A stretch of DNA of 64,000 bases, taken from sequence record MT446416.1. One strand, 5' to 3'. A program made the position numbers and the translations under genes. This document shows positions 1 to 64,000 of the stretch, piece by piece. The notes under the pieces are model-generated. The model made no database searches, was not told the origin of the DNA, and worked only from the letters and a program-made list of their open reading frames with translations. Origin of the DNA: Escherichia virus TH47. Numbering within the stretch: position 1 is the first letter of the stretch; each line of letters begins with the position of its first letter.

Positions 1-235
1 CTCCATAATCAAGTTTAACCAACTTACCACACAGATACCCAAAGTTTTCAGGCTTCGCATCTGAATAGAAGAAGTCAGTACTTAACTCTGAATTCAATGC
101 TAAAGCACACAACTCCACCCAAAATAAACCCCTATGTTGTACTGGCTTACAACGTTTCTGTACAGTTACTAGTCCAGTACATGATGACCACAAAGTAGGA
201 CAGATACCAGTATCACTACGCTTGGAGTACTGCAT
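1..235 (-). CDS. hypothetical protein, N-terminal part only (ORF runs off left edge)
   Basis: Hand translation: ATG at 235-233, open to position 1 (MQYSKRSDTGICPTLWSS...). No SD seen. A 16-codon SD-preceded ORF (MKLRTRNRLMDAVLQA) overlaps its start in another frame. Confidence 0.3.
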   Translation of the reverse strand, partial: MQYSKRSDTGICPTLWSSCTGLVTVQKRCKPVQHRGLFWVELCALALNSELSTDFFYSDAKPENFGYLCGKLVKLDYG

Positions 236-277
236 CCATCAGTCGATTACGAGTACGTAGTTTCATATAAGTTATCC

Positions 278-832
278 TTATTTCAAAGAATCATAGTAAG
301 CAGTGTCAAAGATTGGAGTCATAATAACATAGTCAATACGGTCAATGTAAGTTGAACTCCACATTTCTGGTTTGTCATAAAATTGACGCTCGCGTTCATT
401 CATACGAGTCAGTACTTCTTCCAATTTACTACGTGAAGCCATCAATGTATTACGCGATCCATAAGTGAAGTACTCAGTCCATTGATATTCATATTCAGTA
501 CTGATAGATTGAATAGTACCATCTTTGAAATGAGCTAAGGCATATCCTTTCTCTACAAAGTTATCAGGTGGAAGAACACCATCTGGATTAGTTTTCAATG
601 CTTTGGTTAACTTTTCTTTAATTTCAGTTAACGTGCATACTGAACGAATGTTCTTCAGGTTTGATACTTGAAAATCACTGTACTTTCCAAAGAAAAATAC
701 ACGCCAATCTTTAGGTTCATTATCAGATACGGTAATATTCGGATGATGGGCGAGTAAACGAAGAAGGCCAGCTTTGTGACCGTTAATGTAGATCTCATGG
801 ATGTGGTTAGCAGTTTTCTTAAAAGTAATCAT
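278..832 (-). CDS. hypothetical protein (184 aa)
   Basis: ORF track; GAGG SD a few nt before the ATG at 832; promoter 880-907 directly upstream. Confidence 0.75.
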   Translation of the reverse strand: MITFKKTANHIHEIYINGHKAGLLRLLAHHPNITVSDNEPKDWRVFFFGKYSDFQVSNLKNIRSVCTLTEIKEKLTKALKTNPDGVLPPDNFVEKGYALAHFKDGTIQSISTEYEYQWTEYFTYGSRNTLMASRSKLEEVLTRMNERERQFYDKPEMWSSTYIDRIDYVIMTPIFDTAYYDSLK

Positions 833-879
833 GACAATTCCTCGATTGTGGGGATGAGAAGTTCATCCCCTTGATAAAC

Positions 880-907
880 ATTATACAGTACTGAATGAGT
901 TTGTCAA
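880..907 (-). promoter_or_regulatory. sigma70-like promoter
   Basis: Minus strand reads TTGACA-aactcattcagtactg-TATAAT (16-nt spacer containing CAGTACTG). Confidence 0.6.
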
Positions 908-908
908 C

Positions 909-1289
909 TCAAAATAAATTCATTTCATGTGCGTATTGTGGTTCAAGATGCGATAAGTTTTTGAAGCTTTCTTTCAACTCAGCATCATCTACATACACCG
1001 TGCCTGGTACATTCCCCATAGTGAAACCTACCCACACAGTCATGTCACCAGTCCCTAAGCGTGGCATTGATAGCGAACCATCAGGTGAAACATCAAACGC
1101 TACACTGAAGTCATCAGTAACAACGTCATAACCATTTTCGAGAATAATACATCCACTATCTTTAAGCTTCTGAATGTGGATAGCAGCCTCTACAGCACGT
1201 TTGAAGTTATAGTAAGACTCTTTATCCTCAAACATTGATTGTTTAATCAGACGCTTGTTTAGCTCGGTTACTTTGTGCATTTGACGCAT
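909..1289 (-). CDS. hypothetical protein (126 aa)
   Basis: ORF track; its start abuts the stop of the upstream gene at 1289. Confidence 0.7.
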   Translation of the reverse strand: MRQMHKVTELNKRLIKQSMFEDKESYYNFKRAVEAAIHIQKLKDSGCIILENGYDVVTDDFSVAFDVSPDGSLSMPRLGTGDMTVWVGFTMGNVPGTVYVDDAELKESFKNLSHLEPQYAHEMNLF

Positions 1290-1546
1290 TACTTATCCAT
1301 CTCCAACAGTTGTAGAATTTCATAAGAGCCTGGTGGTGCTGGATTCCTGATCTCAGGGAATTGAGTACTTTTAGGATTACCACCAGCATTAAATTCATCA
1401 AGTAATGATTCGAGTTCATTCCTATCATGAACAACAAACACGCAATATCCAGTACCTTCTTCAAGAACAGTAGTTGAACCCGCACAATCCCATACTGTAT
1501 CAATACATAATAATTCTTTAGTGTTTTTGTTACGCAATGCAAACAT
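1289..1546 (-). CDS. hypothetical protein (85 aa)
   Basis: ORF track; packed in co-directional minus-strand array. Confidence 0.6.
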   Translation of the reverse strand: MFALRNKNTKELLCIDTVWDCAGSTTVLEEGTGYCVFVVHDRNELESLLDEFNAGGNPKSTQFPEIRNPAPPGSYEILQLLEMDK

Positions 1547-1555
1547 ATATGTCTC

Positions 1556-1900
1556 CTATCGATTCGGCATATTCTTTCGTAGTCGCAAGAGAAATTCAAC
1601 CACTGACCATGTTGAAATGAAGGTAATATAAGTTGCCAAGAATCCGGTAAGAATAAATGCAACCAGCGTACTACCATTTGGTCCATCTGCTTTAATACCA
1701 ATTATACCATCAACTACAGTGAAACATGTAGCCATTAGCGTGTAGCAGACGTACAACACAAAGAAGAACTCATTCTCCATTGAAGGGTAGAAACGGTTAA
1801 ACACTTTATAAAATTTAAAGTACAGTAGGATTATACCAACAAAGACATAAAATGTAAACAGGGTTGTTATAATATATGAGATTAGGTTCAAATTATACAT
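1556..1900 (-). CDS. small multi-pass membrane protein, tandem paralog 1 of 3
   Basis: Start re-picked at MYNLNL (GGAG SD upstream). Several hydrophobic segments. C-terminal ..LRKNMPNR tail shared with the next two genes. Confidence 0.65.
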   Translation of the reverse strand: MYNLNLISYIITTLFTFYVFVGIILLYFKFYKVFNRFYPSMENEFFFVLYVCYTLMATCFTVVDGIIGIKADGPNGSTLVAFILTGFLATYITFISTWSVVEFLLRLRKNMPNR

Positions 1901-1901
1901 A

Positions 1902-2243
1902 TTAACGCTCCGGTAAATTATCACGTAAGGTTTTAATTCGATTATACAATTTCACTGAAACATTACCAAATATACCATATCCAAGTACTAAAATGTATGC
2001 AATAAGCATAGTAATAATTACTATAGTGCCAAAACTATAATGTACACTACTGATACCCAATGTAGTTTCAACGATTATTTGGGAAAGAGAAAGAATCAAA
2101 AGTACAACTACAATAGGATGATTTGGATACATCCTATTAAATAGTGTTTTGTACTTGAAGAAGCAAAGCACTCCACCAAATAAGAAGTAAACAATGTAAA
2201 TGCAAGCAACAGCATAGGCAAACACGTTAGTGTAATAAATCAT
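1902..2243 (-). CDS. small multi-pass membrane protein, tandem paralog 2 of 3
   Basis: Track start is TTG; ATG at 2243 follows an AAGGA SD. Tail ..LRDNLPER. Confidence 0.65.
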   Translation of the reverse strand: MIYYTNVFAYAVACIYIVYFLFGGVLCFFKYKTLFNRMYPNHPIVVVLLILSLSQIIVETTLGISSVHYSFGTIVIITMLIAYILVLGYGIFGNVSVKLYNRIKTLRDNLPER

Positions 2244-2252
2244 TATCAATCC

Positions 2253-2591
2253 TTATTTTTCAGGGATATTAGAACGCCATACATCAAGGCGATGGATCAG
2301 CTCAAAAAACAACCATACTGGAAAGAAAGATATCATAACACCAAGTGATAACCCGGTCAATACCGATACCAGATTTAATTCATCAGTACTATATCCACAT
2401 ATCAGTACTTCTAATATTCCCCACGTACACGCACAGAATACCAAGAATGAAATCGGTGCATCATAATAGATACGTTCATATAAAGTAGTGTATCGGAAGA
2501 ATGCAATAATGTAGCAAAACATGAAATATACCCACATCAATGACACTACATAGAATGACACTTTATTAATTAATTCAAAATTTTGTTCCAT
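2253..2591 (-). CDS. small multi-pass membrane protein, tandem paralog 3 of 3
   Basis: ORF track; hydrophobic; tail ..WRSNIPEK. Confidence 0.65.
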   Translation of the reverse strand: MEQNFELINKVSFYVVSLMWVYFMFCYIIAFFRYTTLYERIYYDAPISFLVFCACTWGILEVLICGYSTDELNLVSVLTGLSLGVMISFFPVWLFFELIHRLDVWRSNIPEK

Positions 2592-2592
2592 T

Positions 2593-2874
2593 TTATACCT
2601 TCAAATATTCAGAAAATAATGCATGAGCTTCTTCTATATTCTTGAGATAATACATATGATATAGATTTGGTTGACCATTTTTATAACTTAAATCGAAGTA
2701 CTTTAAACTATGCACCTTCATGACAAAAACAAATAATGACTTAAAACCAATCTCACCGTACTTAATAAACAGTTCATCTAAATGAATGTAACTCTTAGTT
2801 TCAGATAATTCCTTCACATCAGCTTCAATTTCTTGTAAGCGAAGTTTACCGATTAAGTTTTCAAATGAACGCAT
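2593..2874 (-). CDS. hypothetical protein (93 aa)
   Basis: Start re-picked at MRSFENL (AAGGA SD 8 nt upstream); upstream gene stops at 2886. Confidence 0.6.
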   Translation of the reverse strand: MRSFENLIGKLRLQEIEADVKELSETKSYIHLDELFIKYGEIGFKSLFVFVMKVHSLKYFDLSYKNGQPNLYHMYYLKNIEEAHALFSEYLKV

Positions 2875-2885
2875 GATGTTGTTCC

Positions 2886-3299
2886 TTATGCTGGTACACA
2901 ATTTTTTATAATGAATACACGTTTCATGAATGAACTTTCATATACGTACTTCAGTTTACCATTTTCACGCATACGATGAAACACATCTTTACCACTAGTA
3001 CTCCAGGTTGAACCAGTCTCTGTATCAACATTGTTCATAACACCAGATGTTACGTTCACCCCGTACTTGAAGCTAAAGGTACTACCTTCTTCTACCAGAG
3101 GGATTGGTGTACTACGTTCATGTTCCAGTACAAGTTTACTGCCGATGATGTTGTACGAAGTTAGATTGCATTTTAAAACACCCATCTCTTGTGCAGTTGG
3201 GTAATTCTTCTCAAACAAATCAGATACTTCATTTGCATAACAAACTGAACTAATCATCAGAAGTAATGAACTGATAGAACGGAAAATAACTTTTAACAT
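2886..3299 (-). CDS. secreted hypothetical protein (137 aa)
   Basis: N-terminal signal-peptide-like MLKVIFRSISSLLLMISSVCYA. Confidence 0.65.
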   Translation of the reverse strand: MLKVIFRSISSLLLMISSVCYANEVSDLFEKNYPTAQEMGVLKCNLTSYNIIGSKLVLEHERSTPIPLVEEGSTFSFKYGVNVTSGVMNNVDTETGSTWSTSGKDVFHRMRENGKLKYVYESSFMKRVFIIKNCVPA

Positions 3300-3333
3300 G
3301 TTTGCCTCCAGTAGTTGATGAAATGATTATAGC

Positions 3334-3358
3334 AAAAAGGGCCGACCGAAGTCAACCC
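3334..3358 (-). terminator. intrinsic terminator (conserved cassette copy 1)
   Basis: Minus-strand RNA GGGUUGAC-UUCG-GUCGGCCC followed by UUUUU. Confidence 0.7.
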
Positions 3359-3363
3359 TTTTT

Positions 3364-3747
3364 TTATATTTTACATATTATGTCTGGTTTTGGCTTTTCA
3401 TTCTTTGGCTTTTCAAATGGATTTGGCTTAGGGGACTTTTTATCTTTGTCATCTTTAGCTTTCTTTTTGTTTTCTTTTTTATCCGATTTGTCAGCTTTGT
3501 CTTTCTTATCCTTGGAATCTTTGTCAGCTTTAGATTGTGGTTCCTCACATACAGCAGCTTTTGGCTCCGGCATATCACATGAGTTATCCACAGGTTTAAT
3601 GAACTCTTTACAGTTGTAGAAGTATAAACTTTCATTGGTAGTAAGATTGTGGAATCTAAAGGTATTTTCACCATTAGTATATACTTTCTTAGTACTCTCA
3701 ATATCATTACACATTGCAACCGTGTCACCGGAATTCATGCTCGACAC
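3364..3747 (-). CDS. hypothetical protein with Lys/Asp-rich low-complexity C-terminus (127 aa)
   Basis: ORF track; tail KADKDSKDKKDKADKSDKKENKKKAKDDKDKK; followed by a terminator. Confidence 0.6.
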   Translation of the reverse strand: MSSMNSGDTVAMCNDIESTKKVYTNGENTFRFHNLTTNESLYFYNCKEFIKPVDNSCDMPEPKAAVCEEPQSKADKDSKDKKDKADKSDKKENKKKAKDDKDKKSPKPNPFEKPKNEKPKPDIICKI

Positions 3748-3976
3748 CTAGTACATCAGATTTACGTTCAGATAGTATTCCAGACGTATATCGATCTTTG
3801 TTATCAAATGCATTGAACCCTATAGTTTTATTATTGTCATGTACTAATCCTCTAGTGTAAGACTTAGTATAGAACTCACCGTTTCTAAACTCCTGTCTAG
3901 CAATGGAGCACTGGTATTCAGTACTATAAGCTATATCAGTAAACAATACAAGTGAAAATAAAACATATTTAAACAT
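3725..3976 (-). CDS. secreted hypothetical protein (83 aa)
   Basis: Signal-peptide-like MFKYVLFSLVLFTDIAYS. Confidence 0.55.
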   Translation of the reverse strand: MFKYVLFSLVLFTDIAYSTEYQCSIARQEFRNGEFYTKSYTRGLVHDNNKTIGFNAFDNKDRYTSGILSERKSDVLGVEHEFR

Positions 3977-4012
3977 TGCATTACCTCTTATAAAAACCCT
4001 CTACAATATTTA

Positions 4013-4041
4013 CAAAAAAAAAGGTTGACCGAAGTCAACCT
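4013..4041 (-). terminator. intrinsic terminator (cassette copy 2)
   Basis: AGGUUGAC-UUCG-GUCAACCU perfect 8-bp stem plus a U8-9 run on the minus strand. Confidence 0.8.
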
Positions 4042-4050
4042 TTTAAATGT

Positions 4051-5580
4051 TTATTTTTGATACTTGCTCATGATATCTTTTTCCCAAGAAGTTACGTTAC
4101 CATTGTCGTAATCCTTGAATGAGTTATCAAGTGTAGTTAGTGCATACTCATATGCTTCTGGTGATTCGATGTCAACATCATCTGCACCATTGACTAAATC
4201 AGACCAAGCCTTTTGAAGTTTACGAGCATTATTACCAACATTATTTTTAATCCAACTAATGTTTCTGTTGATACTTTTACTATCAGCCCCGGCTTTTTTA
4301 CCAATCTCTGATATCCACATCATTAGCTTTTGAAGTTCATGAATTGAGTTATCGTTCATTTCACGATCTTTAGAAAGTTCTGCTTCCATACCATCGGAAC
4401 CAGTACTGTCAGATGAACCAACGTCAATTCCATTTTTAGCTAATAGTTTACCAAGTTCAAAGAATGCAGCTTCAGCAGGGAAGTCATAACCTTTCTCTTT
4501 GTAGTTATTCCATGCACTATCAAACTCGTCAACAAAACGGTTAGCATAATCTGGATTTTTAACTAATGCTTTATATACTGCCATTGCATGTTCAAAACCT
4601 TCTTTATCTGACCCAAACTCTTCCATCTCAGGACGATGAATGTATCCATCCATATCAACGGTATCAGGTAGTTCTTCTTGCTCAGGCTCAACATCTTTCT
4701 GTTCAACTGCACCTTCTTCATCTTTACGTAGTAGATATCCATCAGGTGTCACTTTCTCACCATGTTCTGCTTCATACTTTTTCATGGTATTGAATGCAGC
4801 ATCCATAGCTGTTACGAAGCGACTTTTCTCACCTTGTACATAAGATTTAAGTGCACTATTAACAGCGTCAGATACGAGCTTAACCTTATCGTCTTTACCT
4901 TCTAAACGGTTTTCAAGTTTAGCCAGTACATTCTTGACTTGCTGGGCATTAGCACGGTCTGCTTTACCAATACTATCAAAAGTTTTAAGAATACCATCAA
5001 GACTTGCTTCACCCTGTTCAGGTTCTTTGGAATCTTCTTTGTGTGTACCTTCAAGTGCACGCATGATAGTACTGAATACTTCAGTAGGTTCAGTGCTCTT
5101 ATTACCTTTCATTGCATCAAGTACAGCTTGTGCTTTACCTTTGAGTTCTTCTTTAGGAACTGCCTGTAGTGCTTTGACAATACCCTGAATCAACTGTGGT
5201 TTGTTAGCAAATATCTTACCTAAGTTATCAGAAAGTTCTTTGACAGGGTTAGATGCTTTTGATTGTGCAGGTGCTTCTGGTTCTACTTCTGGACGTTCTT
5301 GTGCATTATCCATTGCAGCTAGTTGTTCTTTTTGATGAGCATTAAGTAATCCCAAAGCATTCATGTATTTTAATTTTTCATGTGGATTCATTTTGGAAGT
5401 ATCTGTTACTTCACCTGGCTTTGCATTTTCTACACCTTGTGCACCAGTGCTTTGGTTACGACTCATTTTTCTACCACTATGATAGTTTCCAGCAGGGCGG
5501 TACTCCGACTTGCGTTTTGAATGTTGAACAATTGCACCATTTCTGTGCTTCATATCACCATTATTATAATCACTAGGCAT
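4051..5580 (-). CDS. large acidic hypothetical protein (509 aa)
   Basis: Longest uninterrupted ORF in this region. Plus-strand ORFs inside it are antisense artefacts. Confidence 0.8.
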   Translation of the reverse strand: MPSDYNNGDMKHRNGAIVQHSKRKSEYRPAGNYHSGRKMSRNQSTGAQGVENAKPGEVTDTSKMNPHEKLKYMNALGLLNAHQKEQLAAMDNAQERPEVEPEAPAQSKASNPVKELSDNLGKIFANKPQLIQGIVKALQAVPKEELKGKAQAVLDAMKGNKSTEPTEVFSTIMRALEGTHKEDSKEPEQGEASLDGILKTFDSIGKADRANAQQVKNVLAKLENRLEGKDDKVKLVSDAVNSALKSYVQGEKSRFVTAMDAAFNTMKKYEAEHGEKVTPDGYLLRKDEEGAVEQKDVEPEQEELPDTVDMDGYIHRPEMEEFGSDKEGFEHAMAVYKALVKNPDYANRFVDEFDSAWNNYKEKGYDFPAEAAFFELGKLLAKNGIDVGSSDSTGSDGMEAELSKDREMNDNSIHELQKLMMWISEIGKKAGADSKSINRNISWIKNNVGNNARKLQKAWSDLVNGADDVDIESPEAYEYALTTLDNSFKDYDNGNVTSWEKDIMSKYQK

Positions 5581-5623
5581 CGTGTGCCCTCCTTTAACAT
5601 AAAATATATTATTATTTATTATA

Positions 5624-6808
5624 CTACTTAATACTGTTCACATCAAGTTCTTGTACATTATATGATTCAATTATTTTTATTAATTTTTCATATTCCGATT
5701 CATTGATTGTTTCAGTATACCCGTCCAAATAATTTATTTTATCAATAACTTTTCTTTTTATGCCACTCATATGTTTAATAAAATATTCAAGTTCTTTGAT
5801 TAAAATACCATCAGCACTGTAATATGTTTTATATTTTTCAGTTCTAAATAAGTTTTTATTATATTGTTCAAATCTGTATATATAGTTGTTTGTTATACCA
5901 AATTTATAATATAACCTACCATTACCTAGTACTCGATGTATATAAAAATACCCAGGTTTACTTGGGTCATATCCACCTCGACTACAACTTGGACAACCTC
6001 TTTTCTTTTGAACAATATTTTGATATCGAGTTGTCCATTCAGGATGTTCACATTCTGAACATTTTAATGTAATTAATGTATGTACATTTTTATATATAAA
6101 TGGTTTATAAGTATATCCGTTAGATGTGCAAATTTCATTAAGTCTTTTAATTGATTCATCTTGTGAAAGACAAAGTTTTCTAGCTGTGGATTGATTTCCA
6201 CATTTTGCACATCCATTACCTTGATATACAAATTTATCATAACTTAAACTAAATTCATCATGGTCGGGATTGCAACATTTTAATGTAATTTTAGTTCTAT
6301 TATTTTTATATTCAAAAGGTTTATAAGTATATCCAGTAGTATTACATATGTTATTTACATTTAATTCTGCTTGTTGTTGGGTTAATTTTAACTTTCCACC
6401 ACATTCAATACATCCATTTTTCTTATTAACTAAAGAATTATAATTAGTTTCATGTGGTTTATGGGAGGCAACTCCACAATGAATTATTATTTTTGTTCCT
6501 ATAGCACCTTTAAAATCAAAGGGTTCATAAGTATATCCTTTTAATTCACATATTTCATGAACTTTAGTTCTTGCTGTTTTTTCTTTTAAAGAATTTCTTC
6601 CTTTACATTCTGGACACCCAGTTCTTTTATAAATGAATTTACTAAATTTACATTTCCATTCTTCATGTTTAAAGTTATCACATTTAAGTTCTAATATTGT
6701 TTTAGTGTTAATATAAGTGAAAGGTTTATATGTATAATTTTGTTCTAAACATCTGTTCGCTACTATTTTTTCAGCTTCTTCTTGTGTTAATCGTATCCCA
6801 CTAGCCAT
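5624..6808 (-). CDS. GIY-YIG superfamily (T5orf172/MUG113-like) nuclease-domain protein with four N-terminal zinc-ribbon repeats
   Basis: Four ~65-aa repeats (..GYTYKPF.YKN..T.ITLKC....H.EW......V.....GC..C). C-terminus reads GYFYIHRVLGNGRLYYKFGITNN..R...E..GYTE. Confidence 0.55.
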   Translation of the reverse strand: MASGIRLTQEEAEKIVANRCLEQNYTYKPFTYINTKTILELKCDNFKHEEWKCKFSKFIYKRTGCPECKGRNSLKEKTARTKVHEICELKGYTYEPFDFKGAIGTKIIIHCGVASHKPHETNYNSLVNKKNGCIECGGKLKLTQQQAELNVNNICNTTGYTYKPFEYKNNRTKITLKCCNPDHDEFSLSYDKFVYQGNGCAKCGNQSTARKLCLSQDESIKRLNEICTSNGYTYKPFIYKNVHTLITLKCSECEHPEWTTRYQNIVQKKRGCPSCSRGGYDPSKPGYFYIHRVLGNGRLYYKFGITNNYIYRFEQYNKNLFRTEKYKTYYSADGILIKELEYFIKHMSGIKRKVIDKINYLDGYTETINESEYEKLIKIIESYNVQELDVNSIK

Positions 6809-6853
6809 GAAATATAATCCTTGAATCTTTGTTATTTCATATATTTACTATAT

Positions 6854-6879
6854 AAAAAAAAGGCTGACCGAAGTCAACC
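6854..6879 (-). terminator. intrinsic terminator (cassette copy 3)
   Basis: GGUUGAC-UUCG-GUCAGCC plus a U run on the minus strand. Confidence 0.75.
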
Positions 6880-6887
6880 CCTTTTAA

Positions 6888-7094
6888 TTATTTTTTAAAC
6901 TTATGTTTTTCGCCGTCAATAGAGTTCACGATGACATCATGAATCTTGCGAAGGTTATGAGTTTTCTTTAGTGCTTCATGTAGTGCACGGAATGCTGCGT
7001 GTACTGTTGCCTTGAAGTGCTCTTTAGGAGTCACTTTAAGTTTCTCAATGATATCACGTACATAAATTGGATGATCTTCAAATACACGATTCAA
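6888..7094 (-). CDS. hypothetical protein (68 aa)
   Basis: ORF track; terminator directly downstream. Confidence 0.55.
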   Translation of the reverse strand: MNRVFEDHPIYVRDIIEKLKVTPKEHFKATVHAAFRALHEALKKTHNLRKIHDVIVNSIDGEKHKFKK

Positions 7095-7109
7095 TTCATG
7101 GCCTAGTGA

Positions 7110-7271
7110 TTATAAACTGAAAGCTTTTTCGCGTGAAGGACGATCATGTGCAAGACTTTGGTCAGGCTTTAGTAGACCTAGTGAATCAAGATACTTATGC
7201 TTATGTGCATTATCAATTCCAGAAATATCCACATCATGCGATGGATCTTTCTTATTCCATTTATCAACCAT
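7110..7271 (-). CDS. small hypothetical protein (53 aa), absent from the ORF track
   Basis: Hand translation MVDKWNKKDPSHDVDISGIDNAHKHKYLDSLGLLKPDQSLAHDRPSREKAFSL; AAGGAG SD 7 nt upstream. Confidence 0.55.
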   Translation of the reverse strand: MVDKWNKKDPSHDVDISGIDNAHKHKYLDSLGLLKPDQSLAHDRPSREKAFSL

Positions 7272-7345
7272 TTCACACTCCTTAAAGAGATAAATTACTT
7301 TAATATTTATACTTCATGTGCTGTTTATTTCCACAGACACTTAAG

Positions 7346-7356
7346 ATTATATCACA
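7346..7356 (-). promoter_or_regulatory. extended -10 promoter element TGTGATATAAT
   Basis: Minus strand reads ..catatgTGtGaTATAATc..; the same 11-mer recurs at 37107 and 38786. Confidence 0.45.
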
Positions 7357-7382
7357 TATGAAATGGTTGTTCCAAAGTCAAA

Positions 7383-7826
7383 TCAGTACTGTTTAAGTTC
7401 TGAACTGAAGATAAAGGAATCCATATCTTCTAGTGTTAACTTCAAGTCCGGTGTGTACTTTAATATCACACATTCAGGTTTCTTAATGGCAGCTTGATAG
7501 GCAGCAATTGCCAACTGTTGAAGCTGCTCTGGTGTGTAGTTCATGCGTTCTGCATTGAATACGATGTTGTTAATATCACCACCTGGCAGCTTCTCAAACT
7601 CACGCATAACAGCAGCCATCACATCATCAGATGTATTCTTATAAGCCCAATGAGGTAGTTGCATAACATCATAAATCTCGCCATTGTCGTTCATAAGAGA
7701 GATCCATTTTTTACCGTCCGATGAACTAAACAGACGACCTTTAATAGCAATGTTCTCTACCAAATTAACAAAGGCAAATATGTCTTGCTCATTTAGTTCA
7801 ATGCTATTAACGTTAATCCAACCCAT
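7383..7826 (-). CDS. hypothetical protein (147 aa)
   Basis: Start re-picked at MGWINVN (GGAG SD 8 nt upstream). Confidence 0.7.
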   Translation of the reverse strand: MGWINVNSIELNEQDIFAFVNLVENIAIKGRLFSSSDGKKWISLMNDNGEIYDVMQLPHWAYKNTSDDVMAAVMREFEKLPGGDINNIVFNAERMNYTPEQLQQLAIAAYQAAIKKPECVILKYTPDLKLTLEDMDSFIFSSELKQY

Positions 7827-7839
7827 ACTACATCTCCAG

Positions 7840-8412
7840 TTATAAATCACGAACGACATTCATTAAACACAATTTGGGCTTTATCGCATTCAAAACCCAT
7901 ATGCATTCTTTGTAAGTTGCTATTATAGCATCTAAATGCTCAGTTACAATGCTTTCTTGAAAATATTCTTCTTCATTGAGTTTTGCTAAATTAGTCACAT
8001 CACATGTAGGTACTATAGGTCTGGATTGTACACCCATTCCATTATTGATATTGGTAAAATGTAAAAAATTGTACTTCACCACACCGTTATCTACACTTAT
8101 GATGCATGTCAAATGTTCCAACTCAGTTAGTTCGGTATTACAAGTGACATGAATGAATCCAGCATTATAGGCTCTATAATCATCTACTAATATCTCAAAA
8201 TCATTACGTTCAAATATAAGTGAAATGAGTTTGTCTTGTGGTTTAACCTTCTGAAATTTTACCGAATTTACGTATGATACTTTAATCTTAGATGAAATTA
8301 TCTTTTTACTAAGTGCAGTTAATTCTTCTTTAGCCTTAAAAGTTAAAGTTATAGGTCTAAATCTAGAACTTTTGTTCTTCTTTGATACTTTGAACTTACC
8401 TTTTCTATTCAT
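7840..8412 (-). CDS. hypothetical protein (190 aa)
   Basis: ORF track. Confidence 0.7.
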   Translation of the reverse strand: MNRKGKFKVSKKNKSSRFRPITLTFKAKEELTALSKKIISSKIKVSYVNSVKFQKVKPQDKLISLIFERNDFEILVDDYRAYNAGFIHVTCNTELTELEHLTCIISVDNGVVKYNFLHFTNINNGMGVQSRPIVPTCDVTNLAKLNEEEYFQESIVTEHLDAIIATYKECIWVLNAIKPKLCLMNVVRDL

Positions 8413-8466
8413 TAATTAAACCCCACATAAAGTAAAAGGGATGGCATATTACCAACCCTATATCTT

Positions 8467-8703
8467 TTATTTTTTAATAGATTCATAAAGCAGAAACAAC
8501 CAAATAAACATTGATGAACAAACTACTACTGGGATTAATGTAAATTCAGTAAAGAATAAAAGTATTCCATAAGTTAGTATGCAACATAAGTTTACGTACA
8601 TAATTGCTTCTGCATTTTTATTTTTCATTTTATATGCAATGAATGTTGGTGACCACATTACCAAAAATGCAAACAACGCACATATGATGATTACAGTTTC
8701 CAT
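8467..8703 (-). CDS. small membrane protein (78 aa)
   Basis: Start re-picked at METVII (GGAGG SD); three hydrophobic segments. Confidence 0.6.
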   Translation of the reverse strand: METVIIICALFAFLVMWSPTFIAYKMKNKNAEAIMYVNLCCILTYGILLFFTEFTLIPVVVCSSMFIWLFLLYESIKK

Positions 8704-8774
8704 ATTACACCTCCGCAAAATAATGTTCTGTACTGCTATTATTTACAGAGAATATCTAAAAAAATTGATCTAGA

Positions 8775-8999
8775 TCAATTTTTAGTCACTTTACAATTTG
8801 AATCTTTTTTGTACTGAACAATCACATTGTTCTTAAGGAAGATGATGGTCCCATAGGAACCTTGGGCTGCAACTTCAACAATATGGTTCTTATATGTTTC
8901 AGTATACCCTTCCATCTCGTTGATACACACTACATGATACTTTGGTTTAGCACATACAACAGTACTCAAGAATAGCAGTACTAGTACTAGATATTTCAT
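8775..8999 (-). CDS. secreted small protein (74 aa)
   Basis: Signal-peptide-like MKYLVLVLLFLSTVVCA. Confidence 0.55.
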   Translation of the reverse strand: MKYLVLVLLFLSTVVCAKPKYHVVCINEMEGYTETYKNHIVEVAAQGSYGTIIFLKNNVIVQYKKDSNCKVTKN

Positions 9000-9049
9000 T
9001 TTATTACCTTATAAACAAGAACAGGAATCCTTTTACGGATTCCTATAAT

Positions 9050-9343
9050 TTAGTCCTTTAATGTACCATTGTGTAAACGATTATACACATCATTGCGACG
9101 CAACGCAACAATATCTTCAGCGTACTTCATTGTAAACGCCCATGCTTTTGGATGCACATTAAGCTTCATACGAATGCGATTCTTCATCAATTCACCGCTT
9201 AGGCGAACAAACTCATGAACACCACGACTTCCGTACTCTGAAATCAAATCATTGATGTACATGTTGCGAAGGGTTTCGTCTGTACATTCTTTAACCATTT
9301 CTACGTCTGCCACGATGCTTGCATTTACTGAAGTACTGATCAT
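9050..9343 (-). CDS. hypothetical protein (97 aa)
   Basis: ORF track. Confidence 0.6.
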   Translation of the reverse strand: MISTSVNASIVADVEMVKECTDETLRNMYINDLISEYGSRGVHEFVRLSGELMKNRIRMKLNVHPKAWAFTMKYAEDIVALRRNDVYNRLHNGTLKD

Positions 9344-9355
9344 TTTTAAGTTACC

Positions 9356-9622
9356 TTATTTGAATTGGACTGTAATTTTATCACCTTCAACTACGAACTT
9401 ACAGTCGTAGCGACGGGCCATATCCATATACATATGCTCAGAATACCACGGAACATCAATATCAGGATGCTCTGCGTATTGTAGCACTTCACGGTCACCA
9501 ACAGTAGTGATGACGAAAGGAATGTTCATCTCTCGCAAAAACAACTCAGCACCTGGTGAACGATTGACAAACTCAGTGTCGTTACGCAAAGTAAAACCAT
9601 TGTATTGTAATTTAAGCTTCAT
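9356..9622 (-). CDS. hypothetical protein (88 aa)
   Basis: ORF track. Confidence 0.6.
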   Translation of the reverse strand: MKLKLQYNGFTLRNDTEFVNRSPGAELFLREMNIPFVITTVGDREVLQYAEHPDIDVPWYSEHMYMDMARRYDCKFVVEGDKITVQFK

Positions 9623-9636
9623 GATTATCCTCTAAG

Positions 9637-9981
9637 TTAATACCATTCTTTTAAACCATCAAGTTCGGCTATGTGAGTAATTATAACACAGATCACACTG
9701 AGGTCAAGCATTATTTGCTCATAATTTAATTTTATTCTATCATCATTGTATGCTCTAAAAACAACATCAAAGTCGAAGTAGTTATCGTTTTCATCATTCA
9801 TTGGAATGATTCTATATCTACGCCTACCATCATCATTGAATACAGTTAAACACTGTTTAAATTTCTTCATTATCTGTGTATTCAATGCATTGTAATATGC
9901 AACATCATATTGTGTACAACGTGGGTCATTGGGTAGATAAAACGATACAAATTTTTTTAATTCTATTTGAGTCTTATCCAT
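9637..9981 (-). CDS. hypothetical protein (114 aa)
   Basis: Start re-picked at MDKTQ, overlapping the upstream stop (TATGGATAA). Confidence 0.6.
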   Translation of the reverse strand: MDKTQIELKKFVSFYLPNDPRCTQYDVAYYNALNTQIMKKFKQCLTVFNDDGRRRYRIIPMNDENDNYFDFDVVFRAYNDDRIKLNYEQIMLDLSVICVIITHIAELDGLKEWY

Positions 9982-10414
9982 ATACAGCCTCATGTATTAC
10001 TCTTTTACTTTGGCGGTACTCATCCTTTGCTTCTTTCACTGACATGATACGAACCAGTTTAGCACTACCACAATAGTACTGAACCTGACTACGACCAATG
10101 TCAACATGATTATCAGGAACTTCATATACTGATACAGCAAACCCTGCACGATGTAATTTACCCAAGTCCATAGTAAAGAACTTAAACAAATCATTCAAAC
10201 TCTGACAGCCAAATGCCCAGCCACGTTTGATTGAATAGATTCCATCTTCAGTTGGTTCTGGTTGGAATTGCGAAGGCGTGGTCATGCACAAACGGTCAAA
10301 TCCATTTTTAGTACTGTATCGTGAAGAGTACCGTGCGAACGGACCTACTGTTTTTGCTGGATCTAAGTTAGGTTCAATATAACTGAATTTAAGTTCAAAA
10401 CGATATACGTACAT
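9974..10414 (-). CDS. hypothetical protein (146 aa)
   Basis: ORF track. Confidence 0.7.
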   Translation of the reverse strand: MYVYRFELKFSYIEPNLDPAKTVGPFARYSSRYSTKNGFDRLCMTTPSQFQPEPTEDGIYSIKRGWAFGCQSLNDLFKFFTMDLGKLHRAGFAVSVYEVPDNHVDIGRSQVQYYCGSAKLVRIMSVKEAKDEYRQSKRVIHEAVYG

Positions 10415-10451
10415 AATTAAAATCCCCAGTATTTGATGAAATAATTATAAC

Positions 10452-10476
10452 AAAAAAGGCTGACCGAAGTCAACCT
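10452..10476 (-). terminator. intrinsic terminator (cassette copy 4)
   Basis: AGGUUGAC-UUCG-GUCAGCCU plus a U run; the stop codon of gene 10470-10661 lies inside the stem. Confidence 0.75.
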
Positions 10477-10661
10477 TTATTTTGAAGTTCTTGAACTAAT
10501 TGTCGTACTTCTTTGATGTTATGACACTGCTTTACAGTGAAGTAATCATACTTACGACCATAGGTTCTTGGGTCATCACCTTCCATATACTGCTGCACAT
10601 CAAAGATTTGTAAGTAGGGATGCTGCATAACACGAATGTTATCACATTGATAAATCAACAT
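10470..10661 (-). CDS. hypothetical protein (63 aa)
   Basis: Start re-picked at MLIYQ (GAGGA SD 8 nt upstream); alternative ATG at 10676. Confidence 0.5.
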   Translation of the reverse strand: MLIYQCDNIRVMQHPYLQIFDVQQYMEGDDPRTYGRKYDYFTVKQCHNIKEVRQLVQELQNKG

Positions 10662-10665
10662 ATGT

Positions 10666-11016
10666 TTAGTCCTCATATTTACACAAGCCACCGAATGTTG
10701 CCTGTTTTGCTGCCTTACGCATCATCACAAGTTTAACATACTGTTCGCCATTACTTTCTTCATATACATCAACTTGAAGAAATGCAAGCATATTGGGATC
10801 AGTATCATTCGAGTACTGCGTAAAACTAATGTCACCTACAGTATGTTCTTTAACAAAATTATACACTTCACCGTCGATATAAACGATAGTATGGTCATCG
10901 CTATCACCTTGGTAAATGTGTTTAATATCACCTTCAGTACAGACTAGTCCAGGTAATGGTTCTGCATAAGACATACCACACACAATCATACAAACAAAAA
11001 ACAAAATTACTTTCAT
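10666..11016 (-). CDS. secreted protein (116 aa), paralog of 11407-11772
   Basis: Signal peptide MKVILFFVCMIVCGMSYA; shares ..IVYIDGEVYNF.. versus ..IVVDNEVYRF.. Confidence 0.65.
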   Translation of the reverse strand: MKVILFFVCMIVCGMSYAEPLPGLVCTEGDIKHIYQGDSDDHTIVYIDGEVYNFVKEHTVGDISFTQYSNDTDPNMLAFLQVDVYEESNGEQYVKLVMMRKAAKQATFGGLCKYED

Positions 11017-11396
11017 GATTTGTTTCCTTTGGATAAAATTGATTTCTTCACTTTGTACTGCTTGTAGTTATTATACCAAACATCGGTTACATAAATCAAG
11101 TACCAAAGTGATGGATATAATGCTAGACCAATAAAAACTGAAAAAATACTTGTATTAATAAAATCAATACAGTACAGTGTAAATGCAAAGATTAGAATAC
11201 CAATGGTAATCATACTAGCTGTATATGGTACACTATCAGATGCAAACCATGAATCAATCTTACTAATTAAAGTATACTTTCCAGTACTAACAGCATAAAC
11301 AATTGCTACTATACCAAATAATGCCATTGAAATAGTTATTACTGAGTTAATAAGAATCGGAGTAATTAATACATAAAGCATTACATCGTTTATCAT
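11013..11396 (-). CDS. multi-pass membrane protein (127 aa)
   Basis: ORF track; four hydrophobic segments. Confidence 0.65.
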   Translation of the reverse strand: MINDVMLYVLITPILINSVITISMALFGIVAIVYAVSTGKYTLISKIDSWFASDSVPYTASMITIGILIFAFTLYCIDFINTSIFSVFIGLALYPSLWYLIYVTDVWYNNYKQYKVKKSILSKGNKS

Positions 11397-11406
11397 TTGT
11401 TATACC

Positions 11407-11772
11407 TTAAAGTTCACAATGAATATTCAATTTATCAATATCCTGATCGCGTTTGTTCGACGAATCTTGATAAATGTCTATGTAAATATCCCCATCCTTT
11501 GTCTTGGGGTCCACTATCAATATTACATTTGCTATTATACCAGCATCTGATTTATATGTCGATACCTTTTTATTCCCAATCAAACTCTCGGCCCTGAAAC
11601 GGTAAACCTCATTATCTACGACAATATTGTTTCCATTTTGTGGGTCATTAGAAAGTACATGCCATGTTCCATCGTTTCCCATACAATCAAGGGAAGCAGG
11701 TACGGCTGTACTGAACCTTGAATAAAGCATGAATACTACAAACACCATTATCATTCTTATATATTTTTTCAT
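11407..11772 (-). CDS. secreted protein (121 aa), paralog of 10666-11016
   Basis: Signal peptide MKKYIRMIMVFVVFMLYSRFSTA. Confidence 0.65.
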   Translation of the reverse strand: MKKYIRMIMVFVVFMLYSRFSTAVPASLDCMGNDGTWHVLSNDPQNGNNIVVDNEVYRFRAESLIGNKKVSTYKSDAGIIANVILIVDPKTKDGDIYIDIYQDSSNKRDQDIDKLNIHCEL

Positions 11773-11850
11773 TATAACCTCTAACGAGTAATACTTCTAT
11801 ACAAATAATATGTACAGAAGTATTTAATACTATTAGAGAATTTTTGAACG

Positions 11851-12177
11851 TTACTTCTTGCTAGTTAGTTTTTCTTTCAGGATATCAATCCAAATGGAAA
11901 CTTTACCAGCAAACAATGCATTAGCAAACCATACAATTCCAACAATGTTCTCAACTAAATTCATAATTGAAACAAAAGGTCCAATTGGGAATACAAAACT
12001 TACTAACCATGACAGTACTGAAATAAGTACTACAACAAAGAAGATTCGTGCAATAGGTGAGTCTAGCATAAACAACTCACGAAACTCATCACGCTCGGTT
12101 TCGTCTTTAATGAAGAATTCGAAAACCATAACCAATAACAGAATTAGAGCAGGAATTGAAATTAGAACTGATAACAT
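11851..12177 (-). CDS. membrane protein (108 aa)
   Basis: ORF track; hydrophobic. The antisense ORF 11858-12205 is rejected. Confidence 0.6.
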   Translation of the reverse strand: MLSVLISIPALILLLVMVFEFFIKDETERDEFRELFMLDSPIARIFFVVVLISVLSWLVSFVFPIGPFVSIMNLVENIVGIVWFANALFAGKVSIWIDILKEKLTSKK

Positions 12178-12224
12178 GTTTTATATCCTCAAGTTTAAGT
12201 GTTAAGTTTCAGACTACAAGAACC

Positions 12225-12252
12225 ATTATACAGTACTACGAACGTTTGTCAA
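12225..12252 (-). promoter_or_regulatory. sigma70-like promoter
   Basis: TTGACA-aacgttcgtagtactg-TATAAT on the minus strand (16-nt spacer). Confidence 0.55.
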
Positions 12253-12478
12253 CATTTGTTTCTTCAATAAGCATAAGATAACTTAACACGAAGAGTAATA
12301 CAGATACAATGTCAATAACGGTGAAGCTTACTGGAATGATAATAGACACTAGAACGAGTGCCACGTTTAGCAAGAATACAGTAGTGATATCTACCAGCTT
12401 TCGTTTAGTGGCTACTGCTACTAGTGTAGGGTAGAACATAAACAATAATGCAACTACAAAACTCAATACTAGATACAT
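12236..12478 (-). CDS. small membrane protein (80 aa)
   Basis: ORF track; three hydrophobic segments. Confidence 0.6.
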   Translation of the reverse strand: MYLVLSFVVALLFMFYPTLVAVATKRKLVDITTVFLLNVALVLVSIIIPVSFTVIDIVSVLLFVLSYLMLIEETNVDKRS

Positions 12479-13131
12479 TTCTTTTTCACCTTAAGAAAAT
12501 TATAACATAAAACAACCTCAACATCTGGCTCATCATACAAGTACTCAAAGCGTTCTTTACTACGCTTAGTACCGATGTACTCACCATTCTTATGCCAACG
12601 CCACCCACCACTCTCTGGTTGGTCAGACTTCAGTACTGGATGATAGCACATGACAATTTCTTCTGGACCTTCAATAAGGTTCTTGTACTTCGTCAAAATC
12701 TGTTCAAGCGTATCTGCTACACCATAAGATGGGTGCATAAGATAAGACTCAGGACGTGGACGACCACTTGGCAGAATGTCATCAGTACTATTAAAGATAG
12801 CACGGAAGTCTTCTGACGTGTATAAACTTCCATCTTCATGGATCATTGGATATTCATCCACTACATCATAATCAGTGAAGTGCTCGATGGCATGTTCAGG
12901 TCTGTAACCTGCGAGAATACCTGTATGTTTCGTCTGTACAATAGTCATAACAGATGTACTATTGTTTACATTAGGATCATGAATCTCAGCCCAAAAAGGA
13001 TGATGAGGATCAAATGTAGCATTAACTAAAGTACAATCACCAATGTAGTCGAAATTAGTTTCTTTAAAGTTCAAAGAAACACCACGCAATGCCCAATCAG
13101 GAGAAGTGATGAAATTAAGATTTACTAACAT
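12469..13131 (-). CDS. hypothetical protein (220 aa)
   Basis: ORF track; antisense ORFs inside are rejected. Confidence 0.75.
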   Translation of the reverse strand: MLVNLNFITSPDWALRGVSLNFKETNFDYIGDCTLVNATFDPHHPFWAEIHDPNVNNSTSVMTIVQTKHTGILAGYRPEHAIEHFTDYDVVDEYPMIHEDGSLYTSEDFRAIFNSTDDILPSGRPRPESYLMHPSYGVADTLEQILTKYKNLIEGPEEIVMCYHPVLKSDQPESGGWRWHKNGEYIGTKRSKERFEYLYDEPDVEVVLCYNFLKVKKKCI

Positions 13132-13164
13132 AGTATCCTCAGTTGCAGTTGTTTTTTGATGTAG

Positions 13165-13380
13165 TTATTGTATCAGAGACGTGTCAATTTGTACAACATT
13201 TATTGTAACTATTTCGTACATATATTCAATTGCATTGAACTCTGCATACCACTCTACAATCTCACAAGCAGCATCAACTTGGTTTTTCGCATTAACACGT
13301 CTGGCATAGGTGCTGCTCATTTTGAATCTACCATATTCATAGACATTGTAGACACCATGACACCACCACATCTTAGTCAT
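13165..13380 (-). CDS. hypothetical protein (71 aa)
   Basis: Start re-picked at MTKMWW, overlapping the upstream stop (ATTAATGACTAA). Confidence 0.5.
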   Translation of the reverse strand: MTKMWWCHGVYNVYEYGRFKMSSTYARRVNAKNQVDAACEIVEWYAEFNAIEYMYEIVTINVVQIDTSLIQ

Positions 13381-13591
13381 TAATGCTAGGCCATACAGTG
13401 AATTGTAAGTCTTGGTATTCAAATTTACCAATATCATTCTTCTTACGGAATGATTCTTCAACCTGAATTTCTGCGTCGTACTGACCATCGGCCTTTACTA
13501 CGTACTTAAAATTTTCTACATGTGAAAAACGATACCCTTCTCCGTCTTGCTTGGATACTTGTACTGACCCTTCAACTAGATATAAATTCAT
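13373..13591 (-). CDS. hypothetical protein (72 aa)
   Basis: ORF track. Confidence 0.55.
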   Translation of the reverse strand: MNLYLVEGSVQVSKQDGEGYRFSHVENFKYVVKADGQYDAEIQVEESFRKKNDIGKFEYQDLQFTVWPSIND

Positions 13592-13594
13592 TTG

Positions 13595-13816
13595 TCATTC
13601 TCCATCATATTCTGTGAGTATTACACTATGTACTGTTTCAACATAGCGTTGTGTTTTTGGTGTGTTGTACTTAGTTACTTCATCAAACAATTTAAATAGA
13701 GCATGTGTGGGGCTTAATGCACGAACAAATACATCAATCTTCTGAACTTCTTTCTTATAACCACGTACATTATTAAACTCAGATACATGCTCATAAACAA
13801 TGTAGTAACGATTCAT
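13595..13816 (-). CDS. hypothetical protein (73 aa)
   Basis: ORF track. Confidence 0.55.
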   Translation of the reverse strand: MNRYYIVYEHVSEFNNVRGYKKEVQKIDVFVRALSPTHALFKLFDEVTKYNTPKTQRYVETVHSVILTEYDGE

Positions 13817-14328
13817 ATATTAAGTAGTTCCATAAATTCATCGATCAAGGAAGTTCTAATGCACATAACAAATTCAAAATCAACATCGATAGTATCGAGT
13901 AGTTTGAACAACTTTGGTACATTTGGATCATTCAACTGGAAGTTATGAATCAAGCTCTGTTGAAACACACTTTCTTCAGTACTGTAATCAATAACAAAAT
14001 ATTCAGCTACACCTGGTGGTGAATAAACATCATATAATATCTGACGTTTATTGTGTGTTTCTGAACCAGGACAATATATAAGTTCTATTTCATACGAACC
14101 TGCCGAGGATCTATCATAAAACACAATTTCAGTACTGATTATTTCACTACCATCACTACGTTCATAAAAACATACATCGGCATATCGTTTACCATTGGGC
14201 TTCAAAATCTCATGAGTTGTTTTACCATAACATTTATCAGTTTCAATGTGAATTTTGTCTTGATATTCAGAACGTCTTACATCATTTCCACGATTAAACA
14301 ATAAGATTAACAACTCATTAATATCCAT
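13813..14328 (-). CDS. hypothetical protein (171 aa)
   Basis: ORF track; ATGA-type overlaps on both sides. Confidence 0.7.
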   Translation of the reverse strand: MDINELLILLFNRGNDVRRSEYQDKIHIETDKCYGKTTHEILKPNGKRYADVCFYERSDGSEIISTEIVFYDRSSAGSYEIELIYCPGSETHNKRQILYDVYSPPGVAEYFVIDYSTEESVFQQSLIHNFQLNDPNVPKLFKLLDTIDVDFEFVMCIRTSLIDEFMELLNI

Positions 14329-14528
14329 TATTTCGCCTCAATGACTTTAAGGTTAACGAAATCACCTTTTACTTTCATGCATTTGAATTCAGTGCGAGTT
14401 TCATCCCCACTATCGCGAGGCCAATGAGTAGCAGAGTAGCACTGGTCTGGTGTTTTATATACACCTTCACCAATAGTACGAGTGATTTCACCATTGGTGA
14501 GAACTACTGCGAGATATAAAGTAAACAT
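14328..14528 (-). CDS. hypothetical protein (66 aa)
   Basis: Start re-picked at MFTLYLAVV; the track N-terminus overlaps another small ORF. Confidence 0.5.
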   Translation of the reverse strand: MFTLYLAVVLTNGEITRTIGEGVYKTPDQCYSATHWPRDSGDETRTEFKCMKVKGDFVNLKVIEAK

Positions 14529-14538
14529 GATATTCGCC

Positions 14539-14682
14539 TTAGAATAATTTATTAATAATAGCACCCACCGCAAGAACTGCAATAATTACAGATACCCACA
14601 TTACTGCATTCACTGTACCAGTTAGTTCTTTATCAAACTCCCTGCACTTCTTACGGTACTCTTCCCACTCTTTGTTATTCAC
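14539..14682 (-). CDS. possible 47-aa C-terminally membrane-anchored peptide (GTG start)
   Basis: Hand translation (V/M)NNKEWEEYRKKCREFDKELTGTVNAVMWVSVIIAVLAVGAIINKLF; GGAG SD; GTGA overlap with the upstream stop. Confidence 0.35.
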   Translation of the reverse strand: MNNKEWEEYRKKCREFDKELTGTVNAVMWVSVIIAVLAVGAIINKLF

Positions 14683-14894
14683 ACTGCCGCTCCTAATAGG
14701 TCGGTAGCTTTCTTCAGTACTACGTCAATGGTTTCCAGTACTGCACCTTTGTGTTCAATTGATACAATATTATTATAAGTATCAAGGTCCAAGTACTCCA
14801 TATATTCAGTTTTGAATACACGAACATCAGTACTGGTGATTTTAAGATCGCAACCTTTATCCCAGATGACCTGCATCATTTCATTGGTAGTCAT
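14679..14894 (-). CDS. hypothetical protein (71 aa)
   Basis: ORF track. Confidence 0.55.
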   Translation of the reverse strand: MTTNEMMQVIWDKGCDLKITSTDVRVFKTEYMEYLDLDTYNNIVSIEHKGAVLETIDVVLKKATDLLGAAV

Positions 14895-15169
14895 TATTCA
14901 ACCTTATCATAAACAAGTTTGTGTGTACTTATTACTTTGTTGAGGTGTCCTGGACAATCATATACATACAGACGCTCCTGACGTTTTTCCCAACTCCCAC
15001 AAATACGTCCTGCTTGTGTACATATTTCATATTCGTTAATAAAAGACTTACCTGTGAATGTACAATCCTGACGAACTAAGTCTTTTGCACTAAACCTGCC
15101 GTCATCATTACATGCTGTAAGAAACATTGTACAGAATACAAAGACAACAGTCAATAGTTTTTTAATCAT
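14894..15169 (-). CDS. putative lipoprotein (91 aa)
   Basis: MIKKLLTVVFVFCTMFLTAC: signal peptide with lipobox-like LTAC. Confidence 0.6.
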   Translation of the reverse strand: MIKKLLTVVFVFCTMFLTACNDDGRFSAKDLVRQDCTFTGKSFINEYEICTQAGRICGSWEKRQERLYVYDCPGHLNKVISTHKLVYDKVE

Positions 15170-15534
15170 TGAACATCACCCCAACGGAAGCCATTCATAT
15201 AATTTAAATTCACCTCAACGAGTTCATGTGTTTTTGTACACCAAATTGACAGAGTTTTTGTAAAATCACCTGGTGAACTTTCATATTTCACACAATATCC
15301 TTCGATACGGAGAACCGAATGAGTCCATAATTCCCACTCAATCCAAATTTCATTTGGGTGATATACAATATCTTCGTTTAACTTGTGATATTCATCCAGT
15401 GGAAGCTGTGTAGTGATATCAATATATTTTACATTTCGACTGAGTTTTTCAAGCTGATATCGTGTATTAGCTAGATATTCTTCGTCATTCAGACGAGTTA
15501 ATAAACCTGCTGCACGGGTTGTATCAAGACTCAT
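15166..15534 (-). CDS. hypothetical protein (122 aa)
   Basis: ORF track. Confidence 0.65.
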   Translation of the reverse strand: MSLDTTRAAGLLTRLNDEEYLANTRYQLEKLSRNVKYIDITTQLPLDEYHKLNEDIVYHPNEIWIEWELWTHSVLRIEGYCVKYESSPGDFTKTLSIWCTKTHELVEVNLNYMNGFRWGDVQ

Positions 15535-15536
15535 TG

Positions 15537-15782
15537 TTATTCTCCATGAACCACAGATGTATCCACGCGAACTGTACCACTCATATAAGACGTAGTAGTG
15601 TTTGCATTAGGGCAATAAACTGTATACAAGGTTACGCCAGAACCATCCTTTTGCATACGATAAATCTTACATCCTGCTTCTTGTAATTCAATAGGGAGAA
15701 TAAAATCACTTGTGCGTTCTTTGGTTGAAGCGTCACATGCAGTGAGTAAAAATGCAACGAGTACTGCTACGATATATTTCAT
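15537..15782 (-). CDS. putative lipoprotein (81 aa)
   Basis: MKYIVAVLVAFLLTAC: lipobox-like LTAC. Confidence 0.6.
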   Translation of the reverse strand: MKYIVAVLVAFLLTACDASTKERTSDFILPIELQEAGCKIYRMQKDGSGVTLYTVYCPNANTTTSYMSGTVRVDTSVVHGE

Positions 15783-16090
15783 TAACGAACCTCCACTTCT
15801 TGAGAAAGAGCATGAGTCAGTGCATTTGAATTCGAACCATTCATTTCATGCTGACATACAAACATAATGGCATCTTGTACTGAACCTGCGATTTCATACT
15901 CACGACCTTCAGGATCAGTTACCAGGTGTTCAACGATGCAACCACCACTAAGTACAGAAGCACCAGTACTTACACTAATTCTGTAACCTAAAAAATCAAA
16001 CTGCATACATGCGTCAGTAGGTTTCATCCAATAACCGCTGTTTTGATTCAAATCGATGATTACAAAACCTTGAGTGTTAGTTTGAAACAT
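15782..16090 (-). CDS. hypothetical protein (102 aa)
   Basis: ORF track; first gene after promoter 16184-16211. Confidence 0.65.
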   Translation of the reverse strand: MFQTNTQGFVIIDLNQNSGYWMKPTDACMQFDFLGYRISVSTGASVLSGGCIVEHLVTDPEGREYEIAGSVQDAIMFVCQHEMNGSNSNALTHALSQEVEVR

Positions 16091-16119
16091 AGTTAATTCC
16101 TCATTTAATTTAAAAGGGC

Positions 16120-16171
16120 GGGAACGCAGTGACGAGTACGATTATGCTGTCTTTCCTTTCACTGCATTCCC
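16120..16171 (-). promoter_or_regulatory. 13-bp stem-loop in the 5' leader of gene 15782-16090
   Basis: Minus RNA GGGAAUGCAGUGA-(26 nt)-UCACUGCGUUCCC, then GCCCUUUUAAAUU. It lies between the predicted TSS and the SD. Confidence 0.45.
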
Positions 16172-16183
16172 TTTGATATAAAC

Positions 16184-16211
16184 ATTATACAGTACTGATA
16201 TCTTATGTCAA
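16184..16211 (-). promoter_or_regulatory. sigma70-like promoter
   Basis: TTGACA-taagatatcagtactg-TATAAT on the minus strand. Confidence 0.6.
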
Positions 16212-16214
16212 GTA

Positions 16215-16298
16215 TTAATCACCAAAAATCATCAGATACCCAAACCAACCCACACAGACGACTAAGCTAACAATACCAAAGACAATCTCTAAAGTCAT
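16215..16298 (-). CDS. possible 27-aa hydrophobic peptide
   Basis: Hand translation MTLEIVFGIVSLVVCVGWFGYLMIFGD; AAGGA SD 7 nt upstream. Confidence 0.3.
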   Translation of the reverse strand: MTLEIVFGIVSLVVCVGWFGYLMIFGD

Positions 16299-16307
16299 GT
16301 TGCATCC

Positions 16308-16508
16308 TTAATCAAGGATTTTATATTCAATATGACCAAAGTATCCAGCCTCAAGGATGCGATTACCATCAGCATCTTCCAAATCCCACCCACGGGATGT
16401 TTCGGCAATAATAGTCATGATGTGACCTTTAGTGAAGGTTCCACTCATAGTGGATACATCCTCAAGTAATTGAACCTTCTTACCAACATTTGTATTTGAT
16501 TTAAACAT
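16308..16508 (-). CDS. hypothetical protein (66 aa)
   Basis: ORF track. Confidence 0.55.
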   Translation of the reverse strand: MFKSNTNVGKKVQLLEDVSTMSGTFTKGHIMTIIAETSRGWDLEDADGNRILEAGYFGHIEYKILD

Positions 16509-16517
16509 ACTTTACCC

Positions 16518-16700
16518 TTATTCGTTGATTACGTCAAGTACTTTGTCCAGTTTCTTACCAATACTATCCTTTGGTTTCTCACCATTCTGGAATACATTAG
16601 TACTGCAATACTCAGGACGGGTATTAGGGAACTTCTCGTTCATCCAGGAGTGACCATATACACCAAGAATGATACCTACGATAAGAATGATGATTTGCAT
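16518..16700 (-). CDS. small N-terminally anchored membrane protein (60 aa)
   Basis: MQIIILIVGIILGVYGHSW hydrophobic N-terminus. Confidence 0.5.
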   Translation of the reverse strand: MQIIILIVGIILGVYGHSWMNEKFPNTRPEYCSTNVFQNGEKPKDSIGKKLDKVLDVINE

Positions 16701-16714
16701 GATATATCCTCTAA

Positions 16715-17509
16715 TTAAATTACATACGGTTTATAGTAATGAATCTCGTTTGCGATTGCAGTGAAGACTTTATTATTAAATCTTTCACCATAATCACGAA
16801 GTGATTCACCTTCTTCGCTTTCAATGAAGTAATTATATACTGGTAGACGTGCGTTGTCAACACCTATAAATGATTTCATGTAAATTTGTACTAAACGATT
16901 CATTCCTTCATTTAAGCATTGCACCTCAAAGTGCTTGATACCTTTGTCTAAATGTTTGAATGCATTAATGATACCACGTTTAAAATCACGCTGCATAGTA
17001 CTGAATAAATTCTCAGGGAACACGGTAATAGGTGACATTGATTTAAGAATGTATGTATCTTTGGCATTCTTAATGTACTCAATAAAGCAGTAGTTAACGT
17101 CCGGCTCAATTGAACGATCCGCGTTATGATACCAGTGTTTAAACTCACTGTACTCAGCAAACTTATGCTGGCGTAATGCGTTACAATCCTCACACAGTGC
17201 AGTTATGTTCTCTTTATCATTACCGCCCTGGAGACAGTCCAGTACATTATGGTCTAACGTCATGCGTACAAGGCGTTTACCTTTAAGTACATAAGGTCTG
17301 AATTTATAACGGTCTTTAGTACTGTGCTTATGTAAAGTGAATACCACATTGGATTCACCACAACAATCACATTTAAAGCCATCACGTGACATTACATGAA
17401 TGAGTTTTCGAGTATTTGGGCCGAACTCAGATTTAGTAATGTTGCCGACAATTTCTGATGGGTCGTAGTATTTTGAATTCCGGCGAATCAATTCATCTAT
17501 AGTGCTCAT
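16715..17509 (-). CDS. HNH endonuclease (264 aa)
   Basis: CDCCGE...LTLDHNVLDCLQGGNDKENITALCEDCNALRQH: Cys pairs plus a D-H..N..N HNH core. Confidence 0.7.
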   Translation of the reverse strand: MSTIDELIRRNSKYYDPSEIVGNITKSEFGPNTRKLIHVMSRDGFKCDCCGESNVVFTLHKHSTKDRYKFRPYVLKGKRLVRMTLDHNVLDCLQGGNDKENITALCEDCNALRQHKFAEYSEFKHWYHNADRSIEPDVNYCFIEYIKNAKDTYILKSMSPITVFPENLFSTMQRDFKRGIINAFKHLDKGIKHFEVQCLNEGMNRLVQIYMKSFIGVDNARLPVYNYFIESEEGESLRDYGERFNNKVFTAIANEIHYYKPYVI

Positions 17510-17510
17510 T

Positions 17511-17741
17511 TTACATTAATCCTTCTATGCTACAACCAATAAGTACTTTTTTCACTTCAATAACTCGTACCAAATAGAATCCATTTGAAAAGTTAAAACT
17601 ATACATTTGTACTAAGGCATCTGCTTCAGATTTCGCACGGATACATGATAGATATAGTTCTCGTATATCGCCATCCAACGATGCTTGTTTCTCGTCATTG
17701 ATAACAATAGAACGAATCTCAAAACGAACACCATAACTCAT
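17511..17741 (-). CDS. hypothetical protein (76 aa)
   Basis: ORF track. Confidence 0.55.
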   Translation of the reverse strand: MSYGVRFEIRSIVINDEKQASLDGDIRELYLSCIRAKSEADALVQMYSFNFSNGFYLVRVIEVKKVLIGCSIEGLM

Positions 17742-17947
17742 TCTGTTTGTCCAACAATTAGTTTTTCTTTAGTATTACTATTGTAACACCACATTAATTC
17801 TTCACCAACTGTTCTAAGTGAAACGCTGTTTACTTGTTCATACGTACTGTCACGTACTGCAATGCATTGATTCATTGAATTCATTGGGGTGATTTGTACA
17901 CCAGATTGTGGTGAAAGAGCAATAATTAAAAAGATTACTGAATTCAT
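17738..17947 (-). CDS. secreted small protein (69 aa)
   Basis: Signal-peptide-like MNSVIFLIIALSPQSG. Confidence 0.5.
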   Translation of the reverse strand: MNSVIFLIIALSPQSGVQITPMNSMNQCIAVRDSTYEQVNSVSLRTVGEELMWCYNSNTKEKLIVGQTE

Positions 17948-18552
17948 TAGATATTCCTCAATGGTTAATCATCCATCTCTTCGAGATGTCTGTTCGCTTC
18001 TAATACTACGTATTCTACGCGAATGAATCATAACTGTCAAGGACTTTTAATATTGACGGGATTTGTTGAGGACTTTTTCATCCCCCGCAGGGGAATGATG
18101 GTAAGAAAAAAGAGACAATTAAGTCTCTTCTTGACGCTGATGGCATCGGATTTTATTGTATCGTGAATTTAGGACGGATCTATATTGTAATAAATCAATC
18201 GCAAACGGAAGCGGGTTGCTCTGTTTCTCCCTATCACGGTCATATGCAACGGTCACTGGTCTTTTCATCCCAGCACTCACTTAAAACTCCATACAATCGA
18301 AGTTCAAGCTGTCTTATAATAAGACTCCCTTAGCAAATCTGGTAAGGTGCGATCCTTATATGTCTATCGAGGAACTCTCGGTATGCTTATCGGAGTTCTT
18401 TATACAGCCGCATTGCCGTGAGGGGTTCAAACTATGCCCACATCTAACGGGTTTCTTTTGCTGTTCGTTCTGTAGCACAACTCATCTGCCCTCTACATTT
18501 TCGAGTGGTTCAGGATTATTTTATTCTAAATGAGCTACAGGTTTTTTTTATT
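17948..18552 (-). ncRNA. candidate large structured non-coding RNA (strand uncertain)
   Basis: 605 nt with no ORF of 60 aa or more in any frame. Hand-counted 60-nt lines are 42-48% G+C versus 28% for a line in the adjacent gene. Several 6-8-bp hairpins (18079-18100, 18110-18129, 18371-18399). Confidence 0.35.
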
Positions 18553-18558
18553 CTAAAT
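18519..18558. repeat. 13-nt direct repeat TTTTATTCTAAAT x2 (18519-18531, 18546-18558)
   Basis: Read directly; the second copy spans the stop codon of the AP2/HEG-like gene. Confidence 0.7.
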
Positions 18559-19185
18559 TTTACTTAATGACAAAGTAATACGTCCATTAAGTAAATCATC
18601 GTTTAAAACATCAATTCTACGTTGTAAACCTTTTATTACACCATCTGACACACTATTATTATATTTTTTAATAATATCAGAAAGATGTTCTTTTTTGGCT
18701 AATTGCCATTTTGCATGAGCTTCTTCAGGTGTGGGAAATGCACCCAAATGATATTTTTTCTTATTTTTGTAAATTTGTGCATAATATGGATTTTTGTATT
18801 CAAAACTCATATTTTTTTTAGGTATATGATAACAAACACCAAGTGGTTGATTTTTATTATTTTTGTCAATGATACACATGTTTATTTCATTTGGTACAAA
18901 TGAACACGTTTCAGGAGAATACATTTTTTTATTACCGTCGATTAAATCTTTATCTAATTCATAACCATCTTTGTAATTTGATATATACCATTCTTTAAAT
19001 TTAGAGTATGTTTTCCATTCATCACATATAATAACTCCTATATATGTTTTATGAGTTTCTTGATACTTTTCAGAATAACATCGTTTTATCATATCTTTCC
19101 ATGTATAATAAACTTTACTATAAACACTTTTTTTTGTGGAATCACCTTTAACATCATTGATTCCAAAACCATATACCAATTTCAT
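18553..19185 (-). CDS. AP2-domain, homing-endonuclease-like DNA-binding protein (210 aa)
   Basis: YYTWKDMIKRCYSEKYQ..Y.GV.ICDEWKTYSKFKEWY, then KKYHLGAFPTPEEAHAKWQLAKKEH (AP2-like). Free-standing between a terminator and the ORF-free segment. Confidence 0.55.
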   Translation of the reverse strand: MKLVYGFGINDVKGDSTKKSVYSKVYYTWKDMIKRCYSEKYQETHKTYIGVIICDEWKTYSKFKEWYISNYKDGYELDKDLIDGNKKMYSPETCSFVPNEINMCIIDKNNKNQPLGVCYHIPKKNMSFEYKNPYYAQIYKNKKKYHLGAFPTPEEAHAKWQLAKKEHLSDIIKKYNNSVSDGVIKGLQRRIDVLNDDLLNGRITLSLSKI

Positions 19186-19246
19186 ATTAAATTCCAATTA
19201 TGGTTATCATACTAACATTGTATCACACTTTCTAAATTTGTCCCAT

Positions 19247-19273
19247 AAAAAAAGGGCTGACAGAAGTCAACCC
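19247..19273 (-). terminator. intrinsic terminator (cassette copy 5, UUCU loop)
   Basis: GGGUUGAC-UUCU-GUCAGCCC plus U7 on the minus strand. Confidence 0.75.
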
Positions 19274-19280
19274 TTTAATC

Positions 19281-20246
19281 TTAAAAATCTTCGAACTCAT
19301 AACCTTTTGTCTTAACCATCTTACGCAGTCGTTCCATTGCTTCAGAGTACTTACGGTGCAATGAAGAACGAGCAGTCATGACCTTACCCTTCTCATCTTC
19401 AAAACCACTCTCAATGATTTCTCGTAGCGTTTCTGGTTCAGAATAAGAACCAATACCATGTACACGTTCAATCAATTCACGGTCTTTGGCAGATAGGTTA
19501 CTCATCATTTCTGCAATACTTTGTACCAGTGGGGTACTGACAGTTTCTACGCCTAAGTTGTAATCAGGTTCAACTGAAGTAACAATGTCAGATAATGTAC
19601 TTTCTGAATCATTACTCATTTTCATATTCAATGCTACATAAGTGTTATTGTAAGTTAGACAATTCTTAACGTGTTGAATCTCAATACCAGTCTCTTTTGA
19701 CACCATCTCAGGAGTTGGGTATTTACCATGTTTCCTTTGATACTCTTCAACACAACGTTTCACATAAATGTTATTAACACTCATATAACGTGGGAAATGC
19801 ACTAGATAATTAGCATCTGCACTTTCGTTATAGATTGTCATGTACACAGTTGTTGTTGCATATGTAATGAACTTAACATTTTTGGTAGTGTCGAACGTAT
19901 GAATTGCTCGCATTAAACCTTCAACACCATAAGAAATCTTATCTTCAAATGGGATAAAACATGTACATTTACGTGCAACACTTACTACCATTGGATAGTT
20001 GTAGCGAACCAAAAGGTCAATGTTCTTTTCAACGTCAATACCATCACGCACTGCTTGGATGAGCATTTCATTCGTTATACCTTTAGGGCGAGTTAAACTG
20101 ATACCTGTTTTTGGTTTCTCAAACTTGTGACCGTCATGTTCTTCTTCATCAACCGAATCTAGAGCCTCTAAGACGTTGACTTCTTCACTAGCAAAACACT
20201 CATCCAGTACTTCTTCAAAAATTGCATTTAAATCAAGCTTTTTCAC
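19281..20246 (-). CDS. sigma-70 family RNA polymerase sigma factor (321 aa)
   Basis: Region-2-like LVRYNYPMVVSVARKC...YGVEGLMRAIHTFD..KFITYATTTVYMTIYNE. Region-4-like LSAKDRELIERVHGIG...TLREI...RSSLHRKYSEAMERLRKM. Confidence 0.8.
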   Translation of the reverse strand: MKKLDLNAIFEEVLDECFASEEVNVLEALDSVDEEEHDGHKFEKPKTGISLTRPKGITNEMLIQAVRDGIDVEKNIDLLVRYNYPMVVSVARKCTCFIPFEDKISYGVEGLMRAIHTFDTTKNVKFITYATTTVYMTIYNESADANYLVHFPRYMSVNNIYVKRCVEEYQRKHGKYPTPEMVSKETGIEIQHVKNCLTYNNTYVALNMKMSNDSESTLSDIVTSVEPDYNLGVETVSTPLVQSIAEMMSNLSAKDRELIERVHGIGSYSEPETLREIIESGFEDEKGKVMTARSSLHRKYSEAMERLRKMVKTKGYEFEDF

Positions 20247-20268
20247 TTACTTCTCCTAATGAATGAAA

Positions 20269-20766
20269 TCAAAAACGGTATACATTAATATTATCATCGG
20301 TATAGATATCATGGTTATGAACATCCATGAAGGTATCAAATACCTTATCAAGAAGAGTATTATACTCTTCATGTAATGCTGCATCAAGCATGTATTCACC
20401 ACCACTACCCATAAAGAATGTATAATCATTATGGAGATAATCAATCTTCTTGGTAAACTTACCCTTATTAATGATTAAGTGAATGATGTAATCTTTTGAC
20501 ACAAGAACACAGTGACAACTCGCCTTGCGGTCTGGTATCACAGTCTCTTGTGAAATCAAGTATCTCAGTACTTTGTTAATTTCACTAACCTCACCGCAAG
20601 CACTAAACAGTCGGTCGTGTACATACAATGTTTTTTGTGAAACTACACCATAACTAAGTTTTGGCTTCAACGGGAATAGGTTCAAAAATGAACGCTGCTC
20701 AGTTGATGTCACTTTTGAATCAGTAAGTAATACTCCCAAGCGTTTATCAATATAAACAGTTGTCAT
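20269..20766 (-). CDS. HslV/proteasome-beta-like Ntn hydrolase (165 aa)
   Basis: N-terminal MTTV (Thr nucleophile position). GVLLTDSKVT, KTLYVHDRLFSACGEVSE and FMGSGGEYM resemble E. coli HslV [30 protein letters not shown] and AIGSGGPYA (from memory). Confidence 0.55.
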   Translation of the reverse strand: MTTVYIDKRLGVLLTDSKVTSTEQRSFLNLFPLKPKLSYGVVSQKTLYVHDRLFSACGEVSEINKVLRYLISQETVIPDRKASCHCVLVSKDYIIHLIINKGKFTKKIDYLHNDYTFFMGSGGEYMLDAALHEEYNTLLDKVFDTFMDVHNHDIYTDDNINVYRF

Positions 20767-20767
20767 A

Positions 20768-21187
20768 TTAAACCTTATCTAAAAATTTAGCATAGATATA
20801 AAATTCTTTATCGTTGAATACATTAATTCTAATATCGAAGCGTTGAAGTGTATTCATGTATAATGAACTTTTTAAATAAAAATACAATGCAACAAATTCA
20901 GATATATGCATATTCTTTTTATTATTACATAAATTCTTTAGCATTTTAATGCTATCAAAATCATCTTTATCATATCTGTACTGGAAAAAATTGTATCTAT
21001 TTGAACGGCACTCATAGATGAGAAGGGCCATTATATCAATACATGCTTGAGATTTACAGTACTTATTCAATACAGGGTAATCACCAGTACATAATGCTAC
21101 GAAGATTTTATGTGCAAGTGTTGCTTTGCCTTCAATCGTATAATAGCCAAAAAATTTAATGATTAAGTAATGTATAAATCTAAGCAT
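20768..21187 (-). CDS. hypothetical protein (139 aa)
   Basis: ORF track. Confidence 0.65.
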   Translation of the reverse strand: MLRFIHYLIIKFFGYYTIEGKATLAHKIFVALCTGDYPVLNKYCKSQACIDIMALLIYECRSNRYNFFQYRYDKDDFDSIKMLKNLCNNKKNMHISEFVALYFYLKSSLYMNTLQRFDIRINVFNDKEFYIYAKFLDKV

Positions 21188-21192
21188 TGGAT

Positions 21193-21453
21193 TTAGAATT
21201 TCTCCGAAATTACAAGTGTATCATCATAGTCATCAGCAACGGAGTTCAGTACTTCCAAATTACTTTCACCAGAAATACTTTGTACTTCGTTCAAAAGATA
21301 GTTTAGATCAACAGTTGTTACTTTTTCTGAATCAAACACACAGAAAGTCAATTCAGCGTTTGGACAGATCTTCTTCAGATTATCAGCAACAACTTGTTTG
21401 AAGTTAAAAGATGGGGAAGCAACCAGGTTAACTGCAACGAGAATAGATTTCAT
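21193..21453 (-). CDS. hypothetical protein (86 aa)
   Basis: ORF track. Confidence 0.6.
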   Translation of the reverse strand: MKSILVAVNLVASPSFNFKQVVADNLKKICPNAELTFCVFDSEKVTTVDLNYLLNEVQSISGESNLEVLNSVADDYDDTLVISEKF

Positions 21454-21527
21454 AATGTTTTCCTTTTTAGCTGATAATTAAATTAGGAGCACATTGTACT
21501 CCATGTTATTGGTTAAGTCAAATACTT

Positions 21528-21779
21528 TTAGATACCGAGTACTGAATTCAATTCTTTACGCTTGTTATATGAATCAGATTCAAACTTGCTTTTCTTATTG
21601 AAAAGGGATTCGATATCCTTATAGATAGCTTCGATGGATTTAGTTACAACCCATTCGGATTCCTGAAGCATAGCTTGAAGACGTGCGTACTCAACTTTGA
21701 TAGTACTGCGAAGTTCTTCACAAGCTTCTTCGTTCTTAATTAGTGCTTCACTAAGTTCTTTGACCTTATCGATGTTCAT
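21528..21779 (-). CDS. hypothetical coiled-coil-like protein (83 aa)
   Basis: ORF track; heptad-like charged sequence. Confidence 0.55.
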   Translation of the reverse strand: MNIDKVKELSEALIKNEEACEELRSTIKVEYARLQAMLQESEWVVTKSIEAIYKDIESLFNKKSKFESDSYNKRKELNSVLGI

Positions 21780-21838
21780 AAGTTCCTTACCATTTCCTAG
21801 TTTTGATGTAATAATTATATATCTCTCAATAACTCACG

Positions 21839-22270
21839 TCAACTGTTTTCCGTACCTTTCTCTGCCATTTTGGTGATGTGCCATTTGAGTACTGATTTGT
21901 GTACCATAAAAAATGTGAATGCAAAGACTGTAATGGCTGCTGAAGTAACACTATTAGATAAAGACCCAAGTTGGATGTTAGTACCTAAAATAACAATAAA
22001 TGGATACAACACAATAAATCTACTGTAAGGTTCGTCTCCAGTATCACGGATAAATACAAGCCTTTCATGATCAGTATCCATTGTGACAATTACAATTGGA
22101 AAGAACATAAGTGCAGACATAAGAGCAATACCAATTTGTGCTACATTGGAAATTGTAAACCACAAAGGATTTAAACCATATGAAATGTTATTTTCAGTAC
22201 AGTAATATCCGAATGTATTGAATGTACAAACTAAAAATACAAAAATGCAAATCTTATTGTATGCCCTCAT
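21839..22270 (-). CDS. multi-pass membrane protein (143 aa), paralog of the next gene
   Basis: Four hydrophobic segments; shared ..ER/RRLVFIRD/LLFVKVFG.. loop. Confidence 0.65.
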   Translation of the reverse strand: MRAYNKICIFVFLVCTFNTFGYYCTENNISYGLNPLWFTISNVAQIGIALMSALMFFPIVIVTMDTDHERLVFIRDTGDEPYSRFIVLYPFIVILGTNIQLGSLSNSVTSAAITVFAFTFFMVHKSVLKWHITKMAEKGTENS

Positions 22271-22689
22271 TTGTTTAGCTCCGTTAATTTTCGTTTAACT
22301 TCAAGATCATAATACTCATCAGCATATGAGTTTTGAACAGTTCTTGTATATTCCAACATTACAAACATAGAACCACACACCCACAGATAAGTATAGTAAT
22401 CAAATACAAAAGCATAGATAATACATGGTATTAAAATAAATGTAAACACAAAACTATATCTCTTAGTACCGAATACTTTAACAAAAAGCAGACGGCGGTA
22501 ATCACGTGCAAATGTATGAATACATATAGAAAATATAATCAATGAATACCATGAAATGCCCTGGATTACACCTGAAACATTTACAAGTTTATGTCCGTCT
22601 GGAAACCCCAGTGCATTAAGCACTGGAGCCATAACCCAACCAATAATAGCAATAAGAAATAGATACTTTGCATTGCTAAGTGTGAACAT
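22267..22689 (-). CDS. multi-pass membrane protein (140 aa)
   Basis: Start re-picked at MFTLSNAK (TAATG overlap with the upstream stop). Confidence 0.65.
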   Translation of the reverse strand: MFTLSNAKYLFLIAIIGWVMAPVLNALGFPDGHKLVNVSGVIQGISWYSLIIFSICIHTFARDYRRLLFVKVFGTKRYSFVFTFILIPCIIYAFVFDYYTYLWVCGSMFVMLEYTRTVQNSYADEYYDLEVKRKLTELNK

Positions 22690-23147
22690 TATTTCAGTCC
22701 CCATGCCTTTTTAATAGCATCCACTGCGTTCTGGTCTACGACTTCCTGTTTAGTAGCACTGGCTTGTAGTTTATCAACTACATAGTTCTTAGCATCTTTT
22801 TCAATCATAAACTTACCATCAACTAAACACCCAAATACTTTAGAGTTACGTGCTGGGTATGTCCCGATTTCATCAAGAGTACGAACTTTCTTATCAACTA
22901 CAATTGCTTTGATGTAACCAGTTTCCAGTACTGTAGTAATGACAGTCATTTCGATTGCAATTGGTGACTCTTCCCAGAATGCAATCCACTTTGTGAAGCT
23001 GCGATCCGGTGAATCTTTTGTTGGCTTCAGTTTAATTGCACTGTTGAAAATGTACTGCTTGAATCCATCTTCAACCACTTCACTGATACTTAGGTAACCT
23101 TCACGTTCTTCTGCGTTGCGTTTGAATTGAGTAGCTAATACGTCCAT
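22689..23147 (-). CDS. hypothetical protein (152 aa)
   Basis: ORF track. Confidence 0.7.
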   Translation of the reverse strand: MDVLATQFKRNAEEREGYLSISEVVEDGFKQYIFNSAIKLKPTKDSPDRSFTKWIAFWEESPIAIEMTVITTVLETGYIKAIVVDKKVRTLDEIGTYPARNSKVFGCLVDGKFMIEKDAKNYVVDKLQASATKQEVVDQNAVDAIKKAWGLK

Positions 23148-23200
23148 CGTTAAATCCTCTTGTCAGTTATTGCGGTACGAAGCTATTATACTACCATTTA

Positions 23201-23644
23201 CTATTTGGAGTCAACACATTTCAACAAGTATTTTTCTATGTATCTTATATGTGATGGTGGTAACAGTAAGTTTTCGTATCTAACCCTGTACACACTACAA
23301 TCTCCTAGATGAAAATGACTGGTAGGATACAAGTCAGTTCTAATACTAACACGTTTACGATTATCAGTAAAGTTAATTAATGATTTTGGATTGTTATTAG
23401 CATGAGTTCTTACAAAGTATTCAATTTCATTGAGTGCTTTTTCGTCGTATACATACTTGTCAAACACACCTAGTGTAAAGTACCTTGGATGGTACATATA
23501 TGAGAATAACAATGCAGGAATATACTTCTTTATCCCTTCGTGTTTTGCAATAGCTGAAGCATATGCAAAATGTGATGCATCAGAGAAGATGTTAAGAAAA
23601 ATGAAATATGACACTAATAAACCTAGAATCAGCAAAAGTGTCAT
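23201..23644 (-). CDS. N-terminally anchored membrane protein (147 aa)
   Basis: MTLLLILGLLVSYFIFLNIF hydrophobic start. Confidence 0.65.
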   Translation of the reverse strand: MTLLLILGLLVSYFIFLNIFSDASHFAYASAIAKHEGIKKYIPALLFSYMYHPRYFTLGVFDKYVYDEKALNEIEYFVRTHANNNPKSLINFTDNRKRVSIRTDLYPTSHFHLGDCSVYRVRYENLLLPPSHIRYIEKYLLKCVDSK

Positions 23645-24105
23645 TCAAAACCTCTGTATTTTTCATATACTTCAACACATTCCATGATCTTGTCATCATC
23701 AGTCATGTCATAACCCTGAAGAAATTCTTCTTTATCAACATTAGCAGCCATCATGTCATCATCCGAAATCCTTGAATCATAGAATGTGTACATATCTTTA
23801 TAGTACTGCTTGTTGTGCTGTTCATCCTTAACCTTAGCATACCCAGCACAAAACGATGGTGATTTAACTACATTCCATTTATGCTTTTTGATAGGCTTAT
23901 CATTAGCATGTTTTTCACGGTATTGCTGGCGGTAACGTTCACGCATCTCAGGCATGTATTCTTCCGCAGTACGTTTTGGTTGGGCTTTCCCTGTTCCAAT
24001 CGTCTTGATTGTTTGACGCTGGTCTTCCGCATGTACTGGTGCAACAAAGCAGGAAGTACTGAATACAACAGCAGTGATTACTAGAAAGTGTTTAAACATA
24101 ATCAA
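23641..24105 (-). CDS. secreted protein (154 aa)
   Basis: Signal peptide MIMFKHFLVITAVVFSTSCFVAPVHA. Confidence 0.65.
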   Translation of the reverse strand: MIMFKHFLVITAVVFSTSCFVAPVHAEDQRQTIKTIGTGKAQPKRTAEEYMPEMRERYRQQYREKHANDKPIKKHKWNVVKSPSFCAGYAKVKDEQHNKQYYKDMYTFYDSRISDDDMMAANVDKEEFLQGYDMTDDDKIMECVEVYEKYRGFE

Positions 24106-24329
24106 ACCTCTTTTACAATAATGTCGATTTGCACAGGAATAGCAATCTCACTATTGCATGAATAAACATCTGCACAGTACTCAATATCTAGTACTTCATA
24201 GTATTTTTCAAAGCCACAGATTGTAAGATTCAACGTAGCACCAATAGCTGGCAATACGGGAAAGGATAAAAATGCAATTTTAGAATTAAATTCTTCATTA
24301 ATATCTTGATATACAGTGGCAGTAATCAT
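24102..24329 (-). CDS. hypothetical protein (75 aa)
   Basis: ORF track; ATGA overlaps. Confidence 0.55.
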   Translation of the reverse strand: MITATVYQDINEEFNSKIAFLSFPVLPAIGATLNLTICGFEKYYEVLDIEYCADVYSCNSEIAIPVQIDIIVKEV

Positions 24330-24910
24330 AATGGTAACTCCTGAAGTGGTTTAATAATACTCAGTACTGGGTGATTTTCAATCATCGGTCGCCCTGGTAC
24401 ACCTGTTAGCACAACTGGAATCGAACTAATGTCTTTTACATAGTTGAATCCCTCAAATGTGAATTCTTGCTTTTTCTCATTATACAATACCCACAGAATA
24501 ACGTCAGCTTTTTTCTGTATATTTTTTAACTGTCGAGTACTAACACATGGTCCAAAGTCTGTCCACGATTTGTACTTGATACCTTTCACTTCAATTCTTA
24601 AGTTGTTTACTTTGATATCACATTCACCATCACGACCATCACTTTGGAACGCTGGATCAATGTTAAGTGCAATACCTGAATAGTTTTCAATTTCATTAAA
24701 AAGTACAAATGATGCATGTTCACATACCATCCCTACAAAATGACTGTGAGCGTGATTAAATCCATACGGCGATTTACTTGCAGGTGCAAGAATCTTATAT
24801 CGTTCAGATTTCTCAATTGCTTTAGCCATAAAAGAATCAGCTTCATCTTTGTATAGCTTAACAGTCATTTTGCCATTTTTCAGTACTAAACGTTTTTCTA
24901 CAACACTCAT
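24326..24910 (-). CDS. hypothetical protein, possible PD-(D/E)xK nuclease fold (194 aa)
   Basis: ..DGRDGECDIKVNNLRIEVKG.. fits a D-x(n)-E-x-K pattern; weak motif-only call. Confidence 0.6.
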   Translation of the reverse strand: MSVVEKRLVLKNGKMTVKLYKDEADSFMAKAIEKSERYKILAPASKSPYGFNHAHSHFVGMVCEHASFVLFNEIENYSGIALNIDPAFQSDGRDGECDIKVNNLRIEVKGIKYKSWTDFGPCVSTRQLKNIQKKADVILWVLYNEKKQEFTFEGFNYVKDISSIPVVLTGVPGRPMIENHPVLSIIKPLQELPL

Positions 24911-24937
24911 AAAATCCCCTTATTGATATTCCATTTA

Positions 24938-24966
24938 AGTATACGTCAAAAACACAACTCAGTCAA
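24938..24966 (-). promoter_or_regulatory. sigma70-like promoter
   Basis: TTGACT-17 nt-TATACT on the minus strand, upstream of gene 24326-24910. Confidence 0.5.
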
Positions 24967-24974
24967 GGTGCTTT

Positions 24975-25004
24975 TTTACCTATCCAGAATAAATACGTTA
25001 TAAT
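24975..25004 (+). promoter_or_regulatory. possible promoter of the single plus-strand gene
   Basis: TTTACC-18 nt-TATAAT, about 22 nt before the GGAGGG SD of 25027. Confidence 0.4.
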
Positions 25005-25026
25005 AATTATACCAATGGAGGGATGA

Positions 25027-26184
25027 ATGTCAAGATCGATTGCTGCTGCTGGACGATATAAGTTCGGTGAATGTGGATATGTAGTCGATGGTGCAATTCT
25101 CAACGATGGGACTAAACTCAAAAATGTTCGAATCTATCGTCATAGAAGCCATAGATTATATGATTTACTTGATCCTGTAAGTAATGTAATTTATCGTAAA
25201 GTACAAATTACAACAAAGGATATACAAGGATATCAATTAAACTACAACAAAACTAATGATCAAATCCTAAGTGAAATAAGAAAGAACTCTTTTTTCGTAA
25301 GAGGATACTCAGATGCTAAACTTGAATCAGATCCTACTGGGTTTGTTTATAAGTTTCTTTTGCACAAAACAATTCTAGGTAGTTCACAAACACTATATAA
25401 TATGTACACCCCTGAATGCGGGATTATAGATAGAGATATAGACAACATCCTTATGTTCCCAACGTTCGTAGGTGATGATTTGGTAGGTGGTCGCCTATTC
25501 AACGCAGGTTCAGCCATTGATACAACTGGAATGCGTATTACCGTTATACTTCCTGACGGAACCGAGTACTTCACAACTGAAATAATTGATGATGTTTTTA
25601 GTATTCCAGTTGATCCAATTACTCAATCCGGTAAAGGAACCATCATACTCACTTCTGACATATATAATACCAAAACTATTGAATTTGATATACTAGAAAG
25701 CGGCGAAGATATTGACTTCGTTACTTCAGTACTTCTATCTCAGTTTGAGTACACGTCCGATGGTATGTACATGGCAACTGTACCAGCTACTGTGCATGAG
25801 CGTGGTGAGTATCTTGCTCTACAAGCATACAGTGGTGATTTATTCCAAATTGGAGTAGACCTCATTGTAGATCCTAGCGGTAATATTACTGTGTACCAAA
25901 CTGATGATGCTCCAATCTCATTGAGTATTATTGGTAAAACCTTACACACCACTCCATATCACAACACGTATACTGATAGTGATTGGGTAGTTGATGGTGA
26001 TTCTATGTACACACTGTCCATTCCTGCCAGTGAACATGGTAAAATCCTCCCACAAGTTCAAGTCTATGCTGAAGACAATCACGTTGTACTAAGTGAAGTT
26101 GAACTAGATGCCGATGATAATGTTGTATTAAAAGTTGTTGAACCATTTGGCTGTACTGTAGTCATTGTTGGTTATAACGCATAA
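25027..26184 (+). CDS. hypothetical protein (385 aa); only plus-strand gene in the window
   Basis: Strong SD GGAGGGatgaATG; ends at a bidirectional terminator; antisense ORFs rejected. Confidence 0.75.
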   Translation: MSRSIAAAGRYKFGECGYVVDGAILNDGTKLKNVRIYRHRSHRLYDLLDPVSNVIYRKVQITTKDIQGYQLNYNKTNDQILSEIRKNSFFVRGYSDAKLESDPTGFVYKFLLHKTILGSSQTLYNMYTPECGIIDRDIDNILMFPTFVGDDLVGGRLFNAGSAIDTTGMRITVILPDGTEYFTTEIIDDVFSIPVDPITQSGKGTIILTSDIYNTKTIEFDILESGEDIDFVTSVLLSQFEYTSDGMYMATVPATVHERGEYLALQAYSGDLFQIGVDLIVDPSGNITVYQTDDAPISLSIIGKTLHTTPYHNTYTDSDWVVDGDSMYTLSIPASEHGKILPQVQVYAEDNHVVLSEVELDADDNVVLKVVEPFGCTVVIVGYNA

Positions 26185-26216
26185 CAAAAAAGCCACTACA
26201 ATGTAGTGGCTTTTCT
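26185..26216. terminator. bidirectional intrinsic terminator between convergent genes
   Basis: AAAAAA-GCCACTAC-aat-GTAGTGGC-TTTT. Confidence 0.8.
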
Positions 26217-26228
26217 TTTATCTATATC

Positions 26229-27053
26229 TTATTTGAAGTTTTTACGTAGAACTTCTTCCAGTGTTTGTTCTGGATTAGCAATTGCAACAGTGTAAATCAA
26301 ATCTTTGAATGCCTGTACTGCTTGCTCAGTTGCTTCTTTACCGAAGTTAGCTGAAATACTGCTAAACATATTTTCAGCACGTTCAGAACTAATTAGTTCA
26401 TTAACAAAGGTATCAATCTCTTTTTTGAGTTGTCCAGTTGTCATGTCACCAATTAGCATTTCATCAACTTCTGGCTTTTCATCAGTACTAACACGTACAT
26501 TTGTAAAGCCAAATACATCATCCAGTGAACCAAAACTATGTTTAACTTTAGAAACAATAGATGGCTTGGTGCGTTCTACTGGTTCTACTGGTTCTTCTTG
26601 TTTCTCTTCAGAATCAGTACTTGATTCGTATGGCTTGGTGAACATATGAGTGAGAACGTCATCAATGTTTTTAATCATACCTTCAACACGTTCTTCAGTT
26701 TTCTTAGTAACTTCTTTGAATGCTTGCTCAAGTAGACGATCTTGAACTGTAGTACGTACATCACCAACAACACCACGTAATTTTTCATTACACTGGTCTA
26801 GAATTGATAATAGTTCACCACTTTTAATTTTGTCAACCAATAAATCAAGGTCAGATTTAACTTCAGGTTTCTTCTCAATACCATTTAGTAAGCTGTTAAG
26901 CTCTTGAGCACCCTCAATCGCTTCTTGATGACTGGTAAATTGAACAGGCACATCAACACCATCTAGAACGATATTGAGTACTTTACCATCTACATAAGCG
27001 TAAGAGTAATATTCTTTTTTGAAGGAAATGGTTTTGAAGAAAATGTTGCTCAT
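26229..27053 (-). CDS. hypothetical acidic protein (274 aa)
   Basis: ORF track. Confidence 0.75.
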   Translation of the reverse strand: MSNIFFKTISFKKEYYSYAYVDGKVLNIVLDGVDVPVQFTSHQEAIEGAQELNSLLNGIEKKPEVKSDLDLLVDKIKSGELLSILDQCNEKLRGVVGDVRTTVQDRLLEQAFKEVTKKTEERVEGMIKNIDDVLTHMFTKPYESSTDSEEKQEEPVEPVERTKPSIVSKVKHSFGSLDDVFGFTNVRVSTDEKPEVDEMLIGDMTTGQLKKEIDTFVNELISSERAENMFSSISANFGKEATEQAVQAFKDLIYTVAIANPEQTLEEVLRKNFK

Positions 27054-27064
27054 ATTGTTACTCC

Positions 27065-27406
27065 TTATTTCCCAGATGCTGGGTATGTTTTAAACATATA
27101 GTGACATTGTACTAAATCATTGAATTTCAATCCAAAATCTTTAGTACCCATCAGTGTGTGATAAAAATAATGTGAAATCTCATTGGTTTCTGCATCTTTA
27201 ATATAGATACCGAACTCGGTACAGCAGAACTGAACGACTTCATTATAACCTACTAATTTCGAAACAACAAGTACTTGATCATAAGAATTTGCATCAAAAC
27301 GAATGATATACATATCTTCAGTTTCAGGATGCACAATCATACCACCACGTGAAATGATTTTGACAAAATTCTCGCTCAAGTACTGAATTGTTGAACTCAT
27401 GTCCAT
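27065..27406 (-). CDS. hypothetical protein, possible divergent FQxST-family member (113 aa)
   Basis: EISHYFYHTLMGTKDFGLKFNDL occupies the position of the family motif. Confidence 0.6.
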   Translation of the reverse strand: MDMSSTIQYLSENFVKIISRGGMIVHPETEDMYIIRFDANSYDQVLVVSKLVGYNEVVQFCCTEFGIYIKDAETNEISHYFYHTLMGTKDFGLKFNDLVQCHYMFKTYPASGK

Positions 27407-27610
27407 CTACGACTCCTTGCGTATAACACGTCCTGTTAAGTGCTCATCTGCACAGAACTTCATTATAAATGCCTTAAGATAGAAGTTGTCTAAGATGCGG
27501 TATGCTTGCTTCTTCATAACAACTTCCTTCTTTTCTACATCTACAATTATATCATGTTCTTCATGAAGTTCCTGGATCATTTTGTAAGTTTGGAAATTTA
27601 GTACGCTCAT
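27407..27610 (-). CDS. hypothetical protein (67 aa)
   Basis: Track start is GTG; ATG at 27610. Overlaps the upstream gene by about 50 nt, so the boundaries are uncertain. Confidence 0.45.
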   Translation of the reverse strand: MSVLNFQTYKMIQELHEEHDIIVDVEKKEVVMKKQAYRILDNFYLKAFIMKFCADEHLTGRVIRKES

Positions 27611-27926
27611 AACCACCTATATCCTCCATTTCCCATAAAATTCCAATCGCAACTGAAAGATCATGGTGAATTTGAAAATAGCCATGTGCAGCAGTGTAGA
27701 TATAACCATGCTTGGTTATTGCATAACCCCACTTCTTACTCTCCGAATGCATCGCACGCTTCAATGCATATGGTGATCGGGGTAGCTTCTCTGGCTCTGG
27801 CTCACGGTTTTCGTTGTAAATCTCTTGTTCGATTCTCAACGCTTTATGATATGAGTATACATGAATTAGACGACAAAGTACAATAGTAATGCAACAAATA
27901 ATTGTAAAATATATCAGATTAATCAT
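27561..27926 (-). CDS. N-terminally anchored membrane protein (121 aa)
   Basis: MINLIYFTIICCITIVLC hydrophobic start. Confidence 0.6.
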   Translation of the reverse strand: MINLIYFTIICCITIVLCRLIHVYSYHKALRIEQEIYNENREPEPEKLPRSPYALKRAMHSESKKWGYAITKHGYIYTAAHGYFQIHHDLSVAIGILWEMEDIGGYERTKFPNLQNDPGTS

Positions 27927-28342
27927 TTCAACCTCTGCATAGAAACGTACTCGTTGATTGCATCAACTAAATCATATCCAGACATCACCGTATCATTGAT
28001 GGTCACATTGTACTTTTTACGAACTTGTGTACCATCTGTTTTACTGTATAGTGATCCATCTGGTTGAATTGTTAAAGTATTGTTTAGAATAAAATCAAAC
28101 ATTTCTTCTTTTGATAGATTTACAGTACGTGTGTCAATATGATCAGTACTTACCAATTCACGAGTATGTTTGACACCGTACTCGGTGTGTTCACCTACAC
28201 TACGATGCAATACCTTTAACTGCTCGGCTGCTGTCTCTTCATCATAGACATGAATAGTTTCAGTACTGTATACAATATCTTGAATATTACCAGTACTTAC
28301 TTCTGTCCATGTATCTTTGAAATGTGTTTTGATTGTTTTCAT
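27923..28342 (-). CDS. hypothetical protein (139 aa)
   Basis: ORF track. Confidence 0.7.
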   Translation of the reverse strand: MKTIKTHFKDTWTEVSTGNIQDIVYSTETIHVYDEETAAEQLKVLHRSVGEHTEYGVKHTRELVSTDHIDTRTVNLSKEEMFDFILNNTLTIQPDGSLYSKTDGTQVRKKYNVTINDTVMSGYDLVDAINEYVSMQRLK

Positions 28343-28353
28343 AGTAGTTCGTA

Positions 28354-28803
28354 TTAGTTATATGAAGTGAATAAATCAATATTTGCATCATCTACACTGA
28401 TTAATTTACCAGTTGAACTAACAAACACAATATTACCACCAGGGGTGAGTTGAACACGCTGGTTTACTGAATATTGATCACTAAGGTTATAATTAGCCCA
28501 TTCAACTACATAACGCTGTTCAACACCATTAGTATCATAAAGATAAACGTGTGTAACATCACGCATTTTTAAACGTTCTAGTAGTGTTGAGTTATCCATG
28601 AAATCAGATGGTGTGTCACTACGTAATGCGATACCGAACTCACCAATACCAGTACGAATAGTTAGACCGTTGGAAAAACGACTACAAAGAGTTTTCTCGT
28701 CAGCAATATGCATCCATAAAACATTCTTTACTTCAATCTCAATGAACTCACAATTTTCAAAAACTAAACCTACTTTAGAAACCTTACCATTAAATTGCAT
28801 CAT
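28354..28803 (-). CDS. hypothetical protein (149 aa)
   Basis: ORF track. Confidence 0.7.
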   Translation of the reverse strand: MMQFNGKVSKVGLVFENCEFIEIEVKNVLWMHIADEKTLCSRFSNGLTIRTGIGEFGIALRSDTPSDFMDNSTLLERLKMRDVTHVYLYDTNGVEQRYVVEWANYNLSDQYSVNQRVQLTPGGNIVFVSSTGKLISVDDANIDLFTSYN

Positions 28804-29206
28804 AAACTCCTGTTTTTTTGTATTTTAAAATAAAATCTCTTGCTGCTTTCATAAGTTTAAATGGAATAGCTAATTCTTTAACAGTACTATCCATGAAATG
28901 TTCTTCTTCTGTATCATAGAATGTTGACATGTAATGGTCACAATCGTCAATTCTATCCCAGAAATCGGATGTACTTGGCTTGTTAGCGATGACAGTTATT
29001 TGTTTATCAGTTTTAGTATAGGAGGCATGTATCGTTAATCCAACATCACCCTTTTCAACACGAATTATAAACGAATTATTAGATGTATAACTCAGCCAAC
29101 AATCTTCACCGAAGTATACAGTACTGTGTTTCTTCTCAAATGTATTACTGTTTTCAAGTACATCAATGACAATATCAACCGCATTGTCACTTAAAATTTT
29201 GACCAT
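28790..29206 (-). CDS. FQxST-motif paralog family member (138 aa)
   Basis: Start re-picked at MVKILSD (GAGGA SD); motif EEEHFMDSTVKELAIP. Confidence 0.7.
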   Translation of the reverse strand: MVKILSDNAVDIVIDVLENSNTFEKKHSTVYFGEDCWLSYTSNNSFIIRVEKGDVGLTIHASYTKTDKQITVIANKPSTSDFWDRIDDCDHYMSTFYDTEEEHFMDSTVKELAIPFKLMKAARDFILKYKKTGVYDAI

Positions 29207-29207
29207 A

Positions 29208-29612
29208 TCATCTTCCTCGTAGGTTTCTGGCAATTTCAAAGATACCATTAATGTTGTCAACTGTCAATCCACACATATCGTATACAGTAGATAGCTGAAA
29301 GAACATATCTTCATCTATAGTAACATGTTCAATCTGCATTTGCAAGAGCACTTCACCAAGAAAATGATCGTATGTTTGTATCTTAAAAGAATCATAATAT
29401 ATATCAATGAAGAATTTTGGCACACCATAGAACGAAACGACAAGTACAATGTTGTCAGAAGCTTCACATGGAACACTCAATGTATTTTTAAATGAACGGT
29501 ATTCAAATGTGTACGGGTCCACGTCACATGTATAGAATGAACTACACCCTTCAGAAAATATTACACCATTTTCAATTAGCATAGATAGTGCATGTGGTGG
29601 AATTTTCAACAT
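29208..29612 (-). CDS. FQxST-motif paralog family member (134 aa)
   Basis: Motif DEDMFFQLSTVYDMCGLT. Confidence 0.7.
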   Translation of the reverse strand: MLKIPPHALSMLIENGVIFSEGCSSFYTCDVDPYTFEYRSFKNTLSVPCEASDNIVLVVSFYGVPKFFIDIYYDSFKIQTYDHFLGEVLLQMQIEHVTIDEDMFFQLSTVYDMCGLTVDNINGIFEIARNLRGR

Positions 29613-29620
29613 TTCAATGT

Positions 29621-30037
29621 TTATCCTTTATTTTGTTGTACGTTATTATGTAGTACACCACAAATATAAAATAATTTACTTAGATTAGAATAACTTATGT
29701 TAGTTAGATCGTATACGAAATTTAGTTGCATATACATATCTTCAGTTAAATCATACAATGATTCGTCCACATCAATTACAATTTTCTTTGTAGTGTCAAT
29801 CTCTACTTTATTAGGCCATACATCAATAACATAATCATCACCATGTTTTTCAGATATGGAAATGAAAACATTATCGCTTTGTTCTAAAAACTCCATGTAT
29901 CCGTTAAGAAATGATCCAGTTATTATCTCATATTCACCAGAATGATACGTTGTTCTGGACTCAAATTCATTTAAAAATATCAAACGATATGTTTGGTTGA
30001 TATACTCATCAATTAAACTAATAACTTCTTTATTCAT
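29621..30037 (-). CDS. FQxST-motif paralog family member (138 aa)
   Basis: Start re-picked at MNKEVISL; motif TEDMYMQLNFVYDLTNIS. Confidence 0.65.
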   Translation of the reverse strand: MNKEVISLIDEYINQTYRLIFLNEFESRTTYHSGEYEIITGSFLNGYMEFLEQSDNVFISISEKHGDDYVIDVWPNKVEIDTTKKIVIDVDESLYDLTEDMYMQLNFVYDLTNISYSNLSKLFYICGVLHNNVQQNKG

Positions 30038-30054
30038 TACATTAATCCCCACAA

Positions 30055-30085
30055 GAAAAAAGGCCGATTCATAATGAATCAGCCT
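30055..30085 (-). terminator. intrinsic terminator overlapping the next promoter
   Basis: Minus RNA AGGCUGAU-(9 nt)-AUCGGCCU plus UUUUUCUU. Confidence 0.6.
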
Positions 30086-30087
30086 TA

Positions 30088-30117
30088 AGTATAACACAGT
30101 AGAAGTAAAAATGTCAA
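30088..30117 (-). promoter_or_regulatory. sigma70-like promoter
   Basis: TTGACA-18 nt-TATACT on the minus strand. Confidence 0.45.
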
Positions 30118-30216
30118 CTTCTAAAATACAGTATCAAAGAGGAATAAAAAAGATACTGTTAGAGGGTAACGAATATAATGAACCATGAGGGTGATATCAT
30201 TATACTTTAAAAGAGT

Positions 30217-30264
30217 GATAGCTTCTAGACAAAAGGAGGAATTCAGTACCGACTAGAAGCTATC
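30217..30264. repeat. 12-bp perfect inverted repeat GATAGCTTCTAG / CTAGAAGCTATC with a 24-nt loop
   Basis: Read directly; lies just downstream of gene 30278-30562. Confidence 0.7.
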
Positions 30265-30277
30265 CGGTTAAACGATT

Positions 30278-30562
30278 TCAGTACTGAATGTTTAGTTTAG
30301 GATGAGTATGTCCATCTTCGATTTGCTTTAGAATCGAGTCGCGGATCTCCACTGCACCCTGATAACTGTATTTATCGTTCGGAACTACCCATGTATATTC
30401 ACCATCAGTGGTTTTAAAATCAATACATGGATTGTCTCTGTATTCAGATGCAATGATTGATATAACATGCAATGAATTCAATGAATGATTTGTATAAGGA
30501 TAATTGTTATTGTCTCGGAACGTGAATGTTTTTAGTTCATCAGGTGCAACAATAAATTCCAT
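30278..30562 (-). CDS. hypothetical protein (94 aa)
   Basis: ORF track. Confidence 0.6.
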   Translation of the reverse strand: MEFIVAPDELKTFTFRDNNNYPYTNHSLNSLHVISIIASEYRDNPCIDFKTTDGEYTWVVPNDKYSYQGAVEIRDSILKQIEDGHTHPKLNIQY

Positions 30563-30753
30563 TATTCATCCTCGTACTTCTTGAATGGTGGAACATCTAC
30601 CTTGAAGTCTTTGCACATCTTAGTTGCACGAACTTCAGTATTGTTGTGGTAATTTTTATTAAATTCATAAGAAACATAATTACGAATACCAGGTGTATGA
30701 ATAATAGCAAGAACCAATGTACGACCAAATAAGCATAACAAATTCAAAAACAT
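30562..30753 (-). CDS. hypothetical protein (63 aa)
   Basis: ORF track. Confidence 0.5.
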   Translation of the reverse strand: MFLNLLCLFGRTLVLAIIHTPGIRNYVSYEFNKNYHNNTEVRATKMCKDFKVDVPPFKKYEDE

Positions 30754-30766
30754 ATTAAGCTCCGAG

Positions 30767-31126
30767 TTATGGATTAATCAAACGACACATACCAACTATA
30801 ACATTTATCTCTTCTAATGTCAAGTCACCAATGTCATTTATCATTGAGTACTGGAATAATGACTCTTCTGTGTACTCAAAATCACGTACTGCTATAAAAA
30901 TTGGCTCCTTAGAAACATCTAATGTTATCTTAGCCATTGTACTATATAAATCAAATTGATACAAAATATTAGGAGAAGTATATGCTATGTATATATTATT
31001 ACATTCTGATGGATGTACCAGTGTGAATCCATCATAACATAATATTTTTATGTTAGGATCATCAAAATTACCAGTATAAAGATTCTTACGAACATCTTGC
31101 ATTATACAAGTTATTAAACTAGTCAT
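30767..31126 (-). CDS. FQxST-motif paralog family member (119 aa)
   Basis: Motif TEESLFQYSMINDIGDLTLEEIN. Confidence 0.7.
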   Translation of the reverse strand: MTSLITCIMQDVRKNLYTGNFDDPNIKILCYDGFTLVHPSECNNIYIAYTSPNILYQFDLYSTMAKITLDVSKEPIFIAVRDFEYTEESLFQYSMINDIGDLTLEEINVIVGMCRLINP

Positions 31127-31535
31127 TAAACGGATTTAGAACCTCTTCTGGAATTAATCTTTGAACTTTAAGTATAGCATTAATGTCCTCAAATGTCAAT
31201 CCATTTAGATCGTTTACGAGACAGTACTGAAAGAATTTTTCTTCAGTATCTATATCGTCAAAATTCAATTCAATTCTAGTGTCAATATAATCACTATTTA
31301 CATTAGCAATTCTGATTTTAACTCGTTCAAAATACACATCAAATGAATAAAAATGATCATTGATTTCATAACCAAGAAAAATATTAAAACATTTACTCAA
31401 ATCAGTGGTTTCGTTCAAATCGCCATCATAGCAAAAAACTCTAACTTCACCAATATCTTCTAATTGTACATCATGCAGTGACCATGCGTTGTTTTTTAAT
31501 ACGTAGTTCACCATTTTAACAATGTTGTATTTCAT
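31119..31535 (-). CDS. FQxST-motif paralog family member (138 aa)
   Basis: Motif TEEKFFQYCLVNDLNGLTFEDIN. Confidence 0.7.
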   Translation of the reverse strand: MKYNIVKMVNYVLKNNAWSLHDVQLEDIGEVRVFCYDGDLNETTDLSKCFNIFLGYEINDHFYSFDVYFERVKIRIANVNSDYIDTRIELNFDDIDTEEKFFQYCLVNDLNGLTFEDINAILKVQRLIPEEVLNPFND

Positions 31536-31552
31536 AGTGTACCTTAAAAAAT

Positions 31553-31948
31553 TTATTTACGATTCCTTGCGGAGTTCTTGTTCCTCGCTCTGAATGTTGG
31601 TGTCATCGAATGACAATTAGGGCAAAGGATTTTTAAATTCGGTAGGTCATTATTTGTAGCATCACCATCAATGTGCTCAACTTCTGTCAGTACTGCACCA
31701 TCAACTGGGTGACGTTTATCCCATCCACATTCTTCACATGCAGTTCCGCGTGTTTCATGTAGATATCTTCTCACAAATGGGCATAACTGTATGGTAATAC
31801 CTTTATATCCAGGATGTTCACCGTTAAGCCATTTATCAACTTTCTGTTGATATTGTAGCTCTTGTTGACATGCAACACTACAATATTTTGTTTGGCCCTT
31901 TCGAACCAATTCAATTTTACAACATGTACAATAACGTTTTTCTTTCAT
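31553..31948 (-). CDS. HNH endonuclease (131 aa)
   Basis: CTCC..C..C, then CEECGWD...VEHIDGDATNNDLPNLKILCPNCH; start re-picked after a GGAG SD. Confidence 0.75.
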   Translation of the reverse strand: MKEKRYCTCCKIELVRKGQTKYCSVACQQELQYQQKVDKWLNGEHPGYKGITIQLCPFVRRYLHETRGTACEECGWDKRHPVDGAVLTEVEHIDGDATNNDLPNLKILCPNCHSMTPTFRARNKNSARNRK

Positions 31949-32076
31949 ATAGTTCTCCATATATTATGGAGTATTTATATGTAAGAAAAATATCATTTTT
32001 GAGGTCAATATCAGAATTGCACTGATTATTCAGACTTACAAGGTCCGTGTTATACTCTTTTAACTAATCGACCTGA

Positions 32077-32458
<382 letters not shown>

Positions 32459-32477
32459 GCATACTCGAAGTACCTCT

Positions 32478-32583
<106 letters not shown>

Positions 32584-32627
32584 AATTGCTTTATAAGCTA
32601 CTGAATCGGGAATCACAACCTCCCCAT

Positions 32628-33145
<518 letters not shown>

Positions 33146-33154
33146 ATTTGTTTC

Positions 33155-33340
33155 CTATGAAATGAATGTAGCGTTAATTCCCATTATAAATGCAAATATA
33201 CCAAACAATATCAGACCGATTGGTACAAAGATCATAGATCTATTTCCATGTTTCGATAAAAATCGTTCAAGTATAATTAAACGTATTGATATAGGAACCA
33301 TTATAATAATATACAATATTGAAAGAATTAAAAGTTGCAT
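33155..33340 (-). CDS. small two-pass membrane protein (61 aa)
   Basis: ORF track; hydrophobic. Confidence 0.5.
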   Translation of the reverse strand: MQLLILSILYIIIMVPISIRLIILERFLSKHGNRSMIFVPIGLILFGIFAFIMGINATFIS

Positions 33341-33368
33341 TTTAATTTCCTATTATCATTTCGTTTTG

Positions 33369-33441
33369 CGACTCTGGAGGAACTCGAATCCCCAACCAAT
33401 TAATTAACAGTTAATCGCACCACCAATTGTGCTACAGAGTC
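33369..33441 (-). tRNA. tRNA-Asn (anticodon GTT), 73 nt, CCA not encoded
   Basis: Hand-folded cloverleaf GACTCTG-TA-GCAC-AATTGGTG-GTGC-G-ATTAA-CTGTTAA-TTAAT-TGGTT-GGGGA-TTCGAGT-TCCTC-CAGAGTC-G. Confidence 0.85.
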
Positions 33442-33449
33442 ATAATTAT

Positions 33450-34154
33450 TTACAAGCCATGTCTTTTCAAAAATCTAGCAAACACATTTTTGGAAGCACC
33501 ATAGCTTTCATATATACTAACTTTTTTCTCACCATTAGTCAAACGTTTTTTTATATCTTCTATGTTATCTTCTAAACGTTTTACGTTTGCAAATTTCTTA
33601 GATGGTATGTTATTTTTGGTTCTATAATTCAGTACTGAACCTGAACTGATATTCATTATTTTAGCAATTTCAGTATCTAACAAACCTTGGTTAATATATT
33701 CTTTTACCTTTTCATAATCAACTGATGTTTCACCACCCTTTGTATTTGACGGAGGCTTGACCATTTTTTGTGAACACTCAACACTACAATATTTTGTATA
33801 TGATTTCACTTTAGTATGTCTACGGGAAAATTCCGTATTACAACAAGCACATACAAATGAATCATATCGTGCTTGTACTCCATTCTTATGTGTTTTATAA
33901 CGATGTTCATCAACATGAAGTATTTGTAAATTAGACAAATCATCATTTGTGAAATCATTATCAATGTGGTCTGCTTCTTCAGACTCAGTTAAATATCTAC
34001 CTTCTTGTACTGCTAATAGATATCTGGCATATTGAGTACTGCTTCTATCAGTTGGAGAATTATAAAGTATTACAGTTCTTCTACCTTCAGGGTTTATCTG
34101 TATATACCCATTCTTCCAATCATTACTATATGGATATTCTAATTTTATTTTCAT
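33450..34154 (-). CDS. HNH homing endonuclease with C-terminal HTH-like region (234 aa)
   Basis: EADHIDNDFTNDDLSNLQILHVDEHRYKTH; starts 19 nt after the tRNA-Met 3' end and stops 8 nt before tRNA-Asn. Confidence 0.75.
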   Translation of the reverse strand: MKIKLEYPYSNDWKNGYIQINPEGRRTVILYNSPTDRSSTQYARYLLAVQEGRYLTESEEADHIDNDFTNDDLSNLQILHVDEHRYKTHKNGVQARYDSFVCACCNTEFSRRHTKVKSYTKYCSVECSQKMVKPPSNTKGGETSVDYEKVKEYINQGLLDTEIAKIMNISSGSVLNYRTKNNIPSKKFANVKRLEDNIEDIKKRLTNGEKKVSIYESYGASKNVFARFLKRHGL

Positions 34155-34173
34155 TATTTTATTTCAAAGTTTG

Positions 34174-34478
34174 TGAGCCATCTGTGAGTCGAACACAGTA
34201 CCTAACGATTCGTATAATCTATAGTTTTCACTATAGTACGGACTATATCATCATCCCATAGGGATGCCGGACGCTAATGATGTATTACACAGTAAGATCG
34301 TACTGTACCATCTAGTCTCTGCACCTTCCCAATACGCTTATTGGGCTTGGCTCAGGATTGTCATCACCATTACGTGTTAAGATTTCCCTGAATTCATCCA
34401 GTTTTTCAATCACCATTACTGATGAAAGTCACCATTGTCGATGAGTCGTTTGCTCTAACCACCGTGAGCTAATGGCCC
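34174..34478 (-). tRNA. tRNA-Met/Ile2-type (anticodon CAT) interrupted by a 230-nt intron
   Basis: 5' exon (34478-34441) GGGCCAT-TA-GCTC-ACGGTGGTTA-GAGC-A-AACGA-CTCAT. 3' exon (34210-34174) AA-TCGTT-AGGTA-CTGTG-TTCGACT-CACAG-ATGGCTC-A. The joined exons give a canonical cloverleaf. Confidence 0.85.
34211..34440 (-). mobile_element. group I intron (IC3-like) in the anticodon loop of tRNA-Met
   Basis: Follows U36 and ends in G. Contains CAGGGAAA, CAATCCTGAGCCAAGCC, GGGAAGGTGCAGAGACTAGATGG and TAGTCCG, which match the core of bacterial tRNA group I introns as I remember them. No ORF inside. Confidence 0.8.
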
Positions 34479-34507
34479 GATTTGGGTGTTCCTAGTGTTT
34501 CATTATT

Positions 34508-34721
<214 letters not shown>

Positions 34722-34733
34722 AAATTAATTATA

Positions 34734-35126
<393 letters not shown>

Positions 35127-35483
35127 ATCACCAACTTTAATTAAAAAAATGGATGGTTACGCTTTTAAACGCCGCTGTTAATTCAGCTTTATAACCACCC
35201 GTTTTAACTTGCCTTTCGGCTACCTTGACGTGGGGGCGTACAGGCTACTAAAAGCAACTTCTGTAAACATATTTCCACACCTTACCCTTTTAAATAAAAG
35301 TCCATCCGGTTTTCCAGTTTGGTGAAGGACTGTCACCTCTAGTTTAAACCTGCTAGTCAAGTAATAATTGCCTATCGTCCAATTATCAAACCCGTCTAGG
35401 TTAACATTCACCACTTCCTAGAGTGCCAGAGATCTTGTTCTGGATTTCATCGACGTAACTTACACCATATACGTCTGATTGTG
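35127..35483 (-). ncRNA. ORF-free structured leader or candidate ncRNA (~355 nt)
   Basis: Starts just after promoter 35490-35518. About 45% G+C in a counted line. Hairpins include GCC-GAAA-GGC and GGTGA-cagtcct-TCACC. Ends ..CCAUCCAUUUUUUU 20 nt before the next ATG. Track ORF 35220-35414 is implausible. Confidence 0.3.
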
Positions 35484-35489
35484 GAATTC

Positions 35490-35514
35490 ATTATATCAGT
35501 ACTGAACTATTTAG

Positions 35515-35518
<4 letters not shown>
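35490..35518 (-). promoter_or_regulatory. sigma70-like promoter (extended -10)
   Basis: TTGACT-aaatagttcagtactga-TATAAT; the -35 overlaps the stop of 35515-35871. Confidence 0.6.
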
Positions 35519-35893
<375 letters not shown>

Positions 35894-35898
35894 TATAC

Positions 35899-36101
<203 letters not shown>

Positions 36102-36105
<4 letters not shown>

Positions 36106-36266
36106 ATTCGTACCAGTAGTTCAATTAAGTACATTTCATATGCTGGATCGTTGATAAGTTTATCATACAGATGTGACTCTGAAATGAATTCCCAATGATA
36201 TTTTCGCCATTTACCAAAACCTGCATATCTAAAATTAATGTCATTCATCCATTCTTCATGTGTCAT
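36102..36266 (-). CDS. 54-aa MTHEEW-family micro-protein, copy B
   Basis: MTHEEWMNDINFRYAGFGKWRKYHWEFISESHLYDKLINDPAYEMYLIELLVRI; ATGA overlaps on both sides. Confidence 0.6.
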
Positions 36267-36427
36267 AATCGTACCATTATTTCAATAAAGAACCACGGAT
36301 ATACTTCATGGTTTATAAGTTTATCGTATTCTGCTGGGTCTGATATAATTTCCCAATGATATTTTCGCCAACTACCTATACCCGAATATCTAACATTAAT
36401 GTCATCCATCCATTCTTCATGTGTCAT
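36263..36427 (-). CDS. 54-aa MTHEEW-family micro-protein, copy A
   Basis: MTHEEWMDDINVRYSGIGSWRKYHWEIISDPAEYDKLINHEVYPWFFIEIMVRL. Confidence 0.6.
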   Translation of the reverse strand: MTHEEWMDDINVRYSGIGSWRKYHWEIISDPAEYDKLINHEVYPWFFIEIMVRL

Positions 36428-36465
36428 GGTTTTTAACCTTTAATTAAAATTGTCAAAAATGTATT

Positions 36466-37004
<539 letters not shown>

Positions 37005-37024
37005 ATCCTTAATATTATATTTTA

Positions 37025-37096
37025 TAAAGGGCCGGAGAATCGAACTCCGATTGGATTCTTAGAAGGAATCTGTTTTATCCATTAAACTAGCCCCTC
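37025..37096 (-). tRNA. tRNA-Arg (anticodon TCT), 72 nt
   Basis: GAGGGGC-TA-GTTT-AATGGATA-AAAC-A-GATTC-CTTCTAA-GAATC-CAAT-CGGAG-TTCGATT-CTCCG-GCCCTTT-A; the acceptor stem has G1-U72 and G3-U70 wobbles. Confidence 0.75.
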
Positions 37097-37106
37097 AGTA
37101 CTAATA

Positions 37107-37117
37107 ATTATATCACA
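37107..37117 (-). promoter_or_regulatory. extended -10 promoter element TGTGATATAAT upstream of tRNA-Arg
   Basis: The -10 ends 10 nt before the tRNA 5' end. Confidence 0.5.
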
Positions 37118-37156
37118 TCTTTGTGGTCTGTCCCAGAAATTGTGATATAAAAGTTG

Positions 37157-37375
37157 TTATTCTTGTGGTTTAGTTACACCAACACCAATAATGCTTTTAA
37201 TATCAATATGGATATTAGCAAGTTCATTACTGTCAAACGGGTTAGTTTCAGTTACAACAACAGTGGCATCATTAACTAAAACTACTGAACCTTTTACGCG
37301 GTATCCCTGAAGGAGTACTTGAACATTGTCACCAGCGTTTAATGAGTTAATAACTTCTAATAGGGTAGATTCCAT
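37157..37375 (-). CDS. possible Sm/Hfq-like small protein (72 aa)
   Basis: NVQVLLQGYRVKGSVVLVNDATVVVTE fits an Sm1-like pattern (h.h.L..G..h.G.h..hD...hhh); IHIDIKSIIGVGV is Sm2-like; motif-level only. Confidence 0.6.
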   Translation of the reverse strand: MESTLLEVINSLNAGDNVQVLLQGYRVKGSVVLVNDATVVVTETNPFDSNELANIHIDIKSIIGVGVTKPQE

Positions 37376-37391
37376 TTTATATTCCTTACGG

Positions 37392-37583
37392 TTAACTATT
37401 TTTACGTTTTTCTGATTCTGGTACAGTTTTCATTTCACCAATACATAGTTCCATGATGAGTACACCTTTATCATTATAACGTACTACATCTTCAATGTCA
37501 AAATGTCTCGCACTATGAACAACTTCAATACATGCATCATCGGGATATGATTCCAATAATGCTACAAGTTCTGCTTTTGTCAT
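37392..37583 (-). CDS. hypothetical protein (63 aa), related to 32664-32879
   Basis: ORF track; promoter 37614-37641 upstream. Confidence 0.55.
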   Translation of the reverse strand: MTKAELVALLESYPDDACIEVVHSARHFDIEDVVRYNDKGVLIMELCIGEMKTVPESEKRKNS

Positions 37584-37613
37584 TTGCCATCTCTCTGTTA
37601 TTTATCTTTAGTA

Positions 37614-37641
37614 ATTATAGCATAAAAACACATCATGTCAA
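37614..37641 (-). promoter_or_regulatory. sigma70-like promoter
   Basis: TTGACA-tgatgtgtttttatgc-TATAAT on the minus strand. Confidence 0.6.
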
Positions 37642-37712
37642 ATGTTTTATCTTTATTTTAAGTGATACACAGTACTGAAAATATAATAAAGAAAAATTTC
37701 CAGTACTGAGTT

Positions 37713-38687
37713 TTATTTAACGTGTTTCCATGATACACCTCTAATAGCTCTACTTATTTGCATTCTATGAACGCCAAACTTTTTTGCTAATGCGTCATAA
37801 CCAAATTCTTTATGTTTTGGTACAAATACTTTTCTACAGTATCTAACTATATCTTCAGTTAATTTGGAATTTGGTTGTTCATCACCTTTAAGATGATAAT
37901 CAGGGTTATTTATTTCTTTATATTCTGTACTTTCTTTTGCAGTCGCCCACATAAGATTGTCTAAATCATTATGTTCTTTATTACCATCTTTATGTATTAC
38001 GTATGGTTTGTTTTCGGGATTTGGTATAAAAGCCATTGCCATTACACGACTTATTTTAAATCCTATATGTTTGAATTCATCACCAACTTTTATTTTTGTT
38101 GCATGATATGGATTTCCATTACTTAGAGTCTGCTTTAATATTTTTCCAGTGCGTTTGCTGAATAAATTTCCATTATCACTAATAGAAAAATCATCCTCAA
38201 ATCCAATTACATCTTTAAATATTTCAGTTTCATTTTCTGGTGGTTCAAATGGTATTCGGTTTTTATAGTAATATGTATTTTTACAAGAAGTTCCGCAAAA
38301 TCCTTTTGACCTACTATCAGAAATTATTATTCTATTAGTACAGTTGATACATTTTGTTTCATATGGTACAAAGGGTTTATAATTTTCGTATTTTATATTA
38401 CTTCTTTCTAACATATGAATTCTAGCATGTTCAGATGCTGACAATATTTCAAGATTTTCTGGGGAATTATTTAATATATTTTCATCTATATGATGTACAT
38501 GTTCATCGGATGATAACCATCTACCTGCTGCAACTGCTGCAACATGTCTGTGATAATATACTCTCCCAGTTTTATGACACATGGGGTGTTCTTTATCCAT
38601 AAAATAAAGATAACCCTTATTAGTGCCGTGTAATTTTAATTGGTTTATTATACATACCAAAGTTCTCCGTAAGTTGTTGTTTCGCAT
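37713..38687 (-). CDS. chimeric double-HNH homing endonuclease (324 aa)
   Basis: The N-terminus has HRHVAAV..EHVHHIDENILNNSPENLEILSASEHARIH. The C-terminal half is paralogous to 36466-36990 (FKDVIGFEDDFSISDNGNLFS; IHKDGNKEHNDLDNLMWA; SKLTEDIVRY..ISRAIRGVSWKHVK). The start codon abuts the tRNA-like element. Confidence 0.8.
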   Translation of the reverse strand: MRNNNLRRTLVCIINQLKLHGTNKGYLYFMDKEHPMCHKTGRVYYHRHVAAVAAGRWLSSDEHVHHIDENILNNSPENLEILSASEHARIHMLERSNIKYENYKPFVPYETKCINCTNRIIISDSRSKGFCGTSCKNTYYYKNRIPFEPPENETEIFKDVIGFEDDFSISDNGNLFSKRTGKILKQTLSNGNPYHATKIKVGDEFKHIGFKISRVMAMAFIPNPENKPYVIHKDGNKEHNDLDNLMWATAKESTEYKEINNPDYHLKGDEQPNSKLTEDIVRYCRKVFVPKHKEFGYDALAKKFGVHRMQISRAIRGVSWKHVK

Positions 38688-38755
38688 AGAGATATCGGGG
38701 AGTCGAACCCCGCCTTAGAAAATCGGAAGTCTCCAGGAAAACCACTATATACCTC
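38688..38755 (-). tRNA. degenerate tRNA-Gly(TCC)-like element, 68 nt, possibly a pseudo-tRNA
   Basis: Good acceptor (GAGGTAT/ATATCTC), T arm (CGGGG-TTCGACT-CCCCG) and anticodon arm (GGAGA-CTTCCGA-TTTTC, two G-U pairs). The D arm is only 12 nt with at most 2-3 bp. Confidence 0.4.
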
Positions 38756-38785
38756 AATATGTGCATTTCATCTTTCAATAACTGC

Positions 38786-38796
38786 ATTATATCACA
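38786..38796 (-). promoter_or_regulatory. extended -10 promoter element TGTGATATAAT
   Basis: Third copy of the 11-mer; about 30 nt upstream of the tRNA-like element. Confidence 0.45.
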
Positions 38797-38829
38797 GTTT
38801 TTTGATTTGTCTCAGGTTTATTTATCTTG

Positions 38830-39006
38830 TTATTTTTTATCTCTAATAGCAAGCTCGTAGATGAACCAGTGGTTAGAATCTTCGTCCAAAACCAATGATT
38901 CGAACGTTTTTTTATCGTTCAAAACATCATAATGGCCTTGGCGTATACCAAAACCAAAAGGATTATGTTTGAATTTTAGTTCATCTAACCATTCTTTGTG
39001 TGTCAT
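38830..39006 (-). CDS. 58-aa MTHEEW-family micro-protein, copy D (not in the ORF track)
   Basis: MTHKEWLDELKFKHNPFGFGIRQGHYDVLNDKKTFESLVLDEDSNHWFIYELAIRDKK; ATGA overlap with the upstream stop. Confidence 0.55.
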   Translation of the reverse strand: MTHKEWLDELKFKHNPFGFGIRQGHYDVLNDKKTFESLVLDEDSNHWFIYELAIRDKK

Positions 39007-39188
39007 CTTATTTTATCCATAACTGCTATACTAAAATATTTACCAAAATCATCACAATTGATAATGTTGTTATAGTACTCAATTGGGTTACGCAATGATA
39101 TATACAATTCAAGCTTAAAATAGTATATATCTGCTGCATTTATATTATAGTGTAGATTAAACCACTCATCAAATGTCTTAGGCTGCAT
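39003..39188 (-). CDS. hypothetical protein (61 aa)
   Basis: ORF track. Confidence 0.5.
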   Translation of the reverse strand: MQPKTFDEWFNLHYNINAADIYYFKLELYISLRNPIEYYNNIINCDDFGKYFSIAVMDKIR

Positions 39189-39582
39189 TATATTTATCTT
39201 TATAAAAATCCATGATTTTAGTCAACAGTACTGCAATCGTATAATCTAAATCAGGATAAAGTAAATTGTACTGAAATTCTTCCTCTACACTATAGTTTGT
39301 GGTGCAGTACTGATAGTCTTTATAACCAATGGAAAAATGGTTAGGATACAATGTACAACGAAATCGATATGCTTCATCTGTCATATAATCATTGTATTCA
39401 ACACAGAAGTATAGTGATTTGGCATTTAATTCAATAAGCTCGACAAAACCATCAGGTAATGAATGGTTATAAATGACTGAATCTTCATTAAACCATTCAT
39501 AGTATTTTTCCAAAAAATCACTAATAGATACATCCAGACTTTGTATAGGTGGAGTAATGATAATTTGAACTTCGTTATTCAT
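39178..39582 (-). CDS. FQxST-motif paralog family member (134 aa)
   Basis: Motif SVEEEFQYNLLYPDLD. Confidence 0.65.
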   Translation of the reverse strand: MNNEVQIIITPPIQSLDVSISDFLEKYYEWFNEDSVIYNHSLPDGFVELIELNAKSLYFCVEYNDYMTDEAYRFRCTLYPNHFSIGYKDYQYCTTNYSVEEEFQYNLLYPDLDYTIAVLLTKIMDFYKDKYNAA

Positions 39583-40067
39583 TTCGACCCCTTACTATAT
39601 TTCACGTATGGGCTATCATACAGATCATAACTTTTTTGTGCACGTTCTTTTCTACGTTCATACATGATTCTATCATACTCCTTGGCTTTCGCATTTGCTT
39701 CATTATACAATTTTAAAATTAGCAAAAATGTATCAAGGTCAGGATAGTTTGCTGGATTGATAGTACTCAGCATAAATCGTTCTTCTTCAGTTCTAGCTAA
39801 GTCAAACTCGTACTTAATAGTTTTATACCCACTCCATTTATATGTATGTGTTACTTTATTAGTAAGTACATTGTATCCAACGAAGTCAGTACTACCATCA
39901 AGTACACGAGTAATCATAATAGATGTACCAATGACAATCTGCACAGAACTCATTTCTGTAGTTTTAAAGTAATATATATTACCACGTCGCAGATTAACTT
40001 CTCGTGTCCCAACATGAACATGCTTAAGAACTTCACTTAATGGTTCTGGTACACCACGAATAGGCAT
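39579..40067 (-). CDS. FQxST-motif paralog family member (162 aa)
   Basis: Start re-picked at MPIRGVP (AAGGAG SD); motif TEEERFMLSTINPANY. Confidence 0.65.
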   Translation of the reverse strand: MPIRGVPEPLSEVLKHVHVGTREVNLRRGNIYYFKTTEMSSVQIVIGTSIMITRVLDGSTDFVGYNVLTNKVTHTYKWSGYKTIKYEFDLARTEEERFMLSTINPANYPDLDTFLLILKLYNEANAKAKEYDRIMYERRKERAQKSYDLYDSPYVKYSKGSK

Positions 40068-40068
40068 A

Positions 40069-40287
40069 TTAATGCTCCTTTTTAATTCTATACATTTTAA
40101 CAGCACTGGTTTCCCAAAAGTCACCATCTAAGTTGCTGAATTTATATATAGTTTCGAGATTTTCACCATCAAACGAAAACAATACAACATCTTCTTGTAC
40201 AGTACCGTTATGTAACATGATATCATAAACTTCATTTCTTACAAATAATTCTTTGGCCTTAGAAATATCAAAATTAATAAATTTCAT
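40069..40287 (-). CDS. hypothetical protein (72 aa)
   Basis: Start re-picked at MKFINFD (AGGAGG SD). Confidence 0.6.
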   Translation of the reverse strand: MKFINFDISKAKELFVRNEVYDIMLHNGTVQEDVVLFSFDGENLETIYKFSNLDGDFWETSAVKMYRIKKEH

Positions 40288-40335
40288 ATATCCTCCTATT
40301 ATCATTATTTGTATTATATCAGAGTTTCATTGCAC

Positions 40336-40728
40336 TTACCAGCATGTTTTCATAACTTCTGTGATGTAAATCATTTTATCTTTTAGTTCATAAGGGATGC
40401 AAATTTCACCTGGGCTTAACGTTGTGTTCTTTTGAAACTCATCCTCTTCGGAATCAGCCAGGTAAAATGGGTGCGTCACAAAGTTATCATCAACTGGACG
40501 ATTATGTGGTTTCATTAATGCATCATGATTGACAAAATAATAAGCATCAATATCAGGACGGAAATACAAACAATCAACCTTAATGCACGGGTGTAACCAT
40601 AAGGACAAAGAATATGTTATTTGGTTACCAATTTGTCTTGGACCAGATGCAATTGTATTGATGTTATTTTTATCTTGTACCATTTCATAAATGAAATCTA
40701 TCATTTCACGTAGTTCAGATTCAGTCAT
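40336..40728 (-). CDS. FQxST-motif paralog family member (130 aa)
   Basis: Motif DSEEDEFQKNTTLSPG. Confidence 0.65.
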   Translation of the reverse strand: MTESELREMIDFIYEMVQDKNNINTIASGPRQIGNQITYSLSLWLHPCIKVDCLYFRPDIDAYYFVNHDALMKPHNRPVDDNFVTHPFYLADSEEDEFQKNTTLSPGEICIPYELKDKMIYITEVMKTCW

Positions 40729-40740
40729 TTTATTTCCTTA

Positions 40741-40768
40741 AAAAAAATACCCAGTACTAGACTGGGTA
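40741..40768 (-). terminator. intrinsic terminator
   Basis: Minus RNA UACCCAGU-cuagu-ACUGGGUA plus U7. Confidence 0.75.
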
Positions 40769-40779
40769 TAAAGTAATGT

Positions 40780-40929
40780 TCAATCAGATTTCTTTTCGTA
40801 ATCTGCAAAAACAGTCAGGATTGTTGCACCCAGTGAATCAACTGCTGCTGCACGTTTTTCATCAAGGGATTTCGCTAGTTCTTGAATCTCTTGAAGTTTT
40901 ACTACTAAGTCAATTTTTTGATTACTCAT
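40780..40929 (-). CDS. small hypothetical protein (49 aa)
   Basis: Start re-picked at MSNQKIDLV (AGGAG SD); the track N-terminus overlaps the upstream gene. Confidence 0.5.
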   Translation of the reverse strand: MSNQKIDLVVKLQEIQELAKSLDEKRAAAVDSLGATILTVFADYEKKSD

Positions 40930-40951
40930 TACTTCTCCTATTGAATGTATT

Positions 40952-41257
40952 TTAGATGTTAATTTTGATACCAGATAGATCCAGTACTTTACGTATAGTA
41001 GGTTCTGGTTCAGGCTGAACAACCTCTTCAGGCTCTTGTACTGGAATCTTTGTGTTAATATTTAGACCATCTTGAAGAATTTCAGGGATAATTCCATGCT
41101 GCACATCATTGTACATAGACACAACAGTTTCTGCACAAGATAACATTTCACGAACTTTAAACTGATATCCTTGTGGTAAATCTTTGATGATTTCCATAAC
41201 ATCTAATAACTTCGTTTGTACATCAATAAGAATACTGTTTGATTTATCTGCGTCCAT
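40952..41257 (-). CDS. hypothetical protein (101 aa)
   Basis: ORF track. Confidence 0.6.
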   Translation of the reverse strand: MDADKSNSILIDVQTKLLDVMEIIKDLPQGYQFKVREMLSCAETVVSMYNDVQHGIIPEILQDGLNINTKIPVQEPEEVVQPEPEPTIRKVLDLSGIKINI

Positions 41258-41763
41258 TAATCCAACTCCACTACGTTATTTTTTTTCTTTGTATTTACTA
41301 CAGTGGGTGAATCATTTTTTGTCACATCACCTCGTAATTTCTTTTCTAGTGCGATGATACGCTTTAATGTCTTAATTGACGGTCGTTTCTTTGTTAGCTC
41401 GGCTTTTGCTTCAGTATAATACTTTCGGATATATCCATATGCATAATACTTAGAACCAATAAAAATTTCAGCAACGGCTGGCTGGTAACTCATTTCGGCC
41501 CCATCAAGATCCACTGGTGATGCATAAAATACAATATTTGTATTACACGAAGAAATTTTAGCAACCAGTAAGTTAGCTTCAAGTTTATTCAAAATCAACG
41601 TAGTGGTTTCTTCTGCCTCGTCACTGTACTGCATTGCTGACATTAGAAGTTGAAATGACTTGAAGTAATTACTACCACTGATTACCGTATTGAAGATTAA
41701 GCCCAATGTAATCAGTACTAGTGTACCAAGACATATAAACAAAAACCAATATTCAACACTCAT
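41257..41763 (-). CDS. N-terminally anchored membrane protein (168 aa)
   Basis: MSVEYWFLFICLGTLVLITLGLIF hydrophobic start. Confidence 0.7.
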   Translation of the reverse strand: MSVEYWFLFICLGTLVLITLGLIFNTVISGSNYFKSFQLLMSAMQYSDEAEETTTLILNKLEANLLVAKISSCNTNIVFYASPVDLDGAEMSYQPAVAEIFIGSKYYAYGYIRKYYTEAKAELTKKRPSIKTLKRIIALEKKLRGDVTKNDSPTVVNTKKKNNVVELD

Positions 41764-41790
41764 TAATATATCCTCAGTTTGTATTTTATT

Positions 41791-41818
41791 AAAAAAGCCC
41801 CATCAACATTGATGAGGC
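41791..41818 (-). terminator. intrinsic terminator
   Basis: Minus RNA GCCUCAUCAA-ug-UUGAUGGGGC plus U6. Confidence 0.7.
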
Positions 41819-41828
41819 GGGAAATCAA

Positions 41829-42038
41829 TTACTTACGGTTTGCTTTACGCAGTTCAGAAAGTTCTTCTTGTAGACTTTTCTTCCATGCAATTAGATGAGC
41901 AAAACGGATTGGCCTTGCACCAGTACCGTGGAATACTGCGAGAGCTTCTTCAGCTTGATGAATCTGGAACTGAATGTAGTTCACAGTGCGGTCGAAGTCG
42001 GTGATATCTAGTACTTGTGCCTTAGTTTCTTTAGCCAT
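41829..42038 (-). CDS. hypothetical protein (69 aa)
   Basis: ORF track; terminator downstream. Confidence 0.6.
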   Translation of the reverse strand: MAKETKAQVLDITDFDRTVNYIQFQIHQAEEALAVFHGTGARPIRFAHLIAWKKSLQEELSELRKANRK

Positions 42039-42065
42039 TTTAATACCCTTTTATTTCTTTTTTAT

Positions 42066-42086
42066 GAAAAACCCTCATCATTGAGG
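42066..42086 (-). terminator. weak intrinsic terminator
   Basis: CCUCA-AUGA-UGAGG plus GUUUUU; only a 5-bp stem. Confidence 0.35.
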
Positions 42087-42155
42087 AATGGTTTGCATTT
42101 TTACATCTGCCGATAATATACATTATATCATGCTTTTCAGCGTTGTCCCAAAAAA

Positions 42156-42452
42156 TTAATTATTTTTTAGAACAAATTTCACAACTGGTAACTCTGTTTC
42201 GTTTGATTCGGATTCATTATATCCGTTCTTCGTGAGAACGTCAATAACTTTTTTAGAATCGATTGTAAATTTATCAAGTTCAGTATAACGATAATAATCA
42301 ATGGTCTGACTGAACTCATACTCACCTGGACGCTGACGGCAACATGTTTGTGTTTCTGACATAATTGCATTGATTAGATAATAAGATTCAGTACTATCAT
42401 TGTTTGGTACATAAATCTTACCATCAAAATGAATCACTTCATGCTTATTCAT
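42156..42452 (-). CDS. hypothetical protein (98 aa)
   Basis: Start re-picked at MNKHEVIHF, overlapping the upstream stop (TATGAATAA). Confidence 0.6.
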   Translation of the reverse strand: MNKHEVIHFDGKIYVPNNDSTESYYLINAIMSETQTCCRQRPGEYEFSQTIDYYRYTELDKFTIDSKKVIDVLTKNGYNESESNETELPVVKFVLKNN

Positions 42453-42714
42453 ACAGTGAGTTAATCTCCGATTGAAGAATTGAAATAATTTCCTTTTGAA
42501 GACCTGTAATTTCACTGTTCAGTGAGGATAAACGTTTGGTCAATGCCATAAACTGTTTAGCGTCTTCTTTGGAACGGTCGTTACGAACTTTATCGGAACT
42601 CCAGTTAGCATATGATTGCTCATCTTTTTTGTTAAGAATGTCCCAGTCCAAACGGACTAGTTTTCGTTCTTTCTTAAGTTCGCTTAGGCGAGATTTCATT
42701 TCTTCTTTAGTCAT
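42445..42714 (-). CDS. hypothetical coiled-coil-like protein (89 aa)
   Basis: ORF track. Confidence 0.6.
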   Translation of the reverse strand: MTKEEMKSRLSELKKERKLVRLDWDILNKKDEQSYANWSSDKVRNDRSKEDAKQFMALTKRLSSLNSEITGLQKEIISILQSEINSLYE

Positions 42715-43004
42715 TACAAGGTTCCTTTCATAAAGTCAGGGATAACGATTACGATAGAAGGATTATACTCCACATATCCATTCTTTGTCAATAGACTTTT
42801 GATATCAGAAATAACATTATCATGTTGTTCCATATCTTTATCGCAGTGAATTTCCAATTCTTTTAGGAAAGGTTGTTTAACTGAAATTGATTGGGTCAGT
42901 GTTTGAATACGCTGCATCATATCAATTGGATCAGGACTGAACTCATTACCAACATAAAGAGTGCCAGATGCATCCTTTTCAAGTAAGACTTCTAAAATTT
43001 TCAT
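42714..43004 (-). CDS. hypothetical protein (96 aa)
   Basis: ORF track. Confidence 0.6.
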   Translation of the reverse strand: MKILEVLLEKDASGTLYVGNEFSPDPIDMMQRIQTLTQSISVKQPFLKELEIHCDKDMEQHDNVISDIKSLLTKNGYVEYNPSIVIVIPDFMKGTL

Positions 43005-43831
43005 TTTGTACCCTTTAATGTACCAAAATTACGTAGTGTAAATCCAGGAACTGGAAAATATACATCACAGTCAATGTCAGGATTCATTGTCACTACCTCA
43101 TTACACATTATATCACGAATTCCACTTCCGTCTACGATTTTTTGCATTAAATCGTTCCATTCTTTTCGTTCAATAACATATGTGTTAATCAAACACAAGT
43201 CATGACCACGTTTCGAAATATAACCAAGTACTACATCATTGTGGACAACACGCATAGTAACTTTTCCAATTCGAATTCCTCGTACTGCATTAGTACTAGT
43301 ATCGTCGTAAATCAGTTCTATTCTAAGTGAACCATTAGATATAAGAGTTGTGGTATATTTTGAAACCATATTCTCAATTTCTTGAGTTAAATCGTCTCGG
43401 TTAAGGTACTCAAACACCGAATATGTCAACTCATTTGCATCCAAACATTGGACTGTTGGAAGCTGGGCAACCATATCCAAAGATACAGGTTCTATGTATA
43501 TTTTTTCAATATCAGATGTTTTGACGAATAGATACCCTTCTAGCGTCATTGAACTAACAATTTCTGCATAATAAGAGTACAGATAAAAAACATTCGTCTC
43601 ATTCGAATCAGTTTCTACCCAAACCTCTGCCTGTTTCATCTCATATTGTTGTAGAATTCGTTGTGTAAACCCAATGTAAAATCCAAGATTAACATCGGAT
43701 TGAGTTTCAAACGGTTTAAACATCAAATATGGATATTTGTCAAGATACTCATTGAACTTACGCTGGGTATCTCTATCACAATCAATGATGTACTTTCGGA
43801 ATTCAGAAATGATTACTTTTTCCAATGACAT
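43001..43831 (-). CDS. hypothetical protein (276 aa)
   Basis: ORF track. Confidence 0.75.
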   Translation of the reverse strand: MSLEKVIISEFRKYIIDCDRDTQRKFNEYLDKYPYLMFKPFETQSDVNLGFYIGFTQRILQQYEMKQAEVWVETDSNETNVFYLYSYYAEIVSSMTLEGYLFVKTSDIEKIYIEPVSLDMVAQLPTVQCLDANELTYSVFEYLNRDDLTQEIENMVSKYTTTLISNGSLRIELIYDDTSTNAVRGIRIGKVTMRVVHNDVVLGYISKRGHDLCLINTYVIERKEWNDLMQKIVDGSGIRDIMCNEVVTMNPDIDCDVYFPVPGFTLRNFGTLKGTK

Positions 43832-43833
43832 AA

Positions 43834-44031
43834 TTATTCCTCACGATGCATAAAGTACATAAACATCGCCAACCATATACAGAATCCAACGCAACGAAGA
43901 AACATATCAACTGTTGGATCAGTGCCACCAGTAACTTGGTAAACGATTACTGGAATTAAAGCAATAGCAATAGACACTGTACATAAGATGAATGCAACAA
44001 ACACCTCAAACATAAACTTAATCGTTTCCAT
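43834..44031 (-). CDS. small two-pass membrane protein (65 aa)
   Basis: ORF track; hydrophobic. Confidence 0.55.
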   Translation of the reverse strand: METIKFMFEVFVAFILCTVSIAIALIPVIVYQVTGGTDPTVDMFLRCVGFCIWLAMFMYFMHREE

Positions 44032-44605
44032 TATTATCCTTCAATGTGTAGTGTAGTACATCTAAAAAGTTATACATTGATTCATTACGCATAACCTTGA
44101 TTGTTAAATTACCACAACCCAACATACGTTTGAGGCGACGCTTCACCGCAGTTAAATCATGAGAACTATTTGTGTACAGACCATTAACCTGACCCGGAAC
44201 AGTAGGAACATGAAGAATGTAATCATAATTCATTAGTAAGCGTTGATTATATTTCTTTAATGCTTGCTTGTATTCTGAAATATTTTCAAAGAATGTACAA
44301 TAACGGTCGTAACGATTCATTTTATTCAAAATTGAAATACGAAAAGCGTTACCACTATTCCAATCATCTTCAGTTGGGTTTGGGTTGATATGTGCCATGT
44401 TAGCTGTACTGTACCCACCACTTGTGAAAACTTCAGAATATCCATTCTCAAAAACATACAATGTTGCTTTGTGGCCTCGGAATTCTTTACGGTACTTTGA
44501 CAGTACTTGAATGTGATTACGCTTGGACTTGTACATCTCGTAACCTTCATAATCGCCACTGAATTCACAAATTTTATCAACACCAGCCATTTCGTATATC
44601 CTCAT
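44018..44605 (-). CDS. hypothetical protein (195 aa)
   Basis: ORF track; the nested alternate-frame ORF is rejected. Confidence 0.7.
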   Translation of the reverse strand: MRIYEMAGVDKICEFSGDYEGYEMYKSKRNHIQVLSKYRKEFRGHKATLYVFENGYSEVFTSGGYSTANMAHINPNPTEDDWNSGNAFRISILNKMNRYDRYCTFFENISEYKQALKKYNQRLLMNYDYILHVPTVPGQVNGLYTNSSHDLTAVKRRLKRMLGCGNLTIKVMRNESMYNFLDVLHYTLKDNNGND

Positions 44606-44647
44606 TTGATTAATATAGGAGTATTATACATACTCCATTTTCATGTG

Positions 44648-44791
44648 TCAAGCTTTATAATACGGAAGACTTTTCACTAAAGATTCGGACGTATTATTTT
44701 TAACCCATGTACTACCGTTGTCATTGGATACATATCCAGTACCATTAACAAACTTACGCATAATACCAGTAAAAATGTTCGTATACACCAT
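44648..44791 (-). CDS. small hypothetical protein (47 aa), not in the ORF track
   Basis: MVYTNIFTGIMRKFVNGTGYVSNDNGSTWVKNNTSESLVKSLPYYKA; AAGGA SD; TAATG overlap with the upstream ORF. Confidence 0.45.
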   Translation of the reverse strand: MVYTNIFTGIMRKFVNGTGYVSNDNGSTWVKNNTSESLVKSLPYYKA

Positions 44792-44961
44792 TATTCAGTA
44801 TCCTTCGGTTTAGAATGTAAACCATACTTTTCATCATAACGGTCATAAGTAGTACCATTCGTACTAGCTTTGATGCTTTCGGTACGATTGATTTGTTCAA
44901 TCTTCACACCACGATAACCAATCTCTTCTTTAAATTGTTCCCATGATTCACGTAGACTCAT
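44791..44961 (-). CDS. small hypothetical protein (56 aa), not in the ORF track
   Basis: MSLRESWEQFKEEIGYRGVKIEQINRTESIKASTNGTTYDRYDEKYGLHSKPKDTE. Confidence 0.45.
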   Translation of the reverse strand: MSLRESWEQFKEEIGYRGVKIEQINRTESIKASTNGTTYDRYDEKYGLHSKPKDTE

Positions 44962-44973
44962 TTTAGTCCCCTT

Positions 44974-45120
44974 TTGTTATTTCATACACTCACGTAGAAC
45001 AATCTTTTCAACTGAACCACCGAGTACTAGATAGTGAAAATTAGAATCTTTGTTTGCCATATTCAAAAGATCTGCTTTCTGTTGAAGCGTAAAGCGTGAA
45101 GTACTGTTACGTACTGGCAT
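44974..45120 (-). CDS. small hypothetical protein (48 aa), not in the ORF track
   Basis: MPVRNSTSRFTLQQKADLLNMANKDSNFHYLVLGGSVEKIVLRECMK; AAGGAG SD 6 nt upstream. Confidence 0.5.
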
Positions 45121-45122
45121 AG

Positions 45123-45566
45123 TTACTCCTTAAAGTAGATATCACGAATTTGCTTAATCATCTCTAACTCTTGAAGTCCTATCATACCGAAGTTTTCTTG
45201 CACTGTCAACTGTTGGAAGTACATTTCCTCTAAATTATTATAAGGAATATCCACTAATGATAAAGGAACACTTTCACCACGGTATAGCAGATCTTCAACG
45301 AAAAGTTTTAAAATCATGATAGAAAATGAATCTTTTTGGATATGAAATTTGTAAAATGTTTGGTTAGTGCTGAGCATTGTATTTGATGGATTGAACCCCA
45401 TTTCAACAAATACTGTATCTTTATCATTATGTTTGAAATATGTACATCTTGAATTCGCAAGAACTTTAGATTTTGGGAAATAAAAATCACCCATCATCTT
45501 CTGTCGTTTCCAGTCCTCATATACAACTGGATGCTTTACCTTCTTCAATTGGTGCAGTACTGTCAT
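45123..45566 (-). CDS. FQxST-motif paralog family member (147 aa)
   Basis: Motif NLEEMYFQQLTVQENFG. Confidence 0.7.
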   Translation of the reverse strand: MTVLHQLKKVKHPVVYEDWKRQKMMGDFYFPKSKVLANSRCTYFKHNDKDTVFVEMGFNPSNTMLSTNQTFYKFHIQKDSFSIMILKLFVEDLLYRGESVPLSLVDIPYNNLEEMYFQQLTVQENFGMIGLQELEMIKQIRDIYFKE

Positions 45567-45946
45567 AGTTTTTTCCAGTCCAATGAATCGAAATCGATTT
45601 GTTCAGGATTATCAACAGCGACAACTCGTGCATTATGAAGAGTTTCAAAGTAGCCGTTCCACGGTGTTCGTAATGGAACAGTCACATCGCCAACTTTAAC
45701 CAAGAATGAATATTCTGGTGATATTGGGTCAAACCACTCTTTTTGTTTAGCATTTTCTATGATAGTTTCGTGTTCATTTGTATAGCAATTAGATTGCTTC
45801 ATATAAAACACCCAATGCTCTTTTAAGCACTGTAAAGCAGCCACTGCTTCCTCTTTAGAAGACCATTGAATATCAATTGTATTAAGAACGTCATAATAAT
45901 TTTCAGTATCACCTGTAGTGTAATGTACTTCAATGCAGTATTTCAT
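45563..45946 (-). CDS. hypothetical protein (127 aa)
   Basis: ORF track. Confidence 0.7.
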   Translation of the reverse strand: MKYCIEVHYTTGDTENYYDVLNTIDIQWSSKEEAVAALQCLKEHWVFYMKQSNCYTNEHETIIENAKQKEWFDPISPEYSFLVKVGDVTVPLRTPWNGYFETLHNARVVAVDNPEQIDFDSLDWKKL

Positions 45947-46401
45947 TATTCATCACCTTTTAGTAATTTACAAATTTCAATCATATGATAATAACATGTA
46001 TTCCAAAATTGCCCATTAGTACTACCAACATCATGCACAGTACTTTGTTGGAAAACATATTCATCATTGAACAACTTTTTAATATCATCAATGTAAAATT
46101 CTGGTTTTGAATCATTATTGTATTCAATACTCGTTTCACCATCTGGATCAAGTGAAATTGATGATATATCGTGAATGCCTATCGGATTTGTTGGATAAAT
46201 TCTCAACGTAAGAGGATAGAAGTCTGGATCGGTTTCATATGTATATTCGATTATGTAATTACCATCTCCAGTAATTGATTGATATTTAAATGTAGTTTCA
46301 ATTGAATTTGAGATGTTAAATCCCAGTCTCTTTATCTCATGTAGATGTAATAATATTTTATGTAAAGTTCCTAAAACATGAATCAAATTATCAATTTTCA
46401 T
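45946..46401 (-). CDS. FQxST-motif paralog family member (151 aa)
   Basis: Motif FNDEYVFQQSTVHDVGS. Confidence 0.7.
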   Translation of the reverse strand: MKIDNLIHVLGTLHKILLHLHEIKRLGFNISNSIETTFKYQSITGDGNYIIEYTYETDPDFYPLTLRIYPTNPIGIHDISSISLDPDGETSIEYNNDSKPEFYIDDIKKLFNDEYVFQQSTVHDVGSTNGQFWNTCYYHMIEICKLLKGDE

Positions 46402-46940
46402 TTACGGTCCTTTGAAAAGTTCAGTTTAAAAGTTTTACCAAATTCCATTGTAGCTTTACCCAGATTGTTAATATTTTCTTTCAACATTTCTTGCATCTTC
46501 CTAATACTTTCATTCCAGGCTTCTTCTTCTTTGCGGAGGATTGGTCGCAATCGTTCCTGAATATCGTTAAAACGTGTATTGAGTTCAACCAATGATTCAT
46601 ATGTGAAATCTTTCATATCGATGATAGTACTACGTTGAAAGAATTCTTCTTCGGATAAATTACTCAAAATGATTTTATCACTACCAATAGATAATGTCAA
46701 TTCATCATCTTGATTTTTTTTAATTACAATACGTACAGGTGATTTTATAGTAATGTGAACATCATGATTATTAAAAGTTTCAGTTTTGTTTGACGTTCTG
46801 AATTGTAGTCTTCCGGTTAGTGCGTGTACTGGCATTGGTTTCTTTTTACCAGTAATAACATCTTCCCACGAATCAAGGATATTATTAATAATTTTAACAT
46901 AAGGAACTGTCATATATGCACCTATGAAAAATCCACGCAT
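46398..46940 (-). CDS. FQxST-motif paralog family member (up to 180 aa)
   Basis: Motif LSEEEFFQRSTIIDMKDFT; the start may instead be at MTVPYVK (46913). Confidence 0.7.
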   Translation of the reverse strand: MRGFFIGAYMTVPYVKIINNILDSWEDVITGKKKPMPVHALTGRLQFRTSNKTETFNNHDVHITIKSPVRIVIKKNQDDELTLSIGSDKIILSNLSEEEFFQRSTIIDMKDFTYESLVELNTRFNDIQERLRPILRKEEEAWNESIRKMQEMLKENINNLGKATMEFGKTFKLNFSKDRK

Positions 46941-46955
46941 AGCGTGGATCTGTAA

Positions 46956-47435
46956 TTAATCGAGTATAGTAACTTCAATCAAACGAATTTCGATGAATTC
47001 GTTTTCAGTTTCCCATGATGAACCTAATTTCTTATTAAGTTCAGTTTTAACATCACTTTTAAATTTTCCCATAGTATTAGGAATAATTTGTTTGGTTAGT
47101 TTGTCATAACCACAATAAAACATAGGTTTCTCCCTTCGAGATATTAGAACAACAAAATCCTTTGGATATGCAGGTATATTATGCATCACTTCATGAATGC
47201 ACTCAGTACTTGAATCTTGTACTTTGTACATTACATTAAGTTTACCTTTGAAAGTGCTAATCATATCAACAATAATACCTTTACCAGATTTAAGTAAAGT
47301 TCCATTCTTTGTATGAGAACAATAGAATACCTCATCACCAATATTAGGATAGTACAAATTAAATTCTAATTCTTCCTTTGATGACTGACGTTGAAATTTC
47401 ATTACACGTTCAGTATAGGTGGGGTAGTTCTTCAT
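46956..47435 (-). CDS. hypothetical protein (159 aa)
   Basis: Start re-picked at MKNYPTY, 2 nt after the methyltransferase stop. Confidence 0.65.
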   Translation of the reverse strand: MKNYPTYTERVMKFQRQSSKEELEFNLYYPNIGDEVFYCSHTKNGTLLKSGKGIIVDMISTFKGKLNVMYKVQDSSTECIHEVMHNIPAYPKDFVVLISRREKPMFYCGYDKLTKQIIPNTMGKFKSDVKTELNKKLGSSWETENEFIEIRLIEVTILD

Positions 47436-47437
47436 GT

Positions 47438-49327
47438 TCAAAAGAATATCTCTCGTAGTAAGTGTGATATAACTGGCATAGTCCATCCATTCCCAAGCAT
47501 TTTATATGCTTGTGTCTTACTAGACACTTTAAAGAAATCTTCAGGAACGCCCTGTAATTTACAACATTCTACTACACTTAAGTGTCTATAGTCAATATTT
47601 CTTTTACCATTCTCTAATAGATATTGACGATTAATCATTGGGTCACGAAACACCAATTGTCGTCTTGATTTATTAAAGTACTGGTTGCAATCACCACCCT
47701 TAAAATAGTTAGCATCTATACAGTACGAAGCGGTCCTGTCAGTGTACCAACCATCTTCAATGATATCTTGAAGTTTAGGGGCATTTGATAATGCAGGTGG
47801 TATAAAAAGCTTATCAGTACTGCACCAGTAGTATCTCTGCCTGAAGTGAGGCGTATAATGCTGGGAATTTATCAGTACTGGTGTCATCTCAAGAACACTA
47901 TTAATATATTGCTTGAAATCTTCTTTCATTTTAACATTCTCGAACAGTACTTTCAAGTCTGGATTGAGACTTTTTATGTGCTCATAAATGTCAACCATTG
48001 TATGAAACAACATTCCACGCGGATCATTTATTCCACCCTGTTTACCTGCAACAGACCAAGATTGACAATTGTGCACAACTATGTTATTTGCGGTATATGT
48101 ATTGTCAACGGCAACTTCAAAATTATATACGGTTTTCCATTCACCTGTCGAAATACTTGTTTTTATACCTTTAACCCATGAATAATTTTCGTCATAAAAA
48201 GCTTCCTCTTTTTTGGGTTTGTCTTTTTTATATGATAAAACATAATACGGTTTTTGGTTTACAATTCGTCCCTCAATAACTTTAGTTTTTTCTGGTTCGG
48301 TAAGGCTTATGTTGGAATGTCTTCCGTAAACGTTCATTATTAATTGTTGGACACCTAATACACAGTCTATTGATGTTGTAGTGAATTTATAACAATTACT
48401 ATCAATATGACCATCTGCATCAAAATATCCATCAAGGAATGCTTTTTGGTTCTGTACACATTCATTGAATAAATCGGGATGAACTTTCTTATTAGATGCA
48501 CCTTTACCCATTTGTTCACAGAATTCAACGAGTTCTTTTGAACATATATAAAATTTATATGATGTTCTTTCTTTGACATAATTATATTTCATGTTCATAC
48601 CTTCAAAACACGAAATCAATTCATCAAATTCATCATGTGCACAACAGATGAAAACTCTATACTGGTAACTATTCTTTCTATTATTACGCTTTACTTTATA
48701 AGTCCATCCGTCACCCATAAAGCGTCCCATAAAATACCAGAATTTTTCATCTTTTGATGATTTACTAGATTCAATTGATTTAACATTACAAAGAAAATGT
48801 TCAGATGTTAATTCGTGTGCCTCAACCCATTCAGGTTCAGTGAAGGATCGTTCAGATTGTCTAATTCTGTTATTCCAGCTAGACGACATTTTTCTAGCAT
48901 AAAATGGATGATTATCAGTGCATTCAATTGGGATATGACCTTGACCAGTTATAATACGGGTTGGTGCTTTTTTAACACCTGTACTCAATACTGGATGATA
49001 TTGTCCAGTATGTGTTAGTACCATGTCACCAACTTGAATGTCTTTAATGTCTTTATGACCTTTATCGGTCATTATCATTGTTCCTTCCGTGAAGCACGGG
49101 AACCCTCCCATGAGAAGGTCAATTTTATCCCACTCAATATCCCATTCTCTCCATTTAGTTACATCACCCAATTGGGTGATATCAGGAAAGTTAGCTTGAG
49201 ATTCAGCTATTGCGTACTTGTCAATTTCGGATGAATAATATTTTTCAACAGGGATACCAGCATCTTTTAATGCCATGTATCCCACACTCATCCCATTAAA
49301 AAGAGATAGTACTCGGATAGGTTTCAT
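47438..49327 (-). CDS. DNA (cytosine-5) methyltransferase precursor containing an intein (629 aa; 286 aa after splicing)
   Basis: Motif I LSLFNGMSVG; motif IV GGFP|C..intein..HN|CQSWSVAG; ENV (VLFENVKM); QRYYW; ECCKLQGVPEDF; MLGNGWTMPV. Confidence 0.9.
   Translation of the reverse strand: MKPIRVLSLFNGMSVGYMALKDAGIPVEKYYSSEIDKYAIAESQANFPDITQLGDVTKWREWDIEWDKIDLLMGGFPCFTEGTMIMTDKGHKDIKDIQVGDMVLTHTGQYHPVLSTGVKKAPTRIITGQGHIPIECTDNHPFYARKMSSSWNNRIRQSERSFTEPEWVEAHELTSEHFLCNVKSIESSKSSKDEKFWYFMGRFMGDGWTYKVKRNNRKNSYQYRVFICCAHDEFDELISCFEGMNMKYNYVKERTSYKFYICSKELVEFCEQMGKGASNKKVHPDLFNECVQNQKAFLDGYFDADGHIDSNCYKFTTTSIDCVLGVQQLIMNVYGRHSNISLTEPEKTKVIEGRIVNQKPYYVLSYKKDKPKKEEAFYDENYSWVKGIKTSISTGEWKTVYNFEVAVDNTYTANNIVVHNCQSWSVAGKQGGINDPRGMLFHTMVDIYEHIKSLNPDLKVLFENVKMKEDFKQYINSVLEMTPVLINSQHYTPHFRQRYYWCSTDKLFIPPALSNAPKLQDIIEDGWYTDRTASYCIDANYFKGGDCNQYFNKSRRQLVFRDPMINRQYLLENGKRNIDYRHLSVVECCKLQGVPEDFFKVSSKTQAYKMLGNGWTMPVISHLLREIFF
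48068..49096 (-). mobile_element. intein with LAGLIDADG homing-endonuclease domain (343 aa, residues C78-N420)
   Basis: Starts CFTEGTMIMT; block B VLTHTGQYHP; LAGLIDADG motifs FWYFMGRFMGDGW and KAFLDGYFDADGH; ends NNIVVHN followed by the +1 Cys of the PCQ motif. Confidence 0.88.
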
Positions 49328-49379
49328 ATAAAATCCTTTTTATATTGTTAAGGTACTATAATATATTATAGCATCTTAT

Positions 49380-49631
49380 TTAGAAATCTCCCAAACTTTT
49401 TTCATCACACCATCGTGATGTGCAGATGATTGCAGATGCCAAAATTGAAGCACTTGCTCGGCCTCCACCGAGTAAGTACTGGCTAATGACACCAATCATA
49501 TTGAAGACTTTATCATACTCAGCAAGGAGTTCGAAATCCTTCTTCCAACATTGATATTCTTCTTCAGTAACATTAAACTCATCACCAAGTTCATTTAAAA
49601 TCTTTTTTAGTACTGCACGATGTTCACTCAT
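49380..49631 (-). CDS. hypothetical protein (83 aa)
   Basis: Start re-picked at MSEHRAVLKK. A 25-codon upstream ORF (MTEKPKEPLDRDDDFYDERYGESDE) overlaps it. Confidence 0.55.
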   Translation of the reverse strand: MSEHRAVLKKILNELGDEFNVTEEEYQCWKKDFELLAEYDKVFNMIGVISQYLLGGGRASASILASAIICTSRWCDEKSLGDF

Positions 49632-49709
49632 CGGATTCCCCATATCGTTCGTCGTAAAAATCATCATCACGGTCCAACGGTTCTTTTGGTTTTTCTGTCA
49701 TATATTTCC

Positions 49710-49970
49710 TCACATGGTAAATGTATTATCACCATCCATATCTTCATCTGTAGCTTCAGCTAAGGTCTTAATCGTCAATAATTCACGCTTCACGTACAAC
49801 ATGAAGACCTTTTCATAATTACCAAACATCATCTCAGGTGACATGTAATTCTCCGTTACAATGACGATTGGGCGGCCCTGTGACAGCATACGAAACATAG
49901 TACGGTATTTGTCAAAGGTGCGAAATTCATCCATGTTCATCATGTGGCGTTTACGAACTACTTTAGTCAT
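49710..49970 (-). CDS. hypothetical protein (86 aa)
   Basis: ORF track. Confidence 0.6.
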   Translation of the reverse strand: MTKVVRKRHMMNMDEFRTFDKYRTMFRMLSQGRPIVIVTENYMSPEMMFGNYEKVFMLYVKRELLTIKTLAEATDEDMDGDNTFTM

Positions 49971-49984
49971 TTTGATACCTTTAG

Positions 49985-50440
49985 TTAATTGAACTCGATT
50001 TCTGGATAATGATTATAGAACATCTCACGTACTGCGTCAAGCTGTTCTTTAAATTTCTCAATGTCATCAAGAGTTAGTACAGTATCACTAACAGTACTCA
50101 ACTGAAAAAGTGTCTCTTCAGTACTGTTTTCTGATAAATCAAATGTACATGATGAATCATCTGATATAATATTATCACATATTTCAAATGTGTCAATATG
50201 AACATCATTGAGTAGATCACCACTATAATCATTATATATGAACACAAAAATGTATGATGGTTTTTTTATCTCAGTTTCTGACTCATAGGCTACCAAATCA
50301 TATGTAACGTAACATTTAAAGTCAGGTGAATCGTATTCCATAGATACAATTCCTATATCACGATATTGATTCGTTTCACTGATTAAATCCGGTATAGGTG
50401 TAATACCAAGTAAATGAAAAAACTGTCCTGGATTTAGCAT
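49985..50440 (-). CDS. FQxST-motif paralog family member (151 aa)
   Basis: Motif STEETLFQLSTVSDTVLT. Confidence 0.7.
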   Translation of the reverse strand: MLNPGQFFHLLGITPIPDLISETNQYRDIGIVSMEYDSPDFKCYVTYDLVAYESETEIKKPSYIFVFIYNDYSGDLLNDVHIDTFEICDNIISDDSSCTFDLSENSTEETLFQLSTVSDTVLTLDDIEKFKEQLDAVREMFYNHYPEIEFN

Positions 50441-50889
50441 TTGATTACCTTCGGGTTTTGCTCTGTGATATCAAACATAGATAGAACGAAATCATTTAGC
50501 TTTTCAACACAATTGATTATAGTGCTTAAATCAGAATAACTAACTGTTAAATTTTTAACAAGAGATTCCTGAAAGTATCCTTCTTCAGTTGAGCAATAAC
50601 TCACATTTGAGATAGTCTCATAATGTATATCTTTGCTTGTTTTACATGTTATAATTTCTATTATATCCGATGTTGTGTTATATAATAATATAAATGTTGT
50701 TGTTCGTGAATTCTTATTGTAAAATGCGAGTTCTGTGCTGTCATATGTTTTCTCAATAAGAACATTGTACTCTTCCGAAAATGATGTGGAAATTCTAATT
50801 ATCTCTTCTGGATCAGGAACATAAGAGCCATCAAATTTACAAGACAATGCAATTTCAAAATGATTTTTTATTTCATCAATTTTCATCAT
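50434..50889 (-). CDS. FQxST-motif paralog family member (151 aa)
   Basis: Motif STEEGYFQESLVKNLTVS; ATGA overlap with the upstream stop. Confidence 0.7.
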   Translation of the reverse strand: MMKIDEIKNHFEIALSCKFDGSYVPDPEEIIRISTSFSEEYNVLIEKTYDSTELAFYNKNSRTTTFILLYNTTSDIIEIITCKTSKDIHYETISNVSYCSTEEGYFQESLVKNLTVSYSDLSTIINCVEKLNDFVLSMFDITEQNPKVIKC

Positions 50890-51260
50890 AGCTCACCATT
50901 TAATTTGCTATTTACATATTCTAATGCTTTTTTAGCAATGCCAATTTCGGTAACTCCTATTACATTTTTCTCGATTAACGACAATTGAAATAGTTCATCT
51001 TCATCAATATCAATACTATGGGTTCTTGACCAATAATAATTGAAGTCATATGCATATCGTATTGTATTTTCTTTAATATCAAGTACCAATATGACCATAC
51101 CATCGTGTAGGTATGTCAGTGTTTTTCCGTATATATTAAAAATTAACCTATCTGGTGTACCCAATGGAAGATGAATTATATTTTGTGTAGTTCCAACAAT
51201 AACAAAATCATTATCTATATTTTTATTCAAGTCACCTAGAATGTCATATATAGTAGTCAT
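50886..51260 (-). CDS. FQxST-motif paralog family member (124 aa)
   Basis: Start re-picked at MTTIYDIL; motif DEDELFQLSLIEKNVIGVT. Confidence 0.7.
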   Translation of the reverse strand: MTTIYDILGDLNKNIDNDFVIVGTTQNIIHLPLGTPDRLIFNIYGKTLTYLHDGMVILVLDIKENTIRYAYDFNYYWSRTHSIDIDEDELFQLSLIEKNVIGVTEIGIAKKALEYVNSKLNGEL

Positions 51261-51261
51261 G

Positions 51262-51666
51262 TTAATCTTGACCCTCAGCATTTCTGATGATTCGCATTAC
51301 TTCTCTGGATAGGTCGAATACTTTTTTATAGTACTCAAATGTAACTGAACCAAAATCATTAACAGTACTATCCATGAAGAACGATTCTTCGGTGCAATAC
51401 ACACCTGTAATTGAAACATGCTCTTGATGGAATTTAGCATCTTTCCAGTAACGGAATTCGAAAATAAATTGCCCGTCATGACCAACCCTACAACACTCGG
51501 CACGGTCACTGTCTACACAGCTAATCACAATATCCCTCTCGGAGTCATACCAGATATTTCCAATATTTGTTTCAATAACTGCATAATCAATTTTTGTAGA
51601 ATTGGGAATTAAACCTTTTTTTACCAGTACTAGACTGGTATTATCAATATCCAGAAAACTTACCAT
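51262..51666 (-). CDS. FQxST-motif paralog family member (134 aa)
   Basis: Motif CTEESFFMDSTVNDFGSVT. Confidence 0.7.
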   Translation of the reverse strand: MVSFLDIDNTSLVLVKKGLIPNSTKIDYAVIETNIGNIWYDSERDIVISCVDSDRAECCRVGHDGQFIFEFRYWKDAKFHQEHVSITGVYCTEESFFMDSTVNDFGSVTFEYYKKVFDLSREVMRIIRNAEGQD

Positions 51667-51667
51667 A

Positions 51668-52078
51668 TCAACTCCCCACTATTACTGTGTTTTTAATTTC
51701 TAACAATTCACTATACATCTTCTTCAATTGTACAATATCTTCATATAAAATACCACCCATATCATCAATCAAAGAACGTTGAAATAGTGATTCATCTGAC
51801 TGTATTGTGTCCAAATCAGAAATTTTCAAAACTGTATCTGGGTTTAGTGTGTTTACAATAAGTTTGTTTGTGTATGGTACGTATGTGATCTTGATATTCA
51901 TTTCTGAATCAAGGGCATACAACCTCAAAACTGACAAATCACCACAAAGTTGGATTTTTGGTTCATCAAACTCATCAGACCACCACATAGTACTAGTCAT
52001 ATAATTGACGTGTTGGTTCAAATGTGATATATCCAAATCGAAATAATATTTTAGTTCATTGTGTAAATCTAAACTCAT
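51668..52078 (-). CDS. FQxST-motif paralog family member (136 aa)
   Basis: Motif QSDESLFQRSLIDDMGGIL. Confidence 0.7.
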   Translation of the reverse strand: MSLDLHNELKYYFDLDISHLNQHVNYMTSTMWWSDEFDEPKIQLCGDLSVLRLYALDSEMNIKITYVPYTNKLIVNTLNPDTVLKISDLDTIQSDESLFQRSLIDDMGGILYEDIVQLKKMYSELLEIKNTVIVGS

Positions 52079-52133
52079 AAATTTATCCTCTATGCATCAT
52101 TATCTTACATTGTAGGATAAACCCACGATAATG

Positions 52134-52529
52134 TCAAGATGTGAATTGCTTATACCAGTGATACAATTCTTTTAATTCTTCAGTACTGAATAGAACATCT
52201 TCAATCGTTGTTTGTTGGAAGTGGTAATCTTCGTTTAAGTACATTGAAATATTTTTATATACTTTTCGATTACATTTTCCAAGAAACGATGTTCTTTTGG
52301 ATGTGTATTCAATAAATGTTAACTTATCTAATTCTATATCCAATGACAATTTAGTACAGTATTCAGTATCATCTACGTACATAAGTTTATTTGAATAACA
52401 ATCAACTGTGATATATTCTTTATGTGAGAATTGATATATACCATTAAATTTTTTACCATTTGTACTTCTGAATTTTTCAAGGTAATAAGATAGTGGTTTA
52501 GATATTGTACTACCAATAGTATTATTCAT
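52134..52529 (-). CDS. FQxST-motif paralog family member (131 aa)
   Basis: Motif LNEDYHFQQTTIEDVLFST. Confidence 0.7.
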   Translation of the reverse strand: MNNTIGSTISKPLSYYLEKFRSTNGKKFNGIYQFSHKEYITVDCYSNKLMYVDDTEYCTKLSLDIELDKLTFIEYTSKRTSFLGKCNRKVYKNISMYLNEDYHFQQTTIEDVLFSTEELKELYHWYKQFTS

Positions 52530-52551
52530 AGAACCTCAAAATTTAGACAAG

Positions 52552-52576
52552 AAAAATGCCCCGAAGATCGGGGCAG
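52552..52576 (-). terminator. intrinsic terminator
   Basis: Minus RNA UGCCCCG-aucuu-CGGGGCA plus UUUUUC. Confidence 0.75.
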
Positions 52577-52691
52577 TACGAAAAAGATTTTGTACAAAAA
52601 AGGGGAATAATACAATCAAATAAAATGATAACGTATCATTATTATGTAAGGGAGGAAAGTAACATGATAATGTTAACCATTGCTGGTATAA

Positions 52692-53243
52692 TTATTTATC
52701 ATTTAATTCTTTTAATTGAGCTTGTATATCACCAGAAAGTTTGCGGATTTTCTTGAAACAGTACACGCTATCATCAAGTTCAAGTTCTAGACCGTGAGTG
52801 ATTGCATAAAGCATTTCAGCAAGCACTAGATCCTGACGCATCCAGTTACCATTCTTATAGGTTGTCATTACACAATACGGACAGTGGCTGTTTCCGGTTT
52901 GTTTACCCAGGAATACAGATTGGATTGTATCATGCTTGAAACCTACAAAAGATTGGTTGATCTTATTGATTTCAGCTACAACGTCCATTTGTGCACCAGT
53001 GTTAATTGCAAACACTTCATCACCGTTCTCGGTTTTGTTGATGTTTAGTTCAATATCACTACCAAGTTTACGAACAGCCAATGTATAAAGTAGGATTTCA
53101 TACATATCATAATTAGTTGTTTCGCCATTTGGTGCAGTTACATCGAGACTAACACCATGCATTTTTACTTCAGTACTGAATCCATCTTTATCTGCTAGAA
53201 AATCAGTGATTTGTTCAGTTAGGATTTTAATTTGGTCAATCAT
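52692..53243 (-). CDS. hypothetical protein (183 aa)
   Basis: ORF track. Confidence 0.7.
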   Translation of the reverse strand: MIDQIKILTEQITDFLADKDGFSTEVKMHGVSLDVTAPNGETTNYDMYEILLYTLAVRKLGSDIELNINKTENGDEVFAINTGAQMDVVAEINKINQSFVGFKHDTIQSVFLGKQTGNSHCPYCVMTTYKNGNWMRQDLVLAEMLYAITHGLELELDDSVYCFKKIRKLSGDIQAQLKELNDK

Positions 53244-53261
53244 TATTCATATCCTTATGTT

Positions 53262-53289
53262 GGAAAAGCCCCCATTACGGAGGCTTTTT
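53262..53289. terminator. intrinsic terminator (A- and T-tracts on both sides)
   Basis: AAAA-GCCCCC-attac-GGAGGC-TTTTT. Confidence 0.65.
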
Positions 53290-53296
53290 AATCTAA

Positions 53297-53725
53297 TTAT
53301 AGGGAAGCTTCGTATTCAGCTACAATGTCAACCATCTCATTGACAAAGTTGATGTGGTCATGAGTTACTGTGCGGAAATCATAAACCAGTGATTGTTGGA
53401 AGAATACGTCTTCAGCCAGATTACCTTCAAAGTTCAGGTCGATGTTTTCTTCATCGTTGGTCGGAGCAACTTTGATATTTAGTTGATTTTCATCAACAAC
53501 CAATTTCACAACACAACCCAATGCAATCGCCAGTACATAAGCAGGTTTCTTCGCCGCTTCAGAACGGAATGGAGCACGTAGAGCACAAATGGTGCTGCTA
53601 ATCTCATCATTCTGTTCTTTATATTTAACGTTAATCATCAGTTCTTCAATTTTGACGCTCTCGATTACACGACCAGTTTCAGCAGCGAAGAAAGAGTGGT
53701 TACGGATAGTTTGTTCGATATTCAT
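53297..53725 (-). CDS. FQxST-motif paralog family member (142 aa)
   Basis: Motif LAEDVFFQQSLVYDFRTVT. Confidence 0.7.
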   Translation of the reverse strand: MNIEQTIRNHSFFAAETGRVIESVKIEELMINVKYKEQNDEISSTICALRAPFRSEAAKKPAYVLAIALGCVVKLVVDENQLNIKVAPTNDEENIDLNFEGNLAEDVFFQQSLVYDFRTVTHDHINFVNEMVDIVAEYEASL

Positions 53726-53728
53726 GTG

Positions 53729-53923
53729 TTATTCCTTATATAGATTGCTAAAGTTACGAAGATTACGGTTTGCTTTAAACTGTTTTAAATCACCAAATCT
53801 ATCATCAACGATAAAAGTGGCAGCCTGTTTTGATTGGCATATTGTACAAATCAACATACCCTGTATTGTATACTCGGTTGAACAATTTGTACAGTACTTT
53901 TTTTCATAAAGTTCAGTACTCAT
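53729..53923 (-). CDS. small zinc-ribbon protein (64 aa)
   Basis: CTNC...CTIC Cys pairs. Confidence 0.55.
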   Translation of the reverse strand: MSTELYEKKYCTNCSTEYTIQGMLICTICQSKQAATFIVDDRFGDLKQFKANRNLRNFSNLYKE

Positions 53924-54255
53924 AAAACCTTCACATCACTACGTTTATCTCTTTCTTCTTTCTTTACCTCATCGGAGCGGGTATCTTCTAATTGTAACAC
54001 AACTTCTTTCAGAATGTCAACATCAATCATTGCTTCTTTGTATTGAAAGTCGTTTACGCCGAAAATATACTTCAATGCAACCCATACACGTTTGTACCAT
54101 TTTAAGAAAGGATTCAAACGCATACTCACCAGACATTGACCAAGTTTATCATCTCCATGTTCTTGTGTCAAGTCAAATTGTGAAATGTGAACACAATGTT
54201 CCGTATTATCGCCACAACTACAACGTACTATAAATTCTTTGCTGTCTTTGCTCAT
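53920..54255 (-). CDS. hypothetical protein (111 aa)
   Basis: ORF track. Confidence 0.6.
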   Translation of the reverse strand: MSKDSKEFIVRCSCGDNTEHCVHISQFDLTQEHGDDKLGQCLVSMRLNPFLKWYKRVWVALKYIFGVNDFQYKEAMIDVDILKEVVLQLEDTRSDEVKKEERDKRSDVKVL

Positions 54256-54674
54256 ACTGGATAAGCCTTCATAAATTGTTTTAGAACTCCAAACTTAGAA
54301 GCACTGTAATCATACTGATAACTTAGCTCACGTTTATCATTCATTCGATAAACCATATGATTGTTTGGATAACCAATTCTAACAGGTTTGATAGGATTTG
54401 CAAGCAAAATTGCCCATTCTTTTACAGGAAAAACGTTTTCAGATAACATCTTCACATCTTTACTGTAATACTTCATTGCTTGGGTACAGTGCTTGTAATC
54501 TTCTGCACTCAGTTCTTCACACACAACACTGTGCGTTTCAGTACTGGATACCCATGTCTCTTCTTCATAATATAAGTCAATTACATCTTCTACGGTATAG
54601 CTATCAGGTAGATCATAATATACCCAATTACTAAAACCAGAGCTTACACCAACTCGAATTCGATAGTACTTCAT
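54252..54674 (-). CDS. hypothetical protein (140 aa)
   Basis: ORF track. Confidence 0.7.
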   Translation of the reverse strand: MKYYRIRVGVSSGFSNWVYYDLPDSYTVEDVIDLYYEEETWVSSTETHSVVCEELSAEDYKHCTQAMKYYSKDVKMLSENVFPVKEWAILLANPIKPVRIGYPNNHMVYRMNDKRELSYQYDYSASKFGVLKQFMKAYPV

Positions 54675-54838
54675 ATTTTTTTATCATCCGATTTTACGTA
54701 ATAGTAACATACAATGCAGTGAATTACAAGAAGAATAATTTCTAATACATTCAGTGCCACGACATGCCCTTGTGGGACCGTAAGTGCCAATAACAACATT
54801 ATAGTAGGTATTACGAATATTGTCCATGTTTTTTTCAT
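54671..54838 (-). CDS. small two-pass membrane protein (55 aa), not in the ORF track
   Basis: MKKTWTIFVIPTIMLLLALTVPQGHVVALNVLEIILLVIHCIVCYYYVKSDDKKI; ATGA overlaps at both ends. Confidence 0.5.
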   Translation of the reverse strand: MKKTWTIFVIPTIMLLLALTVPQGHVVALNVLEIILLVIHCIVCYYYVKSDDKKI

Positions 54839-55071
54839 TTTATTTCCTTAATGTAGGCAAATGGTAAAAATACAACCTCTACACCAGGGAATGTTGTTGC
54901 AAGTGCATCAACTATAGACTTGTTTTTGTTACATTGCCAAACTTTTGTAACTTTGTGCTGAAATACTTTACCATCTTTTACTAGCCAATACATTTGCATC
55001 TTAACAGTACAGTTATCAGATGGTATTAGTAAATCCTCTATATCATATGAATTAAAGATTCTCTCGTTCAT
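54835..55071 (-). CDS. hypothetical protein (78 aa)
   Basis: ORF track. Confidence 0.55.
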   Translation of the reverse strand: MNERIFNSYDIEDLLIPSDNCTVKMQMYWLVKDGKVFQHKVTKVWQCNKNKSIVDALATTFPGVEVVFLPFAYIKEIK

Positions 55072-55330
55072 ACAATCTCCTAGTGAAAAAAGCCAGATTC
55101 TTTCTTATATACTCGGCGACACAATCAGTAGTCTGTGTATTTGTGAATGCAACAACTTCATTCGATACACCATTCCCATTACACAATGGACAAATCCCCA
55201 TATACTTAGGTGTTGGAACTGTATCTAGTTTATATTTCCCTGAAGATATCATGTATTGTTGTGGTAATACATCCAAAGAAATAATATAATCATCATCGAA
55301 TTGCTTACAACATACCCAACATTTACTCAT
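55052..55330 (-). CDS. zinc-ribbon protein (92 aa)
   Basis: CWVCC...CPLCNGNG. Confidence 0.6.
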   Translation of the reverse strand: MSKCWVCCKQFDDDYIISLDVLPQQYMISSGKYKLDTVPTPKYMGICPLCNGNGVSNEVVAFTNTQTTDCVAEYIRKNLAFFTRRLYERENL

Positions 55331-55814
55331 TGTGGTTCTCCTTCAAAACAATTCTTATATCTTCGAATGTTTGAACAAACCAGTCATGCTCATCAGATAC
55401 ATCAACCACCTTCCCACCATAAACATAGTAATGATAGAAGGGTAACTTACTTTTCCTCAATCGTTCAGCAAGTTCTGGGTTTTGAAATATCTTAGCACAT
55501 ATTGCATCCTGGATACAAGAAATGCATTCGGGTGTCATTTCAATACGGTCGTGCATATACTTGTTCGCCGCTGCTTTTGCAGCAGCACCCGACACTTTTC
55601 TAAGATCATCATGTTTCTGGCCTGTTAAAAACCAAAAATAAAAAGTTTCTACCGATGGGAACCAACCGTATGGTTCTAAGGTAAAACTATGTGACGAAAA
55701 GTTAGATAGATCCCTACCTAACTTAGTTTTAGCTTTACTATAGATATTAATGTGTCTGTATCCGTCATCAGTAGGGTCAATATAGTTAAATGACTCTTCA
55801 GGAAATTCAAACAT
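55323..55814 (-). CDS. hypothetical protein (163 aa)
   Basis: ORF track. Confidence 0.7.
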   Translation of the reverse strand: MFEFPEESFNYIDPTDDGYRHINIYSKAKTKLGRDLSNFSSHSFTLEPYGWFPSVETFYFWFLTGQKHDDLRKVSGAAAKAAANKYMHDRIEMTPECISCIQDAICAKIFQNPELAERLRKSKLPFYHYYVYGGKVVDVSDEHDWFVQTFEDIRIVLKENHNE

Positions 55815-55816
55815 AA

Positions 55817-56170
55817 TTACTCTTCTTCACCAGATGGTGTACCACGCAGTTTATCAAAATCAACCCAAATACCATGCTGGTTTTTGAAGCGACATTTCTC
55901 ATAGTACCAGCTATAGTCGGTTTCAACACCCTGAGAAATTGAACGAACACTACAGTCATACATATTGTATAAATGTGTACGTACAATGAATGTTCCTATA
56001 AGAAGAACAAACACAACAATCCCAGTACAGATCTTTGGATGATCCATAATTAGGTCCAACACAGAACTGGTTTCAGTACTATCAATTTTACTACGACCGA
56101 TAGCAACAACTTTCAGTACTGCTAATGATACCAGTAATGAAATAACAAGAACACTCAAATAAATTAGCAT
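55817..56170 (-). CDS. two-pass membrane protein (117 aa)
   Basis: ORF track; hydrophobic segments at residues 1-23 and ~45-65. Confidence 0.65.
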   Translation of the reverse strand: MLIYLSVLVISLLVSLAVLKVVAIGRSKIDSTETSSVLDLIMDHPKICTGIVVFVLLIGTFIVRTHLYNMYDCSVRSISQGVETDYSWYYEKCRFKNQHGIWVDFDKLRGTPSGEEE

Positions 56171-56172
56171 AT

Positions 56173-56757
56173 TTAGACTCCTACCCCAAAACGTAAAAGG
56201 ATGTTATTAACAAACACAAAATCAAATGGAGACTTTGGTTCAGATACCGAGTACTGAAAAGTTTCAGTGGCAAAATTTTCCCTATTATGCCATGTTGATG
56301 AATCGATTAGTAATTGTTTATCACCAATTGACGTTGAATGTAATGGGACGTGTGCTGATGAATTTATAGAATACGCATTTAGTTTTCCTTGTTCATCAAA
56401 TGTAACACAAAGGTAATATCTCTTCTTAACATCAGGATAACGCTCTTTAATATACGAATATATTGATTCATTCAAATCATCATCATCCCTTGTCTTAGCA
56501 CCGAGAACTTGAGCAAAAGACAAACTACGTTTCGGTTGGATCGTTCCTGGTCTTTTTAGAATGAATTCTTTTGTTAAGTAAAAGTTATTGTGTTTTACCT
56601 CAATATTAACAGTTTTAAAGTTTGTGATTTTATCATATACGTTCCTAAAAACTGTTATATCCCATGAACTAATTTCTTGCATCGTTACCGTAACTAGTTC
56701 TTCTAGTTCTTGGATAAATGGCAAATCGTCTTGATCAAATCTAATCACAGTTTTCAT
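56173..56757 (-). CDS. hypothetical protein, possible divergent FQxST-family member (194 aa)
   Basis: FATETFQYSVSEPKSPFDF near the C-terminus. Confidence 0.65.
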   Translation of the reverse strand: MKTVIRFDQDDLPFIQELEELVTVTMQEISSWDITVFRNVYDKITNFKTVNIEVKHNNFYLTKEFILKRPGTIQPKRSLSFAQVLGAKTRDDDDLNESIYSYIKERYPDVKKRYYLCVTFDEQGKLNAYSINSSAHVPLHSTSIGDKQLLIDSSTWHNRENFATETFQYSVSEPKSPFDFVFVNNILLRFGVGV

Positions 56758-57328
56758 ATACCTTTTTTAAATTCATAATTTCAAGAAGACTATATTCTTT
56801 TTCACTAATCAAATCTTCAGTGAGTGCTTCTGGTTCGGTGTTACAATACAACTTCCCATTAATGATAACATAACCATTGCTAAGATACAACGCACTCATT
56901 ATCTGTTGTCCTTCTTTTGCATTGACTGCTATACCAGCATTTGTTACAACAAGCCCATTGTTTGCAAATGCTGATGTTAGTTCTGACCATTCAACTGATA
57001 TTAAATCACGATAGTCTTTTGATACTTTTATATTAACAATACAAGCAACTCTTGTAATAGATGGAGTACTAATCGTATACATCTGTGGGTGTTGGTAGTT
57101 TGAGTTATATGTTTGTGGTGTATTAACAGCAGTTCCTGAATTCGGAGTTGTTGGCATAATTACTTGATCCATATTTGGAACAGCCGTTCTTAGTGATGCA
57201 ATACGCCCAGTTTCATCCAATTTCAAAACTAAACGATGAGTTTTATCCTCAGAGTGATACGGGAATAGACCACCGGAATTCATATTTTGAAGCATTTTAA
57301 TTAATTCATAAGTATTTTTTAAAAACAT
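56741..57328 (-). CDS. hypothetical protein (195 aa)
   Basis: ORF track. Confidence 0.7.
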   Translation of the reverse strand: MFLKNTYELIKMLQNMNSGGLFPYHSEDKTHRLVLKLDETGRIASLRTAVPNMDQVIMPTTPNSGTAVNTPQTYNSNYQHPQMYTISTPSITRVACIVNIKVSKDYRDLISVEWSELTSAFANNGLVVTNAGIAVNAKEGQQIMSALYLSNGYVIINGKLYCNTEPEALTEDLISEKEYSLLEIMNLKKVYENCD

Positions 57329-57340
57329 AATAAATCCTAT

Positions 57341-57366
57341 AGAAAATGAGAGTACAATGTACTCCC
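57341..57366 (-). terminator. probable intrinsic terminator after the LemA-like gene
   Basis: Minus RNA GGGAGUACA..UGUACUCUC plus AUUUUCU. Confidence 0.45.
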
Positions 57367-57375
57367 AGATTTAGA

Positions 57376-57930
57376 TTATAGTTTAATTACTTCTTGGATA
57401 CCAGTATCCATTGCTTTCTTAGTGCGTGTATCAGAAACTACTGTACATAAATGTTCAATATTTTCACTTGGGAATGTGTTAGTATCAAGAATTTTGGAGT
57501 TCCAGAAACCTTTACGGAACTTAGCATAATCAGTACACTGGTCAATTTTCATTTTCTGAAGATTGTTGAACTGTGTACGTCCTGACTCGATAGTTACCAT
57601 AAGTTCTTGATAAATCTTAGGATCGAGATTAGGAACCTGTTGTTGAATCTGTGACATCACAAACTTCTGGTCAACACCTTCACGACCTTTAAAGTATGTT
57701 TCGATGGTTTCTTTCAATGCATCCTTATACTTATCAGAAACTTGTACTTTTTCTTGAATGACAAGAGTGTATTTACTTAGTTGGCTTTCTGATGCATCAT
57801 AGTACTTTTTAATATTACCTTCAAATTCAACAGCACGGTCATGTGCATCTACATACATACTAACTGAACCAATTGCCATAAGACCGAATACAACAACAAC
57901 ACCAATCAATGCAATAATTTTACCATTCAT
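57376..57930 (-). CDS. lemA: LemA-family membrane protein (184 aa)
   Basis: Single N-terminal TM, then a helical domain ending ..VPNLDPKIYQELMVTIESGRTQFNNLQKMKIDQCTDYAKFRKGFWN, resembling the LemA consensus as remembered. Confidence 0.5.
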   Translation of the reverse strand: MNGKIIALIGVVVVFGLMAIGSVSMYVDAHDRAVEFEGNIKKYYDASESQLSKYTLVIQEKVQVSDKYKDALKETIETYFKGREGVDQKFVMSQIQQQVPNLDPKIYQELMVTIESGRTQFNNLQKMKIDQCTDYAKFRKGFWNSKILDTNTFPSENIEHLCTVVSDTRTKKAMDTGIQEVIKL

Positions 57931-59021
57931 AACTTGTTATCCCTCATATAAAGGCCAATGAAAATAGATACAATCAGTAACAAAATAGAAGCACCGATGA
58001 GAACATCTTTACGTGGTTCCATTTTTACAGACAAGTACTCGAACTCTTTGTTAGAGAGTCTTTCAAACTTTGTGTCAATATTATGCACTTCTTTGGTCAG
58101 TAAGTCAAGAGTTAATTTTTCATTTAATGCATCCATTCGCATCTTAGCATGTAGTTCTTCATTCTTCATACCTTGTGCAAATGATGTGCTATCAAATTTA
58201 ACGATCTTCCCATCAGCATCAATACCAAAGAACATGATAACATCATTCTTCTTACCACCACGCCACGATGCGAGTGTTGCTTCCACAAAATCTACGTTTT
58301 TATAATCATAAACCAAAACTTGGATGTTTACTTGTTTACGTGCACCCATAGTTTTTAGTTCTTCACGCAGATACTCATCATAACCATCTACATTATAATT
58401 AGTAGTGTTGATTACATGGTGTGTTTTATAATAGTCTACCACACTTGGGTATTCTGGTAAAGTACTAAGATATTTCTCATCATACATTTCATGTAATTCA
58501 CCAGGACTAAACAATGAGTTTTTATCAGCGAACAGATAGTTAATATAAGAACTTTCTGCGGCGGCATAATCCCCAATGTTAACCTGTTGCCAGCGGGGAG
58601 GGGTCATTGTACCCTGGCGGTTTACTCGCTCAATCTCAAACTTCCCTACAGTACTTTTTACATACCAGTCAACTTCGTATGAATAATCAAATACCTTATA
58701 GGACTCACATTCACGATGGGATTTCCCCTTACTATCATAACGAGTTCTGCATTTCTCGTGCCACGTGTAATGCTTACATGAGCTTGATTGTGTACAAAAC
58801 TCCTTGTGATTATATTTGGATGTTACCTGCCCATTTAGAATCTCTACATCGTACAATTGGCTGTAGTTGATTGCATATGAGATACCAAGCACAAGAGCAG
58901 CACCAACTATACAACAACCAATATGAATCAACAGTTCTTTAGTACTGATATGCTTATCATACATGTATTTCATAACAAATACAACGATAAGTGAAGGAAT
59001 CAACAGAATAATAAAATTCAT
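57927..59021 (-). CDS. membrane protein with Cys-rich central domain (364 aa)
   Basis: Two N-terminal TMs and one C-terminal TM; CTQSSSCKHYTWHEKCRTRYDSKGKSHRECE; ATGA-coupled to the LemA-like gene. Confidence 0.7.
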   Translation of the reverse strand: MNFIILLIPSLIVVFVMKYMYDKHISTKELLIHIGCCIVGAALVLGISYAINYSQLYDVEILNGQVTSKYNHKEFCTQSSSCKHYTWHEKCRTRYDSKGKSHRECESYKVFDYSYEVDWYVKSTVGKFEIERVNRQGTMTPPRWQQVNIGDYAAAESSYINYLFADKNSLFSPGELHEMYDEKYLSTLPEYPSVVDYYKTHHVINTTNYNVDGYDEYLREELKTMGARKQVNIQVLVYDYKNVDFVEATLASWRGGKKNDVIMFFGIDADGKIVKFDSTSFAQGMKNEELHAKMRMDALNEKLTLDLLTKEVHNIDTKFERLSNKEFEYLSVKMEPRKDVLIGASILLLIVSIFIGLYMRDNKL

Positions 59022-59024
59022 GTA

Positions 59025-59714
59025 TTAGTCCAGTTTAAGTTTATTGAGACAATAGGAGATTTGGATAGCTTCACGTGCTGCATCATACAGAGGGTGATGT
59101 AATTCCAAACCATTAATACCACATTTTTCTACATACTTCACGAATTTAGCTAACTGCACTGACACAATCTCATCCATTTCGGTGCGAGCTTCTTCATTCA
59201 ATAAACGCTTCAGGGTTCGTGCGTTTTCAGGAGCATCATATTTCCACAAATCACCAACATTCAATAGTTTTAAGTGATTAGCTTGTAAAATACTACAGTC
59301 GAAGTTGCAGCCATTTCCCCAAATTGAATGTTCAACCTCTTTACCATAACAATCAAAACGGATATCTTTCCAGAAATCGACAATAGCATTAGAAGTAAAG
59401 ATTTGTTTGGATTTACCATTAGGACCGTACAATTCTGGTGCAACAAGTGCCATAGTACTGGCAACTTCAGCATATGCATTAGGATATTCCTTCTGACATG
59501 TATTCATCCAGAAATCCATTGCACCTGCATCTGATTTCAGCCCAGCGTTGACTTGTGCTTGGTATGGTAACTTAACATATACAAATTGTCTGATATCATG
59601 TTCAGGTTTACTTGGAACAACTACTGCTGCATAATTTGGAATAATAATATCATAACCAGAGTTTTCAGGAGTACCGAGAGCTTCGATATCAACACTAACA
59701 TGACGGCGTTTCAT
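59025..59714 (-). CDS. DEDDh-type 3'-5' exonuclease (229 aa)
   Basis: Exo I VSVDIEALG; Exo II GNGCNFDCSIL; Exo III HHPLYDAAREA (H-x4-D). Confidence 0.7.
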   Translation of the reverse strand: MKRRHVSVDIEALGTPENSGYDIIIPNYAAVVVPSKPEHDIRQFVYVKLPYQAQVNAGLKSDAGAMDFWMNTCQKEYPNAYAEVASTMALVAPELYGPNGKSKQIFTSNAIVDFWKDIRFDCYGKEVEHSIWGNGCNFDCSILQANHLKLLNVGDLWKYDAPENARTLKRLLNEEARTEMDEIVSVQLAKFVKYVEKCGINGLELHHPLYDAAREAIQISYCLNKLKLD

Positions 59715-59736
59715 ATTTCGTTCCTTATCTGTATAT

Positions 59737-59784
59737 TAAAAAAGAGTGCGTTTCAATAAGAACATTATATTGAAAACGCACTCT
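59737..59784 (-). terminator. intrinsic terminator after the TelA gene
   Basis: 11-bp perfect stem AGAGTGCGTTT / AAACGCACTCT with a 20-nt loop, followed by a U run on the minus strand. Confidence 0.6.
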
Positions 59785-59795
59785 TGTGTCAACTA

Positions 59796-60938
59796 TTACT
59801 TGTTAGCTTTTTCAGCAATTTCACGAAGAGTATCTTCGAGTTCATGAGAGAGTTTTGCGATTTCAATCTTAGCACGCTCACGCTCTTCTTTACCTTTCTT
59901 CTCTTCAATCAGTACTGCTTCGATACTATCGATCATTGTTTTATGTACATTACGCAATGTTTTAATATCCACGATACCACGATTATTTGCTTTAGCAGCA
60001 TCCAACATGTTAGTTGCTACCATTTTAGAGTTTACTTCGAGTAAACGGTTAGTTTCATTGTCAATCAGATTACCCAACTCATTGTCTTTACGTTGACGTT
60101 CGGAAATCAACTGTTCAGCCAATTGTGATTTCCATGCTGGAATAACAACTGATTTCAAATCCTCAAACTTAGAAACAGTGTTGAGGTTTACTTTCTTCAT
60201 ACTCATCAGGCGAGGACCACTCAGTTCACACATCATGATAAGACGACGAATCTTATCTTCCTGCTTAGAAAGAGCTTCACAAATCATCTTTTGCTCCTGG
60301 ATTGCAAAAGAATCAACGTCAGGGTTCGCTTGCATTGCTACCAATTCAGCATCTTGTGCTTTGGTAACTTCTTCCAACTCAACTAACGTATCACGCAGTT
60401 CAAAGAGATAGTTTTTGTTTTCGTTGTAAGCAGTGTCTAGCCATGCACATTCCCCATGCTGGCGGTTAATACCAACCTGAAGAGTGTTCATGATTTCATC
60501 AATTTGTTCTTTACTGTTTTTGTACTGATCGCCAACTTTCTGTTTAGCATTAACAAAGAGTTTTTTGACCCAGCCTACGATTGATTTATCATCCTGTAGA
60601 CTATCAATATCAACTGCACGTGTCAATGTCAAGATAGTAGTAATAGACTTACCGAATTCGGTATTATCATCAGTGACGTTAACTTTTGACATGATTTCAT
60701 CAGCCAAACGTCCTACACCTGCCCCAGCAGTGGTTCCGATGGTATTAATATTCTGCACAGTTAAAGCCATACTGTTACCTTTGGTATCTTTCAGTACTGG
60801 AAGTGACTTGGACTGTTGTTCGAAGATATCAGTTGCGTCAATTGTGTGTGCTGCTGTTTTGGTAGTACGTTTGGCAGTTTTGGTTGCTTTGGCTTGTTTA
60901 ACTGTTGCTTTTTTCGGATTGATTTCTTTCTCGGACAT
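59796..60938 (-). CDS. telA: TelA/YceH/KlaA-family toxic-anion-resistance protein (380 aa)
   Basis: Start re-picked at MSEKEINP (GAGGA SD). C-terminus ..NNRGIVDIKTLRNVHKTMIDSIEAVLIEEKKGKEERERAKIEIAKLSHELE closely parallels B. subtilis YceH ..[50 protein letters not shown] (from memory). Confidence 0.8.
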   Translation of the reverse strand: MSEKEINPKKATVKQAKATKTAKRTTKTAAHTIDATDIFEQQSKSLPVLKDTKGNSMALTVQNINTIGTTAGAGVGRLADEIMSKVNVTDDNTEFGKSITTILTLTRAVDIDSLQDDKSIVGWVKKLFVNAKQKVGDQYKNSKEQIDEIMNTLQVGINRQHGECAWLDTAYNENKNYLFELRDTLVELEEVTKAQDAELVAMQANPDVDSFAIQEQKMICEALSKQEDKIRRLIMMCELSGPRLMSMKKVNLNTVSKFEDLKSVVIPAWKSQLAEQLISERQRKDNELGNLIDNETNRLLEVNSKMVATNMLDAAKANNRGIVDIKTLRNVHKTMIDSIEAVLIEEKKGKEERERAKIEIAKLSHELEDTLREIAEKANK

Positions 60939-61020
60939 TGTGTATTCCTCAGTTAATTTAAGATAGTGTTGCTCAGTGATAAACATTCTACAGGCAACAC
61001 TCAGTACTGTCAACTACTTT

Positions 61021-62148
61021 TTACTCTTTATTTCCATACGCCAGGTTACGAATGATATTGGCAGTATCTTCATCAACTGCTTTACCAGTTTGAGCTTGCA
61101 AACGGCCTATGATCAATGGGATAGTGATAGTTTGAATATCAATCATTCGGCTCATATCAATCTGATACTGCTTACTAACACCAACAATACTAGTTTCAGT
61201 CATTGCTGTTGAAATCCCCATTTTCATAATACGTTCAAGCGTCAGTTCATATTCAAATGGATCTTCCAAACGACGAATTGCATATTCACACCCAATCTTA
61301 CCATACTCAAGTTCATTTTTGATTTCACGAACTTCATCACGAATTTCAGTGAATAAAGTCGTAATACCACTAAACTTATTCGTATCGTACTTCACTGCTT
61401 CATTCAATGCTTTCATTACTTTTGGTAAATCAGTTGGCTGTACTTTGATATCAGCTTTCCCAAACAACTTCTGTGTAAATGTAGGCTTCAAAGGGAATAA
61501 CTTTTCCAGTGCTGTTGTAAGGTTACCCATTAATAAACGGATATAATCACTATGCTGCTGTAATGCTGCGTTTAAATCCAACTGACGCTCGGAGATCTTC
61601 TGAATCTTCACACCAACTTCTTGTGCACATACTGGTAGGTTTACATACCAATCCAGAACCTTCACCGGATCTTTTTTAATTGTATCTGGAAAATCCATCC
61701 AACGTTCAATGTCAGCAACCATATCACATTCAGGGTCGATAGGTTTCTTCTTAAGAACAATCGGAGCCGGAACTTCTGGTGAAGTAGCTACTGCTGCCAT
61801 GTTTGGACGAAGTTTACCTTCCTTCCAGTCTCGGTACTCCTTCTCTAACGGAGGAATTGGGAGATCTGGAACGATTCTCACATTTGAGAAATGAATTTTA
61901 TCTTTCATTAAATCCATTACCTTCAAACGGCGATTATCAAAATAGATCTCGTCAAGTGAAAGTGAACGTGTGTCGAAATGTGGATTTCCCAGTGAATCGT
62001 ATGTTCTGTCCACAACAATGGTATACATATATTTTCGATTCGATGAACGGTCATACTGTTTTAACAGTGAGTTAAGAACGTAGTTGAAGTTAAATTCTTT
62101 GATTTCGACTTCTTTACCGTTGTCAATGAAAAAATATTTTCCTTTCAT
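61021..62148 (-). CDS. hypothetical protein, possible distant TelA-like paralog (375 aa)
   Basis: C-terminal ..IDIQTITIPLIIGRLQAQ.. resembles the TelA ..ILNTIPLWKNQM.. region; weak. Confidence 0.7.
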   Translation of the reverse strand: MKGKYFFIDNGKEVEIKEFNFNYVLNSLLKQYDRSSNRKYMYTIVVDRTYDSLGNPHFDTRSLSLDEIYFDNRRLKVMDLMKDKIHFSNVRIVPDLPIPPLEKEYRDWKEGKLRPNMAAVATSPEVPAPIVLKKKPIDPECDMVADIERWMDFPDTIKKDPVKVLDWYVNLPVCAQEVGVKIQKISERQLDLNAALQQHSDYIRLLMGNLTTALEKLFPLKPTFTQKLFGKADIKVQPTDLPKVMKALNEAVKYDTNKFSGITTLFTEIRDEVREIKNELEYGKIGCEYAIRRLEDPFEYELTLERIMKMGISTAMTETSIVGVSKQYQIDMSRMIDIQTITIPLIIGRLQAQTGKAVDEDTANIIRNLAYGNKE

Positions 62149-62188
62149 TACTGACCTCTTAATTAATTAAAATTGATACGATACGTAC

Positions 62189-62217
62189 ATTCTACATACA
62201 CACGATGTATTTGTCAA
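62189..62217 (-). promoter_or_regulatory. sigma70-like promoter
   Basis: TTGACA-17 nt-TAGAAT on the minus strand, upstream of 61021-62148. Confidence 0.55.
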
Positions 62218-62230
62218 ACCATTTTTTAAA

Positions 62231-62259
62231 AGAAAAAAGGACGCACCTTAGTGCATCCT
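62231..62259 (-). terminator. intrinsic terminator overlapping the last codons of 62248-63066
   Basis: Minus RNA AGGAUGCAC-UAAG-GUGCGUCCU plus U6; the TAA stop sits in the loop. Confidence 0.7.
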
Positions 62260-63066
62260 TTTGTTACTCTTGTCCTTGTACCACACAAATGTTTTTACTG
62301 GTGGGTACTTTTCATTCTTCGGTGGCTCCGGCATATCATACACAGTTGCATTTCTGAATTTCAAAATGTATGAATCCATTAAACGAATTATACAATAGTT
62401 CATGCACTTTTGTGCACGTTCTTTCCAAAAATGTTTATATGGTTCTGGACACCCAAGATAATCCAATTTGTACATACCCATAGCAGCTTGCATAAAGCGT
62501 TGGGCAGAGAACTTACGCTTGTCTACCTTACTAGCTCGATGCTGGTCACATGTCCAACTAGAGATACCAGGGAGATGACAGAATAAATCAAAACTCACCA
62601 TACTATCAAAGTACTTGTTATGACCGTTCAACTCTCCATAAAATACCGCTTCGGAAACAGTTTCATATAGTGAGTAATTTGTATGTATATGTTCATTGTC
62701 AAATATAGCTTTTAGATCTTTGTAAGTTTCTGGTACTGGTGGCTCTGGTAAAACTTCACCGAACGTCTCTAAGCACCAAATCTTCCACAAGCCTTTCGTA
62801 AATTTTACTTCAAGTTCTTTATCGCTGTCAATATAAAAAGTTTTCTCATTGATAAAAACTTTTCGTGCCATGTATGCTTTGAATACCGCATCAGGGTCGA
62901 TATCTTCACGTTTGATATCGTCCCATCCTTTACCGATTCGAGAAATTTCGAATCGTCTCATATACATCCTACATGCCAAATCTTTAGTTGTACTACGATG
63001 ATACTTGTCGTCTTGATGAAGTTTGGTAGTCTCATGGAGAGATTTAAGCATGTTTAAAATTCTCAT
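62248..63066 (-). CDS. hypothetical protein (272 aa)
   Basis: ORF track. Confidence 0.75.
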   Translation of the reverse strand: MRILNMLKSLHETTKLHQDDKYHRSTTKDLACRMYMRRFEISRIGKGWDDIKREDIDPDAVFKAYMARKVFINEKTFYIDSDKELEVKFTKGLWKIWCLETFGEVLPEPPVPETYKDLKAIFDNEHIHTNYSLYETVSEAVFYGELNGHNKYFDSMVSFDLFCHLPGISSWTCDQHRASKVDKRKFSAQRFMQAAMGMYKLDYLGCPEPYKHFWKERAQKCMNYCIIRLMDSYILKFRNATVYDMPEPPKNEKYPPVKTFVWYKDKSNKRMH

Positions 63067-63743
63067 CGTAACACCAAATACTTCCCATCTTTACCTACTA
63101 CATACTGATTACCGCTACGTAGGACGCTATAACTTTCACCTAGTACCGAACTTAAGCGAGATGTATCTACCTGCGTATCGTTCGATAGAAGCTGTTTTAC
63201 GTATGCTTCTGACACAAATCCACTACCAGTACTGTAATGTAGTTTACCATATGCAGTGTTTAGTGCAAGCATGTGACCTTCTTTAACAACAGATACACCA
63301 GCAAAGTCTAAAAATTCACTGATGGATTTAGGAATACCCAAATCGATACGTTGTTGAATTTCATCAAAATCAACATCAATCGGATCATTCACACCATAAA
63401 GCTGAATCTTCCAGCCAGGATTTGGGCAAATGTTTTCAATAGTTTTGATAAGACGAAGTAGGTTTTCTGGAAATTCCGCATCACGTTCCATTTCAACGAA
63501 TACCTGATAACGACCATCCAGGTTAGGTGTTTCAGCAGCTTCAGTATCAACTGCATCAATTGGAGACTTCTCAATAAAAGATGACAGGTCATATGCAGCA
63601 TCAAAGTTGTTTAGTACTTGAAACATAACAACGATATTACTATCTTCAATCTTAGGAGTATATTCATCTACACTAATAATAGGATGAATCAAATCCTTTA
63701 GTACTTGTGGACGTAAACCTTGTTCATTTAGTTTCTTTTTCAT
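63063..63743 (-). CDS. hypothetical protein (226 aa)
   Basis: ORF track; ATGA overlaps. Confidence 0.75.
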   Translation of the reverse strand: MKKKLNEQGLRPQVLKDLIHPIISVDEYTPKIEDSNIVVMFQVLNNFDAAYDLSSFIEKSPIDAVDTEAAETPNLDGRYQVFVEMERDAEFPENLLRLIKTIENICPNPGWKIQLYGVNDPIDVDFDEIQQRIDLGIPKSISEFLDFAGVSVVKEGHMLALNTAYGKLHYSTGSGFVSEAYVKQLLSNDTQVDTSRLSSVLGESYSVLRSGNQYVVGKDGKYLVLR

Positions 63744-63994
63744 TGCATACCACCTTGTTGTACATCATCAGATACTTCTACATCTAAATCAACATCTTCA
63801 CCAGTAATTGGATCATCTGATGGTTCTTGTGCATTCATAGGATTACTATTGAATTCTGAAGCCATTAGTTTGTATTCATCAAAACTTTCAGGGTTAATTA
63901 AGTTTCTGGGAATTTGTACACGAACCAATAGAACTGGAATTCGTTCATTTTTTGGAATGCGAACAGAACCAGATTGCGTAGCCACACTCTTCAT
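63740..63994 (-). CDS. hypothetical acidic protein (84 aa)
   Basis: ORF track; the start is 6 nt from the window edge, so the true N-terminus could lie further upstream. Confidence 0.5.
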   Translation of the reverse strand: MKSVATQSGSVRIPKNERIPVLLVRVQIPRNLINPESFDEYKLMASEFNSNPMNAQEPSDDPITGEDVDLDVEVSDDVQQGGMQ

Positions 63995-64000
63995 ATCAGC

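Follow-up and report, generated by a model that had tools for sequence, protein, structure and literature searches.

A probable LAGLIDADG intein at the catalytic cysteine of a C5 DNA methyltransferase in the jumbo coliphage TH47

A single long reading frame in the 64,000-nucleotide stretch of Escherichia virus TH47 DNA that we analysed (hereafter the window) raises the question of what has been inserted into a C5 DNA methyltransferase directly ahead of its catalytic cysteine, and of what the insertion means for both the enzyme and the element within it. The initial annotation had interpreted the insert as a LAGLIDADG intein lodged in motif IV, a reading that is supported by exact empty sites in the related phages 121Q and WPEC5, by profile matches and by the predicted fold. 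The open reading frame list and the translation place the gene at 47438..49327, as previously given, and on the minus strand, a point on which the initial annotation had been silent; all features of the gene described below lie on that strand. The host of the gene is an Asteriusvirus, that is, a 121Q/PBECO4-like jumbo coliphage.

The precursor, a C5 DNA methyltransferase interrupted by the putative intein, has a frame that is intact across 629 codons up to its stop codon at 47438-47440. Translation returns the 629-residue length, the 343-residue insert and the junctions reported earlier, namely GGFP77 - C78 FTEGT ... NNIVVH419 N420 - C421 QSWSVAG. The N-extein (residues 1-77; 49097..49327), which aligns to the DNMT3 catalytic domains over their residues 4-80, contributes motifs I (LFNGMSVG) and II (SEID) together with the leading half of motif IV (GGFP). 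The C-extein (residues 421-629; 47441..48067), covered by matches to PF00145 and TIGR00675, supplies the rest of motif IV (CQSWSVAG) along with motifs VI (ENV), VIII (RQRYY), IX (RHLSVVE) and X (GNG). Between them, residues 78-420 (343 residues, 39.9 kDa; 48068..49096) appear to form a Hint splicing domain into which a LAGLIDADG homing endonuclease domain is set. The masses computed from the sequence, 33.4 kDa for the 286 residues of the joined exteins and 73.3 kDa for the precursor, agree with the earlier predictions of ~33 kDa for the spliced enzyme and ~40 kDa for the intein. The figure of 286 residues was likewise right, but it had been labelled as the excised product: it belongs to the spliced exteins, while what would be excised is the 343-residue intein.

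The interrupted enzyme matches the C5 methyltransferase profiles better once the insert is removed in silico. The PF00145 match to the precursor (E=1.8e-32) is split at residue 78; upon removal its score rises from 113.5 to 134.5 bits (threshold 22), with one continuous match over 4-134. In the case of TIGR00675, the precursor scores 100.0 bits and the sequence without the insert 120.7 bits, so that the cut-off of 100.65 is passed only after removal. In this spliced sequence the C5 motifs I, IV (PC), VI (ENV), VIII, IX and X are all intact and in order, as the initial annotation had held for the full motif set. The same sequence aligns over its full length to the catalytic domains of DNMT3A/B/C (E=3e-24), and in the alignment C421 occupies the position of the catalytic PC cysteine of DNMT3A/B/C and HhaI; hence, the earlier proposal that the +1 extein residue doubles as the catalytic cysteine holds. 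The exteins have a dN/dS of 0.06-0.13 and are under purifying selection.

From its sequence, we predict a short, DNMT3-like methyltransferase for which no partner nuclease is recognisable and which would presumably shield the phage DNA from host restriction. Its earlier designation as an orphan stands in the sense of an absence of matches: a search for a partner restriction enzyme in the ten flanking ORFs recovered no Pfam family, no PADLOC match and only PHROGs of unknown function. As restriction enzymes are notoriously hard to detect, this absence of evidence leaves room for a novel nuclease, and the enzyme is best termed a candidate orphan. The records of the relatives call all ten flanking ORFs hypothetical.

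The insert is delimited by alleles that lack it. The 121Q protein gp91 and its WPEC5 counterpart, both of 286 residues, read GGFP/CQAWS (the slash marking the insertion point) with no gap or lost residue across the junction. At the DNA level, the empty site in the methyltransferase gene of 121Q and WPEC5 reads GGATTCCCA on one side of the insertion point and TGTCAAGCC on the other. Thus, the insert is missing to the residue from these orthologs and is not a domain that they share. Empty alleles of exactly 286 residues are found in 121Q, WPEC5 and most of the 36 related genomes, while four of the 36 (JNE01, A4, ph0011 and UE-S1) are occupied.

The residues expected to carry out protein splicing are in place at both ends of the insert, in accord with the blocks A and B and the terminal HN noted earlier. 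Cys1 (C78; 49094..49096), the predicted nucleophile of the N-S acyl shift, is invariant in both of our alignments (A1 and A2), as are T137 and H140 of block B, which reads T137-D-N-H140 and thereby displays the TxxH signature (48908..48919). Block G ends in the penultimate His and the terminal Asn that would cyclise, H419-N420 (48068..48073), and is followed by the +1 Cys (C421; 48065..48067), the putative nucleophile of the trans-thioesterification, which splicing would turn into the catalytic cysteine of the PCQ motif IV, as indicated by the DNMT3/HhaI alignment. Across 12 homologous intein-bearing methyltransferases C78, T137, H140, N420 and C421 are all invariant, whereas the penultimate residue of the intein varies between H, F and Y. 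Block F carries an Asn (N402, invariant in this intein family), unlike the Asp usual in class 1 inteins of the PI-SceI type and present in many class 1 inteins at large. The profile check proposed in the initial annotation returned matches above threshold, well beyond what chance would give, for both domains: Hint_2 (PF13403) scores 39.4 bits against a gathering threshold of 28.4, and LAGLIDADG_3 (PF14528) 30.7-33.1 bits against 22.5, with one match spanning residues 294-357. The dedicated intein-terminus models stay below threshold (TIGR01445, 12.7 versus 24.5 bits; TIGR01443, 10.5 versus 15.6; PF14890, 20.7-23.3 versus 35.8). On these grounds, the insert is very probably a class 1 intein of canonical type that bears a LAGLIDADG homing endonuclease and lies in frame directly after Pro77, ahead of the catalytic cysteine of motif IV. 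The presence of both Cys1 and the block B TxxH led us to reject an assignment to class 3. No second intein of this family was found in the window.

The endonuclease domain, delimited approximately at residues ~193-335 (48323..48751) by a sequence match to PI-PkoII and structural matches to I-DmoI, contains the two LAGLIDADG motifs at the locations reported earlier. Motif 1 (FMGRFMGDGW, residues 199-208; 48704..48733) has D206 as its predicted catalytic acid, and motif 2 (LDGYFDADGH, residues 298-307; 48407..48436) has D305; in each motif the acid is followed by Gly. The domain thus corresponds in its motifs, profile match and fold, which also matches the endonuclease domain of PI-SceI, to the monomeric LAGLIDADG type with two motifs. 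Among the 12 intein-bearing methyltransferases, G201 and G300 are invariant, and R202 and D206 in the former motif and D305 and G306 in the latter are conserved in ≥90%. The intein coding sequence, endonuclease domain included, has a dN/dS of ~0.08 and is under strong purifying selection. A PDB sequence search with the intein recovered weak matches only (gp41-1 intein, 9e-5; PI-PkoII, 6.5e-4, over intein residues 116-258). The AlphaFold model has a pLDDT per 10-residue block mostly of 75-94 over the intein, with two blocks in the 60s, and a Foldseek search with it recovered the TliVMA intein as the best match (E=1.3e-16, TM 0.67), along with PI-SceI, PI-PfuI and PI-PkoII, and then I-DmoI. Thus, the modelled fold is that of the intein-borne LAGLIDADG homing endonucleases. 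The model is weak at the junctions (pLDDT <50 at residues 74-78 and 421-432) and over the C-extein; hence, the geometry of the splice and active sites could not be checked on it.

These best structural matches, PI-SceI (Sce VMA1), TliVMA, PI-PfuI and PI-PkoII (E 1e-16 to 5e-9), share with the TH47 element an architecture in which a two-motif LAGLIDADG domain interrupts the Hint domain, as well as the same Cys1, TxxH, HN and +1 Cys chemistry, although the sequence identity is only 10-17%. They differ in their host protein, which is a V-ATPase, RNR or polymerase where TH47 has a C5 methyltransferase, and at 343 residues the TH47 intein is smaller than PI-SceI or PI-PkoII. Closer in sequence (28-39% identity) are homologous inteins of Propionibacterium phage B22 (gp50), Lactobacillus phage Nyseid, EBPR siphovirus 2 (gp44), Mannheimia phage 587AP2 and many IMG/VR contigs, all of which occupy the equivalent P/C...N/C(Q) position (slashes marking the splice junctions). 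Their host methyltransferases are very divergent and mostly longer, and none is annotated as intein-bearing. The IMG/VR relatives of the intein number at least 421. The intein family has this cysteine as its site in four cultured phages and in ~67 of the 80 IMG/VR viral loci that match best, where the proteins are called just 'methylase'. The motif IV insertion point is thus common, though rarely annotated, in phage C5 methyltransferases.

Previously described inteins place the TH47 element in context. In actinobacteriophages, LAGLIDADG inteins occur sporadically in DNA methylases and show indications of having moved from one divergent extein to another (Kelley et al. 2016, PMC5050341; Genes 2023, PMC9957025; bioRxiv 10.1101/2025.01.02.630785), and a 2025 actinophage survey lists C-5 methylases (IPR001525) among the intein hosts (bioRxiv 10.1101/2025.01.02.630785). 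The actinobacteriophage methylase intein is ~28% identical to that of TH47; however, those cases mainly involve N6/N4 amino-methyltransferases (PF01555) with junctions of the type H-x/CLA...KN/CPLQ. Rak2-like jumbo phages, from the same broad jumbo-phage group, have Hint plus LAGLIDADG_3 inteins in a different host gene, the terminase large subunit (PMC5259590). Our literature search on inteins in cytosine methyltransferases and phage methylases found only the actinophage papers to be relevant, most other matches being entries in reference lists or inteins used as purification tags; it recovered no paper on the motif IV catalytic cysteine as an intein insertion point or on coliphages in this context, and methylases are absent from the main text of a 2015 intein-clustering survey.

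We then consider the mobility of the element. Outside a tract at 49470-47885 that is centred on the intein, the window and intein-less WPEC5 share 98-100% identity. As delimited by sliding identity against WPEC5, this tract (47885..49470, with no strand assigned) comprises the intein and its flanks, ~374 bp on the upstream side and ~183 bp on the downstream side; differences to WPEC5 number 89/652 inside it and 76/3319 outside (Fisher p=9e-30). It looks like the co-conversion signature of homing, and the intein likewise looks to have been recently mobile. The copies in Asteriusvirus form their own close group with 53-95% identity. The distribution of the intein is sporadic and linked to recombination, as for a selfish element.

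The splicing residues allow us to propose a pathway for the maturation of the enzyme. The 73-kDa precursor would be translated and undergo an N-S acyl shift at Cys78; the resulting thioester would be attacked by Cys421, and cyclisation of Asn420 would free the 39.9-kDa intein. A final S-N shift would yield the 33.4-kDa methyltransferase with the GGFP-C-QSWS loop restored. The enzyme should stay inactive until spliced, because Cys421 would be the nucleophile for both splicing and methyl transfer and 343 residues separate the two parts of the loop. Upon co-infection, the endonuclease of the freed intein might then cut the motif IV coding sequence of an allele that lacks the intein, and repair off the occupied allele would copy the intein along with the adjoining extein DNA.

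A tract of this kind could in principle stem from ordinary phage-phage recombination rather than from endonuclease-initiated repair. In the corresponding account of the locus, the intein splices but its endonuclease is inactive, the element being inherited vertically or moved by general recombination, with the foreign tract a product of the usual mosaic exchange among jumbo phages that infect the same cell. Mosaicism is seen elsewhere in these genomes, with a second patch divergent from WPEC5 at 46273-46375, and decay does occur in the lineage, as in the relative P0004, whose intein has a decayed endonuclease domain. We nevertheless hold an inactive endonuclease to be unlikely in TH47: both LAGLIDADG motifs keep their acidic residues, the low dN/dS of the intein extends to the endonuclease domain, and the tract has the insertion site at its centre, while the remaining backbone is 98-100% identical to that of an intein-less phage. 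Moreover, in the comparison of the window with JNE01, the dS of the intein is four-fold below that of the exteins (0.25 versus 1.10). More radically, the insert might be a non-splicing domain or a dead intein, and the gene an inactive or repurposed methyltransferase, be it a pseudogene or a fused endonuclease. While the sub-threshold intein-terminus models, the block F lacking the common Asp and the apparently disrupted host methyltransferase around the related intein of Mannheimia phage 587AP2 would fit such a scenario, the intact frame, the invariant splicing residues and the purifying selection led us to reject the pseudogene and domain-insertion readings; with the methyltransferase motifs all intact and several occupied alleles kept in different phages, we consider a dead intein exceedingly improbable.

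It is also conceivable that splicing is conditional, for instance through a Cys78-Cys421 disulfide or another trigger, in which case the intein would be a post-translational switch timing the methyltransferase during infection and not a purely selfish passenger. Conditional splicing through disulfide trapping is documented for other inteins, and here both junction nucleophiles are cysteines, the +1 Cys being the enzyme's own nucleophile. Yet most close relatives manage without the intein, its sporadic and recombination-linked distribution is that of a selfish element, and no sequence feature points specifically to regulation, leaving such a switch a slim chance. We would likewise grant an outside chance to a reading in which redox- or condition-gated splicing, with the +1 Cys paired to Cys1, acts as a post-translational timer of DNA methylation for the jumbo phage or, relatedly, this one intein family is spreading throughout the widely divergent C5 methyltransferases as a superfamily, its target being the motif IV coding sequence that is conserved in all of them.

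As a probable class 1 homing intein, the TH47 element adds an ordinary new case to a known kind: C-5 methylases had already been listed as intein hosts and the current understanding of inteins is unchanged. It does expose an annotation gap, as the intein is missed, and such proteins are described as 'hypothetical' or 'methylase', in no fewer than four Asteriusvirus genome entries and in many records from other phages. Intein homology also seems to have spread wrong names onto phage methylases, such as 'anaerobic ribonucleoside reductase'. The TH47 window and WPEC5, being near-isogenic outside the intein tract, constitute a natural pair for measuring homing and co-conversion in jumbo phages, and the endonuclease, which should recognise the motif IV coding sequence, is a possible reagent. 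The intein sits on the most constrained residue of a C5 methyltransferase, where a single cysteine would serve both splicing and catalysis, so that the host of the element can gain immunity by mutating the site only at the price of the enzyme. The locus thereby illustrates, in clean textbook fashion, why inteins are retained in active sites.

Both the ORF listing and translation place an uninterrupted ORF of 629 codons at 47438..49327 on the minus strand, at the position given in the initial annotation, which named no strand. The product reads ...LLMGGFP77/C78FTEGTMIMT...TANNIVVH419N420/C421QSWSVAGK..., and the proposed 343-aa insert splitting motif IV (48068..49096, minus strand) is thus found in the translation, with its two LAGLIDADG-like motifs at aa 199-208 and 298-307. 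The 286-aa species, previously worded as the excised product, is instead the spliced protein, i.e. the joined exteins, encoded within 47441..49327. Pfam searches with the ORF product recovered a DNA_methylase match (E=1.8e-32) interrupted at residue 78, and both of the domains suggested for checking the insert scored above threshold: Hint_2 with 39.4 bits (threshold 28.4) and LAGLIDADG_3, whose threshold is 22.5 bits, with 30.7 for the whole precursor and 33.1 when the insert was searched by itself. In-silico removal of the insert raised the PF00145 score from 113.5 to 134.5 bits, as a single continuous match over the junction, and the NCBIfam dcm model scored the spliced sequence at 120.7 bits, above its cut-off of 100.65, while the precursor fell narrowly below it at 100.0. 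The specialised intein-terminus HMMs TIGR01445, TIGR01443 and PF14890 all scored under threshold.

With only the insert as query, a large protein collection yielded 12 homologues (28-53% identity); in 11 of these the insert occupies the same position, mostly in proteins carrying PF00145, and the twelfth, P0012, is a fragment starting within the intein. Their alignment shows no variation at P77, C78 (Cys1), T137 and H140 (the TxxH of block B), N420 or C421 (+1), in agreement with the block residues and terminal Asn originally recognized, and conservation of 90% or more at the LAGLIDADG acids D206 and D305. In block F, an Asn is invariant among the intein homologues, Asp being common elsewhere. 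An AlphaFold model built on this alignment has block pLDDT values mostly of 75-94 along the intein but is unreliable at both splice junctions; its best PDB match is the TliVMA intein (E=1.3e-16, TM 0.67), followed by PI-SceI, PI-PfuI and PI-PkoII, and then by the free-standing LAGLIDADG enzyme I-DmoI. With both Cys1 and TxxH present, the element belongs to class 1 and not to class 3. Taken together, it is very likely a genuine intein of class 1, of the LAGLIDADG type, inserted at a C5 methyltransferase's catalytic cysteine. The metagenomic homologue P0004 (551 aa) is an Asteriusvirus-like methyltransferase, 55% identical to the window's over the whole protein and with a very similar extein; its shorter, 264-aa intein lies at the same site with both LAGLIDADG motifs decayed (WYNCG..., FLCGLFSSKC), and represents the point in the homing cycle at which the endonuclease degenerates.

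Residues 2-282 of the spliced sequence align end to end with the catalytic domains of DNMT3A/B/C (E ~3e-24), the match to M.HhaI and M.HaeIII being poorer (~5e-18). Motifs I, II, IV, VI, VIII, IX and X are present in order, bearing out the earlier claim of a full motif complement. GGFPC(Q) aligns onto the DNMT3 catalytic loop GGSPC(N), which places C421 on the PC cysteine, as had been proposed for the +1 residue. This cysteine is the established nucleophile of the C5 family. Splicing would make C421 the PC cysteine, and it is a sound inference that methyltransferase activity should depend strictly on splicing. One deposited relative is annotated "DNMT2".

The window comes from the ~350-kb genome of a jumbo coliphage of the 121Q/PBECO4 type, an Asteriusvirus. 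Most of the 36 deposited genomes matching the region have an uninterrupted 858-bp gene for a 286-aa methyltransferase whose entire length (100%) aligns with the product spliced in silico, at 92-93% identity. The gene is interrupted (626-632 aa) in four, JNE01, A4, ph0011 and UE-S1, where it is annotated as "hypothetical protein" or "cytosine methyltransferase". In the protein alignment the empty alleles read GGFP/CQAWS and the occupied ones have C...HN precisely between, with no residue lost or doubled: the presence/absence pattern classical for inteins. NCBI already has a protein identical to the window's, on a 352-kb contig, along with about two dozen near relatives, none named as an intein. 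Ser at +3 (CQSWS; codon 423, 48059..48061) is particular to the window; every other Asteriusvirus allele examined, occupied or empty, has Ala (CQAWS).

Comparison with the intein-less relative WPEC5 revealed 98-100% identity outside ~49470-47885, falling to 86% inside this tract when the intein is excluded (89 of the 652 bases compared differ inside it and 76 of 3319 beyond it; Fisher p=9e-30). The N-side flank of the tract is nearest to 121Q, UE-S1 and ph0011 (91-92%), the intein to JNE01 (94%), and the C-side flank to ph0011 and UE-S1 (94.5%). Between the window and JNE01, synonymous divergence is 0.25 for the intein against 1.10 for the exteins; therefore, the intein is of much more recent origin than the alleles holding it. 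Its dN/dS of 0.08, against both JNE01 and A4, indicates selection for a working protein across the whole element. Together, these patterns would be the expected trace of homing with co-conversion, and the endonuclease is probably still active. General recombination between co-infecting phages is a lesser alternative source of the tract, favored by the mosaicism of Asteriusvirus genomes elsewhere: a second patch at 46273..46375, unrelated to the intein, is ~78-89% identical to WPEC5 and ~97% to 121Q, and shows ordinary mosaicism.

Asteriusviruses have two intein variants, one in ph0011 and UE-S1 (loci L002/L003) and the other in the window and loci L001 and L004. Their Hint termini are near-identical and the endonuclease domain strongly diverged (53% aa identity overall), with dN/dS of 0.26-0.52 between variants versus 0.08 within one, suggesting domain-level replacement or a rapid change of endonuclease specificity.

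The same intein family occurs at the same P/C...N/CQ position in four cultured phages: Propionibacterium phage B22 gp50, Lactobacillus phage Nyseid, EBPR siphovirus 2 gp44 and Mannheimia phage 587AP2. In IMG/VR, at least 421 contigs encode a relative. Among the best 80 of these, 54 loci are C5 methyltransferases with the canonical P/C...N/C-x-x-x-S junction and 13 are C5 methyltransferases with a variant motif IV (SPD/C, SPE/C, SPP/CK), PF00145 being confirmed in 3 and the others assigned from confirmed-like junction motifs or canonical motif IV remnants; a further 8 are N6/N4 methyltransferases, 3 DNA polymerase III alpha, and 2 lack an identified host protein. Related inteins at HPP/C...VHN/CTRLCNSG (L049, L071) lie in a host protein without a Pfam family. 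The viral C5 methyltransferase of contig L035 has Ser at +1 (GTP/C...VVHN/SQGFSLAG): splicing could still occur, yielding a product with PSQ that should be without the catalytic cysteine. The case may be one of a dead enzyme, of a sequencing error or of something different. The intein-bearing methyltransferase of Mannheimia phage vB_MhS_587AP2 (L007, locus 964-3284) looks broken: past ...VVHN/CQS the frame enters unrelated sequence and then a stop, the C-terminal methyltransferase motifs being encoded by another ORF, overlapping and in a different frame, which is followed by an HNH homing endonuclease gene.

The ten ORFs within ~2.5 kb on either side of the gene have no Pfam family or PADLOC defence model, match only PHROGs of unknown function and are hypothetical in the relatives' annotation. 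As initially noted, no restriction gene is recognizable among them (Pfam, PHROGs, PADLOC), an absence of evidence that leaves the methyltransferase a putative orphan. Several families of small paralogous minus-strand ORFs, all PHROG "unknown", form tandem arrays at 29208..31535, 46398..46940, 51668..52078, 31553..38687, 1556..2591 and 10666..11772; a motif resembling E-x-x-F-Q-x-S-(T/L)-(V/I)-x-D recurs at the C-terminus of many, and two genes of one six-member family flank the methyltransferase region.

Actinophage N6/N4 methylases have been described as intein hosts (PMC5050341, PMC9957025), and in a 2025 survey of actinophages C-5 methylases (IPR001525) appear in the list of hosts, with no discussion of the insertion site. 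For Rak2-like jumbo phages, terminase inteins are the only ones mentioned in the literature searched (PMC5259590), and the word "intein" is absent from the UE-S1 genome paper. In sequence data the motif IV insertion point is common; texts barely describe it, and mechanistically it comes as no surprise. RefSeq gives the name "anaerobic ribonucleoside reductase large subunit" to mycobacteriophage DNA methylases that carry a related intein (for example NC_026588 Squirty gp68 and NC_011287 Pacc40 gp60), and phrog_26446, with the same reductase name, matches the window intein at profile positions 367-698; these names look like annotation carried via the shared intein, not the host protein. The main value of the finding lies in a clean natural system, the window versus WPEC5, in the annotation fix, and in a case of one cysteine with double duty.

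Follow-up and report, generated by a model that had tools for sequence, protein, structure and literature searches.

TelA, LemA-family and predicted TPM-domain genes in a conserved 4.8-kb stretch of a RaK2-like jumbo coliphage

Genes and signals at the locus

The window analysed here, a 64,000-nucleotide stretch of Escherichia virus TH47 (MT446416.1), derives from a RaK2/121Q-like jumbo coliphage. Surrounded by replication genes, five ORFs (A, TelA, exo, D and E) lie on the minus strand at the coordinates of the original prediction. In the direction of transcription, the features are:

62235–62262, minus strand: terminator-like hairpin with a 12 bp stem and a T-run, 3′ end of the preceding 272-aa gene
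62189–62217, minus strand: gene A promoter, near-consensus sigma-70 (TTGACA-17-TAGAAT), 41 nt 5′ of A
61021–62148, minus strand: gene A, 375 aa, soluble, no TM segment
60985–61013, minus strand: telA promoter, near-consensus sigma-70 (TTGACA-17-TAGAAT), 5′ of telA
59796–60938, minus strand: TelA-family protein, 380 aa, no TM segment
59764–59792, minus strand: exo-D-E operon promoter, perfect sigma-70 consensus (TTGACA-17-TATAAT)
59738–59785, minus strand: intrinsic-terminator-like hairpin 3′ of telA, stem-loop to 59742 followed by U6; overlaps the exo promoter
59025–59714, minus strand: exonuclease, 229 aa, DEDDh 3′-5′, Rv2179c-like; first gene of the operon
57927–59021, minus strand: gene D, 364 aa, predicted inner-membrane protein
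57376–57930, minus strand: gene E, 184 aa, divergent LemA family
57347–57367, minus strand: terminator-like hairpin plus T-run, 9 nt past the E stop; z −3.2

The region is bounded upstream by the hairpin at 62235–62262, and the exo-D-E operon ends with that at 57347–57367. The terminator predicted between TelA and the exonuclease is borne out by a fold of −20.8 kcal/mol (z −5.6; 0 of 200 shuffles as stable) followed by U6. It was missed by a simple scanner because its loop is long, and this loop contains the −10 element of the exo-D-E promoter. TTGACA-17-TAKAAT sites occur seven times in the 64 kb, where 0.1 would be expected, and every one lies on the coding strand; three of the seven stand directly before A, telA and exo. 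Judged by these promoters, which are sigma-70 consensus matches rather than mapped transcription starts, the region appears to form three transcription units (A, TelA and exo-D-E), each with its own near-consensus sigma-70 promoter. Within the third, a 3 nt gap separates the exonuclease stop from the D start, and an ATGA overlap (57927–57930) with GAGGG upstream joins D to E, in keeping with the translational coupling originally proposed. The order A-TelA-exo-D-E is kept throughout the RaK2-like jumbo phages and is therefore not a chance arrangement.

Identity of the five products

The TelA assignment was upheld by a nearly full-length match to Pfam PF05816 (129.9 bits, cutoff 30; E 1.4e-37; profile positions 14–331 of 332) and by PHROG 5890, ‘tellurite resistance’ (1.5e-131). 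Homologues are found in 283 phage records, often with TerD or TerC. The DEDDh exonuclease call also stands: the protein matches Pfam PF16473 (Rv2179c-like; 37.1 bits, cutoff 27) and PHROG 255, exonuclease, and its motifs D9-I-E11, N137-F-D139 and H206-x4-D211 are DEDDh-compatible.

Gene A belongs to PHROG 13312 and has no Pfam match. A weak resemblance of its C-terminus to TelA had been suggested; BLASTP finds no match between the two proteins, but profile–profile comparison recovers the similarity, rising from 4.6% to 60% and then 77% as the alignments were broadened. The final alignment pairs A 176–352 with TelA 73–275 (hhalign 77%, E 2.1e-5), and negative controls gave P = 0.18 and 0.86. 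The C-terminal ~250 aa of A are thus probably a helical, TelA-like domain, while the N-terminal ~125 aa are confined to RaK2-like phages. Relatives of A number only 30 among 1.84 billion representatives. Its 70 phage records are all RaK2-like, with A just 5′ of TelA in those checked. Residues 126–369 are homologous to gp134 of Klebsiella phage FBKp34 (E 5e-10).

Gene D fits its original description as a three-TM, Cys-rich protein. Hydrophobic segments lie at residues 3–21, 30–48 and 340–358, and four of its six Cys (76, 82, 91 and 105) are conserved in 69–96% of 51 homologues. The predicted layout is a TM1–TM2 hairpin, a Cys-bearing beta-rich domain (~57–160), a TPM domain (~195–320) and a C-terminal TM. 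D has no match to Pfam TPM and a weak profile–profile match to it (8.7%), and the TPM call therefore rests on the predicted structure.

Gene E has no direct Pfam or NCBIfam match and falls below the Pfam LemA threshold, so that the LemA-like label fails a direct search; it is recovered by more sensitive comparisons. The sole significant PDB match of a diverse E family profile is 2ETD, ‘lemA protein’ (E 6.9e-5), and E aligns with 73 genuine bacterial LemA proteins over 136 columns (hhalign 97%, E 1.3e-10). The protein has an N-terminal TM, and its AF2 model shows a helical bundle whose first helix is long. The soluble part of D is predicted to be periplasmic, and E probably shares this topology. 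In D the TM1–TM2 loop and the C-tail are charged, as is the N-terminus in E, a pattern compatible with the positive-inside rule. The conserved ectodomain Cys of D point the same way, as do Cys132 and Cys162 in E, which occur jointly or not at all across 10 diverse homologues.

D and E travel together, with 485 and 482 phage records respectively and nearly the same organism counts. D stands directly 5′ of E at nine of nine loci inspected, and tblastn coordinates give the same order in records common to both searches. The pair occurs in Vi01, ICP1, pVp-1, Ea35-70, Acinetobacter Aci02-2, XacN1, PaBG, RaK2 and a 499-kb metagenomic phage; by listed organism names, its carriers are large virulent phages of Gram-negative hosts and Prevotella Lak phages. 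Members of the D family are also present on large metagenomic phage-like contigs. In bacteria, a TPM gene adjoins LemA at 41 of 78 loci, and Pfam TPM was found in seven of ten sampled genes downstream of LemA (1e-34 to 1e-45). D-E is best read as a phage-adapted LemA–TPM pair, a self-contained module of many unrelated virulent phages. GenBank already carried the TelA and ‘LEMA’ labels; added here are the assignment of D to TPM and the pairing of LemA with TPM across phages.

Possible roles

The sigma-70 promoters, the replication neighbours and the lack of the products in phAPEC6 virions suggest an early, non-structural character. Our favoured reading, held with moderate confidence, is that the 4.8-kb stretch juxtaposes three early units of host-RNA-polymerase type that serve as non-virion host-takeover modules on the inner membrane. 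Units 1 and 2 would supply a cytoplasmic pair, TelA and its upstream partner A with a very divergent TelA-like C-terminal helical domain. Unit 3 would supply the DEDDh exonuclease and then the coupled TPM-domain D and LemA-family E, both with TM anchors in the host inner membrane and globular domains facing the periplasm, and perhaps in physical complex. Both modules would be moron-like takeover genes expressed soon after infection, TelA/A acting on the cytoplasmic membrane from inside and LemA–TPM from the periplasmic face. The membrane might thereby be kept intact and energised through the long jumbo-phage cycle, or its state otherwise altered. LemA-like domains have been described as membrane-remodelling scaffolds (bioRxiv 10.64898/2026.07.15.738315), and YdjH, which has a TPM domain, has been identified as a conserved partner of PspA (PMC11237479). 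‘Membrane homeostasis’ is nonetheless a broad term for such a role, because the functions of bacterial LemA and TPM proteins are poorly defined. That the phage manipulates or mimics the host envelope stress response, as originally proposed, is a plausible inference.

The TPM–LemA pair could instead be a superinfection-exclusion or counter-defence device, in which early, periplasm-facing proteins stop the entry of competitor DNA or neutralise membrane-targeting abortive-infection effectors of the host. Imm and Sp of phage T4 would be the functional analogues. An early-type promoter, an inner-membrane location with predicted periplasmic domains, strict pairing in about 480 records from the large virulent phages named above and the metagenomic contigs all accord with this possibility. 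We consider it unlikely, as no resemblance to known exclusion proteins was seen and PADLOC defence models matched none of the five proteins, apart from a single chance-level hit. Here it is not distinguishable from housekeeping membrane maintenance.

E, and perhaps its neighbours, would be virion structural proteins if the PHROG/RefSeq label were followed. PHROG 1383 is so named, and the RaK2 homologue of E, gp175, was detected by mass spectrometry of purified virions (2 peptides, 11.4% coverage). Just upstream, the 226-aa gene at 63063–63743 and the gene after it have counterparts in the phAPEC6 virion, gp149c and gp150c. The phAPEC6 counterparts of the five products, gp143c–147c, are however all absent from its 62-protein virion proteome, in line with the non-structural products that the original prediction presupposed; identity between the phAPEC6 and window proteins is 89% for E and 87% for TelA. 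In the paper on PaBG virion mass spectrometry, the main text reports 14 identified proteins and does not name gp45, and to that extent the ‘structural’ note on gp45 looks homology-transferred. E also has features typical of an exported membrane protein, namely its TM anchor and its co-varying Cys pair; it shares homology with a family of cellular membrane proteins, and its operon lies outside the structural module behind a perfect sigma-70 promoter. A virion role for the five products is poorly supported, and we regard it as improbable.

The original prediction treated the five genes as one cluster. They might form a single envelope-stress or tellurite-resistance-like system in which the exonuclease would process a nucleotide or nucleic-acid signal in the way suggested for Ter systems. 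In its favour, exo, D and E are tightly packed in one operon, and the five-gene order is kept in Asteriusvirus, RaK2/K64-1, GAP32, Yersinia/Serratia/Erwinia relatives and Salmonella 7t3/Munch. Synteny in a single clade is explicable by simple inheritance, however, and the three units are separately promoted, with a strong terminator past telA. TelA adjoins the TPM–LemA pair solely in RaK2-like phages: beyond that clade the two were never adjacent in the loci examined, and in Lak phage B8 they lie ~87 kb apart. The pair occurs without adjacent TelA in roughly 480 phage records, and TelA without the pair in phAPEC8, phi92, CcrSC, phiPsa267 and others. The one-cluster view is thus not sustained, and a single system seems very doubtful.

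Equally hard to credit is a role for D-E in lysis timing, as a holin/antiholin-type regulator or endolysin-export helper: both are membrane proteins with predicted periplasmic domains, the PaBG endolysin gene lies directly 3′ of the pair and in the Vi01 record the counterpart of D is entered as ‘host lysis protein’, but that label gives no basis, the promoter is early-type, the nearest annotated holin in the jumbo coliphage is ~20 kb off and the pair lacks flanking lysis genes in ICP1, pVp-1, Ea35-70, Aci02-2 and XacN1.

Comparison with known systems

Among the closest counterparts are the orthologous loci 121Q gp65–69, RaK2 ORF171–175 and fEgEco12 g430–434, which hold the same five genes at 81–98% DNA identity. 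Their labels are ‘TelA-like protein’, ‘LEMA protein; bromodomain-like fold’, ‘exonuclease/metallopeptidase’ and ‘hypothetical’. Gene A orthologues are ‘hypothetical’ in every record, and those of D are ‘hypothetical’ or ‘membrane protein’, never TPM, in all records examined. The LemA homologue is more often named ‘virion structural protein’ in public phage records.

The phage TelA shares a full-length TelA domain with the TelA/KlaB/YaaN-YceH toxic-anion-resistance proteins. As with gene A here, a small conserved partner gene lies directly upstream of telA in the xpaC-telA arrangement of Firmicutes. In E. faecium, xpaC-telA affects daptomycin binding and phospholipid domains, and the xpaC phenotype requires intact telA (PMC6811118). 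Gene A differs in lacking both a TM segment and any detectable similarity to XpaC (PF10112), and its C-terminal domain instead looks like a paralogue of TelA. The Ter/TelA clusters of Klebsiella FBKp34, phi92, Caulobacter CcrSC and Pseudomonas phiPsa267 carry TelA homologues of 23–31% identity. In FBKp34 (TerF/TerD/TerD/gp134/TelA), an A-like gene likewise immediately precedes TelA. These clusters add TerD, TerC-like and TerF-vWA genes and lack an adjacent LemA–TPM pair, whereas the close relative fEgEco12 has no such Ter genes annotated in the 20 kb flanking the region on each side.

In the pspA-ydjGHI(L) operon of B. subtilis, the TPM membrane protein YdjH and the Cys-rich (zinc-ribbon) membrane protein YdjG occur in a membrane-stress context (PMC11237479). 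Phage D would combine a Cys-bearing domain and a TPM domain in a single chain. A PspA or band-7 homologue was undetected by Pfam among the five phage proteins. In contrast to the YdjG zinc ribbon, D is predicted to place its Cys domain in the periplasm, a location suggestive of disulfides and not of zinc binding.

The bacterial and archaeal LemA–TPM pairs (YgcG-type; PF04011 + PF04536) offer a close cellular parallel to D-E. LemA is of the same size (184 aa in E, 181–215 aa in the cellular proteins) and combines an N-terminal TM with a helical domain, and the neighbouring gene on the same strand encodes a TM-anchored protein with a TPM domain, predicted in the case of D. The phage LemA is divergent enough to fall under the Pfam threshold. 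The phage TPM protein, too divergent for the Pfam model, is predicted to bear an extra N-terminal two-TM hairpin and Cys-bearing beta-rich domain. Gene order is also reversed: LemA precedes TPM at 30 of 41 bacterial loci, whereas TPM precedes LemA at all phage loci examined.

Arrangement and transcription of the five genes

The five ORFs all lie on the minus strand at a uniform GC content of ~33-39%. The 4.8-kb region that they occupy shares 98-99% identity with the Escherichia jumbo phages Turkey3, Ecwhy_1 and fEgEco12, and 81% with Asteriusvirus 121Q, PBECO4 and phAPEC6.

Features of the region
62262-62235, minus strand: terminator
61021-62148, minus strand: gene A, 375-aa protein
59796-60938, minus strand: TelA
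59785-59738, minus strand: terminator after telA (hairpin dG -20.8 kcal/mol, z -5.6, then U6)
59025-59714, minus strand: exo, 229-aa exonuclease
57927-59021, minus strand: gene D, 364-aa membrane protein, predicted TPM type
57376-57930, minus strand: gene E, 184-aa LemA-like protein
57367-57347, minus strand: terminator

The ORFs stand as the original prediction listed them, but the single cluster that it drew from them does not. The motif TTGACA-N17-TAKAAT occurs seven times in 64 kb, where 0.1 would be expected, always on the coding strand, and three of the seven copies lie directly upstream of A, telA and exo. With the three terminators, these promoters divide the genes into three units: A, TelA and exo-D-E. 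A single co-transcribed five-gene operon is rejected on account of the internal promoters and terminator; the terminator proposed between TelA and exo is real, judging by its hairpin energy and U6 tract. The perfect sigma-70 promoter of exo-D-E is embedded in that hairpin (59738-59792, minus strand), whose loop contains the -10 element, so that termination of one unit and initiation of the next share one 55-nt element. Such near-consensus promoters would be recognized by host RNA polymerase, and hence we infer early expression. The four other exact sites (16832-16860, 18012-18040, 37473-37501 and 44623-44651, minus strand) probably serve other units as early promoters. Within the third unit, three nucleotides separate the exo stop from the D start. 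D and E, in the same orientation, overlap by 4 nt (ATGA) with a GAGGG Shine-Dalgarno upstream, which upholds their proposed translational coupling.

In fEgEco12 the stretch sits inside a long co-directional gene block that is distinct from the head or tail module. On its upstream side are genes for replication (clamp loader, topoisomerase II, helicase, RNase H, DHFR), and downstream numerous small genes of no assigned role. In TH47, the 226-aa gene at 63063-63743 and the gene upstream of it (63740-63994+) match PHROG 'virion structural protein'. They are the counterparts of phAPEC6 gp149c and gp150c, both detected in virions by MS, and sit amid replication-type genes, remote from the main structural module.

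Family membership of the five proteins

Two of the proteins were readily placed. TelA matches Pfam PF05816 at 129.9 bits (cutoff 30) over profile positions 14-331 of 332 and falls in PHROG 'tellurite resistance', making its assignment unambiguous. The exonuclease passes PF16473 (Rv2179c-like 3'-5' exoribonuclease) at 37.1 bits against a cutoff of 27 and carries every DEDDh motif (DxE, DIE at 9-11; NxD, NFD at 137-139; Hx4D, H206-x4-D211), as had been predicted. For A, D and E, scanning against Pfam, NCBIfam and PADLOC returned nothing usable, and the PADLOC defence-system models matched none of the five proteins except once, at chance level (E 0.0036). HMM searches therefore supported the TelA call directly, but the Pfam LemA and TPM models had no match in E and D: E did not match PF04011 even at E <= 10, short of the curated threshold, and D did not match PF04536 at E <= 1.

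The LemA assignment of E instead came from family-level comparison. E had no NCBIfam match, a narrow profile of its close relatives found nothing in the PDB, and only one of ten diverse homologues matched Pfam LemA (E 0.0045). The alignment was then broadened with the genes following D homologues in nine lineages (Vi01, ICP1, pVp-1, Ea35-70, Acinetobacter Aci02-2, XacN1, PaBG, RaK2 and a 499-kb metagenomic phage). In hmmsearch against the PDB, its sole significant match was 2ETD, a Thermotoga 'lemA protein' (E 6.9e-5, two collinear stretches). A 2ETD fragment retrieved 80 bacterial/archaeal LemA loci, yielding 73 LemA ORFs of 170-230 aa. Against these, the broadened alignment scored 97.0% in hhalign (E 1.3e-10) across 136 columns, approximately the entire soluble domain. 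LemA proteins are ~190 aa long, with an N-terminal TM segment and a helical bundle with a long first helix (bioRxiv 10.64898/2026.07.15.738315); bacterial LemA ORFs measured 181-215 aa. E shares this architecture: 184 aa, a single TM segment at 5-23, and AF2 helices at 3-62, 66-81, 88-98 and 104-142. On sequence profiles and gene context, E is thus classed as a divergent member of the LemA family.

D has ~90 cluster-level homologues reaching down to 25% identity; the precomputed Pfam labels of the 93 homologues include no TPM, only one PF07963 entry, the rest being blank. The three TM segments of the original prediction were found again as hydrophobic stretches, and D has Cys residues that are conserved. 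AlphaFold2 gave a confident model from a 51-sequence alignment (pLDDT 91.9, pTM 0.80), in which a hairpin of two TM segments is followed by a beta-rich domain (~57-160), an alpha/beta domain (~195-320) and, C-terminally, one more TM segment. In this model the alpha/beta domain has the TPM fold; for the beta-rich Cys domain, no structural relative stood out in the search. Comparison of the D-family profile with 41 TPM neighbours of LemA gave a weak alignment (hhalign 8.7%, E 0.0038), which places the D motif 'W-GG-KKNDVI' (invariant W-GG-KKNDV) on the TPM motif 'WgiGqK-NGvL'.

Gene A has few relatives, 30 in a set of 1.84 billion representative proteins. The 70 phage records that contain it are all RaK2-like, and in those checked it lies directly upstream of TelA. 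Its residues 126-369 are homologous to gp134 of Klebsiella phage FBKp34 (E 5e-10), likewise the gene directly before TelA. The weak C-terminal resemblance to TelA noted originally probably holds at the profile-profile level, but not by BLASTP, which detected no similarity between the two, nor by Pfam TelA, which matched none of 27 + 22 A-family members. As both alignments were broadened, the hhalign probability rose from 4.6% (narrow profiles) to 60% and then 77%, ending at E 2.1e-5 over 173 columns, with A 176-352 on TelA 73-275 in constant register; controls against the LemA-like family were null (P = 0.18 and 0.86). Given this rise, the register and the controls, the resemblance probably reflects real remote homology. 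Against the PDB, the A and D profiles returned chance matches alone (e.g. haemagglutinin HA2 coiled coil, tubulin). The genes upstream of TelA in phAPEC8 (gp056) and phi92 (gp179) proved unrelated to A, so an A-like partner of TelA is not universal.

The TPM-LemA pair in bacteria and phages

TPM genes often adjoin LemA in bacteria. The gene directly downstream of LemA was a Pfam TPM protein in seven of ten sampled bacterial loci (E 1e-34 to 1e-45). An HMM built from these seven showed that 41 of 78 LemA loci have a TPM gene next to LemA, 30 downstream and 11 upstream. D-E is therefore the phage counterpart of the canonical cellular LemA-TPM pair. In two of ten sampled bacterial/archaeal loci, LemA was followed by an M48 (HtpX-like) membrane peptidase (fetched loci L037, 4505-5392, and L061, 1826-2725; locus coordinates here and below), which hints that LemA may be connected with the quality control of membrane proteins.

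In phages the pairing is strict. With tblastn, D was located in 485 phage records and E in 482, and the counts per organism are nearly the same for both.

Phage records with D and with E, by organism
Salmonella: D 166, E 166
Escherichia: D 62, E 62
Klebsiella: D 55, E 54
Erwinia: D 29, E 29
Aeromonas: D 26, E 25
Acinetobacter: D 23, E 23
Serratia: D 22, E 22
Vibrio: D 22, E 22
Dickeya: D 19, E 19

D lay directly upstream of E in all nine fetched phage loci, and tblastn coordinates gave the same order in records appearing in both listings. Several unrelated phages, including RaK2 (L004, 6881-6909), pVp-1 (L008, 2903-2931) and XacN1 (L011, 2935-2963), have a sigma-70-like promoter (10-11 of 12 matches) shortly before the D homologue; these promoters would be consistent with transcription of the pair by host polymerase. 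TelA homologues occur in 283 phage records. Because TelA or exo adjoins the pair only in RaK2-like phages and, in the other loci examined, each stands without the other beside it, the TelA and D-E modules are evolutionarily independent. A candidate host copy, contig L021 (labelled Escherichia coli isolate H07624-L1), carries a LemA-TPM pair, though a megablast search of 5,426 complete E. coli genomes gave no match; the contig has probably been mis-binned and so provides no evidence for a host copy to mimic.

E is labelled 'virion structural protein' by PHROG 1383, and likewise in RefSeq. As far as traced, the label appears to derive from RaK2 gp175, an E homologue detected in virions by two peptides (11.4% coverage) in a phage more distant than phAPEC6. 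In phAPEC6, whose homologues are 89% (E) and 87% (TelA) identical, gp143c-147c are absent from the 62 virion proteins (Table 1 of that study) and the neighbours gp149c and gp150c are present. For PaBG, the paper on virion MS, with 14 identified proteins, does not name gp45 in its main text. In view of all three data sets, a structural role, the alternative foreseen in the original prediction, is unlikely, and a propagated annotation that appears to trace to two RaK2 peptides can be corrected. In Vi01 (L006, 4001-5110), the D homologue bears the RefSeq gene name 'host lysis protein', with no basis stated, and the adjoining E homologue is labelled 'virion structural protein'.

Possible roles and relation to cellular modules

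Under the positive-inside rule, D would expose its Cys/TPM ectodomain, and E its helical domain, to the periplasm. Cys132 and Cys162 of E co-vary (both in six sequences, neither in four, one alone in none), and this pair, with the conserved ectodomain Cys of D, would fit periplasmic disulfide formation. TelA and A would act from the cytoplasmic side, because both are devoid of TM segments. In cells, xpaC-telA modulates daptomycin binding and phospholipid microdomains (PMC6811118), YdjH, a TPM protein, is a conserved partner of PspA (PMC11237479), and LemA-like domains have been described as membrane-remodelling scaffolds (bioRxiv 10.64898/2026.07.15.738315). Given the predicted topology and these membrane links, the most economical explanation is that D-E and TelA/A may condition or protect the inner membrane of the host early in infection.

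The data do not separate three narrower versions of this membrane reading: superinfection exclusion, counter-defence and lysis timing. Lysis timing draws on PaBG, where an endolysin gene directly follows the TPM-LemA pair (L012, 2980-5218), but in no other lineage examined does the pair adjoin a lysis gene. Beyond general membrane conditioning, we consider it rather doubtful that TPM-LemA is a dedicated, early, cross-lineage module acting on the host inner membrane from the periplasmic side, serving for example superinfection exclusion or blocking membrane-depolarising abortive-infection responses. If it were, the pair, descended from its cellular LemA-TPM counterpart, would represent a class of phage host-takeover or counter-defence system not recognised before, and RaK2-like jumbo phages would have joined it to a TelA/TelA-like pair, self-supplying both faces of an envelope-stress response.

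'TelA-like' and 'LEMA protein' labels already stand on the orthologues in 121Q, Ecwhy_1 and fEgEco12, and to that extent the core finding is already in public annotation. In the literature searched, LemA together with TPM, with phage TelA or with jumbo phages came up solely in passing. What appears to be new is the 364-aa partner as a TPM-domain protein; a strictly paired TPM-LemA module, independent of TelA, in ~1% of phage records, among them model phages such as ICP1, Vi01/CBA120-like, T5-like and jumbo phages; and A as a TelA-associated, probably TelA-like partner. Few uncharacterised membrane-protein families of bacteria and archaea are as widespread as LemA and TPM, and TelA is a long-standing 'resistance' protein whose mechanism is not established. 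The value of the phage genes lies mainly in a tractable entry point into this biology: small genomes and a clean infection time-course offer a genetic handle on the LemA-TPM role, with burst size, lysis, membrane potential and exclusion as easy read-outs. For jumbo phages, they suggest that the virus invests early in the host membrane, a little-studied side of takeover.

D-E and TelA/A are divergent viral variants of known, poorly understood cellular modules, with functions that we infer. Some phage TelA genes stand in surroundings of the Ter (TerZABCDEF-type) kind: TerD, TerC-like or TerF-vWA genes adjoin TelA, without D-E, in FBKp34, CcrSC, phiPsa267 and phi92. The compact FBKp34 cluster (L013, 979-5582) runs TerF-type vWA, TerD, TerD, A-like 292-aa gene, TelA and cell-wall hydrolase, in a record that itself annotates promoters and terminators. 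Around the five-gene stretch, no TerD- or TerC-family gene is annotated across 45 kb in the close relative fEgEco12. D-E departs from the cellular LemA-TPM pair in three respects: the gene order is reversed, the phage TPM protein carries extra fused domains, and both partners are very divergent.
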